From Geosiphon pyriformis uo1 (lineage: Eukaryota; Fungi; Glomeromycota): a stretch of DNA of 64,000 nucleotides. The DNA is taken from NCBI GenBank assembly GCA_016748015.1, contig JAAOMT010000302.1:484459-548458 (forward strand), read 5' to 3'. The notes beneath the pieces are model-generated. The model was given only the letters and a program-made list of their open reading frames with translations, did not search any database and was not told where the DNA came from. The position numbers were made by a program, and so were the translations under genes. This document shows positions 1 through 64,000 of this stretch, piece after piece. The first letter of the stretch is position 1. Every line of letters begins with the position of its first letter.

Positions 1-1135
1 ATATTAAGTCAGCTTTTGGTGTTTTTGGTGAAGTTTCTTATGTTGTGCTGAAGTCTGCTGTTGTTTGACAATATGTGGTTGTTTATTTTAAAGAATTGGA
101 TGCTGCTGCTTCTGCTTTTACTTACTGGTCAATTTTGGTGGGCAAAGATAGTGTTTGGATTTTTTTTTTGTCAATCAAAATGAAACAATTTTGTCTTGTG
201 ATCAGTTCAAGACCAAGTTGGTTAACCTTCCTTCTGGCTGTACTGTTTTTGAGATTAATAATATGATTTTCCAGATTGATGGCTGGACTTGTTTTATTTC
301 TTTTTTACCTGATTCTGGTCATTGTTCTCAGTTTGCTCTGGTTACATTTGATTTCCAAGTTGATTTAAACTCTATGGTTGTTAAGATTAGTATCTTAAGG
401 AAGTATTGTATTTGGTAAAAAACCTCTGGTTGTTAATGTTGCTTTAAGTGTCAAGAAGTGGGCTATTTGGCTGTAAACTACAAAGTTTTTCTATCTTCCT
501 CTCTCAAGACTTCCAAAATGTTTAAAACATATTTTGTAAGCAATGTTTTTTATGCAAAAACTTCTGTTTTTTTGAATTTTTTTGAGTTTCCTCTCTTAAC
601 AGCTTTTATTTTTTTTTTCATGGTTGTTGGTAATTCTTTGGTGTCTTTTTAGTTGGCTTTTTTGAAGTCTAATTTGGTCAAGCTTTTTGCTTTGGTTAAG
701 TCTATTATTAAACCAATTGGTTCTTTGGTCAAATTGTTCAAACAATTTATTAATGAGAATTTGGTTTTAAGTAGTAAATTGGTCTTAAAATTAATAAAAT
801 TTTGGTGCATATGGGTTCTTTTAGTAAGATTATTGGTAAGTTGAAAAGAAAGGTAATTTTTTTAAGAAAAAAGTACTGCATAGAAGATATTAATATATTT
901 GGTAATTTAGAGCACTCAGTTAATATAGATGATAAGGTGTTTTCTAACTTGATGTTCCTTTGAGAACATGAATCTATTAATGTTAAAGCTAATGTCTTGA
1001 AGACAGCTGAATAACTGGTTGTATTGATTTCTTGTAGTGTTATTTTGTTTTTTGTTATTTAAAAGATGTCATTTTTGGGTAAGTTTTTTTCTAATGCATT
1101 AATGTAGTATAGCCTAAACTGGCTCAAGTAGCTGG
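1..1135 (+). mobile_element. ORF1-only non-autonomous LINE partner (half-LINE), 3' part; 3' UTR cut by a Gypsy LTR
   Basis: Decayed frame IKSAFGVFGEV...W.YVVVYF...WSILVGKDSV aligns with LINE ORF1 (SEFGEIKSIK...WSFLIGKDSV). Degenerate CCHC knuckle CFKCQEVGYLAVNY at ~440-480. Frame ends KMSFLGKFFSNALM* at 1107 and is followed directly by the LINE-type 3' hairpin AACTGGCT-CAAGT-AGCTGG (1117-1135), with no ORF2. Confidence 0.7.
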
Positions 1136-2124
1136 TATTACTGGAGATTTTTGGTCTCTTTTTTTGAATGTTATTACTGTTTGTTTGCTGCTAATTTCAC
1201 GTTTTCTGGAAGCAATTGAACCTCCAATAACTAAATTTATCTTTAAATTATCTCTTATAATTTGAACTACTGGACTTATAAGTAAAATAACCAATTCCGT
1301 GTTAGTTATTTTGTGTAGTTACATTATATTAAACATCAACTTTTTTTCAGAAATTGCTCATCTGAAAGCTTACTAAAAATATGTAGTTATTTTGCTGTGA
1401 AAGTTAACTCTTCTAAAGGAATTTTATCTGTAGACTACCCTAATAATTATAATAAAAAAATAAAATAAAAAAATAAAAAAAATGTAAAAAAAATGGAATT
1501 TTAACAAAGGAAACGTTTTTTATCTAGGCCTGAAGTCACTAACAAATTACTAAAATTGATAGCTAATCAATTTCAAAATGTTAGTTGTGTTGAGAAAATT
1601 TCAAGTGTAATAATCAAAGTATTTGGTTTTTCGAATATTTAATTTTTATTTGATATGTGTAAAAAGTAATTTGTTCTAATTAAGATATCTAAAGTAAGAT
1701 ACTATAATAAGATACTATAAGAAGATACTATGAAAAAATACATTTTCTTAAAGAAAAAAGCTCTTCTTTTATACAATTTGTTATAGTACTAGTCTTTGAA
1801 CTTACACTTTTCTCTTTGCTACAATTTTAGTAAACTAAAAATACATTTCAGCAAACTACAAGTTATTTCACTAAACTATTAATTATTTCGGCCAATTTTT
1901 ATTAATTTCGGCGAATTTTGATTATATTAAATGGTTTAGAGTATTGTGTAATTTGATTATCTTAATTTTTATAATATAAATCAGATTATTAATTGAGTAA
2001 TGATATTTGATAATTTGATTAAATAATAAGTGATAATCGAAATAATAATAATATATGTTAATTAATAATAGGAATTATAAGGGTAATTTTATGCTAATTA
2101 ATAGCTAAAATTCTACTGGTAACA
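1136..2124 (-). repeat. 3' LTR
   Basis: Colinear with 9989-10961 and 13084-14059; ends TATTACTGG (mutated TGTTAC) and CTACTGGTAACA. Confidence 0.92.
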
Positions 2125-2822
2125 TAATTTTCTCTTCAAGACTGAACTCTGTCAAAGTCCAAGTACTATTTGTGATATTAAGATAGTGGTCCAAAATAAT
2201 TGAAGTGATTTGGTCTGAAAATTGTTGAAATTTCAGTTTTGTGAGCTTTCCAATGTATTGAATCTTTATTGGATAAAGTATTGGATTTTGTAGGATGTTT
2301 TTACAAATGTTAAATAAATCATAGAGTTTAAATGCTGTTCTAAGTTTGTAGTGAGTGTAAATTGGTCCAGCTGCTGTCTTGAATTCCTTGTGAATTTGTT
2401 TTTGTATAGCTTCAAGAGTAATATTTGTTGCTTCAAGTTTCAGTTTTCGTTTATAAAGTGTTTTTTCAATATGAAAATATCTATAAATAAAGATATGTTG
2501 ATTGTTCTGTTTATTAAAAAATAGTAGAAGTTTTTGTTAGCTTGTAACATTTAGTGGAATGTTCATAAGGGCAAATAAAAAGTTTTTTTTTAGTGCTTGT
2601 TTCAAAAGTTCTAATAATTGATTTTCAGAGTAATCTCTTGTTTTTTTTCTATAAGAATAATAATTCTGAGAATTATTTACTACTGGTGTTGTGGTTTCTT
2701 TTTAAGTGTAATTAATTTGACTTTTATTAATTGTTATGAATAAGTCAAGAAGTGTTTTTAAAGCTAACATTAATTTTTGGGATATTTGTTAAATATTTCG
2801 AGGAATAATTATGATAAAATGA
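2105..2822 (-). pseudogene. ORF3 of the Gypsy element (env position), unknown protein, ~239 codons
   Basis: One frame with only three TAA stops (CAA->TAA type) and a ~140-codon stop-free stretch ...RYFHIEKTLYKRKL...KLRTAFKLYDLF...IGKLTKLKFQQF..., ending inside the 3' LTR. Absent from the ORF track because it has no early start codon. Confidence 0.7.
2125..2138 (-). promoter_or_regulatory. Polypurine tract
   Basis: Minus strand GAAGAGAAAATTA immediately before the 3' LTR TGTT. Confidence 0.7.
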
Positions 2823-2976
2823 CTAATTAATAAGTAAAATTTTGAAAAAGAATAAAAAAAATTATTTTTTGAATATAGAGTTTTATTTGTTTTTGGGTTT
2901 GAATGTTTCTTGTAATTATTTACTATTTTTGTTTTATGTCTTCTGTATTTTAAAGAAGTGATTGTAAAATGTTAAA

Positions 2977-4260
2977 TTAATTATTCAAGTTTAGTTGTTG
3001 TTTTATTATAACTATTGATTCTAAATTTTGGGGAATATCTTTAAAATTAACTAAAGAGGAATGTGTACCAATTTGTGAAATTAATGGTTCAAGATTGTTT
3101 CTGGAATGATAGTGTTTCAATTGATCTCCATGTGCAACTTTTGCTAGTACTTTGTCATTAAGTCTTAACTTATATAATCTATTGCCTAAAATTTTGTGAA
3201 TATAAAATGATCCATTTCATTTATGTTTAAATTTTTCACTTTATTGTTTTTCAGCCTTAGTTTTGTATAAGAAAACTTTATTTTCAACTTTAAATTTATT
3301 GGTAATTGGTGGCAGTTTGTTGTCATGTCTTTTTTTTTGTAGGGCTTAGAAGTATTCAATATAAGTGGCTGCTATGTGTCTTTTTTCTTTCAATGTACTA
3401 AGGAGAGTGTAAGCTCTTTTTTGGAGCATTTTTTGAAAGTTTTCTTTATTGATTGGTTGCACTGAGTATGTTTTTACTGTAAAATTAATTGGTAATGTTG
3501 CTGTTTTTCCATAAGTAAAATTAAATGGTGTGTGTTTCATAGTATCTTGTTTTAGTGTTCTGTATGCTAGTAACATTGATGGAATAAAGATATCTTATTC
3601 CTGCTTAAAATCTGTTAAGACTTTGGCTAAAGATTTACACAATATTCTGTTGAAATGTTCTACAAATCCATTTGTTTAAGAGTGATAAAGTAATAATAGA
3701 GGTCTTTTAACATTAGATTGTTCACAAATTTTTTGTATCAAGTTGTTCACAAAATGTGTTCCTTGATTAGATAAAAGTTCAATTGGGCATCTATGTCTAC
3801 AAATAATGTCTTTATAGATGAAATTTGCTACTGATTTTGCATTTGCTCTTTGGATAGCTCTAGCTTTAGGCCATTTGGTCAGATAATCTACTGCAACTGT
3901 CATATAATGATTTTCTTGGGTTGTAATAAATAATGATTCGACTAAATCAATTCCAAATCTGTCAAAAGATTGTTCAATTTTGATTGGATTTAAAGATTCT
4001 GTGGAACAAGTTCTTTCTCTTCTTTGACAATTGTCACAAAATTCTACATATTATCAAATGTCTTTTTGCATATAAGACCAAAAATAATGTTCAAAAGTTT
4101 TTTGAATTGTTCCATTTCTTTCCAAGTATGCTGAAGAAGAATCTGTGTATATGTTGTATAGAATTGTTTCTTTTTTATTTTCTTGTATTAATCTAAGTGA
4201 TTGATTTGGGTTTCTGTAATTTTTATAATAAATTTTGTTGTGGTGTATGAAATATTGTTT
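2977..4260 (-). pseudogene. Integrase (Zn-binding, rve core, GPY/F), no chromodomain seen
   Basis: VAVDYLTKWPKARAI...LLSNQGTHF, LLAYRT...TPF..TYGK..LP, K*NGSFYI. Confidence 0.9.
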
Positions 4261-4419
4261 TAATTGGTATTGTAATCAATGTTTTTTACTTAGAGACCAA
4301 TTTTCTGACATAGTAAGAGTCTCTAAATAGTTTTTGATGTTGTTGTAATTTTTGGGATCCATTGTTGTTTGGTTAGTTTTGTTAATAAGTTGGTAGTTGT
4401 GGTGGGGTTGTTGTTGGTA

Positions 4420-4810
4420 TTAATCTTGTCTTATTCTTGACAGACTATTAATATTAATGTGTAGTTTTTTTGGTTTGTAATGTACAATATACTTGTAGTC
4501 TGCTAGAAAGTTGTTCTATTGAGACTGTTTGGCACTTTGTTCAGTTTTCTTTTTATTGAGTCATTTAAGGCTAATATTGTCAATTATAATGTCAAATTTT
4601 TTTCCATTCTTTAGGTATTGTTAAAAGTGTTTAAGAGTCCAAATGACTGCAGCAGCTTTTAATTCAGTTGAGCCATATTTGAGTTCTGTTGGTTTAAGTG
4701 TTTTATTAACATAGACAATAACTTGTTTCTGGCCATTTTTATTTAATTGTGATAAGATGGCACCAAATGCTATGTGTAAAGCATCAGTGGTTAGTTGAAA
4801 TTGTTTGTTA
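4420..4810 (-). pseudogene. Ty3-type RNase H
   Basis: FQLTTDALHIAFGAILSQ...YGSTELKAAAVIWTLKHF. Confidence 0.85.
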
Positions 4811-4899
4811 AAGTTTGAATAAGCAAGGACTGGAGCTGTAATTAGCTTTGTTTTGAGAGTTTTAAAAGCTTTCTGTTGTTCTTTAATCCATTAATATAA

Positions 4900-5760
4900 C
4901 ATGTTTTTGTTGATAAGATAATTGAGTGATTTGGCAATTTCTGAGAATCCTTTTATGAATTTCTGATAATAAGAGGCTAATCTTACAAATTCTCATAGCT
5001 CTGTGGTATTTTTGGAAGTTTGAAAGTTTTTGACAGCACTAATTGTTCCAGAATTGGGTTTGACTCTACCTTTGCTAACAATATGTCCAAAAAAAATTAA
5101 ACTTGTTTTTCCAAAGTGACACTTTTTAATGTTCAATTTTAATCTTGCTTTCTATAATCGTCAAAAAATTTTTTACAGGTGGATAAGATGAGCTTTAAAA
5201 CTTAGTGAGTACATATTAGTGTTATCAAGATAGACAACTACTGATTGTCATAAAAATTCTTTATATACAACATCCATAAGTCACTGAAATGTTGTTGGTA
5301 TATTGCAAAGTCCAAAAAGCATAACATTGAATTTATAGTTTTTTTTTGGATAGTAAATGTTGTTTTGGGTCGATCTTTTGGGTCTATTTCGACTTGTCAA
5401 TATCCACTTTCTAAGTCTAAAGTTGAAAAAAACTTGGCTTTTCTTAAAGAATCTAGCATGTTATCAATTCTTGAAAGAGAGTAAACATTTCTAATTGTCA
5501 TGCTATTGAGTTGACAATAATTTACACAGAATCTGATTTTTCTGTTTTTTTTTAACATGAACCACTGATGAGACCCAAGGACTTCTTGATGACTGAATCA
5601 ATCTATTACTGAGCATTTTTTGGACTTTTTTCCTAATGAATTGGTGACTGACTGGTAGTACTTGATAAGCTTGTTGATGTTTTGGTGGAGCATCTCCTGT
5701 GTGAATCTGGTGTTAAACAATATCAGATTTTCCAAGGTTATTGTTGTTTTTTGCAAATAT
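4900..5760 (-). pseudogene. Ty3-type reverse transcriptase
   Basis: SSSPWVSSV.., RFCVNYCQLN, TLDLESGY*QV, MLFGLCNIPTTFQ, VYLDN (YLDD mutated) at ~5221-5235. Confidence 0.92.
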
Positions 5761-6261
5761 GTCAGCAAATTCAGTTATTAACTGTTTTAATTGTCTTTGT
5801 TGCTGATGTTCTAAAAAATCTATGTTGATTTAAAAGAGTTTTACTTCCATAAGGTGGTAGTTTTCAGTAATAGGGATAATGTTTGGATTTGGAAGTAGAG
5901 TATGTCTTACAATTTTGATGAAATTAAAAACAATTTAAGGGTTTTCATTTTGGAAGATATTGCTGTATATGATTCCAATCTCTAATTTATTTAATAAGAC
6001 AATAAAGTAATTATTGAGGTTGTAGAATATAACTCAAAAATTTTTCATTTCTTTGGAAATATAAACGTTTGGAAGTAAGATTTCATGTTTTAAACAGATT
6101 TGTTTATTGAATTCAAAGATTTGTTGAATAGTAGTGGATTTTGAGCAAGTGTAATTTTCATAATGTTCTCTAAAAAATAAAATAGTAATTGGTTGAAGAA
6201 GTTAAAGAATCTGGTAAGATTTATTTTGTGTATTAAGAACTATGTTTACTGGAATTGTAAA

Positions 6262-6660
6262 TCATTCAGTTGAACCAAAATCTTGAGTTTTTTTTTTCAC
6301 TTTTTTCCAATTGTTTTTTGTTGTTAACTGATTGTAAACTCGAAATGTTGATTAAGAGTAGGTAAATTGTTTGGGCAATTTTTTCAGCATGTTCAATCCT
6401 AAATGGTTTGTTTGTTTTATTCTGTAACATAATAGTAATGTCTCCAGTATATCTTGCATCTATGATTTCTTCTCTGACATTAATTTTTTTGCTTGCCAAT
6501 GATAATTGAAAAGCAATTTATACCATTGCTTCTGGTGGTATTTTAAGAGCAATTCTGAGGTTGATTTTGGTTGAAGAACCAAAGTGTCTTTGTTAGAATA
6601 TCTTAAGTCATATCCTGCATCAATTTCGTAGGCTTTTTCTGGTTTTATTCCTTTTTCATT
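6262..6660 (-). pseudogene. dUTPase inside pol
   Basis: KAYEIDAGYDL (motif I), IIDARYTGDITIML (motif III), KIAQ (motif IV), degenerate RG..GFGST (motif V). Confidence 0.9.
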
Positions 6661-7659
6661 GTTGTTAAAGTATTTAAGCTGTATAGCAGACTGGTTTTCA
6701 GTAAGATAGATTAAGGTTGTTGCAATTTTTTTTTCTGGCTTATGTTCTCCAAACTCAATTTCCTCCTGGTCATCTTTGCTAAACAAGAGAATGCTCAGGG
6801 CATAGTATTCTGGACACTATTTGTCATCACAAAGCATAATGTATTCTTTACACAATTGAATGTTTATCTGCTCTAATCATTGAATTTGAGCTATTTGGGT
6901 CGGATATGTGTGACTTGTAATCTGGTGATATGTTTCTACTTTATCTTTATAGTTAAATTCAGCTAATTCTATTGTGTATTCAATGTACTTAGCTTTTTTT
7001 ATTTGGTGGACATTTTCTTGTATGATTTCATTAATTAAAGCTATTATTAAGTTAAAGATTATTTTAGCATCATAAGAGTAGTGGTAAAGTTTGTTGAGAG
7101 CATTATTGTATGCTGTATTAAAAGGTGTTTCTCTTCTGACTTTTTCCAAGATTGATAGAACATATTAGCAGATTTGATTACATATTCCTCCTTCTCTTAT
7201 TGCAACATTAATTCAGTTGTATTTTTCTGATAGCATATCTCCACATATAAGACAAGGAGTATTGTTCTATTTTTCACTTTTTTTGGGGTATCCAAATCGT
7301 TTTCTATGGCATGTTTTGCAAAAGTAGCAGGTGCAAGTTTCATATTCCTCTTCTGAAAAAATACATGCTCTCATGGATAAAAGTTTTTTCTTGTAATCTT
7401 TACATTTAAGTGGGATGTAAGGTGGTTGTTTTCGTGATTCTGGTGTAGAATATCTAACTATATTCAATTTTCTGGTTTTTTCAAAAATTTTTTGTTCTGT
7501 TTCTTTAGCCCAATTAAATGGTAATTCAAGAGCCATAAAAGTTTTAGTAATTGATAGTTCTTTCTTTTCTTTAAATTCGAATACTGGGACTTTTTCAGAT
7601 TTCTTATTAAAAGTACCACAGATGACAAGTACTCTGGTGTATTGTTCTTGGTATGAAAT

Positions 7660-7990
7660 CTTCAATTTCTGGGTTTTCCAGTCTAAATTTGCATTGGCCT
7701 TAAGAAGCCAATTATTTCCAACAAGAGCTTAGTATTGTGGTGTATTCATGACTAAAACTTTGATTGAAATAGTGATTTCATTAATGGTGAATGGAAAATT
7801 GTTAATTTCTCCTACTGGTGTCTTTTTTATATTATCTGCTGTAACAATAACTGTCTGGACAGATCTGTCAACAGTTTGTTAAAGTTGTTGCATTAATTGG
7901 TAGGTAATAATACTTCTAGCTAATCTACTGTCTAGAATTAACTGAATGGGTTTTCTTTCTACTTTGGCTTTAGTATATATAGCTGTGATT
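7660..7990 (-). pseudogene. Retropepsin-type aspartic protease
   Basis: KPIQLILDSRLARSIIT (D-S-G motif mutated), downstream LVGNNWL. Confidence 0.85.
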
Positions 7991-7999
7991 GTTTTTTGT

Positions 8000-9950
8000 T
8001 CATTAACTGCTGTATTGCTAAGCAAAAATGGTGATTCATTGGCTTTAAATTCGAATAAGAGTATATCTGAAAGGTTGGCATTTTGGGCAATTTGAGCTGG
8101 TGGAATAGTATTATTGAAAGGATTTAATCTTGGTGCTGCAACTTTATCTTCAGAAAGTACAGTTTGTTGAAAATCCGATTCTTTAGGTATTGTGAGATAA
8201 CTGGATTGAGTGTGGTAGTAATTGGGTCTTTGTTAACCAGAATTTCGGAGAACTAACTGGTTGTTTGGGTTGATTCTGCTGTTGTTTGTTAAAAAACGGT
8301 TTTGTAATGTAAATTGGTTGTGTTGAACCAATTTTTAGACTGGTACTTGATATTGTTATGTAGGTGGTTGTTAATACTATTGGATTGGTAGAGATTGTTA
8401 ATATTGTTGCTATGGAGTAGATTAATAGTAATTGGTTTGCTGTTGGAGTCTTGAAAAATAGTAGACTGGTGATAAAGGCTGATAATGAGATTGCTATGTT
8501 GAAGAATAACGTTAATTACTCCTGTTTTGCTGGTTTCTTTGTAGCTTTCTGCAATTTCATTTCCAATGTCCTGAAATTTCACAATAATAACAACTTTGGT
8601 TTTGACTGTTTGATGAAATAGTTTTCAATTTTTCTTGTAAGTTGGTTAATTTTCTCTTCAGCTGCTAAGCTGGTTTCTCTAATAGCAAGATTTACAAGTT
8701 TAATATGATTTGCTTTTTCTATTGCCAATTCATAGTTCTTTGTATGTTTAATAGCTGTTGCTAAGTCTTCTGAAACATGTGGGTGAACTTTTTTGATTAA
8801 TTTGTCTTTTAATCCTGTTATAAACTGATCCAAAATCTGGGCATTGGAATAGTATTCATTGGTTTCTAATTGTCAAATTTGTCAAAAAAGTTTGTTGAAT
8901 CTCCCAAGATAAGTCATAACAGTTTTAGATGTTTCTTGTTTGATATTGTGAAAGCAATTTCAGAGAGTAATAGAGGTGTTGTTGTCAGTAAATTGTTGCA
9001 AGAAAGCATCTTTGAATGCTTGCCAGTTTCCAAAGAATTCTTCTAAATTTTCAAACCATTCTCCTGTAGTTCCTTGAAGGAAGTATGAAATTGCTTTAAG
9101 TATTCTTGCTATATTCCATCCATTTGCATCTCCTGCTTTCTGAACTTTGTCAAGCCATTCTTGAGGGCTAATATTATTATCTTTATTCATAAATTCTGAG
9201 ATTTTTGCAATATAAGCAGTTGCTATTTCTTTTTTGTTTTCTGTGATTTTTTCTTGTTTTGATTCAATTTCTTCACTTTTCAAGTTCTCTGAATAATTAC
9301 TTTTGTTTTCTTGTAAGTAATCAATAATATTGGTGCTGGTTGATATTAGTTCCTGCTGTTAAGTAGGACTTTTAAGTGACTAAAAATCTTCTGGTCTGGA
9401 GAAATGGATAAGTGGTGAATTTGGTGTTTGTGGTTGAGCAAGTGAAATTGAAAATGATGTGACTGAGAGTGGAAGTCTGGTGCTGGTTCCTTGTTCTGGA
9501 GTTTGCAAATGTTTGGCAGTTATTTTTGGTGTCTTTGGAGTGTTTGGGATGGTGCTTGAGTATTTTTTTAGTTTTTGTTTGTCTTTGTTGCTTGTTTCTG
9601 TTTCTGATTCAAAGTCAATAAAGTATTTAGACTGTACTAGATATTTTTTTTCACAATACTGGATAATGTTGAAATTAAGTTTTTGGAAGTAGGTACCAAG
9701 TGTTTTACTATTAAGGTCTTCAGTTCTCAATTGTGAATAATACACTAAATTATTGTAGAAGTTGCTTCTAACTTCTAAAATGTTGTAATTTTCAAGAAGT
9801 TAATTGTTGATGTGGTTTTCAATATACTGGTAAAGTGTTTTCTTAACAATTTCAATTCAGTTTGAAATGTTGAATCTCTGCTTGCAATGAGTGTAAATTG
9901 ACTGGTAATATTCTAGAGTTGCTGTATTTGGTGTGGTTGCTACTTTGAAG
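8000..9950 (-). pseudogene. Gag (capsid-like domain + CCHC zinc knuckle)
   Basis: WLDKVQKAGDANGWN...FLQGTTGEWFE...FKDAFLQQF; CYYCEISGHWK*NCRK at ~8545-8593. Confidence 0.88.
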
Positions 9951-9970
9951 TTGTTATTATTGTGTTATTT

Positions 9971-9988
9971 TTATAGAAGAGCACCAAA
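9971..9988 (-). promoter_or_regulatory. Primer-binding site (second copy at ~13064-13083)
   Basis: LTR-CA followed by TT TGGTGCTC(T/C)..., complementary to a tRNA 3' end ...GAGCACCA; primer tRNA not assigned. Confidence 0.75.
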
Positions 9989-10961
9989 TGTTACCAGAGA
10001 TTTTTGGTCTCTTTTCTTGAATGTTGTTAATGTTTGTCTGTTGCTAATTTCACGTTTTCTGAAAGCAGTTGAATCTCTAATAATTGAATTTATCTTCAAA
10101 TTATCTTCTATAATTTGAACTTGTTGGGCTTATAAATAGAATAACCAATTCCATGCCAGTTATTTTGTGTAGTTATGTTGTAGTAAATGTTAACTCTTTC
10201 CCAAAAATTGCTCATCTGGAAGCTTACTAAAATTGCATAGTTACTTTGCTGTAAAAGTCAACTCTTTTACAAAAATTTTGTCTGTAAGCTACCTTAATAA
10301 TTATGATAAGAAAGTAAAAAGAAAAATAAAAGAAATGTAAAAGAAATAGAATTTTGTCAAGGAAAACGTTTTCTATCTAGGTTTGAAGTCACTAACAAAT
10401 TACTGAAATTAGTAGCTAATCAATTTCAAAATTTTAGTTGTGTTGAAAGAATTTCAAGTGTAATAATCAAAAAATTTGGGTTTTGAATATTTAATTTTTA
10501 TTTGAAATGTGTAAAAGATGATTTGTTCCAATTAAGATATCTAAAGTAGGATACTATGATAAGATACTATAAGAAGATACATTTTCTTGAAAAAAAAAGC
10601 TTTTTTTTTATACAACTTGTTATAGTACTAGTCTTTGAACTTGCACTTTTTTCTTTGCTACAATTTTGGTGAACTAAAGATACATTTCAGCAAACTACAA
10701 GTTATTTCACTAAACTATTGATTATTTCGGCCAATTTTCATTAATTTCGGCGAATTTTGACTATATTAAATGGTTTAAGATATTGTGTAATTTGATTATC
10801 TTAATTTTTATAGTACAAATCGGATTATTGATTGAGTAATAATATTTGATAATTTGATTAATTAATAAGTGATAATCAAAATGATAATAATATGCTAATT
10901 AATAATAAGAATTATAAGGATAATTTCATGCTAATTAATAGCTAAAATTCTATTGGTAACA
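9989..10961 (-). repeat. 5' LTR of the complete element
   Basis: TGTTACCAG...TTGGTAACA, colinear with the other LTRs, followed by PBS on the minus strand. Confidence 0.93.
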
Positions 10962-13900
10962 TTGAATAGGTTTTTTTTCAACTTTAGCTTTTGTATACAT
11001 TGCTGTAATTGCTTTTTGTTTATTGACTGCTATATTGCTAAGCAAAAAAGGTAATTTATTTGCTTCAAATTCAAATGGAAATATATTTGAGAGGTTGCCA
11101 TTTTGAGCAATTTGGGCTGGAGGAATAGTATTGTTGGAAGAGTTTGATCTTGGTACTGTAATTTCATCTTTAAAAAGTGCAATTTGTTGAAAATTTGATT
11201 CTTTAGGCATTGTAAGATAACTGGGTTGAGTGTAGTAGTGATTAGGTCTTTGCTGACCAGAATTTATGAGAACCAATTGGTTGTTTGGATCGATTCTGTT
11301 GTTATTATTCTGAAATTGATTTTGAGATGTGAATTAATTATGTTGAACCAATTTTTGGACTGGTACTTAATATTGTTGTATAAGTGGTTGATATTGTTAA
11401 ATTGGTAGAGGTTGTTAATATTGTTGTTATAAAACAGATTGATAATAATTGGTTTGCTGTTAGAATCTTGAGGAATAGTAAACTGGTAGTGGAAGCTGAT
11501 AATGAGATTGCTGTGTTGAAAAGTAATATTGATTACTCCTATTTTGTTGGTTTCTTTGTAGCTTTTTGCAATCTCATTTCCAATGGTCTGGAATTCCACA
11601 ATAGTGACAACTTTGGTTTTGGTTGTTTGTTGATGATGAGTAGTTGTTTTGGTTTTATTGCTGTGATAACTGATATCTTTGTGATTGTTGCTATTGTTGT
11701 TGGTTGGTAAAATAGTTTTCAACCTTTCTTATAAGTTGGTTAATTTTTTCTTCAGCTGCTGAGCTGGTTTCTTTAATAGCAAGATTTACAAGTTTGGTAT
11801 AGTTTGCTTCTTTTATTGCTGTTTCATAGTTCTTTATATGTCTAATGGCTGTTGCTAAGTCTTCTGAGACATGTGAGTAAACTTTCTTGATTAACTTGTC
11901 TTTTAATTTCTGCTATAAACTAATCCAAAATCTGGGCATTGAAATAGTATTCATTGGTTTCTAATTGTCAAATTTGTCATAAAAGTTTGTTGAATCTCCC
12001 AAGATAGGTTATGATAGTTTTAAATGTTTCTTGTTTAATATTGTGAAAGCAATTGTGGAGAGTAATAGAGGTGTTGTTGTTGGTAAATTGTTATAAGAAA
12101 GCATTTTTAAATGCTTGTCAGTTTTTAAATAGTTCTTCTAAGTTTTCAAACTATTCTTCTGCAGTTCTTTGAAGAAAGTATGAGATTGCTTTGAACATTC
12201 TTGTTGTATTCTATCTATTTACATCTCCTGCTTTTTGAACTTTGTCAAGTTATTTTTAAGGACTGTTATTATTATCTTTACCAGTAAATTCTGGAATTTT
12301 TGCAATATAAACAGTTGCCATTTTTTCTTTGTTTTTTGTAGTTTCTTCTTGTTCTGATTCAATTTCTTTACTTTCTAAGTTCTTTGACTGATTTCTTTCG
12401 TTTTTTTGCAAGTAATTAATGATATTAGTACTGGTTGATATTAGTTCCTGCTATTAAGTAGAACTTTTAAATGACTGAAAATCTTCTGGTCTGGAGAAAC
12501 GAATAAGTAGTAAACTTAGTGTTTGTGGTTGAGCAAGTGAAATTGAAAATAGTATAATAGAAAGTGGTAATTTAACATTGGTTCTTTGTTCAGGTGTTTG
12601 CAAGTATTTGGCAGTTGTCTTTGGTATTATTGGAGTGTTTGGAGTGGTTCTTGAGTATTGTTTCACTTTTTGTTTGTCTTTGTTGCTTGTTTTGGTTTCT
12701 AATTCAAAGTCAATAGAGTATTTAGAATGTACTGAGTATTTTTCTTCACAATACTAAATAATGCTAAAGTTAAGTTCTTGGAAGTAAGTGACAAGTGTTT
12801 CATTGTTAAGGTCTTCAGTTCTCAATTGTAAATAGTGCAATAAATTATTGTAGAGATTGTTTCTAACTTCTGAAATGTTGTAGTTTCCAAAAAGATAATT
12901 GTTAATGCAGTTTTCAATGTATTGGTATACTGATTTCTTGACAACTTCAATTCCGTCTGGGATATTGAATCTTTGTTTGTAGTGGGTGTAAATTAACTGA
13001 TAATACTCTAGAGTTGTTGTGTCTAGTGTGGTCATTACTTTAAAGTTGTTATTGCTGTGTTATTTCTGTGAGAGAGCACCAAATGTTACTGGAGATTTTT
13101 GGTTTTTTTTCTTGAATGTTGTTAATGTTGATTTGCTGTGAATTCATATTTTCAAGAAGTAGTTGGACCTCCAATAACTGAATTTAGCTTCAAATTATCT
13201 TTTATAATTTGAACTACTGGGCTTATAAGTAAAATAGCCAATTTCATGTCAGTTATTTTGTATAGTTACATTGTATTAAACATCAACTCTTTTCCAGAAA
13301 TTGTTTGTCTAGAAGCTTACTAAAATTGTGTAGTTACTTTGCTGTGAAAATCAACTCTTCTATAGAAATCTTGTCTGTAGGCTACCCTAATGATTATAAT
13401 AAGAAAAATAAAAATAAAAATAAAAAAAATGAAATTCTAACAAAAGAAACGTTTTCTATTTAGGCCTGGAGTTACTAACAAATTACTGAAATTAGTAGTT
13501 AATCAATTTCAAAATATTAGTTGTGTTGAGAGATTTCAAGTGTAATAATTAAAGAATTTGGTTTTTCGAATATTTAATTTTTATTTAATATATATAAAAG
13601 ATAATTTGTTCTAATTAAAATATCTAAAATAAGATACAATGATAAGATACTATAAGAAGATACTATGAGAAAATACATTTTCTTGAAGAGAGAAGCTTTT
13701 CTTTTATACAACTTGTTATAATACTAGTTTTTGAATTTGCACTTTTCTCTTTGCTACAATTTTGGTAAACTAAAGATACATTTTAGCAAACTACAAGTTA
13801 TTTTACTGAACTATTAATTATTTCAGCCAATTTTCATTGATTTCGACAAATTTTGATTATATTAAATGGTTTAGGGTATTGTGTAATTTGATTATCTTAA

Positions 13901-14059
13901 TTTTTATAGTACAAATTGAATTATTGATTGAGTAATAATATTTGATAATTTGATTAAATAATAAGTGATAATTAAAATAATAATAATATATGCTAATTAA
14001 TAATAAGAATTATGAGAGTAATTTCATGCTAATTAATAGCTAAAATTCTACTGGTAACA
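10962..14059 (-). mobile_element. Truncated sister Gypsy copy (5' LTR, PBS, gag, start of protease)
   Basis: 10962-13083 is colinear with 7946-9988 and stops at KKPIQ, just before the protease active site, where the 9989-10961 LTR begins. Confidence 0.9.
13084..14059 (-). repeat. LTR (third copy)
   Basis: TGTTACTGG...CTACTGGTAACA. Confidence 0.92.
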
Positions 14060-15246
14060 TTGGGTTGTGGTTATTAAAGAAATTTCTATGGACATGCCAA
14101 AAGAAATGATTGTTGCTACAGTATCCGAATTTGGTGAAATTAAGTCAATCAAAATTCAGTTAATTGGAATGTAATAGAAGACTGTAGTGGAATTCACCAA
14201 ATTAGGTCAGGCTAAACAGTTGGCTGCTAAATAATTCTTCTTGATTGGTAAAAATTCAGTGCATGTGACTATGACTGTAAAAGATCACAATACCTGGACA
14301 TTAAGAAATCAGTTTAGAACTTTTTTATTTACTTTGTCTGTAAGAACAACTGCTTATAATTTGGGCACTTTTTTAAATGGAGTTGGTAATAAAACATGCA
14401 TTATCAATTGCTCATTTAATACTGGCAACCAGATTTGCTGTGCTGTGATTAGTTTTAAATCTGATAAGAATTTGGATTTTGCATATTGTATTAAGCCAAT
14501 ATTTGGTAACATTAAACTTTTTTGGGCTAAGTTGAATTTGATTTATTGTAAGAAGTGTGAGCATTTTGGTCATTCTGCTTTGAAGTGTGATATGCCAACT
14601 ACATCCATCTCTAAGTCTTCAAAAACCTTTAAAAGAATTATTTCAAAAGTACACTGTTTTCAGTTGACAAAACTGTATACAAAGAAGAGTGTTCCTATCT
14701 CCTGTTTTGCTGTCTTTGGTAACAAGTCTTGGACACAAATAGTTTTTCTTGCTTCTTCTTCTGGTGGTTTCCATTTTAGTTTCAGTTCTGGGTCTGGTTT
14801 TTCTCTTCTTGGTGCTTCATATGACAAAAAAAGCACTCTGGTTACTTAAAATGGTTCTTCAATTGGTGATTGTCTGGCTTCACTAAAATGCTCTTTGGAA
14901 TTGCTGGCTGATCAAATATTAGGTATTGTGCACAAATTAAATGGTATGGAGCTGGTGCCTCTGGTATCTGTCTTTCAAGTTAAACTTCTGGTTGTTTCTG
15001 CTCTTATGTTGTCAACGTCAGATACTAATATGGTTTTGGATGTTCTATGGCTATTTTTTCTTTTTTTATCTCTTCTGTAATAAAAGACAAGGTGGTGGAT
15101 TTGGATCTAAATAGTTCAAAAGTTCTTATTTCTAAGATTGGCAGTTTGGAATTCAAGATGGTGGCTTTTGAAGTTTCTATTGGCTCAATTTTGGAGAAGT
15201 TAAATCTGTTGTATGTGAATTTGGATTTTTTAATACATTATTTTTC

Positions 15247-18200
15247 TCAATAAATAAGCTTATTTAGAAGATAGCTACATGTAATATTAAGGGTATGACA
15301 AATTTGGCTAAGCAAAAAAACATTGTTTGTTGACATAAAAAATTGGGTAATATGGTTTCTATTGTTATTGAGACAAAATTAAGGTCTAATATTAAGCTCT
15401 GTATTATGAATAAGTTTGATGGAATCCAGGTTTTTACTGCTAATTTGGATATGAATTTTTGTGATGCTGGTATTACTATAATCATGGATAATTTTTTGGC
15501 TTGACATGTATTAAAAGTTGAGAAAATTTCTGGTCATTTGATTTCTGTGTGCTTTCTGTTTAAAAACAAGCTTTTAATTATGATTTTAAGTCTCTACACT
15601 AGTGCTTTAATTGGTATACACTTTGGTCAAGCTGCTAATATCAACTTTATGGTTTCTAAAGCTGTCAATTCTAGTTTTTTCATGATTTTGGGTAGTAACT
15701 TTAATGAAAATGAATTTAAGAGGAATACAAGTTTCAAGTTCTGCTTGAGTTTGGGCCTAATTAACACTTTTGATGGACATTCATTGATCAAAGCTTCTAC
15801 TTGGAGCAATTTTAGGGGTGTTGAAAGGGTGATCAATTTTATTTTTATAAATGAGAATTTGGTGTCTGCAATTACATTGCATAAAGTCAATGATGTGTCA
15901 GAATTTTTCAATACAGATTACAAATCAGTTTTGGTTTTAATCAGTTTAAATGAACTCTTGGATGCTCATCTTATCAGCACTTGCAAACAAGCTAACCAAG
16001 ACCAGTTGAAGTTCAAATTAAGAGATACAGATGACATTCAATGATTAGACTTTAAAGACCATTTTTCTGCTGAGTTGTTAATTAAGTCAGACATGTTTAA
16101 GAGTACAAAAAACAATAATAACTTAAATATGATGTGAAGAATGCTGAAAAAAGCTGTAATACAAGCTGCTAATATGGTGTTCACTAAAATTTGGTATAGT
16201 AAGTATGATTGCTTAAGGAATAAACAGTCTTCGAAATTCTTCAAATTAGAGCTGTTTATCACTAAGATTGTAAAATATTAGAATTCTAGTGATTTTTTAA
16301 ACTTTGACTGTCTTGTAAAAGTCTGGTCAGATATTGATAAAGTCGAAGCATCTGTAATTATTGACTTGGTGTTGGATGGTGCAAGCTCAATAGATCTAAT
16401 TAAGCATTTGTTGGTAGTAAGAAAAAAGTACAGGAAATCTAAGTATTATAAGTCTAAGATTACTAAAAATATGGCCATTAGAAAGATAATTGATTATCAT
16501 ATAGAAAATTTCTGTTTTAACAAAGGGCAGATGATAAAAAGCATCTTGAAATGTTCATTTTGTAAAGTGGTTTTAGATTACTTGATGGTAAATAATGTAT
16601 TAATGATTGAGCTTAATAAAATTATAGAAGAGTGAACAAGAAAACATTCAGTACTTCCAAAAATACCTGACTTTTAGTCTTAACAATATATGCCTCTAGA
16701 TTATGTGGATGGTAATGCTTTCTTCAGTGTAATAAAAGAGATTGATATGGCAGAATTGTCTTTAATTATTAATGGTTTGCCAAATAATAAAGCAGCTGGG
16801 TTATCTGAAATACCTAACAAACTTTGGAAACATTGTGGTGAAGAAATATTGACTTGTTTTTTGAAGCTGCTGAATTTGTGTTTAAGTTTGAACATGGTTT
16901 CAGCTGCTTAAAAAAGAGCATGAATTTCAATAATTCTAAAACCTTATGAATGGAATAGTGTCTTGATGAATACTAGACTTATTATATTAGTCGATACTAC
17001 ATATAAAATTTTATCTAAGATTCTTTCTGACCAAATATCTTTGGCTTATAGCAAGTTTGACATTCTTTATGATAATAATTTTTTGGTGTTGAAAAGTACT
17101 TTTATCTAGTCTTCTATTTTTGCAATTGGATCTGTTGTTAAAAATGCCTTAGAAAAGAATAAAAAACTTTGGTTAATCTTACAAAATATGTGCAAAGCTT
17201 ATAATTCAGTAGGCTGGTATTATTTGAGAACAAGCTTACATCATATCAAAATATGTAAGCAGTTTATTCAGTTTTTTGACAACATTCACAAAAATAAAAT
17301 TAACAGAGTAATGATTAACTTTGGGTTCTTAAAAAGTTATAAGTTATATGATGGGTTGGATCAAGGGGAGATCTTTTCTCCACTCCTTTAAAGGATTTTT
17401 TATGATCCATTTTTGTGTAAAATAAAAAGACATAAACACTTGTGCAGATACAGAATAAATATTAAGTTTGTGGCAAAGTCTAACAAGATTAAGACAGTTG
17501 GAGGAAAAACTTTTTTTTTGGCTGCTGGTGCCTTTGTAGATGACACAATTTGGATTATAAGCTGTCAGGCTTTTGTGCAGTATATTTTGAACATTGCTAG
17601 TGAGTTTTTTGAGATCAATGGCATCTCAATTAATAATGATAAAACAGTGGCTATTCTCATCAATTAAGGAGTTAAGAATGCTTCACTGTTAATCAATGGC
17701 TTGCCAATTTTGATTGCTAAAAGAGATAAGTCACACTAATATTTAGATATCTTCTTGTCAACTAAAGGTCTTTCCAAACCCAGTTTGGCTTAAGCTTATG
17801 TAGACATCAGGTTTTTTTTTAATGTGATGTTAAAGAAGACTATTACAGATAAACAATTCTGTTACTTGGTTTCAGCAGTTTTGTAACTAATTATTAGCTA
17901 TTGTACACAGTTTAGTTTTGTTTTTTTGGGTGTGTGTCATAAGTAGAATGTGATGATTAAAAAGGATCTTAGAGCCAAGACTAGTTTACTATGTGACTTC
18001 CCCAATAAGATTTTGCATCATCCATTTTTGTATGGTTTGAAGCCCTTTGAGCAAGTGCAGTCTGAAGAAAAAATTGCTTTACTAATTTCATTTTCTAATG
18101 GCTGTGGTATTCTTGGACATTTGTTTAATCATAACTTTTTGGATTGGTCCTCTTTGAATCCCCTACAATTTTTTGTCAGGTTATATATTAGTTCTGTAAA

Positions 18201-19901
18201 CAATTTTTTGGTGAGAGTAGTGAAAATTTTTTTGGTGAATAAGTTGTTATTGGTGAATAATCTGCTTTGTGCTTTCCATAAGTCTGGTGTTTTTTTAATG
18301 TCTAGTATTTTGGATCAGTTCTTGTATTACAAATCTGTTTTTTCATTGAGATGGTTTAGTGTTGCATTTGGTGACAGACTTTTTGACAAGAAGAGAAAGA
18401 TGATAGACTGGAAAACATTTCAGTATTGGCAGTGGTTAGATCTAAGAGACCCTGTGCCTTACTGGTTTATGTTGGCATCTGATTTTATGAACAATTCTGT
18501 TTTTTTGGAAGTCAGAACTGCTGCTGTTCTTGGAAAAGATGAGCTAAATGTTTTGGATTCTGAAAAGTTTGCTGTTATTTGTGATAGCTTGTTGAAAATG
18601 CAGTCTAATTGCATTAAGATCTATATGGATAAGTTTTTAAAAGATACTAGTTCCAGTAAGGTGACAGGTGGAGCAGCTGTGTACTTTCCAGCTGCAAACA
18701 TGAGTATTGGGATTAGGGTAGCTGGGCTTTTGTCCTTTACTTTGACTGAACTGCATGCTGTGGCTTTGGCTTTGGAGTATGTTCTATTTTTATGCTCTGT
18801 AGTTCTGCATTCAGATAACCAATCTGCAATAGATGCCTGTGTGTTCGAGATCTTTTTTACTGTGCTTGACTTCCATAACCAATGTTAAATCAAACAATTA
18901 CAAATAGTTAATCTTCTTAAGAATAAAAACATTTCAATAAAATGAGTAAAAATTAAAGGCCATTCAAGTATATCTGGCAATATTAAGACTAATGCATTGG
19001 TTAATAAAACTACTTTTTCATCTTTATCTTTGCTGGTTAAAATTTGGAAGAGGTTTTTGATTGTTAAAAAAACTGTTGTATCTGACAATACTTGTTATTT
19101 TGTTTGCAACACTGATCAATTTGCTATGTCTATTGGGAGACTGGTTCTGGTTTTAATATAATTTCAAGTGTTATAATTAAGAAGATAGATTGGAGGACTA
19201 CTGCAATAATTTGGCACTCTAATTCATATATGCTTTTTGAATTTACTAACAGAAAGTCAACCAATTTACATACATATTTAATAAAGGCAGTTTATAGACA
19301 ACTACTAGTTGCAGTTAGAAAAAAATTGTATAACAGAAATTATCCTGGGATGTTATGCTTGCTGTATAGTAAGATAGAATTATTTGATCATGTTTTTACT
19401 TGTTCTAGTAACTCTGATCTCTGTAAGAACATTTTGGTTGAGGCTATTAAGAAATAAATATCATTGTCTGGTTGTTCATGTTCATCTAATTCTGTCATTT
19501 TACATTTACTAGTGACATATTTTTTGAATATAAGTCTGTATACAGTTGTTTGCAAAGGTTTTGTGATAAGAAATTGGTATGCTGAAGCTGTTTTGGTTTT
19601 TGAGAAAAAGAATAAGACTGCTTTGGCCTTTGTAGAATACATTAGGTTAGTGGTGGAGTTGTATTGCACTAAAGTGTAGATTGTTAAGACCAAACATAAG
19701 ATAGATATAGAGAAAATTAGTTTGATTGGGAATACTAGTGTAATTTTAGACTTGTTTCACTATGTAATATTTATGTTGTCAGTCAGAGTTGTTTGTATGC
19801 TTAGCATTATGGAATTTTTTGCTATTAGGTTTGGTAGATGCAATTTGTGTTATTTTTTTTCTGATTTAAGTAGTAATGCTTTTATTAGTATAAACATGTA
19901 G
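15247..19901 (+). pseudogene. LINE1 ORF2 (APE endonuclease, RT, RNase H, C-terminal Cys motif)
   Basis: Fragments 15538-19679 in the ORF track; many stops. Confidence 0.88.
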
Positions 19902-19910
19902 TGTTGTCTT

Positions 19911-20015
19911 GTCCAGTTTAAGTGGTTGGTCACATGTAGTCAGTGTATAAGCTGCATTTAGTTTAATCTACTTAATTTGGTTTTATGTATTAGATAGTAG
20001 TTAAAGTTTACTCAT
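19911..20015 (+). ncRNA. Predicted structured 3' UTR (LINE1 copy)
   Basis: GTCCAGTT-TAAGT-GGTTGGTC; CATGT-N7-GTATA; AGCTGCATTTAGT/ATTAGATAGTAGTT; terminal ACTCA. Confidence 0.5.
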
Positions 20016-20589
20016 AAAACTTGTAATAAAAAATTTTTTATTAGATTTAAGTCAAGATTATTAAATAATTTTCTTAATAATTTAGTTGTATTTTTAGCAA
20101 TATATATTTTGGCAAACTTGCTAATATGCTTAAAATTATTATTTTATTAAAATTGTTAATTATCTTTTAGTATTACTTAATTTTTTTTTGTAAAAACTTT
20201 TTTATGTAAAAATTTTTGTTTAATCTTTAAATATAAGACAAATTAATTAAATACTTTTATGTCAATATTTTATTGTATTTTAAAAAAGTTAAAAAGATGT
20301 TTTATTAATAAAAATATTTTTTTTAATTATTATTTAGATGTTTTTGGTCTATTTTATATGTTTTTATTTATATTTTTTAGTTAATATTGAAGTTGTTTTA
20401 GAAAAACTTTTTTTATAATCAAAATTAAATAAATATTTTTAAATAATAATATAAGAAATATTTATTCTTTTTTTAGCTAACTTTATTGTTAAATATTTAA
20501 ACAAAATTGAAAAATTTTACAAATAATCTGTTTTAATACTTTTAAAGTATTTTTTATAATTTTTTTTGGCTGATTATTATTATTTATAT

Positions 20590-21514
20590 TGTTATTAAAG
20601 ATTTTTTTACCTTTTTTTTTGATGTTGTTAATGTTATTTTGTTGTTAATTCTGCTGTTAATAAAAGTTGGTAAATTTTTAATAAGCTAATTTTTTTTCAA
20701 AGTATTTTTCTATATTTTAAACTATATATACTGTTAGATTTATAATAAAATAACCAATTTTATACCAAATATTTTGTATAATTACTTTGTAGTAAAAGTT
20801 AATTCTTTTATAAAAAAATTTTATTTGTAAATTTTTTAAATAATATGTAGTTATTTTGTAATAAAAAGTAATTTTTTTACAAAAAATTTCAACTATAAAC
20901 TACTTAATAATATAAAAAAAATAAAAAATGTGTTTAAGAAAATTATTTTGAATTCAAATCTAAAAATCATTAACAGTTTACTGAAATTAATAGTTAATTA
21001 ATTTTAAAATATTAGTATAAAATAATTAATTTTAAGATAATAATATTTAAAAAATTGATTTGTAAAATAATTTTTTTTATATTAATTTATAGTAAAAAAT
21101 AAATAAAATTTTTTTTTTAAAAAAAGTTCTTTTTATACAACTTATTAAAATTTTATTTTATAATTCAACATTTTTTTTTTCTAATATTTTAATAGATTAA
21201 AAATATATTTTATTAAATTATAAGTTATTTCTACAAATCATAAATTATTTTAGTAAATTGTTGAATATTTTGTCAAATTTCTAAATATTTTAACAAAATT
21301 TTAAATATTATATAATTTAAGATATTATATGTTCTAATTATTGTAATTTAGTTATATTTGTGTTTTTTATAAACTAAGTTATTAATTAAATAATAATTCA
21401 GATAATTTAATAAGATAATAAGTAATAATTTAAAATAATAATATATACTATTAAATAATAAGAATTATAAAAATAATTTTATGTTAAATAATAACATAAA
21501 TTTTTGCTAATAAT
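20590..21514 (-). repeat. Extremely decayed solo LTR related to the Gypsy LTR
   Basis: TAAAATAACCAATT, TTACTGAAATTAATAGTTAAT, TTTTATACAACTT and TAATAAGAATTATAA..TAATTTTATG occur in the same order as in LTR 1136-2124. Confidence 0.7.
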
Positions 21515-21554
21515 AATAGTTTTAAATATATATATAAATCATTTTTTTATAAAA

Positions 21555-22155
21555 CTATAAATACTACTAAATTTTTATAATATTATTTAAAAAATTTTTA
21601 TTAAACAATATATATTACAATAAAAAAATATTATAAGAAAAACAAAATAGTTAAAAAAATTATAGATTAATTTAAAAATGTTTTAACAAATAAAATTGTT
21701 ATTTTTTTATAATTTTTTGGCCAATTTAACTAAAAAACTGTATTTAAATTATTATTTTTATTAAAAATTTGATATTTAGATACATTAAACACAATTTTTT
21801 TATTTTATATATATGATTTATAATTATTTAACAATTTAAAAATACTTTTATATATGTTTTTTTTGCAAATAAAAATATAATTGCAAATATAAAATTTTAT
21901 TTAGTACTTAAAACTATAAAAGCAGCTTAGTATTTTTAATTATAAATACAAAAATTATTGGAAAAAAAATTAGTTAATAATATAACATAATTTTTAATAA
22001 TTAAATCTAAATATGTTTATAAATTTTAAATCAAATATCAAACTTGTTGTTTAAGTTTAAATTTAAAATTTAGCCAAAATTTTTGTTGAAATTTAATTCA
22101 ATTTTATGATTTTATCAAATTTAAATTAAATTAAACTAAATATTAAAATTTTAAT
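21555..22155 (+). repeat. AT-rich MITE/TIR-like repeat, inverted partner of 31590-32362
   Basis: Long reverse-complement match, e.g. TTTTTTGGCCAATTTAA..AAAACTGTATTTAAATTATTATTTTTATTAAAAATTT and AATATAATTGCAAATATAAAATTTTATTTA. Confidence 0.8.
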
Positions 22156-23372
22156 TATAAAATTCATAAAATTTTCTTAAATTAATATTTAAAAACCAAA
22201 TATTTGATTTATAATAAACTATCATATTATACATAAAATTAACAACATTTATAATTGTTTCTAAATTTTTATTAAATATTTAAAAATTTTTTAATAATAG
22301 CTATATATAAATAACTATTAAATTTTATATTATGTAATAATTAAATAATTAAAAAGTTTATAATTAATTAGCAAAATAAATCTTTTTATTTAATATGAAT
22401 ATTAATAATAACAATATTTTTAACAATAAAATTAAATATATATATAAAAATATAATTGAAATTTTTTAACAAATTATAACATATAATACTTAGATATAAA
22501 GTATTATATGTCTTTTTTTTAATATAATTAATAATTTTTTATATAAAGCTTTTATAAAATAAAAACATAAAATAATAAAGATTAATTTAGTTAATTTAAT
22601 ATATATATGTTTATTTAAGTATTATACTATAATTGTATATAGCAGATTAAAATCACAAATCAAAAATTTATTTACAAATTTTCAAGTATATTTATATTTT
22701 TAATCAATATAATTAACAGAATTAAATAATTTTTTTATAAAATACCAAGTATTTTTAGAAACAAATTGGTTATTAGCAATTAAATATTACTTATTAATAT
22801 TAAAAAACAAGACAAAATACAAGTTTACAAAAATATTTGCAATTATATTTGTGTAATTATTATTTATATTACTAAAATAACTTTTAACTTTATTTTATTT
22901 TTTGTAATTATTAAAAACTTTTTACAAATAAATTAAATAAACTTTAAATACATGTTATTACAAATTAAAAATAATAATTTTTAATACCAAAAATTACAAT
23001 ATATATTATAAAATTAGTATTAAAATTATATAAAAAAAAATTTTATTATCAAATTTTATTTAATAATATAAATTAACAACAAAAAAATAAAAAACTAATA
23101 ATTAGTTTAATTATATAATCTAATTAAAAATCTAAATTAAATATAAAAAATTTTATTAAATTAAAAAACATTAATAATTATTCTATATAATTTAATAATA
23201 ATAGATTTTATTATATTTTAATATTTTTATATATTTTAGTAAATAATAAACTAAAATTGTTAAAAAACTTCTTTTTTTTATTCATTTTAAATTCCCAAAA
23301 AAAAGCCAAATATTTTTCTGAAAAAAGTTTTTTATCATTTAGCATACTAAATTCAAACCATTTTTGCTTGAT

Positions 23373-25200
23373 TATGAGACTACTGTTGGTCTTAGTATTG
23401 CTGTTCTGAACAAGTCTATCATGGAACCCAGTTTTAACATCAGTGTTAAGTCAGCTGAACCTAGGAAAAAGAGAAGAGATGGTGCTTTGGAGAATAATAT
23501 TTAATTGGAAATTCACTACTGCTAAGGTGTCAAATGGTCATTCTTGGAGTTCTGAGACTGGAGATATCACTGAGCCTAATAGTGTAAACATAGAGAAGGA
23601 ATGTTTGGTTGAAGAAACCAGCTTTGATTATGGAGATAGTAAAGCTTTCATTGGAGAGGATTTGGAACAAACACCTAAAAGTTTAAAAACTATTACCAAA
23701 AGAGTGCTGGGCAAGCTGCTGGGAAAAATTAACTTCTTGGGTAATGGTAATGATGACATACTGTTAAACAAACCTATGGTTTTCCCTCCACTTTTGAAAA
23801 ACTTGGTCAATGTTTCTGTTAGGAAATTTTTTGCTTTGGACATCAGTTTAGACAATGTTATTGAGAAATCTGCTCAAAAAAAACTTGTGGTAATCAAAAA
23901 GTTATTTTCTAAGATCAATGGTTTTGGGGGGGCCTTTACCCCCTCAAAATTTGCTGAGATCATTAGAGCAACATTCACTTCTGAATTGAGTTTGGCATAG
24001 GCTTCAAAAAAGGCTGAAGAAGCTAAGATCTTGGTAAACACCAATCTGAAAAAATCATCTGGACGTTCAAATTAAGCTGTAATGTTGAAGAAAATTCCAA
24101 TTGGAACATCAACAAAGGCTGTGTGCACTGCACTATCTAAGTTCAGATTAATTAAGTCAATTAAAATGCAGTTGGTAGGACTGTGGCAGAAAGCAGTGGT
24201 TGAATTTGAACAGATTGATTATGCTGATTTGGTTGCAGCAAAGTGGTTTATTCTGATTGGGAAAGATGCAGTGTGTGTTGTTAGATCCGACATGGACAAA
24301 GAATCATGAGATGCATAAGATGTTTACAAAGCCCTTTTGTACACTCTGCCAATAGGAACCAACACACATGATATTTGAAATTATGTTGCTTCAGTAGGTG
24401 GGAAAACTTGTGTAATTGACCATTACCTGGTTTCTTATGCCCAGGCCAGATGTGCTACTGTTTGCTTTGATACTGCTAAGTCATTGGATACTGTTATAAA
24501 TACCACACCTGTTCTAAAAGGGTTCAATCTACATTGGTCTCATCTTGTTTTGGCCAAGTGTATGGGGTGTGAGAAATTGGGCCATACATTTTTGGTCTGT
24601 TCTGTTGGTGAGAAAAAGATTGTCTTTTCTGGTGCTTCTTCATGGAAAACTCTTTCGGACTTGGATAAAAGTAGGCTGGCTGCCATATATGCCAAATGCT
24701 CAGTTCCTGTTGCTTGTTCTGTCTCTTTTGGTAGTGTCTTATGGGCTCAGATTGCTGGTGGGTCTTTTTTCCCCCCCCTTCCTGCTCAGAATAGTTTGTT
24801 CAAAGCTGGCTCTTCTTCAGAGATGAAACATATCCCACTGGTATCTTTGGAATTGAATGATAGGTTTGCCGCTCTTGAGCGCAGTCTCGCCAGCCTTGCA
24901 GAGCATGTTGATATACTGGCTAAGAGGTTGGAAACACCTGAGCCAATGGTTTCTCAGCTTAGCCCTGGACATCAGTTGTTGGTGACTTCTTCATCACAGA
25001 ATCAAGGGGTAGATATAGTGATGAGTAAGGGTTTGGGTGTGGTCACTGGTGGTGAGACTGTTGTGAGAGTGGTGGTCTTTAATCTTGCTGTTATCTCAAA
25101 AATGGAGGAAACATTGAACAATCTTTCAATTGCAGTTATGAGCCTTTTGGCTAAGATAGACAATGCTAATTCAGTTTCTACTTCTCTTTTTTCTCAATGA
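23373..25200 (+). pseudogene. LINE2 ORF1 (RRM-like region, CCHC knuckle, coiled coil)
   Basis: GFGGAFTPSKF, LSKF.LIKSIKMQLVGLWQKAVVEF, CMGCEKLGHTFLVC, RFAALERSLASLAE. Confidence 0.85.
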
Positions 25201-28200
25201 ATGATATGATCTGGAAAGTTGCAACTTGTAATGTTAGAGAAATAAACAATCCTGCAAAACAGGATGATATCATTTGTTGGCATAAGGAAATGGACAATAT
25301 AGTTTTTATTTTTACGGAATCAAAGTTAAAAGGGAAGGTTCATCCCTGGATTGTCAACAAATTTGATGGTGTGTGGGTGTTTACCTCTGGTTTAGAATCT
25401 GATTATCTGGGTGCTGGTGTTGTGGTTGTTATGAACTCTTTATTGGTGAGACATGTGAGCAAAATTTCAAAAGTCCCTGGTTGGCTTCTATCTATCAAGC
25501 TGCTCTTCAAAAATAAACTTTTGGTATCAATTTTGGGGCTTTACACTGGTGCCTCTTTGGTAGCTTGGTTTTTTCAGGCTGGCGATATTAACTCTCTTAT
25601 TGCAAAGACTGTCAATAAATTTTTTTTTATTATCCTTGGTGGTAACTTCAATAAGAATGGATCTTATAGGAGTGCAAGTTTCAAAAAATGTGTTGATTTG
25701 GGACTGGTTAATTTTTTGGTCAATAGCTCGGCTGTTAAGGAGCCTACTTGGGCAAACTCTAGGGATATTATGAAAATGATTGACTTTGTGTTTGTTTCTC
25801 CAAGTCTGGTAAATGTGATTGTGCATTGGGAGGTTTTGGAGGTTGGTGGGCATTTTGACATGGATCACAAAGCTGTTTCCATGTCTGTGAGTCTGGGTGG
25901 TCTTTTGAATATGCAGTTGATATCTTTTCGCAAACAAGCAAATAAAAATCATTGGAAGTTCAATTTCAAGAATGCTAGTAAGGATAAGTGGAATAATTTT
26001 AAGTATGTCACATTGGCCAATGCAGCAATATTCTCAGATGAGTTTATTGTGGCTTCAAGGTTCTCAAATTTAGATGCAATGTGGGATATTATTCGTAAGA
26101 TTGTAATTCTCTTAGTTAATGAAATATTTAGAAAAAAATGGTTTAGGAACTTTAATCACAATTTTACTAAGAAATTTTCGAGGTTTTATAGATTAGAACT
26201 TTTGGTTTCTAAGATTGCTGGGACCTCTTATGAGGATGGTGTTGACAAATTTGTCTCTCTTATAAGGTGTTGGCATTCTTTGGACAATGCTAGGGCTTTA
26301 GTTGTTCAAGAGTTGTTGGACTCTAGTGCAGCCTTTGATCAAGTTCATTCTGCTTTTTTTGGTACTAGGAAATCATATCATGCTTTGAAGCTTGCAGAAT
26401 CTCTAAGGACTAAAGAAGTGAACATCAGGTCAGCTATTGATAAAAGGATGGATAATTTCAAAACAAATAAAGGTCATACTATAAGAAGTGTATTAGAGTA
26501 CTCATTTCACAAAGTGGTGTTAGACCACTTGGTCATTGATGACGAGCTGGTTTTAGAGCCTGATTTGGTTAAATCTAAGGTTGATATAATTATGGAAAGT
26601 TGGACTCGGAAGCATTGGATGGTTCCTGATGTTTTTAGTGAGTGGTGTCATCAGTATTAGTCTTTGGAATATGTTTTTGATAGAGCTTTTTCTGGTGTGA
26701 TGTGTTCAATTGGTTTTGATGAATTTTTTGAGATGGTTTCTGATCTACTTGATAGCAAAGCTGCTGGTCTTTCGGGTATCTCAAATAAGCTTTGGAAACA
26801 ATATAATAGATCTGTTCTAAATATGCTCTTGGTGCTGCTGAACTCTTGTTTGTCTGGTGAATTTGTGCCCAGTACTTGAAGAAAGGCTTAGGTCTTGATG
26901 ATTCTCAAACCTTATGAATGAGAAGGTGTTCTAACAAATACTTGCCCTATTGCATTAATAGAAACAGTTCACAAGATTCTCTCTAATAGGATCTTCTCAG
27001 CTTGCAGTACTTATAATGTTCTTCATGAAGACAATTTTTCAGTTCTAAAGGATACAACAACTCAATCTCCTATTTTTGCAATTGGGTTGGTCATTGAAGA
27101 TGCTTTGGAGAAAAACTGAGAGATTTGGCTGGTGTTACAGGACATGCAAAAAGCATATAATTTTGTCAGCTGGGAACATCTTGAGAAAAGCCTGGTTAGG
27201 ATCAAAATATGTAACAGATTTATTTGTTTTTTCAGTAATATTCATAAAAATCATACCAACCAAGTTATGACAAATTTTTGTTTGTTAGGTGGTTATTGTG
27301 TGCATAATGGTTTGGACCAAAAAAAGGTTTTCTTTTTCTTTCTGTGGCATATATTTTACAATCCTCTGTTGTGTGAAGTCAAGCATCAAAAGAGTACATA
27401 TGGATACAGGATTAATTCTTACTTTATTTCCAGAAATGGTTGTGTAAAATCTCAGGCCAGAATTTTTTCCTTCTTTGCTGCTGGTGCTTTTGTCAACAAT
27501 ACAATTTGGGTTGGCCACAGTTAGAGTGCTACTTAACACATTTTTGATGTTGCTAGTGAGTTTTTCCGAATTAATGACATTTTTATAAATAATAATAAAA
27601 CAGTGACCATTCTCATTAACAGCAAAATCAGCAATCCTTCTCTTTTTATCAGTGGTGCACCCATCTCTATCACCAAAAAGAGGGAGTCTTATTAATATTT
27701 GGGTATTTTTCTTTTATTTAAGGGTCTTTTGAAGCTTAGTTTAGCTAAGGCACATTCGGATGTTTATTTTTTTGCCAATCTGGTCCTGAAAAAAGCTGTA
27801 TTAAATAAGAAATTCTTGTACTTGGTGTTAGCAGTTCTCCATTCTATTGTCAATTACAGAACTCAGTTCAGCTTTGTTTCTGTTGGTGTGTGTAATAAGT
27901 GGGATGCTCTAATTTGTAAAGGCTTAAAGTTTAAGTCTGGTCTGTTTCTCGACTTTCTTAGTAATACATTACACCATTTCTTATTTTATGGTCTAAAATT
28001 CTTCTTGTAAATTCAATCTGAGAGTAAGATTGCTTTACTTGTTAGCTTTGTAAACTCTGGTGGGATTTTGGGTCACTTGTTTTCTCACTGGTCACATGAC
28101 TTGCAGGTTTGATGTTGGCACCCTGTTTATCCATTGGTATTTTCTGTTCATATTCATATTAGTGCTTCTAATAATTTTCTGGCAGGCTTGGTTTGTATTT

Positions 28201-29872
28201 TTCTTGATTGTAATTTATCTTTGAGTGGCCCTTTGGTCAATTCTTTTTGGTTGTGTGATGGAGTGGCCATGTCAGTTGTTTTGGATGAGTCTAAGTTTGT
28301 CAAGTTTCTCCCTTCTCTCCAGTGGTATGATATTGCTTTTGTGGATTAACTTCATGATCGTCATGGTGCTGTTTTTGATTGGTACACCTTTAAGCAGTGG
28401 AAGAGATTAGACCCCTGTGGATCTATTCCAGAGTGGTTTAAGCTGTTCACTGCATTTTTCAATGATGTGACTTTGTCTCCACCTCATCCCTTGGCTGGGT
28501 ATGGTGGTGTTTCTTCAGACATTTGTAGTTTTGGTAACTTTGTGTCTGTTTGTGATCGTCTTTTGCAGATTGATACTGGTGCTTTATCTGTGTACACAGA
28601 TGGATCCTTAAAAAATCTGGACATGGCCAACTGTAGGGCTGGTGCTGCCGCCTTTTTTGAGAACATTGGTTTGGGTTTGGGTGTTGGTGTGTTAGGTTTA
28701 ATGTCTTCTACTTTGGCTGAATTGCAAGCTATTGTACTGGCTCTGAAGTGTGCTTCTTTATCTAGTTCTATTCATCTGTTTTCGGATAGTCAACCTGCTC
28801 TGGATGCTTGCAAGTCAGAACTGGGTCTGATGTGTCCTGATTTTTGTAATCAATGTTGGGTTGAACATTAACATATTGCTGATATTATTTGTGGTAAAAA
28901 TTTAAGGGTTTGTTGGCACAAAGTGAAAGGCCACTCTGGTGTTTTGGGGAATGAATGAATTGACATAATTGCTGATGCCACTTCTCTTTTGGGCTGGTGT
29001 TTTCCTCTTCACTTGGATGAGCATTTTATTGTGTCTAATTATGGTGTGGTTTCTGACAATTCTAGACATTTTGTTCATGATATCTATCATTCCATTTGTC
29101 ATGCATATTAGAAGATTAGTTCTGGTTCAAGGTTCTTAGAAGGCAGTTTGCTTTCTGATATTGATTGGGTCCACTCTTTGTTGGTGTGGCATCCTGATTT
29201 GCATATGGCTACTGGTTTTACTAGCTGGTCCTTAGCTAATGCATGCACATACTTCATGAAAGCTTTATATTATCACTTGTCCATTGCTGTTCAGAAGCAT
29301 CTTTATAGTAGGCTTTATCCCAATGTGTTGTGCTTGTATTGTGGTGAAGTAAAAGTGTCAGATCATGCATTCTCTTGTAAGGTTGACAAAGCTGCCTGCC
29401 ACCAGTTATTGGACTTCCATGTGAGTTCTTGGAAGGCACTTTTTGGCTTTGCTCATTTTTCTTTGTGTGTATTGTAGCTGTTGTCATCTTGTTCTCCTGA
29501 TGCTTCTGTGTGTACAGCTCTTTTCAAGTGTTTTGTTTTTGATGGTTGGTTCCACAAAGCTGTTTCCATTTTTTATGATCTCAAGATTGCTAGTATAGAG
29601 GTTATTAAATTTGTGTACTCTCTTAGTATGGCTTTTAGGAATAATATTTGGTTGATTCACGCCAAGCACTGTGTCTATATAAAAAAAATGGTTTGATTCT
29701 CCTTGATAGTTCAGCAATCATCCCAGTTTCTGGTTTGGCTTTAGGGTTTTTTGTTGGTGTATTAAAATTGCTTGGCATTGCTGATGCTTTCAGTGTGTGT
29801 TTTGGTTTTTGCAAATCTTGTTTGTTTTTTCCAGGTGTTAACGGCTCAGTATCAATTTATATAGCTACATAG
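25197..29872 (+). pseudogene. LINE2 ORF2 (APE, RT, RNase H, Cys motif)
   Basis: KVATCNVRE, FTESKL, IDFVF, MDHKAV, LQDMQKAYN, GAFVNNT, VYTDGSL, AELQAI, KVKGHSG, CLYCGE..DHAFSC. Confidence 0.92.
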
Positions 29873-29881
29873 TATTGTTCT

Positions 29882-29984
29882 GATCAGCCCAAGTGGCTGG
29901 TCGCGTATAGAAAATGTATAATTCATGCCTAATTTAGATCATTTCTTTGATGTATAACATTAGGTAGTGTTTGGATTTCACTCG
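29882..29984 (+). ncRNA. Predicted structured 3' UTR (LINE2 copy)
   Basis: GATCAGCC-CAAGT-GGCTGGTC; CGTAT-AGAAAAT-GTATA; ATTCA.TGCCTAAT/ATTAGGTA..TGGAT; terminal CACTCG. Confidence 0.6.
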
Positions 29985-31589
29985 TTAAGCAAATAAAAAA
30001 AATATATATTTTTATTAATATAATTTAAAATTTAAAATTTACAATTATGTTTTAAAAATAGTAATCAAAAAATATAAACAATTAATCTGTTTTAATTATA
30101 TTAATTATATTTAAATTCAATTATTTAAATTATTAAGTCTTATTAAATAAGCTCAAATTAAATTAGTTAATTTAAAAATAATTAATATATTTAAAATAAT
30201 ATTAATATAATATATAGATTGATATTAATTTAAATATATATACAGTTTTTTTATAAGTTGAAAAAAGTATTAATTTTATTAAATTATAATTTTATAATAA
30301 TTAATAGATTATTTTTGTATTTTTGTAATTTTTTTTATATGTATACTTTTTTATTAAAAAAAATTGATTTAAAATAAATAAAATTATATAAAAAATTTAT
30401 GTTTTATAAATATATTAAATATATTATAAATAAAATTATCTTTAATATTTTATAACTTTTTGATAATTTTATCTTTATTTTTTAAAATTAATTATTTAAA
30501 AATTACAATTTTTTAATAGTTAATTAAAATTCTGATTTAAATTTGGTTTGTTAATTTATTTTGTTTTTTGTATTTTATATAATATTTAATAATATTAATT
30601 TGGTTCTTGTTTAAAAATAAATAATAATAATATAATAATTATTTACTTTAAAAACATTTTTTAAAATCTTTTTTTTTGTATATTATAAAATAAATTTATA
30701 TAATTATGTTTATTTTATAATTAAAAAAAATATAATATATAATATAAACATTATTAAATAAAAATAATATAATAAATTTTGTTTAAATTTTTTTAGTATT
30801 AAAATAAATAATAATAAATTTTACTTTGTTATTTATAATAAAAACACAATTAATAATACAAATTTTTTTATTTAATTTTTATTATTATATTTTAATATGT
30901 AATCTAATTATTTAATACAATATTTTACTTAAATTAAATATAATTTACATATTTTTTACATGTAATTAAACATAAATTCAGCTTAAACTAAACTATATTA
31001 AATTTAAAAAAAAAAAAATTATTTTATATAAAACTAAAACCAAAAAATTATTATTTATAATAATATTACTTAATTATTTTATAGTTTTATTTAAATTAAA
31101 CTTAATATTATTAAGTTAATACTTTTAAAAAGTAATTAATCTAGTATAAACTTTATTATTTAAAAATTTATTATTAAATTTTTTTATATAATTAGTATTA
31201 AATTACAATTAATTTTAATTATATTTATATTTAAAAAAAGCTTATTTATAATTTTATCAAGAATAAACATATTATATTAAATAATACTAATAATATTTTT
31301 AAGCTCTATATACAAAATAGAAAAAATATTTAAAAAAATAATAATTAAAATAATTAACAAATTAATTGGCTTAATAACAGATTTAATAAAAATAACCAAA
31401 ATCTAATATTTTAAAAACTTTAACTTAAATTTAATTACAAAATTATTATTAAAAATAGCCAAAAACAACAGCTTTAACATAAAATTTTTTATCAATAAAA
31501 AATAAAATAAAAACAATAAAGTTATTAATAAACTTAAAAACAAATTTTGGAAAAAAAATAAAACTACATTACTATTTACAGTCAAATAA

Positions 31590-32362
31590 TTTAAACTTTA
31601 ATATTTAAAGTTTTAAAACTTGGTTTAATTTAATTTAATCTAATTAAATTATTAAATTAAACCAATTTAAAACAAAAATTTTGGCTAAATTTTGAACTTA
31701 AATTTAAATCAAACTTAAAATTATTAAATCTAAACCAAACTTAAATCCAAACAATAAGTTTAGTTCAAATTTGGTTTAAAGTTTATAAATATATTCAGAT
31801 TTAGTTATTAAAAATTATATTATATTATTAACTAATTTTTTTTAATAGTTTTTATATATATAATCAAAAATACTGTGCTGTTTTTATAGTTTTAAGCATT
31901 AAATAAAATTTTATATTTGCAATTATATTTTACTTGCAGAAAAAACATTTTTAAAAACAACAAATAATTTTTAAATTATTAAGTAATTATAAATCATATG
32001 TGTAAAATAAAAAATTATGTTTAATATATATAAATATTAAATTTTTAATAAAAATAATAATTTAAATACAGTTTTCTAATTAAATTGGCCAAAAAATTAT
32101 AAAAAATAATGATCTTATTTGTTAATACATTTTTTAATTAATCAATAATTTTTTAAATATTTTGTTTTTTTTTTAATATTTTTTATTATAATTTTACAAA
32201 AAAATAGTTTATGTACATATTTTAAGACCAAATATTTAGCTGTTTTTTTTTTTTGTTTACTTAAACTTGTTAAAAAAATTTAATTTATAATTTAAATTAA
32301 ACTTAAATAGTATTTAAAGTTCAGTTTAGTTTAGTTTATAAAATTTTTACTAGTATTTATAG
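31590..32362 (-). repeat. AT-rich MITE/TIR-like repeat, inverted partner of 21555-22155
   Basis: Reverse-complement match to 21555-22155. Confidence 0.8.
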
Positions 32363-32399
32363 TAATAATAACATTTAAAAGCTTTTTATTAAATATAAT

Positions 32400-33430
32400 A
32401 CTTATATAAAATATTAGTTTTTAAAATAATAAAATTCAAAATATTTAAAAATTCAAAGATTATAATAGTAAAATATTAATAATAATAAAAAAATAAAAAA
32501 TAAAACAAATATGATTACTAACTTAAAAAATCAAATTACTAATCTTGAAAAAAATACAATTAAAAAAAAATTGGCCAATTTAATCTTAAAAGTATTTTTT
32601 AAAATAATTATTATTTTTGATTAAACAAAAATAAATTCTAATATTATTTTAATTAATTAATATAGACTAGTTATTAAAAACAATAGTTACAAAAAAAAAT
32701 TTTAAAATAAACAATAGTATATTATTATAAGTTAGCAAACTTTAACTTAATTAAAATAACAACATTAAAAACACCAAAAATATACTAAAAAAATATTATA
32801 AAGTACTATAAAAATCAAAAAAAAACAAAAGCCATTACAAAAAACTTTATAATTTTAAGTATGATTAAACAAAAAAACCATTAATAAAAATTTTAACAAT
32901 AACCAAAAAAAGTTTTAAAAGCAAAATTTACACAAAACAATTTAAAGGTTATTAATCCAAAAAACTTTTGACAACTAAAAATTATTTCTTAAACATTATT
33001 AAAAACAATACTAGAAAACAAAAAAGAAATAATTTTAATATAATAATAGTAAATACAAATAACTGTTATTGTTTTTTGAAGTCTTAAGTTTTTTTGGTTA
33101 TTTACAAAGTAATAATAATAATAAAAATAGTAATAAAAATAGAAAAAATTAGCTTATTAATAAATTTATTATTAAAAACAATACTAAAATTAATCTTAAT
33201 ATGTTTTTTTAAAAAAACTTTAACTAAAAAAAAACAATTAATCAAAGATAAAAAATGTTTTAAAAGCTATTAAAAATAGCTTTTTATTATTAATATTTAA
33301 ATTAAAATATTTTATTTAGTTGTTTTAATAAAAAAAAAACTTTTTTAATTAAAATTTTATTAATTACAATAAAAAAAAATATTTAAAACTTTTTACTTTT
33401 TATTTTAATTGTAGTCATAAATTAAAAAAA
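32400..33430 (-). mobile_element. Highly decayed copy of the ORF1-only element (5' portion)
   Basis: Colinear with ~47050-48240, e.g. AAAATTGGCCAATTTAATCTTAAAAGTATTTTT and AAAATTTACACAAAACAA. Confidence 0.75.
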
Positions 33431-34240
33431 ATATTATTTTATTTAATAAATTTTTAAAATTATAAGTAATAATATTTATTAATAAAGTAAATAACAATAT
33501 TTTAAATCTATTTTATTGTTTTAAATTTTATGATTTTTAATTATTTTAATAAAATAAACAAATTCTTATTAATCGAAATTAATTAACTAAAAACCAAAAA
33601 ATTAATTTGTTTTAATTTAACAAACTTTATTATAGTTTTTTATTATAGTTTAATTAATTATAATTTAATTAATTAAATTCAAACAAAATTAAAAAAACAA
33701 TTTTTTTACAAAAATACTCTTATTTTTATTTAATGTTATAGTTTTATTTAAACTAAATATTAATGTAAATATTAATTTAATAATCTTAAGAAAACAAATA
33801 TTTTTTTAAAACTATTTATTAATAAAACCATTTTTTTTAATTATTTATATTTTTTTTAGGTTTTTTTATTAATAACTAATAAATTAATATTTAAAGCATA
33901 AAATTTTTTAATAGTTTTAATATTATAGTAAATTATGTTTAATAATAAAGTATTTAACTTAATATTTACTTTTTTATTTTAAAAATATTTGTTATAAAGT
34001 TTAAAAAAAGTTTACTTTTATTATTAATATTAAATTTAATAATAATTATTAAGATAATATATATTTAAAATCTATTTTTATATAATTAAACAAATTAAAA
34101 ATAGTTATTTTGTTATTCAAAAATAAAATTATTTTATTATTAAAGTTTTTTATATTTTTTTACTTTTATTGGCTTTTAAGTAAAATTTTCAATAAAGCTA
34201 TATATAATATTTTTTATAAACTTTTTTTGATTATATTATT

Positions 34241-34380
34241 ATTAGTAATAATCATTAATTTTTGTATAAAAAATTAATAAAACAGCAAAAAAAAACTTTT
34301 TTTTAGTTATATAACTATTAGTAATAATCATTAATTTTTGTATAAAAATTAATAAAACAGCGAAAAAAAACTTTTTTTTT
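34241..34380. repeat. ~76-bp tandem duplication
   Basis: ATTAGTAATAATCATTAATTTTTGTATAAAAA(A)TTAATAAAACAGC(A/G)AAAAAAAACTTTTTTT twice. Confidence 0.9.
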
Positions 34381-34681
34381 AATTTATTATATTTATATTA
34401 AATAATATAATTATATATTAATTTAAAACAAAAAAAATACCAAAAATAAAAAATTAAAATTGTTTTTTTGCCTGTTTTAAATTTTTAACTATTTAAATAA
34501 TAATAAAAAAACTTAAGAAACAAAATCTGTTTAGTTGTTTTTATTATTAAAAAAACTAAAAAAATAAAACTTCTTTTTCTCTTACTTTCACAAATTCTTA
34601 AAAAGCACTTTTCTGAAAAAGAAGTTTTTTATTTTTTTTTGTTAGTATTTTACAATTTTTTTTTCTAATAATCCATTTTTC

Positions 34682-36574
34682 GTGGACCTGAAGGCTGCTT
34701 TTAGTAGCAACATGTCTAAAAAAAAGGCACCAAAGGGTGCTTTTTATAGTCCTGCTGGTGGTTTTTTCTCACAGAAAAAAAAAGTTGTGTTTGAGAATGT
34801 CAAACACTCAAGTAACAAAAAGGATATCTCTCTGTACAAGTCTAAGCTTGATAACAATGTGTTCTCTGATGTGAATAGTGTGTCTGGTAATGAAAAAAGT
34901 GCTAACATGATTGGCATTGATGTTGGGTCTCTTTTGGATTTAACTGCCAACACTCCTAAAGCCAAGCATATCAATACTGGTGCCATTTTTGGTTCCTCTC
35001 TGGGTTCTCCTAATTTTGTCATGGATGATAATGAAGATATCTCTTTTTCTTTTTGTCTTTCAATCTCTCTGAAAAAGAAATGGATTGACCTTAAAATTAT
35101 TAAGACTCAGGTTGAAATGTCTGCCAAAAAATTTTTCACTCTTGATATTAATCTTAGTGCTGTAGAAGGGAAATCAGTGACAGCAAAAACCCAGTTAATT
35201 AAAAATTTTTTTTCATTAGTCAATGATTTTGGAGGGGCCACTACCCCCTCAAAATTTAAGGGGATCATTAGATTTATGTTTACTTTTGAGGAGAGCATGA
35301 TTAAGGCCGCATCATTGGCCAGAGAAAAAAGGATTGTTATAAACAGCGATCTTAGGAGACAAGAAATGAGGTCAGATTGGGCTGTGATAATCAAGGAAAT
35401 TCCCATGGATACACCTAAGGATATGATCATCACCACAGTATCCGAATTTGGGGAAATTAAGTCAATTAAAATTCAACTAATTGGAATGTAGCAGAAGGCT
35501 GTAATGGAGTTTGCTGAATTAAGCCAAGCTGATTTGTTAGTCTTTAAGTGGTCATTCCTGATTGGTAAGGACTCTGTGCACATGGCCAAAGCAGTGAAAA
35601 ATTGTAAAACTTGGGCTTCAAGAGATTGGTTCAGAGTGCTTCTGTTTATCTTGCTAGTGAGAACAACAGCACATAATCTTGGAACTCTTCTGGATAGGGC
35701 TAGTGAGAAAACTTGCATTATAAACAGATCTTTAGAAACCAGTAATAGGATTTGTTGTGCTGTAATCGGTTTTGAATTTGACAATGATCTGAAATCTGCT
35801 TTTTGCATGGAGCCAATTCTTGAGAGTGTTAAACTTTCTTGGACAAAGATGGATCTGGTTTGGTATGAAAAATGTGGGAAGTTTGGTCATTCTGCTCTAG
35901 AATGTGATACACTTGTTGTATCTCCATCTAAGCCCTTAAGAACATTTAAAAGAGTTGCTTCTGATGGATATTGTCTTCAATTGACAAAGTTGTATGAAAA
36001 GAAAGGTGTTCCAATATCTTGGCCGGCTGCCTTTGGTGACAAATCTTGGGCTCAAGTGGTCTCACTTGCTGGTCCTTCTGGTGGTTCTTGTTTCAGTAAT
36101 AGTTCTGGTTCTAGTCTCCCCCTTTTTGGTGCCTTAGATTCAATCAATGATTCTTCTCTCATCTTAGCTAACAACTCTTCTTTGAATAATTGTCTGAACA
36201 TTTTGGAACACTCTTTGGAGCTCTTGATGGATCAGGTGTCCAGTATATTGAAAAAGTTAAGTGGTATAGAACTGGTACCAATGGTGATTCCTTCTAGTGT
36301 TCTTCCTCCAGCCACTTCTGCCCCCTTGGTACCACATTTGGATGTGGATATGGCTTTAGATGATATGACATTGGCTTCCACTTCCACTCCTCTTCTCTTA
36401 GCTATTAATGACGTTATCCATGATTCTAGTTCTAGTTTTTCCAAAGTTTTGACCTTCAAGATGGGTGAATTGAAATTAAAAATGGTAGCTTTTGAGGTTT
36501 CAATTGGTTTAGTTTTGGAAAGGTTAGATCATCTGTGTTCTGGTGCAGGTTCTTCAGCTCTCCTTCTGTCTTAA
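34682..36574 (+). pseudogene. LINE3 ORF1
   Basis: Two track ORFs joined across TAG (Trp->stop) at 35489-35491; FGGATTPSKF, YEKCGKFGHSALEC. Confidence 0.88.
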
Positions 36575-39500
36575 TGACCAGTCTAGTTTGGAAGATTGCC
36601 ACTTGCAATGTTAGAGGGATAAACAATCCTGCCAAGCAGGATAATATTATTCATTGGCACAAAAATATGAACAATTTGATTTCAATTTTTACTGAGACAA
36701 AGTTAAAAGGCAGAGTTCATTCTTGGATCACTAATAAATTTGATGGTGTTTGTGTTTTTATTTCTGGTCTGGATTCTGGTCACTTGGATTCTGGTGTGGC
36801 AATTGTCATGAACAACTCTCTGGCAAGGCATGTTTGTAAGGTTTCTAAGATGCCTAGACAGCTCCTCTCTATTAGATTACTTTTTAATAACAAACTTTTT
36901 ATTATGATTTTGGGACTGTATGCTGGTGCTTTTTTGGATGTTTGGTTTTCTCAGGCTGGCAACATCAATTTGCTAATTGTCAGGACTGTAAACAAATCTT
37001 TTTTTGTTGTGCTGAGTGGTGATTTTAATAAGAATAGTTCACATAAGAGTGCCAGTTTTAAGAAATACTCAGACCTCAGCTTGGTTAATTCTTTGGGTGG
37101 GAATTTGTTTGCCAAAATGCCAATGTGGGCTAACTTCCAAGGTGTTTTTAAGACTATTGATTACATATTTGTTTCTTACAACTTGGTTAGTGTGGTAATT
37201 AATCATGGTGTAGTCGATGTTGGTGACCATTTTAACTCTGATCATAGAGCAGTTTCTGTGTGTATAGACTTGGGTGGACTATTAGATATGCATCTGAATT
37301 TCATTTGCAGACAAGCAAATAAGGATTATTGGAAGTATGATATCAAAAGTGCTGACAATGTTAAGTGGTGTAGGTTTAAAGTGTCAATGGCAGCAAATGC
37401 TATTATGTTTTCTGAGGAGTTTGCTTCCTCTGTGGTTTCCTCTGATCTGAATTCTATGTGGGATATTGTTCGTAAAGTGATGGTTTTTTCGGCTAATGAT
37501 TTATTTAAGAAAAAATGATTCAAAGACTTTGATAACATTTTTATCAAGGGCTCTTCTAGGTTTCACAGATTGGAAATTTTGGTTTTGAGAATAGTCAAAG
37601 TGTTTCGTGGCCAGAACTTTGTAAGGTTTATATCTTTGATAAGTCATTGGGATTTCTTGGACTCTGACAAAGCCTTGGCAGTACAGATTCTTTTGGACTC
37701 TGGTGCAAATTTTAATTGTGTTAGAACTGCTCTTTTTGGTGTGTGAAAATTTTATCATGCCTCCAAACTCGCCAAATCTTTAAGGACTTGGGAGTTAAGT
37801 ATTAAGTCTACTATTGATAGGCATATAGAGAGCTTTGCTTCTAATAAAGATTACACTATTAAGAGTGTTTTAGAATATCTATTCTATAAGATGGAATTAA
37901 ACCATCTAGTTGTTGGTGACAAATTGATTTTAGAGCCTGAATTGGTCAAAGCTAAGGTGGATGTGATTATGGAAGGGTAGACTAGGAGATACAAGATGGT
38001 TTCTAATATCTCTAGTAAATGATCTTGTTAATACCAGTCTCTGGAGTATGTTTTTGATGGTGCTTTTTTAGGTGTGATGCAGCCGATTGTTTTTGATGAA
38101 TTGTTTGGTGTGATTTCTGATCTGCTTGATAGCAAAGCTGCTGGTCTTTTTGGCATCTCCAACAAATTTTGGAAGCACTGTAACAACTCTGTCATATGTA
38201 TGCTTTTAGAGCTTTTGAACACTTGTTTAATTATTGAATCTGTGCCTAGTTTTTGGAAGGAGGCTTGGATCTTGATGATTCCTAAACCATACAAATGAGA
38301 GAGAGTTCTCATGAACACCCATCTTATTGCCCTAATTAAAATGGCCCATAAGATTCTCTTCAAGATCCTGTCTGATAGGATTTTTCTGGCATGTAGCAGA
38401 TTCAATGTTCTTTATGGTGACAACTTTTCTGTTTTAAAGAGTATTTCTACACAATTACCCATTTTCACAGTTGGCTCAGTAATAGAGGATGTTCTGGAGA
38501 AGAACTGCGAACTCTGGCTAGTTTTACAGAACATGCATAAGGCATATGATTCTGTTGGTTGGAAGCATCTTAGGAGGAGTTTGATTAAGATTAAAATATG
38601 TAGCAAGTTCATATATTTTTTTGGTAGTATTCATTGCAATCACATCAACAAGATTATAATTGACTTTAGCTTAACTGATAGATATCATGTTCATGATGGC
38701 TTGGATCAGAGGGAGGTTTTCTTGCCACTTCTCTAGCACATATTCTATGATCCTCTTTTTTGTAAGGTTAAGAGACAGGAAAGTGTGTGTGAGTACAGAT
38801 TAAATTCTTATTTTATCTCAAAAAATGGTCGTCCAAAACCAATTACTGGGTTGTCTTTCTTTTTTGCTGCTAGAGCTTTCGTCAATGATACAATTTGGGT
38901 TGGTAGCAGTCAGAGTGCTATTCAGCATATTCTCAATGTTGCCAGTAAATTTTTTCAGGTCAATGACATTTTTATTAATACAGACAAGACTGTTGCCATC
39001 TCTATTAATTACAAAGTTGGTAGTCTTTTTTTGGTTATCAGTGGTTCACCTATTGCTATTGCAAAAAGAGGGGAATCTCATCGATATCTGAACATCTATC
39101 TTTTAACTGAGGGTCTTTCAAAGTCTAGCTTGGCCAAAGCACAGTCAGATGTTTAGTTTTTCTCTAACCTTGTGCTAAGAAAAGCCATTTCAGATAAACA
39201 ATTTTTGTACTTAGTTTTGGCTGTTCTTTATCCTATTGTGAGCTATAGAACTCAATTCAGCTTTGTACCTTTTGATGTGTGCAACAAATGAGATACTTTG
39301 GTTCAAAAAGGCTTTAAATTGAAATCCAGTCTTTCTTTTGACTTCCCAAATGATTCGATCCACCACTCTTCTCTTTATGGTTTGAAGTCCTTTGAGCAGG
39401 TGCAATCTGAAGACAAAATAGCCTCACTTGTGAGTTTCGCGAACTCTGGTGGGACTTTGGGTTGTATGTTCTCTCATAGGTCTCATGACTTGCAAGTTTT

Positions 39501-41254
39501 GTGTTGGCATCCCATTCACTCCCTGAGTTCCCCAGTGCATGTTTGCATTAGTTCTTTAAATAATTTTTTAGCTGGTGTAGTCTGTATTTTGGCAAAAAAT
39601 AATCTTTTTCTGAGTGGATCTTTGGACAATCCATTTTGTTATTGTGATAGAGTTTTTATGTCAGTGGTTTTTGGGAAAGTTAAGTTCTGTGCATGTCTCT
39701 CCTCTTTACATCAGTATAATGTTGTCTTTGTAGATCAGCTTTGTGATCATCATGGTGCCGTTTTTAATTGGAAAATTTTTAAGTGCTGGAAGAGGTTGGA
39801 TCCTTGTGGTCCAATTCCTGAGTGGTTTGGTTTTTCTGTTACCTTTCTTAGTAATGTGGCTTCTTTTTCTCCTGGTTCATCTCTCCTTGAGGATGTTGGT
39901 AAGCTTTTGAATATTCTGAAGTCTCAAGAATTTAAGTTGGTATGTGATCAGTTGTCTTATATTAGTACTGATAATCTGTTTGTCTATATGGATGGCTCTT
40001 TAAGAGATTTGGGCACCATATGGAGGAAGGCTGGGGCTGTTGTCTTTTTTAACAACATTGGTTTGGGTTTGGGCATAAGAGTCACTGGCTTGTTGTCTTC
40101 CACTTTGGTGGAGCTACAGGCCATAGCTCTGATATTGGAATGTGTTCCTTCTCTTAGCTCAGTCTGCTTATATTCTGATAGTTAGGCTGCTTTGGATGCA
40201 TGCAAATTGGAGCTATGTCTTATTTGTCTGGATTTTTGTATTTAAGTGTCAGCATATTGTGAACATTATTCATTGCAAAAATTTAAGGGTGAATTGGATT
40301 AAAGTGAAAGATCACTTAGGTATTATAGGGAATGATTATGCAAACACCCTTGTTGTTGTTGTCTCTAATTCTAATTGGCACTTTTCCCTCCGTTTGAAAG
40401 ACCATTGTCTTTTAGCCAGTAATGAGCTTGTTTTTGATAATTCTAGGCATTTTGTTTAGGATGTTTTTAGATCAGTTTATCATGTGCATTAAGAAGTTGG
40501 TTCTGGCTCAAAATTTCTGGTGAGTGATTTGGTATCGGACGTTGATTGGTTGAGATCCTTCTTGGTATGGCATTCTGATTTGCATATGGCTATAGGCTTC
40601 ATAAGCAAATCATCTGCTGGCTTGCGTACATATTTTATGAAGGTCTTACATCATTGACTGCCTGTTGCTGTGCAGAAGCAACTATACTCCAGACATTACC
40701 CTAGTGTATTATGTTTGTTCTATGGTGAAGTTGAATTTTCTGATCATGTTTTCTCTTGTGTAATTGACCTCTCTACTTACTGTTAGTTGTTAGAAACTTA
40801 TGCAGCTTTCTAAGAGCTGATTTCTGGTCTTTTTCATTCCTCTTTTTGTGTGTTTCAGCTTCTGTTGTTTTGTGCTTTTGATGTCTCTGTGTTCACAGTC
40901 CTTTTTAAAAATTTTGTTTTTGATGATTGGTTTCAGGAAGCTGTGTCTGCCTTTCATGATCCCAAACTCGTGGGTCAAAAAATTGTGGAATTCATGTGCA
41001 CTTTCAGTCTTAGCTTCAAGGATAGCATATGGTCAGTTCGTGCTAGACACTGAGCCCTTATGGAAAAAAATGAATTGATTTTACCTGATGGTTTAATACC
41101 TGCTTCGATTTTTGGTCTGTCATTAGGGCTGTCTGCTGGTATTGTTAGGTTGCTTGAAATTGCTGATGCTTTTGGTGTTTGTTTTGGTTTCTGTAGGTCA
41201 TGTTCATTCTTTTCTGGTATTGGCAATAATGTTTCAGTTCATATAGCTGTGTAG
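36574..41254 (+). pseudogene. LINE3 ORF2 (APE, RT, RNase H)
   Basis: KIATCNVRG, TETKL, GDFN, IDYIF, SDHRAV, AFVNDT, VYMDGSL, ELQAI. Confidence 0.92.
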
Positions 41255-41263
41255 TGGTGTCTT

Positions 41264-41366
41264 AATTAGTCTGAGTGGCTGGTCACATGTAGAAAAAGCA
41301 TGATTCATACCTAGTTTAAGTTATTTGTATAATGTATTATATTAGGTGGTGTTTGGACTTTACTCA
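41264..41366 (+). ncRNA. Predicted structured 3' UTR (LINE3 copy)
   Basis: AATTAGTC-TGAGT-GGCTGGTC; CATGT-AGAAAAA-GCATG; TACCTAGT/ATTAGGTG; terminal ACTCA. Confidence 0.6.
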
Positions 41367-42019
41367 TAAAAAAAAAAAAAAAACTTTTTAAATAATAATA
41401 ATATCATTAATTGCAAAAAATAGTAATTGTTTTTTTACTTTTTGTTTTAATTATATTCATAAAAAATAAAAAAACGTGATTTTCTATATTATGTTTAAAT
41501 ATAATTGATATTTTTATTTTACTTTAATTAATTTGTTTTTTAAATATACTTTATAAAATTAATAATATGATATACCAATTTAATAAAAAACATATTAGTT
41601 TTCAAATATTTATAAATGTTATTATAAAAACTTTCAAACAACAAAAGTTTTAAATAATTAAAACAGCTATAACAACAGTAATAATCATTATTATTTTGAG
41701 AAAACTAATCAAGGTTTGATTATGTTAACTATAATAACCATAATAATCATAAATATTTTGTTTATATATTTTCTTTTAAATTACTGTGATTCGAAAATAA
41801 TTTTGCTTTTTATTCTCATTTAGTTTAAAAGTCAACTTTTTCACATGATTTTCTATTGAATTATTCGCTTTGAAGCCGGCTTAAAATAATGAGCCGATCA
41901 TCGGTTCATAACCAACAATTGTTTTTCGTCCAAGACTCCGACTAGATTTTACCTTTCACGCGGATCACGTTGCTATACAAGTTGTGACAATATAAGTTTA
42001 CAAGATAGAGTAACATAAC

Positions 42020-43253
42020 ATGGCTTCAGCGGGTGGTTTATCAAGACGGCGCAATGCGGGAGCACTTGCTACTTCTGGTTCATCATCAAACGAAACCTCC
42101 TTTCCCCTCAGCTTAGATCGTAACCTAATTTCTGACAGTGGTGTAAAGATCGCCATTGATCCAAAGGACTTGATTGATGATGAAGATAGGCGCCAGCCAA
42201 AACTTACACTGATGGAGGAAGTCTTATTACTTGGACTGAAGGATAAACAAGTATGGCCTATATTATCACTTACCTATATGCATACTTTGTCAGACTCAAG
42301 GAAAATCCCTGTTTATTCATTTCATTTTCCACTGCAATTTATCTCACAAGGGCTATCTCTCTTTCTGGAATGATAATATCTCCTACACGCTTAGGGGTTG
42401 TATTCTTATTGAGCTTGCACTTCGTGGGCGGATAGCGATGAATAAAGATCCCAATCGTCGTAAATTCCCTCTATCTGATAGATATATTGAGGTTCTAGAT
42501 GATAAGTTGACCGGCGAAGTTCTGCTAGATGAGGCATTAAAAATGATGAAGGCCAGTGAAAAAATGAGCGTTGGCAGTTGGATCGATCTCATGAGTGGTG
42601 AGTTTGATGCCCAAAAGGCAAGCGTCAAATATCAATTTGAGTTGAACAAAACCAAATAATATCTGAGGGATATAAATAGTCTTTTAACTTTGAAATTAAC
42701 TACTATTCTCATTTATAAACATTCTCTATTCAATGGTGTAATTGATTCTTTGATCTCGCCAGGGGAAACATGGAATGTTATGAAGATTGGGTATCAACTA
42801 AAGCAAGTTCGGGAACGTTTGGCTAAAGGATTGGTAGATAAAGGCATTTTACGAACGGAAAAACGGAATTTCCTTCTATTCGATATGGCCACGCATCCTG
42901 TCAGTGACTCATCTGCTAAAGAAGAAATTGTGAAACGGGTTATTACCACGCTCATTACTCATTCTTCTGCCACTGCTTCGTCAGATCCTGATATACCTTT
43001 TAGTTCATTGCGCACAATTTCAATGGTCTGTGCAGCATATGCAGCCAATGTGCTGGAAAATGCTATAGCACAACTTAATCATGAAAGTCGTGAACGGGCC
43101 TACGCAAAAGTTGATGAATTATTAAGCGAGTATTCCACTTTTCCGTTTACCTCCACAGTTTCTCGAATCGATATTCCTGAAGGAAAAGACTTGCAGGTTG
43201 AGGTCGTGGCCGCTGTGTTAAATGTATTTACAAAGATGGACAGCATTTTGTAA
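42020..43253 (+). CDS. VPS74: Vps74/GOLPH3 Golgi PI4P effector; exons 42020-42250, 42351-42597, 42763-43253
   Basis: [16 protein letters not shown]|[28 protein letters not shown]...WIDLMSG|[41 protein letters not shown]; GT-AG introns keep the frame. Confidence 0.97.
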
Positions 43254-44141
43254 CATCGTATCACATAGCGTCACAGATTACAATAAGGAGATGAATAGCA
43301 ACCCGAAAGGATGCTCATAGGAACCCGGATGAGAGGAAGCCTTGAAATCCCCACGATTTGTGTGCAAATATTGGACTGGGTGGTGATGGGTAGGCAGGAC
43401 GATGATTTGGTTTGTATGTTAGATCTTTTGGTGATCGATTATTTTAGTTTTATTTAATAAGCATTGCAAAGACATGCATTCGATTTAATGTTAGACAGGT
43501 TCTATCATATTTTTGGATTTATTATTTTAGAGACACTTTAATTATCAAGAGAAACATTCGTTTTTTCTATGCTCTTACGGATTATACACTACACTAAACT
43601 TCCTACACTATAGCGGAAAATTAGTATTTATTTTAGCCTGATCGAAATTCTGTTCTCACTAATACTACATTCTCATCTTCAAAAGTCAGGTTGACAAATT
43701 ATATATATTGATTTGAGTCAACAAGTAGCCCCCCTTCGCGTCCTTTGTGCTAAAAATCTCCAATTTCATCTCCATCGAGTTCTTAGGAGTATTTGGATTC
43801 CATTACAAGTAAATCGTTGGATTTTTTTGCAGAAGTTTCTGTTTAGATTACCAAAAACATGCAACTTTTGTATGCTAGCCTTTTAAGGCTCGCTATTGGA
43901 CTACGCGACTTCTATATTTCTTCCGAATATTCTTGAGTAGACCGATTTTTCGGTTTATGCGTATTACCGTACATCATGCTACACCTTAACGAGATAAAAA
44001 AAACAGAAATATATATTTATAGAAACTATTTTTGATTTTCTCGTTTGTTCATTTATCAGGTTCAAAAATAGCGAGAATAAATACCCCTCTTTTCCGAGCT
44101 AATTTCTCAAAATGTTGATACCCACCACAACCTCTGCTACC

Positions 44142-44560
44142 AAGAAAGGTTACTTCTCGTCCATGTCTAGTGCAAAGCAAAAAGAGGATCTTGAGTGACA
44201 AAAACAACTTCGCCCCGAGTCTCGACATATGATTTCGCCCGCAATATCGGCTCTGGCGTCGACTTTAAGCTAAGGCTAAAGACCCTACTAGAACGAATAA
44301 GCCATGGTGCTGTCTCGGAGGTTGCCATTACCCATTGTGATTGACTGCCTGTTTGCCATTGACCTCTTCCTCTAATATATCTTTTCCCTCTATTCTGCAA
44401 AACTCGTGGTTTTCTTCGACGATGCGATATCTAACGGGCACAAACTCTTCGAACATATTCTTGCCGTCAACACAGTCTTCATCTGCAGCATGCAGGGAAG
44501 GAGAGCTGTTTGCTACTGAAGAGAACACTGGGACAAAAAGCGCGACAGGAACCCGTGGCA
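44142..44560 (+). pseudogene. IS607-family serine recombinase TnpA remnant
   Basis: SSAKQKEDLE*Q; NIGSGVDFK..LKTLLERISHGAVSEVAITHCD*L; IFSLYSAKLVV...EHILAVNTVFICSMQGRR. Matches the IS607 consensus RVSS.KQ..DL.RQ / DIGSG.NF.R.GL / V..RDRL / EDIL.I..VF..R..G.R. Confidence 0.85.
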
Positions 44561-45790
44561 AACGCCAGAAGACGATGGTATCTCCAACCACAGGTTACTA
44601 GTCAAGGTGTATCTCAACCACTCTCAGAAGCAGCTATTGAAGCGGTGGATGACTTTTCTTTAATATTGTGGTAGGATGGAGCAAAAGGCGTCACAAAATT
44701 ATGAAACAAGATGGTATCAGAGAAGAAGGATGGTTAAAACCTATGACGGTTCAATAAAAATGTCTTCTTTTTGATGATGTTTCGACTATCTGGGGAAAGA
44801 AAATTTTGCAGAGCCATTGTCCGTCTTGGGATGTTTTCAAGAGGTTGCTTAGGCTCAGTTCCTGCCAATATTACAGACGAAGCGATTGGTCAAGCTTTGG
44901 TTGGGCGAAAGGAAGTTATTAAACGTATATCATCTTTCTTTTCAATCTCATAAAGCCATCACATAAAAATTCATGCTCAGGATTTTGCTGAGTTGCCTTG
45001 GAATCCCTTCTATGTATCTTACCTTCACACTCCAGCGATATTTCATTTGCACATCGACACAAGACAAAGGTAATAAATTTTTACGTTTTTGTTTTTTAAA
45101 ATTGGTTTATGCTATTTTTTACTCTTTATTTTTAAGGATAAATATGTACTATGGGCTCTCCACTTCGAAGATCATATGTGATGGCAAGCTCATTTACTAT
45201 GGTAAAACTAATGATTGGAAGTTTGCCTGGGTATAAGATACGCAAAAGCAGCTCTGCGAAGCCTAAGGTGATGGCTCTGTTCATGCAGTTTCCATAGATC
45301 CTGGCATTCGCACTCCATTTATATGGTATTACCCGACAAAAGGTGTAGGCAAAATAGGCTCTTGTGCCACCAGTTGTATTTTTCGCCTCTGCAAATTTAT
45401 GGATGACCTTTGTTCAAAGAACGATAAATTAAATACCTCTTCAAAACATAAGAAAGCTAAAACCAGAAGATTAGAAAAGGCGATTGGGTGGATGCATCAA
45501 AAGATCTTACACTTACAGACAGAAATACACAGAAAGGCTGTCACATTTTTTACTCACGAATTTGATTTCTCCCTTCGAGATTTCGGATATGGTGAATCGA
45601 AAACGAGAAAATCACACGAAAAACAGTTAGAAAGATGCTACGCTCGCACTATCGATTTCGTCAACGCCTGATCACAAAGGCCGAGGAATTAGAGGTCCAA
45701 GACTAGTCAGTGTGGCAACATCCAAAAATGTACAACTGCCGGAATTGTGGGATTGTGATGGAGATCTTCCTTTGGTCCTACAGTGACCAT
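44341..45790 (+). pseudogene. Fanzor2/IS607-type TnpB RNA-guided nuclease pseudogene, probable intron 45070-45136
   Basis: VKVYLNHSQKQLLKRWM (OrfB HTH), VPANITDEAI, VSIDPGIRT (RuvC-I, D at 45297), EIHRKAVTFF, PFEISDMV (RuvC-II), SHYRFRQRL..KA, KTSQCGNI..YNCRNCG (Zn finger). The RuvC-III DRD segment appears deleted. Confidence 0.88.
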
Positions 45791-46367
45791 GCAGGAAATA
45801 ATAGAAATGTTTAGTTACAATCCATCCGAATACACTATGTACTAATTGAGCTAGAACACCAGGTAAAAGGATTTAGAGCGAACGATGTTATTTGAGTTTA
45901 ATATTATTGATTAAAAGTAGGCTACGTACCTAGTGGCCGAAAAAATAACTTTCAAGGTATTCCTGTGTGATAGGGCAAAATTGATTCGATGATCAATGAT
46001 TGTATGCATTCTAGCCGGTTTCATCGTCTATCAGAGTTTTTTTAAAAAAAATACACAATGATAATGAGACATAAAAAATATTTTTATATTTATAAAGGGT
46101 TGAAAAAAATAATTAAAGTTTCTATTTAATATAAAAACATAGCACCAAGTCTTAAACTAGATAATATTACCAAGTTTTCTGTATCAATTATTTATTATAA
46201 TATTCAATTGAAGATAAAATGCAATGTAAAATAAAGAAAATGATCAAACAATACATTTACTGAAAACTAACCATTTTACTTATTAAAAAAAGTGTATGCC
46301 ATTTTTTAACTATTTTTATCATTAATTATGTCAATGCTTAGAAAAATATGTGCAAAAACATGATTAA

Positions 46368-48253
46368 TTTACGAGTACAGCCATTACAATACAATCATAT
46401 AAGATTCTAAAAATAAGTGTGGCTCATGCCTTTTCTACACGTGACCAGCTACTCGAGCCAGTCAAGACGAAACTACAGAAGTAAACTTGTCCAAAAAAGC
46501 CATCTTTTGAACTATTTCAATCATTTTATGACTATCCGTAATCAAACTGGCCCTTAAAATATCATTAAATTATTAAATATGTTTTTATATTCAAAATTAT
46601 CTAAGTCTTTATCTATATTAGCATTAATGACAAAATCAATCATATTAAGTTTATCTTTTACACTATATTCTATCTTTAATGTTACTATATTTCTGCTTAC
46701 TTTATCAACAACTTTGTTAAAAACTTTTATATGTTCTATAATTACATTATTCTTATTTATAAACAAATTGTTAATACTATAATTATTCTTAAAAAATTGT
46801 TTAAATATAACAACCAAAGTATTAACAAGATCAACAATAAATTTGACTAGTATTTTCAATTTATTCAACTCAAATTCCAAAAAAACCAATTAAAAAAAGA
46901 CCAAAGAATCAACAATAACAGTAATTAATACAATTAAAGATTTAATATTAAAAAAAACCAAAAAACAATAGTTTTACATAGAATTTTGTATTGACAAAAA
47001 ATAAAATAAAAAATTTAAAGCTATTAACAGACTTAACAATATCTTATAATTTAAAAATATATAATTCATATTTTGATATTTATAATAATAATAATATTCA
47101 AAATTTTTTTATCAAATATAATATTTATATAAAATATTAGATTTCAAAACAATAAAGCTAAAAAAAAATTGGCTAATTTAATCTTAAAAGTATTTTTTAA
47201 GTTAATAATTTTTTTTAATTAAACAAAAAAAATATTTTAATATTGTTTTTTTAATTAATACAGATTAATAAGTAAAAATAACAACAACAAAAAAAACTTT
47301 TTAAAGTAAATAATAACATATTATTACAAATTAACAGACTTTAATTTAATTAAAGTAATAATATCAAAAACACCAAAAACATTTTTAATATTATTACAAA
47401 ACATATTAAAAAAAATATTATGAAATATAACAAAAATAAAAAAAAACAGAAACTAACAAAAAATTTTGCAATTTTAAGTAAGTTTAAAAAAAAATTAAAT
47501 TTTAGTAATAATAATCAAAAAGACATTAAAAACAAAATTTACACAAAACAACTTTATATTGTTTTTTGAAACTAACTTAAACCCAATAATGCCAAACAAT
47601 AAATAAAACAAAAAATTAATTAAGACTAATTTGATCTTAAAAATAGCATTAAATACTAGAATAAAAACTATTTATTTAAAGAATTTTTAATTGATTTTCA
47701 GATATTATTAAAGACAACATTAGAAAACAAAGAAGAAAAAAATAATTGGTTTCTATTTGGTTAGTTCAATCTTTAAAATATTATTTAAGATTTTATTTAA
47801 AACCACAAAAAAATTTGGTATAACAATAGCAAATACAAACAACTGTTTTGAAGTTTCTGGTCTTTTTAGTTATTTGCAAAATAGTAATAATAATAGTAAT
47901 AATAAATACAAAAAAAACCAGCTTGTTAATCAGCCTATTATTAAAAACTTTGAATCTTTTAGAGAAGATAAAAACAATATTGGAACTAATTTTAATGTGT
48001 TATTTAAAAAAAACCTTAATTGGAAAAAAATTACTAGCCAAAGATAAAAAAATACTTTACAAGTCATCAAAAACAGCTTTTTACTATTAATATTTATGAA
48101 AAATGTTGTCAAAATGTTTTTTTAGCTGTTTCTATAATGAAGAGACTCTCTTTTATTAAAATTTTATTAGCTACTAATAAGAAAAGTAATATTTACAACT
48201 TTTTACTCTTTGCTTTAGTCATGGTCATAAAATTAGAAAAGAGAAAAAGTTTT
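46368..48253 (-). mobile_element. ORF1-only non-autonomous LINE partner (~1.9 kb), both ends present
   Basis: 5' AAAACTTTTTCTC, ATG at 48228 (MTMTKAKSKK), body homologous to 1-1107, end QKMAFLDKFTSVVSS* (46462), then LINE-type 3' UTR ending ACTCGTAAA. Confidence 0.78.
46372..46463 (-). ncRNA. Predicted structured 3' UTR, best preserved copy
   Basis: GACTGGCT-CGAGT-AGCTGGTC; CGTGT-AGAAAAG-GCATG; AGCCA/TGGCT; terminal TACTCG complementary to CGAGTA. Confidence 0.65.
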
Positions 48254-48989
48254 ATGTAAGTATACTATATTTTCAAATTTTTAAATTGTGTTTTTTAATA
48301 AAATAAAATAATTTTTAAAATAAATAATTAAAATGTATATAGTAAATATAATTTATTAAAAAAAATTGAAAAAGATTTTAGAATCAATAATTGCATTAAT
48401 TTTTGAGATTTAATTATTTGTATCATAATTACATAGTGAAATAAATATTGAACCATTTAAATGATTATAATAGCATTTGTTTAAAATAAATATCAAAAAA
48501 AATTTTTTTTCTTGGTTCAGTCGTCTTTTCAAATCAATTGTCTAAGTTTTTAAAAAAATTATCTTTAATCACTAGTGTATGAGAAGTGATAATGCCGGGG
48601 AATTTGCTGAAGTACCCTTCCAAAATTAGCCGAACTACATATATTAGATGGCAGGACAATTCAATTTAAAATATTTTTCGAATAAAATCACAGTTCTAAA
48701 GCAATGAACCGTTACAGATTATATATTCGTGATCTCGTTATAATCATGAAGAAAAGTGACTTTAATATCAGATCGACTATTTGGCTTGGGGGAGGGTGAT
48801 CGAAAATCTGGGATATTTACCTCATAAGGCCTCGAACCTTTTCTTCGCTTTGAATACTGAAGTGGCTGCAATCTAAATTCAAACTATCAAATAGGTTTGG
48901 ATGTTTTTTGGTAAATTGATTGCACTACAGATAATAAAGTTCTATTCAAAAAAGATACCTGATCTTAAGGGACAACTAAAGCGAGTCAT

Positions 48990-49960
48990 GGAATCTTCGA
49001 AAAAGTGCTGGTTTTACACTAAAATATCTGATTGATGGAGAGAGAACCTCAAAAATTTTAGAGCGTCATTGGTTATGGATCTCTGAATAATTACATCGAT
49101 CCATTAAAGCCGAAATGAAATTATCCCAAGCTCGTAAAGTGATTGAATTATTGAGATTTATTACAGTCAACCTTTGGTGACTTTAAATCAATACCGATTA
49201 CAACTAAATAACTTAAGCACAGGAACTAGTATGAATAAAGGCATTCTAAACCCATCAAATGAAACCTTAAAATACTTGATACAAAATTGAACCAAAATTA
49301 TCGGTAATTGATCAAGCTGAGAACCTTCTCGATCGTAAAAAGTCGCCATTTTTCCACCAATATTTCTTAGACTCTGGCAGTCTAGGTTCAAGACATTGAG
49401 ATTACACCCAGTTTAAGATTCTCTTTCAAAAACCAAGTTATATTTGTGCAATATTCTAATTTGGTACTTTCGAGATTTTTGGTGTACCCGAAAATGGAAA
49501 CCCGTGTGATTTCTCGTGGGGAAAATTCAAGGAATTATTTTTAGCTTAAGAAATAAGTTCATTTTAGGTGGACACTGATACCAGGCGGTTGGGGTTCCTT
49601 TTTGCGACACATGTTACTTCTCTCTTCTCATTCCATTTCATTATACAATTTGGAGGTTAAAGACAAGAGCGTAAGATAGGTTATAATCCGAGCATGTTTC
49701 AATTCAATTAGCAAAAATTTTTTGCGAAATCTTTGACCCATTAGTGATTTTTGTCTTTGATTTCCCTTTCTCAAACCAGAATTATTTGCTGGAAATCAGT
49801 GATATTTGGTGGTAATACAGATAATATTGGGTAAGCTTAAAATGAAGGCGCCTTTTGAATCGATAAACGAGTAAAAGTTTTGCATGTCAGACCTAAGAAA
49901 CAGTTTTATCTGGCAGATGCCAATAAACGCTCTCCGGTGGATCTGAGAAATTGGCATTCT
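48990..49960 (+). pseudogene. Protein kinase (TKL-like) remnant
   Basis: Scattered motifs in kinase order: FTLKYL, YGSLNNYI, PELFAG, SDI, APF, VRP, W.DANKR; no intact frame. Confidence 0.35.
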
Positions 49961-52031
49961 TTTCCCACTCTTCAGTGTTGGGGGAAGAATTGACTACACA
50001 TTAAAATTTAGAGTATGTAAATATTTTCTTTTACCAACTTGATGTAAACACTAGTTGGAAGGGGATGACATTCTTTTATAATGCTAAAAATAGTTCTTAC
50101 AAACTTTTAGCCTTTAAAAATGTTTTTTTTTTCAATTCTTCCCAAATATGTTCAACAGAGTCAAACAAATGGGCCAAGTTGGAATTGTCTTTGTTCCAAT
50201 TAATGAAGGAAATTCTTTTATTAAGCATTTGGAATCCATATAGTTTACCGAAATTGCAAGATTTTATAGCACCCCAATAAATGCTGAGATCACAAGATCG
50301 ATAAAGTAATAGAATTTTTTCGATTTAGAATGAATGTTCGCTCTTTTATTCCACGAAAGAAACCTTTAATTTCGATTGAAAACCACATTTAAAGGCTCGA
50401 TTTGCTAAAAAAAATTCGGATATTGGACTGCAAATGACTGGAAAAAAGTTATTTAGTCAGATGAATCAACATTTTCACAATTTAAAACTTCAGGATTGGC
50501 GAGGAATTTCATAATGATTGTTTTAAATGTAAAGCAAGAATGTTTTGGTTTGTTTTCATGGATTGTTTTAGAACCTATCGTTCCATTAAATGGGTTTAAT
50601 TAATGGTATTACTCATTGTGAAAATTTTAGCTAATCATGCTATACCAACTCTTAAAAAGAAGTTTATCTTTCAAGACAACGGGTGTTGACTGATACGTAT
50701 ATTGCAATATAATATAAAATTTGTCATAAATTATATAGAATTAAAGAAAAGGAATTATGGGGGTTTCACTGAATATGAATGGTAATGAGAAAATTATGTT
50801 TATTTGAAAATATCAAAAAATTATTTAATCAATAAAGATAATGCCTCAGTAATTATCTTACTGGCTTGATTCAAATTATGTGCCAAAGAATAAATTTATA
50901 TGAAATTCACCAATTTTTTCAAAATGACTTACATTACAATACTCATAAGAAGGATGTCAAAGACTTATTAAGAAAATATGAAACTCATTTGTTAAAAAAA
51001 AATTAATCAAAAAGCAAAGAAAATTACAAATTATAGCCTTGTAGTATTGTACATTACAGTCATTATTGAATGCATATCATTTTTGAATCAACGGAGAAAT
51101 AAGACCACAAAAAAAATTCAACAAATATTTATTTGTTACTAATAAGGAATGGTACAGCCTATAACGCCACAATTCATATGGAGAATGTAGTCCTTCGAGA
51201 TGGGAATCTAGCATTTGATGCAAATTAAAATAAAGGAAACACTAATCAAAATTATAAAAGAGAATAGTTTTAAGTAAGAGTTATTGGAAAAAAAACACGT
51301 TTTTCAAAGAGCACGCCTCTCTAAAATTCAATTATTCACTCAATGAGTGTTGTTAAGAAATAATTAAAATATGGAGTATATTCAATTTCTTAAGACAGTA
51401 ACCAAGAACAAAAATTTGGAATTGAAAAACAATATCATTAGTTTTTTAGAGACGGGATAAATGTGAAAAATTTTCCTATGAAAAGCTTCGACTCATTTTC
51501 CTTTTTTTAAACCAAAAAACTAAGTCATTTACTTTTAAGGTCGAAAAAAATACTGACAAAACTGGTGTAAAACTCCCAAAGCAATACATGCATAAGAATG
51601 GGCGAAGATCTTGCCGCTCATAATCGAATTCAAAATTTTGAGGCGTGGGTCATATCAATAAAAATTTTAATCAAAGACTATAAAAAGTTCAATTCAAAAA
51701 ATCTTAATCAAAGACTGTTGATGAAAATTCTAGAAGCCTAATTTTAGCATTCTAACGGCCCTGAAACCAAAAAAAAATCATTTGAATTGAGGAAACTTAA
51801 TTTAACAATTTTATAATCAAAATTCAAGCCACCTCGAAAACTATTTAACCAAACGGTTTTGCCTTTAAGATTTTTTGGCAACCAAAATTCAATTTCTTGT
51901 TTCAAATTAAGGCTCATTCTTAAGTAGGAGATAGTCTTGAAGGAAGATTAAGCAAAAGATTTTTCTTTGAAAAAAGTTTCTTGGAACTTGTATAACTTTT
52001 ACCTTTTCGAGATCCACTTAATTTTCAAAAA

Positions 52032-52913
52032 ATGAGTTATTTGGAAAATTCTTTTCCTAATAAAAATTCAGCTCCTGATCAATATGAAGTTAATATTTCA
52101 TTGCAAGAATATCCTAAGCCCCCTTTCCCGCCCAATATAATTCCAGAACAATTGATTACGAATGCCCTGGCGAAACTGGAAAAAACGGGAAAGGTATCCC
52201 AAATACCAAATGCCTTCTTGATTTACAGATTGGTTTTGAAAAATGAAATGGTAAAGAAAAATATTTTTCTTGGCATGCGTGAATTATCTGGTATTGCTTC
52301 GAAACTCTGGAATGAAGAGCCTGAAAATGTTAAAACATATTATCAAGAACTTTCTAATGAAGCAAAAACATTATTTCAAAACTTCTGGCAATCAACCTAC
52401 TCACAAGTCCAAATGATGGCTGATTCGCAAACATTATCCAAGGAATTTGTATGGAAAAATGACCCATACCAACAAGAGGCGATTAATTTTAACCTGGGTC
52501 ACGATGAAGTTGAGTCGTTAACAAAAATCAATTCCCAATCCGAACTTGGGCAAACTTCCACAAGTTCCGAGTTCCCCAACTTATTAAAAAATATACCTCA
52601 TGTTGAAAATCATCCTGGCTTTTCATTATTTACCGGTTTAAGTCCTAAGGCAGAAAATGTTTCAATACCAGATCAGGAATCGAAAAATCTAGAGTTTTTC
52701 CAAGATGTCCCTAATTTAATATTACAATCTGATACTTTCGGTGAAGAATTGAATCTTCATCATAGAACAATGCTCCTCGAGCAACTAGTTTTGAGCACAC
52801 TTTCTGGTAAAAAAGATCCTTTCCTTGTTGATTTCTCGGCGAATAGCATTGTAGATCGGGTTGCTAACCTTGAAAATTTGATTGCTCAACTAATTTGGAA
52901 TGGTTTAGAATAA
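52032..52913 (+). CDS. MATA-type HMG-box transcription factor, single exon, 293 aa
   Basis: PKPPFPP...IPNAFLIYR...MRELSGIASKLWNEEPENVKTYYQELSNEAK. Confidence 0.9.
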   Translation: MSYLENSFPNKNSAPDQYEVNISLQEYPKPPFPPNIIPEQLITNALAKLEKTGKVSQIPNAFLIYRLVLKNEMVKKNIFLGMRELSGIASKLWNEEPENVKTYYQELSNEAKTLFQNFWQSTYSQVQMMADSQTLSKEFVWKNDPYQQEAINFNLGHDEVESLTKINSQSELGQTSTSSEFPNLLKNIPHVENHPGFSLFTGLSPKAENVSIPDQESKNLEFFQDVPNLILQSDTFGEELNLHHRTMLLEQLVLSTLSGKKDPFLVDFSANSIVDRVANLENLIAQLIWNGLE

Positions 52914-53238
52914 GCAATAGCTCGAATTAATTGCCTTATTAAAACCAATATGAAAAATTATATGTAATTAAAATAAGTTTAGTTTAAGCAGTTTAAATCT
53001 TTTATAAATTTTACACTACTCAAGCTCTATGAATAAAGAAAAATCTTTTCTAAAATGGATTACCTTGGAGTAATTTTTCTTTTTCTTTTTCTGATTGGAA
53101 TTATTCTAAAAATAGATTTTCTTTAACTCTGAAAATTTCTCCACGTGTATATTGTACCGCTTTTTTGATGTATTACCTACCCCAAAAGTAACACGCAGTG
53201 TATCAACAAAAGGTTTGTCAATAAAAACAATTCTTTTA

Positions 53239-53311
53239 GGCCCTCGCCTGGAATTGAACCAGGGCTTTAGCGATCAAGATTTGCTATGTGCGTCGACTAC
53301 ACTACGAGAGC
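53239..53311 (-). tRNA. tRNA-like Pol III gene with irregular anticodon arm (CTT/Lys possible) or tRNA pseudogene
   Basis: GCTCTCG/CGAGGGC acceptor stem, GTGT/GCAC D-stem, CCTGG-TTCAATT-CCAGG T-arm, T5 terminator ~13 nt downstream; 19-nt anticodon arm, D-loop lacks GG. Confidence 0.65.
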
Positions 53312-56063
53312 GATTTACATTATAAGAGTTTCTTATAAACTAATAAATATAAAGATAAAAATTATAAAAGCATGTTTTACGAAACGGTCTCTATTCTTTG
53401 GGGCCACATTCACTAAATAAAATTAGATCTACATCAACGTCTTAATTAAATCACCGTCTAAAAATATAAAGTCGAAGACTTTTAAATAGAAAATAGGGGC
53501 TTTTTGAATTTGGTAAGCACGTTTTGGCTTTTTTATTTATGGTTGGGTAATCCACAAGGTCAATATATTACGCAATATAAAAGATATGTCATCTTTCATA
53601 TTACTTTTTATATACCTTCTTATTCGAAGTTGTGGAAGAACGAAAACTTTGACGAGAAGTAAAATTGAGCTGAAATGGAAAATTCTCAATTAAATAGTTT
53701 ACATTGATTCCTCTTTTTGTCAGTTCCTAACTTTATCATACAAATAATTGAAAATTTTATGGATGTCATTTTTAGCTTTGAAAGAAACCATTCCTTGTGC
53801 ATTTCGGAAATCGTCAAGCAAGCCACATTAGATTACTTGAAAAAAAAACTTAATTTAAAAGACGATTTAGCCACAACCGTTCATATTGAGTGTCTGGACC
53901 TATTATTATAATTCCCTCAAACAACGTTATTCATATCTATTTATTTTTTGAGAATTTCATTTTTCAGCCCTTCTTGAAATATAATACAATTGAATATGAA
54001 TATTTTTTAAGAAATCGTCTTTTGTTGACCTAAATAAATATATAGTTAACCTGTGATTTTCAAATAACTTTTTTGCATTTTAATTAATTTTCCAAGTAGA
54101 AAATTCCTTTCTGTGTTGTGAAATGGAATTTCATTAAAATTCACAAAGATTGATGCGCTTTGTTCAAAAAAAGATTTTTAGAATACTAAGCATCGGTTAC
54201 AATTTGGTGGGAAAGACTGACACTAAACTAATTACTAACTCCGAGATCCCATTGTTTTTTCTCAATTTACAAAAAATAATTTTTTAGTTTCTGACTTTTC
54301 AATTATTTTTTTCGAAATCATTCTCCTTATTCAAAATGTTTTAAAATCGAGAGAACCTATTATTTTGATTTTCTTTAATTTTATTCCACATTTCAGCTCA
54401 GATTTTTTTAGGCATGCTATTGATTAGGCTCAGAATATTTTCAATAAGAATTGCCTTTTATTTATATGTGGTAATAAAAAGTTTTTTCATCCTCAACAGA
54501 AAATAATTTTACTGGTATTATATTTAATTAAAAACTGCAAGTTTTTTTCTTATTATAATATATATTATTATATGTTATCTTAAAATATGATTTATTATTT
54601 TAAACAAGTTTTTTAATGTTTAATTTAATAGATTTTAAATTATTTTAAATTAATTTTTCATTGTTTTTTATTCATTAATAGTTTTATAACAATTATAAAT
54701 AATATTGATAAAAAAAATATTTTAATAATTTAATCGAAGTTGTAAATAATTTTTGTATAAAATAAATATATTATTAATATATATTAGTTATATTTTAATT
54801 GAAATTTTGTATTAATATAATTAAATTTTGTAATTATAAAAATATAATTAGAAAGAATTTTTAAATATTTATTTTAAATTAATTTAATAAAATTAATTAA
54901 AAAAGTTTAAAATTTTATAAATGCTTTTTTTTTTTATAATTTGGTTTAAAATTAAATTTTTATATTAAATAATTTTAAATATTAATCTTAAAATTTCATT
55001 TTAACTTTTTAATTCTTAATATAATAATTTAAAATAATAATATTTAATAATAATTAATAATAATAATATTTAATATAATAAAAATATTATGTTAATTATA
55101 AAACATATTTTAGAAATAGTTTGTTTAGATATGACTGTTTGTTAAATTTCTTTTTATTTTAAAATTATAATTTGAAAACTTTATTTTACTATTTAATGTT
55201 TTATGAAAAACAATGACTATAATGATTTTTTGTTTTATGAATTTATCATTAGAAAAAAAACATAATAATATTTTTTGTTAATCATAAACTAAAATTAATC
55301 TATCAAATTATATTAAAATATTATGTGAAATATTCAGTTACCTTATCTATAACATCTATCATGGAATTTTCATTCGAATTCGCGCCGACATAACACAATA
55401 TTGATCAATTAATATATTTCATAGTGTTTTAATAAACGCCAAAAGTCTTAATATTTATTTTTATGTGCTCAATATTTTGAAAATGGAACAATTAAATTCT
55501 TAATTAAGTATTCGTTCAATTAAATTCATTTCACTAATATGATTAAGTTAATGCAGGTATTATTAAAATTTTCATATTTCGTTAAAGGCTAAGATTTCAA
55601 AAGCATCAATTTTTCATGGTCATCGAATTTCCTAATGTGGATTTTCTTCCAAATTAATTTCGAACCTCTTATTAACTTAGATTTCATAATACAAGAACAG
55701 ATGCATCATTGGAAAATTTTAAACTAACCCAATTATAGAATGCTTCAGTTGGTTAAAATTACTGTGAAAGCAGAGGCACATGTGATGATTTATTTTAATA
55801 TACCCTCAATACAAATTTCAGGAATATTTTTACGAAAAAATAAGAGGTATCCTTTGTACAATGTTTATTTACAAAAGGTAAAAGATTGACAACTAGAGTA
55901 GATTTTTAAGAAAGCGAAGATGCAGTTTTATATTATACGAAGGGTCATTTACAAGGATGGATGTTGGAAATTGCAAAGATTTACAGTTGTACTCGGTTAA
56001 CAGTGAATGCATTTTAGGGTTTATATGTCAATTAAAAATCTTTAATGGATTGGGGTCCAGTAT

Positions 56064-57332
56064 TCACATTATGATTTCATCATCGAAGTCGGCAATAAGC
56101 CATAATTGTGGCAAATTTTCATCAATGTCGTCGTCATCATCTAAGTATTCTTCATCATCGCTGTGCAGAACCTCGTAATGAGCCGTCGATTCCAAATTTG
56201 TTTTTACATTTGTACAGGAATAAACCTTATTTTGATCCTCCTCTAGGGAATATAAGAGTCTTTGAAAGACGTAAGTTAGGGAGAACACGCCGATTGACTG
56301 GTAAAATGATTTTGAAAATTTGTAAATAATATATCAACGAGCTCATTTGATCAGTGTATAAAGCAAAAAATCTTGCTCACCTGAATGAGCCTGGATATAA
56401 ACATTATCATGGCCACGTAATAAAGCTGCGGCCCAAATCGTTGAACCATCATTAGACCGCATGAAATATCAAATGATTCTGGTATTTCAACAGGTCGATC
56501 GATTATTGATGCAAATCCTTTACATGAAAACTGCCAAATAAGGATCATAAGTAAAGTGACTAATCGATGTAGCTACGCAAGGCAAAGTTGCGAATTAAAA
56601 GACAATTTTACCTCATACTGAATATCTTTGAGAAGATCTTGATTATTTTCGTATGCTATCTGCCAGGCGCCGTTGATGCTGCGTGCGATTGCCCGATTAT
56701 TATAAAATACGGCATAAAAAGCCAGGAAATTTTGGAGTGCTGTTGATGCTATAAGAAAAGCCGAGATCTATTGGACAATAGGAAGAGTTTTATTGTTCCG
56801 GTTATGGAAATATTGTGATACAGAACAATTGTAATGATGGGTAAAATAAAATTCGTAATTATAATAAGGATACAAATTGTCCGATAATTTTGTTTCGATG
56901 CGCTAATCCCGATATTCCTAGCATTGTTATGATCCAGATACAAGCCATAAAAATGTCATCACCACTGAAAGCAATAGAAGGCGCTACTACGATTCCAGTT
57001 GGAATTTTTGGACTCTTTTCCACCGACATTATTGGGGATATTGATGTATTTTTGCCAGGATTTCTGGCACTGGAAAGTATCGCAGACGGTATCTAATGAA
57101 AGTATTGTGAAAGAGCGAGCATGGGTTTTAGTTATTTATTTGTCAAAATATTGCCCCATATCAATTGGAGTAGTTAAAAGATTTCGATCAAAGTACTCAC
57201 AAAAGTCAAGAAAATTGCGATAGGAAACAATAGCCACCGAAAAAGTGGCAGTTTTTTTTGCAAGCTGGCCTTGACATAGCAAAGTGAGGTGATTTTAGAA
57301 TTTTCTGTTTTGACAAAGCTTGACATGATCAT
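56064..57332 (-). CDS. Tetraspanin-like four-TM membrane protein, 5 exons
   Basis: Spliced reading: WLLFPIAIFLTF|IP...IFMACIWIITMLGISGL..GQF|ISAFLIASTALQNFLAFYAVF..AWQIAYEN..LLKDIQYE|FSCKGFASIIDR..SCG..YYVAMIMFISRLIQ|SIGVFSLTYVF, then an acidic tail; GT-AG junctions. Confidence 0.7.
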
Positions 57333-59952
57333 TGTTTCTAAAATATTCTTTATTGAAATTGTGGTAAATGTATATTGTCAAAAATGAATATAAGTTTATC
57401 AAGAGAGAAATTAAATTTTTCTAGCGATATGACTTTATACGAGGAAAATGATTTTTTAATAAAAGTTCCACAGATTGATCTGACTTCAAAGAGGACAGAA
57501 AGCGAATTGATGCTGGCTTTATGTAGGCACGGGATGAAAATTTACCAAGTAATCAACTAGGAAAGGCATAATATGAAAGCATGGGAAAAAACTTATTTTC
57601 ATGAACGGTGTGGTCGATCTATAAAATGCCCCTAGGCGGTGAATGAGACAAACACTAAAGATAAGGTGATTGTCTAACTGGATCATTATCATCAATAATA
57701 TATATCGTCATCGTCGCCGACTCGCCGTTAGAGGAATATATCACATCAGATGTTATATCAAAAATTATTATGTAAGAATTCATATAAATATTTAGTCCAA
57801 AATTTGGTATAAATATTTTCGCAATTGTGATTTCTCAATTTTCCATGCGGACCAATCGCCTTTTTCTCGTTGAATCGAGAAAGAAGGCTGATTAATGCAG
57901 ATAAAACGTCAGACTTTTTGGGATGAACCGTATGACGACGTTCCCCGCACCTGCAAATCCTCTAAATATTTAAGTTCACACTGCACAACATTTTGTAAAT
58001 TGATGCAAGACGAGAGATCAAGAGACCAAACGTTTCAAGTTTCATTACCTGTTAGGTTGTCAGGAATGGATACGACATGATTCACGCATTAACTGCTGAT
58101 TGCTGTATTCGTCAAGTATTACAGGAGATCCCCTTCGGATTTTAAATCCTCTCTTGTTTACACAACCAACCAATAATGAAATCTGTATTAATTCGATTAG
58201 ATATGGTGTTCGGGTGCGGAAATCATAAAATGAATTTTTGATGAAGCTGGCTCCCCAAAGATTGATTTATGATTTTTATCAGGATATATTGAAAAGAATT
58301 GGTTGTATATTTAGAATTAGTCTTGGAGTCGAGCTTTCCCATTTGGAGTTTGCCAATCTTTCGATCCAAACCGCTCAATGTGCATCCGGATTTTCCCGGC
58401 GTATTGTTATTTTTTCTCGAAGTTTTTGAACTTTTTGGACGAATATTTAAAGAACACGTAATAGGTATACATCATAACAAATAGAAAATCATAAATCGAT
58501 TGACTTGGAATTAATTTTTTGTTGAATCTGACTCATGTTTCTTTAGATTCTTTTTTTTAAATCCTGATCACCAGGACTGTGAAGTTTTCTAGGCTAGCTG
58601 ACATTATTTTTTAACAGAAGCAACAAACTTTATTTCCGAGTTGTACGAATGAACTTTTTGATGGCAGCAAGAGCTGGAAATAGAAAAGATTTCTGATTTT
58701 CATAGCCTTATAAATGTCCAACCACGAGAAAAAAAATATCCTATGAGTGAAGACTTTATCAATCCTGTGAGACAGTATTGATCTAAACACATCGTACTGG
58801 CTTTGGAGATTTTGGTTGTGTTCCCCTTCAAATGTTGGGATTCTATCACATGCATTGGTGATCAATTAAAATGCTGTTGTTACGAACGCCATCTTTTCAT
58901 ATCAGATAAGATATTCGATACAGGTTTTTCTATGATGATTCGGAAAAAAAATCAAGTAATCCCTTGACAATTTGACGTCGGAAAATACAATTTTATCTTT
59001 ACTGTCTGTTAGGGATCAAACAGCAAGAAAATTAAAAAAGTAAAAAGCAAGAATTTGATGCAATAATTTAGGTTTTTAGGAGTAGGCAACCGCTTTGCTA
59101 AAATTTTCACCTGCGATAATTGAAATGGGAATAAAAAAACCACTGCGCATTTTTTTTCACCTATTTGCTAGAGATTAATGATATAGAAATAAAAAAAGGT
59201 GAAACCAGTAAGTTTCAGGTTTGCGGCTGTAGCACTAACTGGAACTTCATCAGGCAAACCTAAAAAGTCAGGTTTAACTTAATTCAACAGGTTAAAAGGC
59301 TGAACTGCTAAACTTAAATTATGATAAAATATGAACGAGATGAAATGTATAATAATTTTTTAATATGTTAAATTGTCTTTTTCAACAGATGCATATTTTG
59401 AATTCATGATATGATTCTTAAGGGCCAATAAAAAGGTAAACACCTGTGGGAATGAACTTTATTACTAAATTTTTTCATACGAGTGATTAAAGAAAAAAAG
59501 CTTTGTTTAGAAAATATTGCGAAAATGCTTATTTTTTATCTTGTCTTGAATTCAGTACAGAGAAAGATAAATTTTTCGAAGAGTTAGATCGTGAAAAGTG
59601 GATTGGCGAATCTTTTTCTTTGTATGGTTCTAAAAATGTATCTGATAAATTTCATGAAATGGTTAAAATTAAATGGAATGTCTATTTGATATGAGTGAAA
59701 TATAAAAAACTAAAATTTTAACTAATAATATTACCGCCTTATATATATCAAGTTAAATAATGCCAATTTTGCTTTAATAATTTTTCACAAATTGAATTCT
59801 TTGATCAAACAATAATTCAATTAGGCAATTATATTTACAAATAAAATTGTTACAGAATTTGTATTTGTTTTTAAATTGGTTGAGTTTAAATTATTTAACA
59901 AAATGATTTATGTATTCTACTAATTTTAATTTATTAAAATGTTATCTTTAAT

Positions 59953-60962
59953 TGTAACTGGTAAAAATTAAACCAAGTTAATTCTAAATTGATCAAAAAA
60001 TTGATCAGCTTTAATTGGTATTGCCATATTTATATTCAAAATCAAAAATAATATAAATTTGAATATATGTTATAAAAAATTGTGTATTTTTGTGTTCTAA
60101 ATAATTTTTGATATAAATTTGGTTTTTATTAAATATTTTAGAAAAAAAATTTTTTACTTTAAATAATTTCCAATAAATATAATATCAAGTTAGTATACAT
60201 ATTTATTTTGAAAAATTATCAATATATGTATATAGTTTTTTAATTGTAATATATTGTTTCAAATTGAAATAACTTGTTAATAAATAACAAAAAAAAGCAA
60301 TTAAGACCAATATAAAATAATCAAAAGAATTTTAACAAGAAAACAACTTGAATATACAAACAATTCAATTAATATAGTCAATTCAAAATTACAGTTGTTA
60401 ATTTTTTAAAAAAATCTGAAAATATTTTTACAAGTATTAAATATTTTATAGAGTTTAAAAGCTGTTATTATTTTTTAATAAACATTTTTTAATTTAACTA
60501 TTGTTTTAAATTCTTAGTAAATTTGTTTTTAATAAATTTTTAAAATAAGATTTGTTGCTTTAAGTTACATTTTTTTTTATTAGTTGTTTTTTTAATGTAA
60601 AAATATCTATAAATTAGGATGAAATTTTTATTTAATTTGTTAAAACTGTGTTAAAGTTTTTGTTAAAAGGTTGTATTTATAGAAATGTTAAATATAAATA
60701 TTGAAAGCTTGTTTTAAAAGTTCTGCTAAGTATATCCAAAAAAACTATTTTTGTTTCTTTTATAGTAATAATAATTTAAAAATTGTTCATTTTTGGAATT
60801 GTGTAAAGAGATTAGAAAATATTTTTAGGGCTATTATTAATTTTTAGAATATTTGTTAAATGTTTTTATGTTAAAATAGAAAATGATAATGTATGGTAAT
60901 TGATAATAAAAATCAAAAAATAATTTCATGCTAATTTTTGGCTCAAATTTTAACTGGTAATA
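59953..60962. repeat. Decayed ~1 kb solo-LTR-like element
   Basis: End TAATTTCATGCTAATT...AAATTTTAACTGGTAATA resembles the Gypsy LTR terminus; start TGTAACTGGTAAAAATT is an imperfect inverted copy. Confidence 0.45.
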
Positions 60963-61118
60963 CTGGATACGAATATTTTGGCTCTTATCTATACTCGGGT
61001 CACTTCAAAAAATATAAAAAAATACAAAATTCATGTATGTTATTAATTAATTATGGTCAATTAAATGATTCTCCATATAAGCACAAAAATGACATTATAC
61101 TTTTTTGCATTATTTCCA

Positions 61119-61990
61119 CTATCCTTACCTAGTACTAAAAGCCTTACAAAGAATCCTTTGCTTTTTAGCATCATCAAGATTAGTACCAATAGCTGGGAAC
61201 CCACAGATATCTACTACCTCATTTTCACTATTAAATGAACCTTCCATCAATCCGTTATCTAAAGGTGTTCCTGCTTCAAAGAATTTAATTTGAGGAATTT
61301 CTGCTTGAGTATTTATCCGATATAGAAAAATACAGATAACTTGACGAATAACTTCAGCTGCTCGACGTGGTAGTTCTGCTTTATATTCTTCTGAAAGTAT
61401 TTCGCGATAAATTTCCATTTTATCGAGTACAATTTTTATCAGATATTTAAAAAAGGGATGATTTGGACTTGAAAATGCATGAGATCCCAGTACCGAATAA
61501 ACTTGTTGTCGAAGCATGACAGGAACAACTCTAGTAAAGTCGTCGTTGTCAAAAACGAGTGTTAGAAAACTTTTGCATTAAACCGATTAATGAATTTACT
61601 TTTGAAGAAATTGAGACTTCAAGGTTTTGGGTTTCATCAAATGTCGATTGTGTGTTTTGATTTTTTGTATAGTACTTTTGAACCGCGTCCTCAATAGTCC
61701 TTATAATAAGTTGTTGTAATGCAAAGCTTATAGCTGTTTTCCTTTAAAACTCGAAAGTTGGGCTTCACAATTGAAGGTCTTTAAAAGCTTTCGACAGTTT
61801 TCAGAATTAGCTACCTCGGACTTGAGTAAAATCGCAGGTCAAATGTTGCAGATTTTTTCAATATCTTTAGCCAATTTAACCACGCTATTAGGATCATTAT
61901 ATTTCCAACCAGTATACTTTGATTCAGATTCGCCGTTAGTAAACCTTTCTCCAATAGGATTTAATTGTGCAGATTCTGAAATGGGCCATT
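61119..61990 (-). pseudogene. Frameshifted member of an uncharacterised fungal family
   Basis: DPNSVVKLAKDIEK...LRQQVYSVLG..HPF...IFLYRINTQ...LMEG..VVDICGFPAIG; pattern recalled from expanded Glomeromycotina hypothetical proteins; several frame breaks. Confidence 0.6.
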
Positions 61991-62027
61991 AACATCAGAG
62001 GCAGCGAGAAATTGAGATGAATGAAAA

Positions 62028-63399
62028 TTATCTTCTGATTTCGACTGTGCAGTAAAGCCCATTAAAGTAGATTTTGAATTTTGAATTCCCTTCAAAACGT
62101 GACCAAAGGAGCGAAAAGCGGCAATGCGTTGAAGACATCCAACGTAAGTAACGAGTTTCTGACATGCGAAGTTTTCTTAAATAATCGGTATGAAAGCTCT
62201 TCCAGCTTTTGATTTCGCCAATTATTCTCAAATTATGAAAAATGTATTCCATTATTTGCTTCCTTTTATTCTCATCGGTTAGTTTTCGAGCTTTAGCATA
62301 TGACTTGAGTAGATTTTTCATGAGTCTGTTGAATTCCATCTCTATATAGCCCTCTTGACAACACTCATCTAGTATATCTAGGATTGTAAAGAATTTGGGT
62401 AATTGCGCAGGTTTCTCAACATCTGAAGCCATAATGAAGAGTAATACATATTCCTCAATAGTTTGCCCAATTCCATAAATGTTGAAAATTATACTATAAT
62501 GGTCTTGAACGCAAATATCACCTTTCCCTTCAGGAAGGGGATGTTGAGGGCGAGTGTGGTCATGTTGAGATTGTTCATAATGAAAAGAAAGATTACTTTC
62601 TTTCAAATCAAGATATGGTCTATTTTCGGACTCATCATCAATGATTTTTTTTACCGGAATATTATTGGATTGAGCAGATTTTTGAAATGAGTTATTATCA
62701 TTAAAAGGAGTGAGAAATTGAGGGAAATCGAGGTTATCTCCTTGCTTATTGTGATCACAATCGTCAAGTTCCGATTTCAGGATGGACTTTGAGGTTTTCT
62801 TTCGCTTTTTCGGACCACATCCAAGCCAACGAAATGTAGAAATACGTTGAACACATATCCAACGTAAATATCGGGTTTCTGACATGGGAAGTTTTTTCAA
62901 AAAATAAGGATGAAAAATTTCCCAGCTTTCAATTTCCCCAGACTTTCAAATTCTAAAAAATATAATCCATTGTTTGGTTCCTTCTATTCTCGTCATTTAA
63001 GTTTCGAGCGTTAGCATATGATTTGAGTAGAGTTTGCATAATTTTGTTGGATTCATTCTCAATATAGTCCTCTTCACAAGACTCATTTAGCATTTCTTGG
63101 ATTTTTTTTGAATTTGCACCATTGCATAGGTGGCTCAAGGTCTGCAACCATGATGAAGAGCAATACATATTCATCTATATTTTGAGCGATTCTATAAGTG
63201 TTATAGATCATTCTATAATGTCCATAAAAATCAGGGTGGGGTTTATAATCACAATTATGATTTTGCTGAGATTGGTCAAGATATCCAATGGCTATAAGAC
63301 TGTGCTTTATATTGAAACGATTTGTTGCTTAAACGGTCTTGATTAATCTTTGTGGGGACTAATTTGCCACTTTTCCATTCTGTAGAATTCTGGGACATT
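62028..63399 (-). pseudogene. Hypothetical protein with two tandem copies of an unknown ~125-aa domain; frameshifted
   Basis: EYVLLFIM..D.E.P.Q, LLKSYA.AR.L.DEN.R.Q.M.YIF and KL.MSETRYLRW each occur twice. Confidence 0.65.
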
Positions 63400-64000
63400 T
63401 TGACGAAAATATTCAAAAAATTAAATTCGAAATTCGAAATTCTTCGGTTTTAAAAGTGCAAATCACTTTATTAAAAGCGATAACGGCGTTTATAATCAAA
63501 GCAACAGGTAATTTCTAGAACAGGCTACTTGTGTTCCCAGTTTAAATAAAGTTTGATTCCCAGATTCCCACATCCATCTTTGACATAAGAAATAAGAAAT
63601 TCTTAATTTTTATAAATAATAACCTAAATTCGTCACTTTTGCTTAACTTTTCCAATCATAACAATTAAAAACGGTACAACTTTTTAAGTGAAATCTCTAT
63701 TTGATAATGACATTACCAGATACGCGTGTAGTTGTTGCTCTTGGTAAGATGTTAAAATGAATTTTATGTATATTTTATCATATCTGAAATTAGTTTCTTG
63801 CATTTAAGATTTTGGCGTTACTTTTAGCACCTTCGCTTTTGCAAACAGAGTGAATCCCGAAATTGAAACAAACAGTCAGTGGTATGGAAAAAATTTTAGC
63901 TATGATTTTTGCATGGTAAACTCGTCTAACTTGAGGTACTATCATTGCTAAAGGCCCAATCGAAATGGACATTTCAAGGTTCCAACTGTACTTCAATATG

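Follow-up and report, generated by a model that had tools for sequence, protein, structure and literature searches.

The 64,000-nucleotide stretch of Geosiphon pyriformis DNA analysed here (the window) contains three diverged LINE copies arranged head-to-tail on the plus strand, with ends near positions 20015, 29984 and 41366. The first, at approximately 14.0–20.0 kb, belongs to a lineage that we call c19 and closes with a complete 3' untranslated region (UTR) of 116 nt at 19899–20014, which is matched by a covariance model (R1) with 84.9 bits and is followed by UAAAACUUGUAAUAAAAAA. The second (approximately 23.4–30.0 kb) and the third (approximately 34.6–41.4 kb) close with complete UTRs of 115 nt, at 29870–29984 (112.6 bits) and 41252–41366 (116 bits, E = 9.5e-27) respectively; the C-terminus of ORF2 lies upstream of the former and directly upstream of the latter, where poly(A) begins 1 nt past ACUCA. 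A fourth, focal copy occupies 46372–46475 on the minus strand, extending over 104 nt from TAG (46475–46473) to ACUCG (46376–46372), and is matched by the model at 46361–46475 (69 bits, E = 7e-15). The fifth, on the plus strand at 1105–1135, is a cut copy that retains the stop codon, the 5' arm of helix P0 and helix P1 as far as GCUGGU before it is broken at 1136 by another repeat, of the D12 family; the model match at 1105–1177 is weak (E = 0.25). A first-pass annotation of this DNA had proposed a single layout for the four 3' ends and the cut copy, and this is borne out: the five can be aligned with one another by sequence comparison, and the one model matches all four 3' ends (E = 1e-14 to 1e-26) and, weakly, the cut copy. 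The proposed block was correct as a shared unit and misplaced at its start: the stop codon of ORF2, 12 nt upstream of the position given, is where it begins. The block is a genuine, constrained and structured LINE 3' UTR.

The host elements form a LINE superfamily encoding APE, reverse transcriptase (RT) and RNase H domains and a C-terminal zinc knuckle. ORF2 in the window contains an APE endonuclease, with a weak RVT_1 signal in an eroded copy, while RNase H (E = 3e-10) and, weakly, a zf-RVT zinc knuckle are recognised in an intact relative; one open reading frame (P0001) of a related locus is 100% identical to NCBI protein G9A89_009754 of G. pyriformis. The genome of this fungus is 128 Mb in size. 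At locus L030 an open frame of 504 codons ends at the TAG with which the block opens, and intact ORF2 frames end likewise at the block's TAG in L059 and L038 (both c46 type) and in L071 and L068 (both c19 type). This stop codon is invariably UAG in all three deep lineages of the superfamily and, since the block begins with it, the block comprises the entire 3' UTR. Of 149 copies, 131 measure 115 or 116 nt from TAG to ACUCG. ACUCR is then followed by U(U/A)AAA, approximately five lineage-specific nucleotides and an A-rich tail, which in about 14% of cases takes the form (AAT)n, (A4-5T)n or (AAAT)n. The first run of at least six A residues starts 7–18 nt past ACUCR in the majority of 139 copies, so that ACTCG or ACTCA are not, as had been stated, the last bases before the tail, save in a few exceptions such as the copy ending at 41366. 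The sequences flanking UTR copies are AT-rich and of low complexity.

Copies of the block are abundant. There are at least 150 full-length matches to the covariance model in the genome, this being all that were scored, and 109 matches within 271 kb of fetched loci; R1 finds copies in spite of heavy C>T erosion, which has brought some of them to 7–20% G+C. Initial BLAST searches returned between 327 and 1271 candidates per UTR query, and approximately 4000 with ORF2 C-terminal queries. In a tree of ORF2 C-termini, many sublineages fall into three deep groups, between which the proteins are only about 30% identical; the UTR variants follow these three lineages and are not identical across them. 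We fetched 152 loci, leaving out those of the c29 family, and the alignment on which most of our analyses depend (A2) includes 139 UTRs. As the sample represents three deep lineages of one species, and the effective sequence number of R1 is 2.06, covariation statistics calculated from it are weak. Beyond this species, the 150 best representatives at 50% clustering came apparently from Geosiphon only, and a profile of the ORF2 C-terminus produced no match when scanned against metagenomes. A scan with the P1/P2 core motif gave four chance matches, on GC-rich, unrelated contigs. That the element was not found outside Geosiphon says little, given that the collections searched hardly cover the Glomeromycotina.

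Between the deep lineages, UTRs are 63–74% identical with a transversion divergence of 10–15%, compared with 42–55% identity and 24–36% transversions for the adjacent last 450 nt of ORF2. Judged by these comparisons, the rate of change in the non-coding tail is one-half to one-third of that in the coding sequence that it adjoins. Excess conservation of the 3' end is the signature reported for the tails of 'stringent' LINEs (PMC3472496), and its presence here probably marks the Geosiphon elements as belonging to this type.

Minimum free energy (MFE) folding returns the same four-way junction of helices P0, P1, P2 and P3 for four young copies from two of the deep lineages (L118, L015, L040 and L033) and for the window copy at 41252–41366, with z-scores of -1.5 to -2.9 overall and of -1.9 to -2.9 for the young copies, and RNAalifold recovers the same helices from the 139 copies of A2 without being given them; for a c19 copy, MFE folding misses the junction (z = +0.3). 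P0 is the closing helix and consists of two 4-bp segments, its 5' strand starting inside the stop codon. In P0a (A2 columns 2–5 with 113–116) the AGUG of the stop region pairs with CACU, and P0b joins columns 10–13 to 107–110. P1 (columns 14–22 with 28–36) is a 9-bp stem around a 5-nt YGAGU loop at columns 23–27, and P2 (columns 37–41 with 49–53) has 5 bp and a 7-nt loop. P3 (columns 57–66 with 93–103) has approximately 13 bp, a bulge at column 100 and an apical hairpin at 68–88. An 8-bp P1 with a 5-nt loop and a 5-bp P2 with a 7-nt loop had been described beforehand, and both are found in the folds, P1 with 8–9 bp. Standard pairs occupy 92.6% of the relevant cells in A2, against 88.7% in shuffled alignments (none of 500 reaching the observed value) and 30–38% for slid partners, which excludes chance as the source of the shared pairing. 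ARAGORN calls no tRNA at the UTRs, and a tRNA-like reading of the cloverleaf-like junction was rejected.

Since individual copies decay neutrally after insertion, through C>T and G>A changes, only differences between founders are informative. We reconstructed 12 founder-like UTRs (115 nt, non-coding), preferring C over T and G over A wherever at least 25% of copies had kept C or G. Among these, P3 displays between two and four pair types at each of positions 58-102, 61-98, 65-94, 69-87, 72-84, 73-83 and 74-82, for example GC, GU, AU and UA at 65-94, UA, CG and AU at 72-84, and AU and CG at 74-82; the compensated changes include double transversions. P0b is paired in 48 of 48 founder cells and supplies a weaker case of compensation, UA to CG or the reverse at 11-109. 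Compensated changes are confined to P3 and to this single case. P1 is near-constant in sequence, with G-U/A-U or C-G/U-G alternation and no compensated change, and carries fixed mismatches in some lineages (U.C at 16-34 in c19; U.U at 21-29 in the P0096 lineage). P2 is likewise conserved in sequence without compensated change, a C.A mismatch at 37-53 being fixed in c19. P0a is invariant across the 12 founders, and hence the case for it is purely thermodynamic. Columns that mark lineages dominate the APC-corrected mutual information; only four proposed pairs, all in P3, rank among the top 60 of 6555. The P3 fold is therefore well supported by comparative evidence of this kind, and the P0b helix moderately so; conservation and thermodynamics are what argue for P1 and P2 as predicted helices. 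The earlier description of P3, a long stem that differs between lineages yet keeps its pairing, stands, although the three sequence pairs quoted in its favour do not, because they come from positions that are not homologous. Covariation beyond the mutational bias is absent for the contact between the P1 loop and the 3' terminus considered below.

In the focal copy, P1 (46442–46464, minus strand) is a 9-bp stem formed by UGACUGGCU and AGCUGGUCA around the loop CGAGU (46455–46451), and P2 (46425–46441, minus strand) pairs CGUGU with GCAUG across the 7-nt loop AGAAAAG. Relative to L033 and related copies, the focal copy is without about 11 nt of the 3' arms of P3 and P0b, being 104 rather than 115 nt long, and column 5 is mutated, giving UAGUU. 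Owing to the loss of these 3' strands the copy cannot form P0, which is missing from its MFE structure (z = -0.47), and the AGCCA/TGGCT stem read from it is likewise a product of the 11-nt internal deletion. Its UTR is of the c46 type, that is, the UTR of the third, deeply diverged LINE lineage, and in at least 15 fetched loci a c46-type UTR directly follows the ORF2 C-terminus. Homology between the focal copy and other c46-type loci begins only about 10–30 nt before TAG. Neither ORF1 nor ORF2 has a significant match upstream of it: a tblastn search gives none at E <= 1e-3, its best match to ORF1 under relaxed settings has E = 0.1, and blastp gives E = 0.76. The suggestion that this is an ORF1-only element is not confirmed. 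UTR copies that lack an ORF2 match have no upstream body in common, and several end in an ORF2-type '...FGF...' C-terminal peptide, which identifies them as 5'-truncated or eroded LINE ends.

The mechanism first proposed for this block was a pseudoknot between the P1 loop, (C)GAGU(G), and the (C)ACUCG near the 3' end, serving as the conformation that the RT recognises and positioning the RNA 3' end; such a contact would either replace P0a or alternate with it. The complementarity itself is real, CGAGU and ACUCG being legible directly and YGAGU(G) with (C)ACUCR being present in all 12 founders, and this helix is paired in 91.3% of its cells across the 139 copies. The loop-tail duplex has an energy of between -4.5 kcal/mol (5 bp) and -7.1 kcal/mol (6 bp, for which the closing pair of P1 must open) before any pseudoknot penalty, and is comparable with P0a, for which the cost of forcing CACUCG to be single-stranded is approximately 4–5.6 kcal/mol. 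In the P0096 lineage the fixed U.U at 21-29 widens the P1 loop and would ease the contact, while in R2 elements a 3' UTR pseudoknot is recognised by protein and confirmed by compensatory rescue (bioRxiv 10.1101/2024.11.11.623112). However, the core of the pseudoknot (columns 24–28 with 113–117) is invariant in 12 of 12 founders, so that covariation can speak neither for it nor against it. The pair at 23-118, which involves a CpG on both sides, has a pooled odds ratio (OR) of 3.4 (p = 9e-4), but this falls to 1.8 (p = 0.35) within sublineages, and an unpaired control, 38-118, has the same pooled OR of 3.4 (p = 6e-4); the pooled signal thus reflects older copies having lost more CpGs everywhere. 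Neutral decay of copies after insertion makes association tests at the level of copies uninformative in any case. The flanking pair 28-113, said to covary, shows no association (AU observed twice, against 1.9 expected), and the sub-branch of L141 and L143 has A at column 23 without compensation. On these sequence comparisons, the covariation claimed for the pseudoknot comes down to CpG decay, with copy age as the confounder. The nested P0a, moreover, takes up the same CACU without a pseudoknot penalty and is chosen by both MFE and RNAalifold, neither of which can predict pseudoknots, whereas the pseudoknot would need every nucleotide of the 5-nt P1 loop to be paired; and with ACUCG usually 7–18 nt short of the tail, the contact does not position the very 3' end. 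P0a and the loop-tail contact are thus mutually exclusive and, by calculated energies, roughly iso-energetic. We therefore consider an RT-recognised pseudoknot to be unlikely, and its positioning of the RNA 3' end is not sustained. More speculative still, and improbable in our estimation, is that UAGUG, the GAGUG of the P1 loop and CACUC constitute a translation-coupled switch. The resting RNA would close the junction through pairing of CACU with UAGUG in P0a; a ribosome terminating at UAG would melt P0a and so free CACUCG for the P1 loop; and the pseudoknotted state would be captured in cis by the newly released ORF2 protein (ORF2p). If true, this would be a structural basis for the cis-preference of LINEs.

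Two further readings dispense with recognition by the RT. The block might act at the level of sequence or RNA processing, in 3' end formation and polyadenylation, nuclear export, stability, or the control of termination at the embedded stop codon. Conservation of P1, P2 and UAGUG/GAGUG/CACUC as sequence, without compensated changes, would be expected on this account, as would a stop codon that is always UAG and always inside the fold, and 107 of 139 copies do have an AAUAAA-like hexamer no more than 25 nt downstream. Such hexamers are nevertheless expected by chance in an A-rich tail that contains T, and usually overlap the start of the tail; P3 and P0b vary and yet remain paired, which points to structure; and the position and length of the block match those of LINE 3' tails to which the RT has been proven to bind (PMC4176376). 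We regard a processing role as doubtful. The other reading denies the block any present function, attributing its conservation to recent ancestry, to exchange of 3' modules between lineages or to a DNA site such as the CACGTG E-box. Our data do come from one genome, a tail could pass from one LINE RNA to another through template switching, and CACGTG is found at the P1/P2 junction in the c41 and c46 lineages. Against this, the UTR variants follow the three ORF2 lineages, and their divergence is two to three times below that of the coding DNA beside them. The E-box was rejected as a DNA site: all c19 founders have CACATG instead, with the P2 pair kept (G-U to A-U). The absence of any function is, in our view, very improbable.

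We favour the reading in which the block, as the complete and structured 3' UTR of this abundant LINE superfamily, serves as a tail recognised by the RT, as in 'stringent' LINEs, and assign to it a probability of roughly 0.55. A block that lies between stop codon and tail, is conserved above the coding level, is invariant in length and has a fold that is recovered independently of any prior structure fits an RT-recognised 3' UTR. The original interpretation is thereby retained in so far as it saw a 3' UTR that is conserved and structured and that the RT plausibly recognises; the specific loop-to-terminus mechanism is not. Binding by ORF2p and a role in target-primed reverse transcription (TPRT) are most likely by analogy with the stringent LINEs. 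In the sequence of events that we envisage, the RNA that begins at the ORF2 stop codon and runs to ACUCG would fold into the P0/P1/P2/P3 junction, with the short lineage-specific stretch and the A-rich tail coming after it; ORF2p, released at a stop codon inside the fold, would bind that fold, probably in cis; and the bound protein would then initiate TPRT in the A-rich tail just downstream.

If correct, this provides a defined candidate for the 3' recognition module of the dominant LINE superfamily of an early-diverging fungus of the Glomeromycotina, at a time when data of the stringent type are scarce for fungal LINEs, and R1 is useful for annotating the repeat-rich Geosiphon genome. A new RNA mechanism is not established, since the case for the pseudoknot is made from bases that never vary and from CpG decay. 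The first-pass annotation did not recognise the fold as a known family, and we agree: Rfam gives no match at the gathering threshold in the window and none at E <= 1 in L118, L040 or L080. The kind of element is already well known, notwithstanding the lack of an Rfam match.

Among the known systems, R2 proteins grip a pseudoknot-hinge-stem-loop of the 3' UTR at the initiation of TPRT (bioRxiv 10.1101/2024.11.11.623112), and compensatory rescue there demonstrates that the type of mechanism first proposed for Geosiphon does exist. R2, however, uses a restriction-like endonuclease and is specific to rDNA, whereas the Geosiphon UTR has no Rfam R2 match at E <= 1 and a nested helix that competes with the pseudoknot. 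In plants, an L1 lineage conserves a 3' hairpin ahead of its poly(A), and in the L1-clade LINE1-1_ZM and ZmSINE2/3 the divergence of the 3' end is 0.14, compared with 0.57 for the rest (PMC3472496). Like the Geosiphon elements, plant and green-algal L1s are poly(A)-ending LINEs in which the 3' end is far more conserved than the remainder, and both have a hairpin in which paired positions change in compensation while a few unpaired bases, among them a CGAG motif, are strictly conserved; the plant element is a single hairpin of approximately 45–50 nt that is common to SINEs, and its likeness to the Geosiphon UTR is by description. A functional precedent comes from the L2 clade, in which ORF2p of the stringent LINEs UnaL2 (eel) and ZfL2 (zebrafish) binds a cognate 3' stem-loop, and this recognition of the tail RNA is required for retrotransposition (PMC4176376, PMC1636434). 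As in UnaL2 and ZfL2-1/-2, the Geosiphon LINEs carry a structured RNA at their extreme 3' end, before a simple-repeat or A-rich tail, and the block is conserved above the coding level and kept by heavily 5'-truncated copies. The Geosiphon LINE differs in being fungal, in having an RNase H domain and in its A-rich tail, and binding here is predicted; and where UnaL2 and ZfL2 have single hairpins of approximately 40–60 nt, Geosiphon has a four-way junction of 115 nt that takes in the whole UTR, stop codon included.

Copies of these LINEs decay after insertion by C>T and G>A substitution, and C>U changes are commoner than G>A when copies are read in the LINE sense orientation, as seen in the alignment (A2) of 139 genomic copies of the structured 3' untranslated region (UTR) and in the plus-strand LINEs at 13900-41400 of the window. 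The excess is exemplified by the pair formed by A2 columns 15 and 35, within the P1 stem, at which GU occurs in 26 copies as against 12 with AC. GC skew is positive and AT skew negative across the plus-strand LINE copies of the same interval (window 13900-41400) and, taken with the excess of C>U over G>A, this bias means that the repeat hypermutation looks strand-asymmetric.

Tails were surveyed in the region 8-40 nt past the ACUCR motif (R = G or A) of the 139 UTR copies (loci L002-L152). Tails other than poly(A) took the form (AAT)n in 10 of the 139, (A4-5T)n in 8/139 and (AAAT)n in 1/139, and the approximately 5 nt that separate UUAAA from the tail differ by lineage, as with CUUUAAU in the P0096 lineage and CUUGUAAU in c19. 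Two loci on different contigs, L035 (C466) and L036 (C253), share 1499 nt at 100% identity, a stretch that takes in a UTR broken off within P1; this reflects either segmental duplication or assembly redundancy.

Within the window, the plus-strand UTR copy at 1105-1135 is cut by a repeat starting TRTTAYYRGAGATTTTTGG at 1136; repeats with this start also occur at 9989, 13084 and 20590, the last beginning some 570 nt beyond 20014, where one of the UTR copies ends. The LINE copy at 23.4-30.0 kb has an inverted repeat of about 560 nt on either side (21620-22174 and 31584-32189; 73-83% complementary), and this pair may mark the termini of an older element that received the LINE as an insertion. Three tandem units of 75-76 nt (34193-34418), directly 5' of the LINE copy starting near 34.6 kb, may represent 5' UTR monomers or promoter repeats. 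Amid the repeats are what are apparently host genes: a plus-strand ORF of 293 aa (52032-52913) with an HMG box (Pfam E 7e-7) and, adjoining it, a minus-strand tRNA-Lys(CTT) gene (53239-53311).
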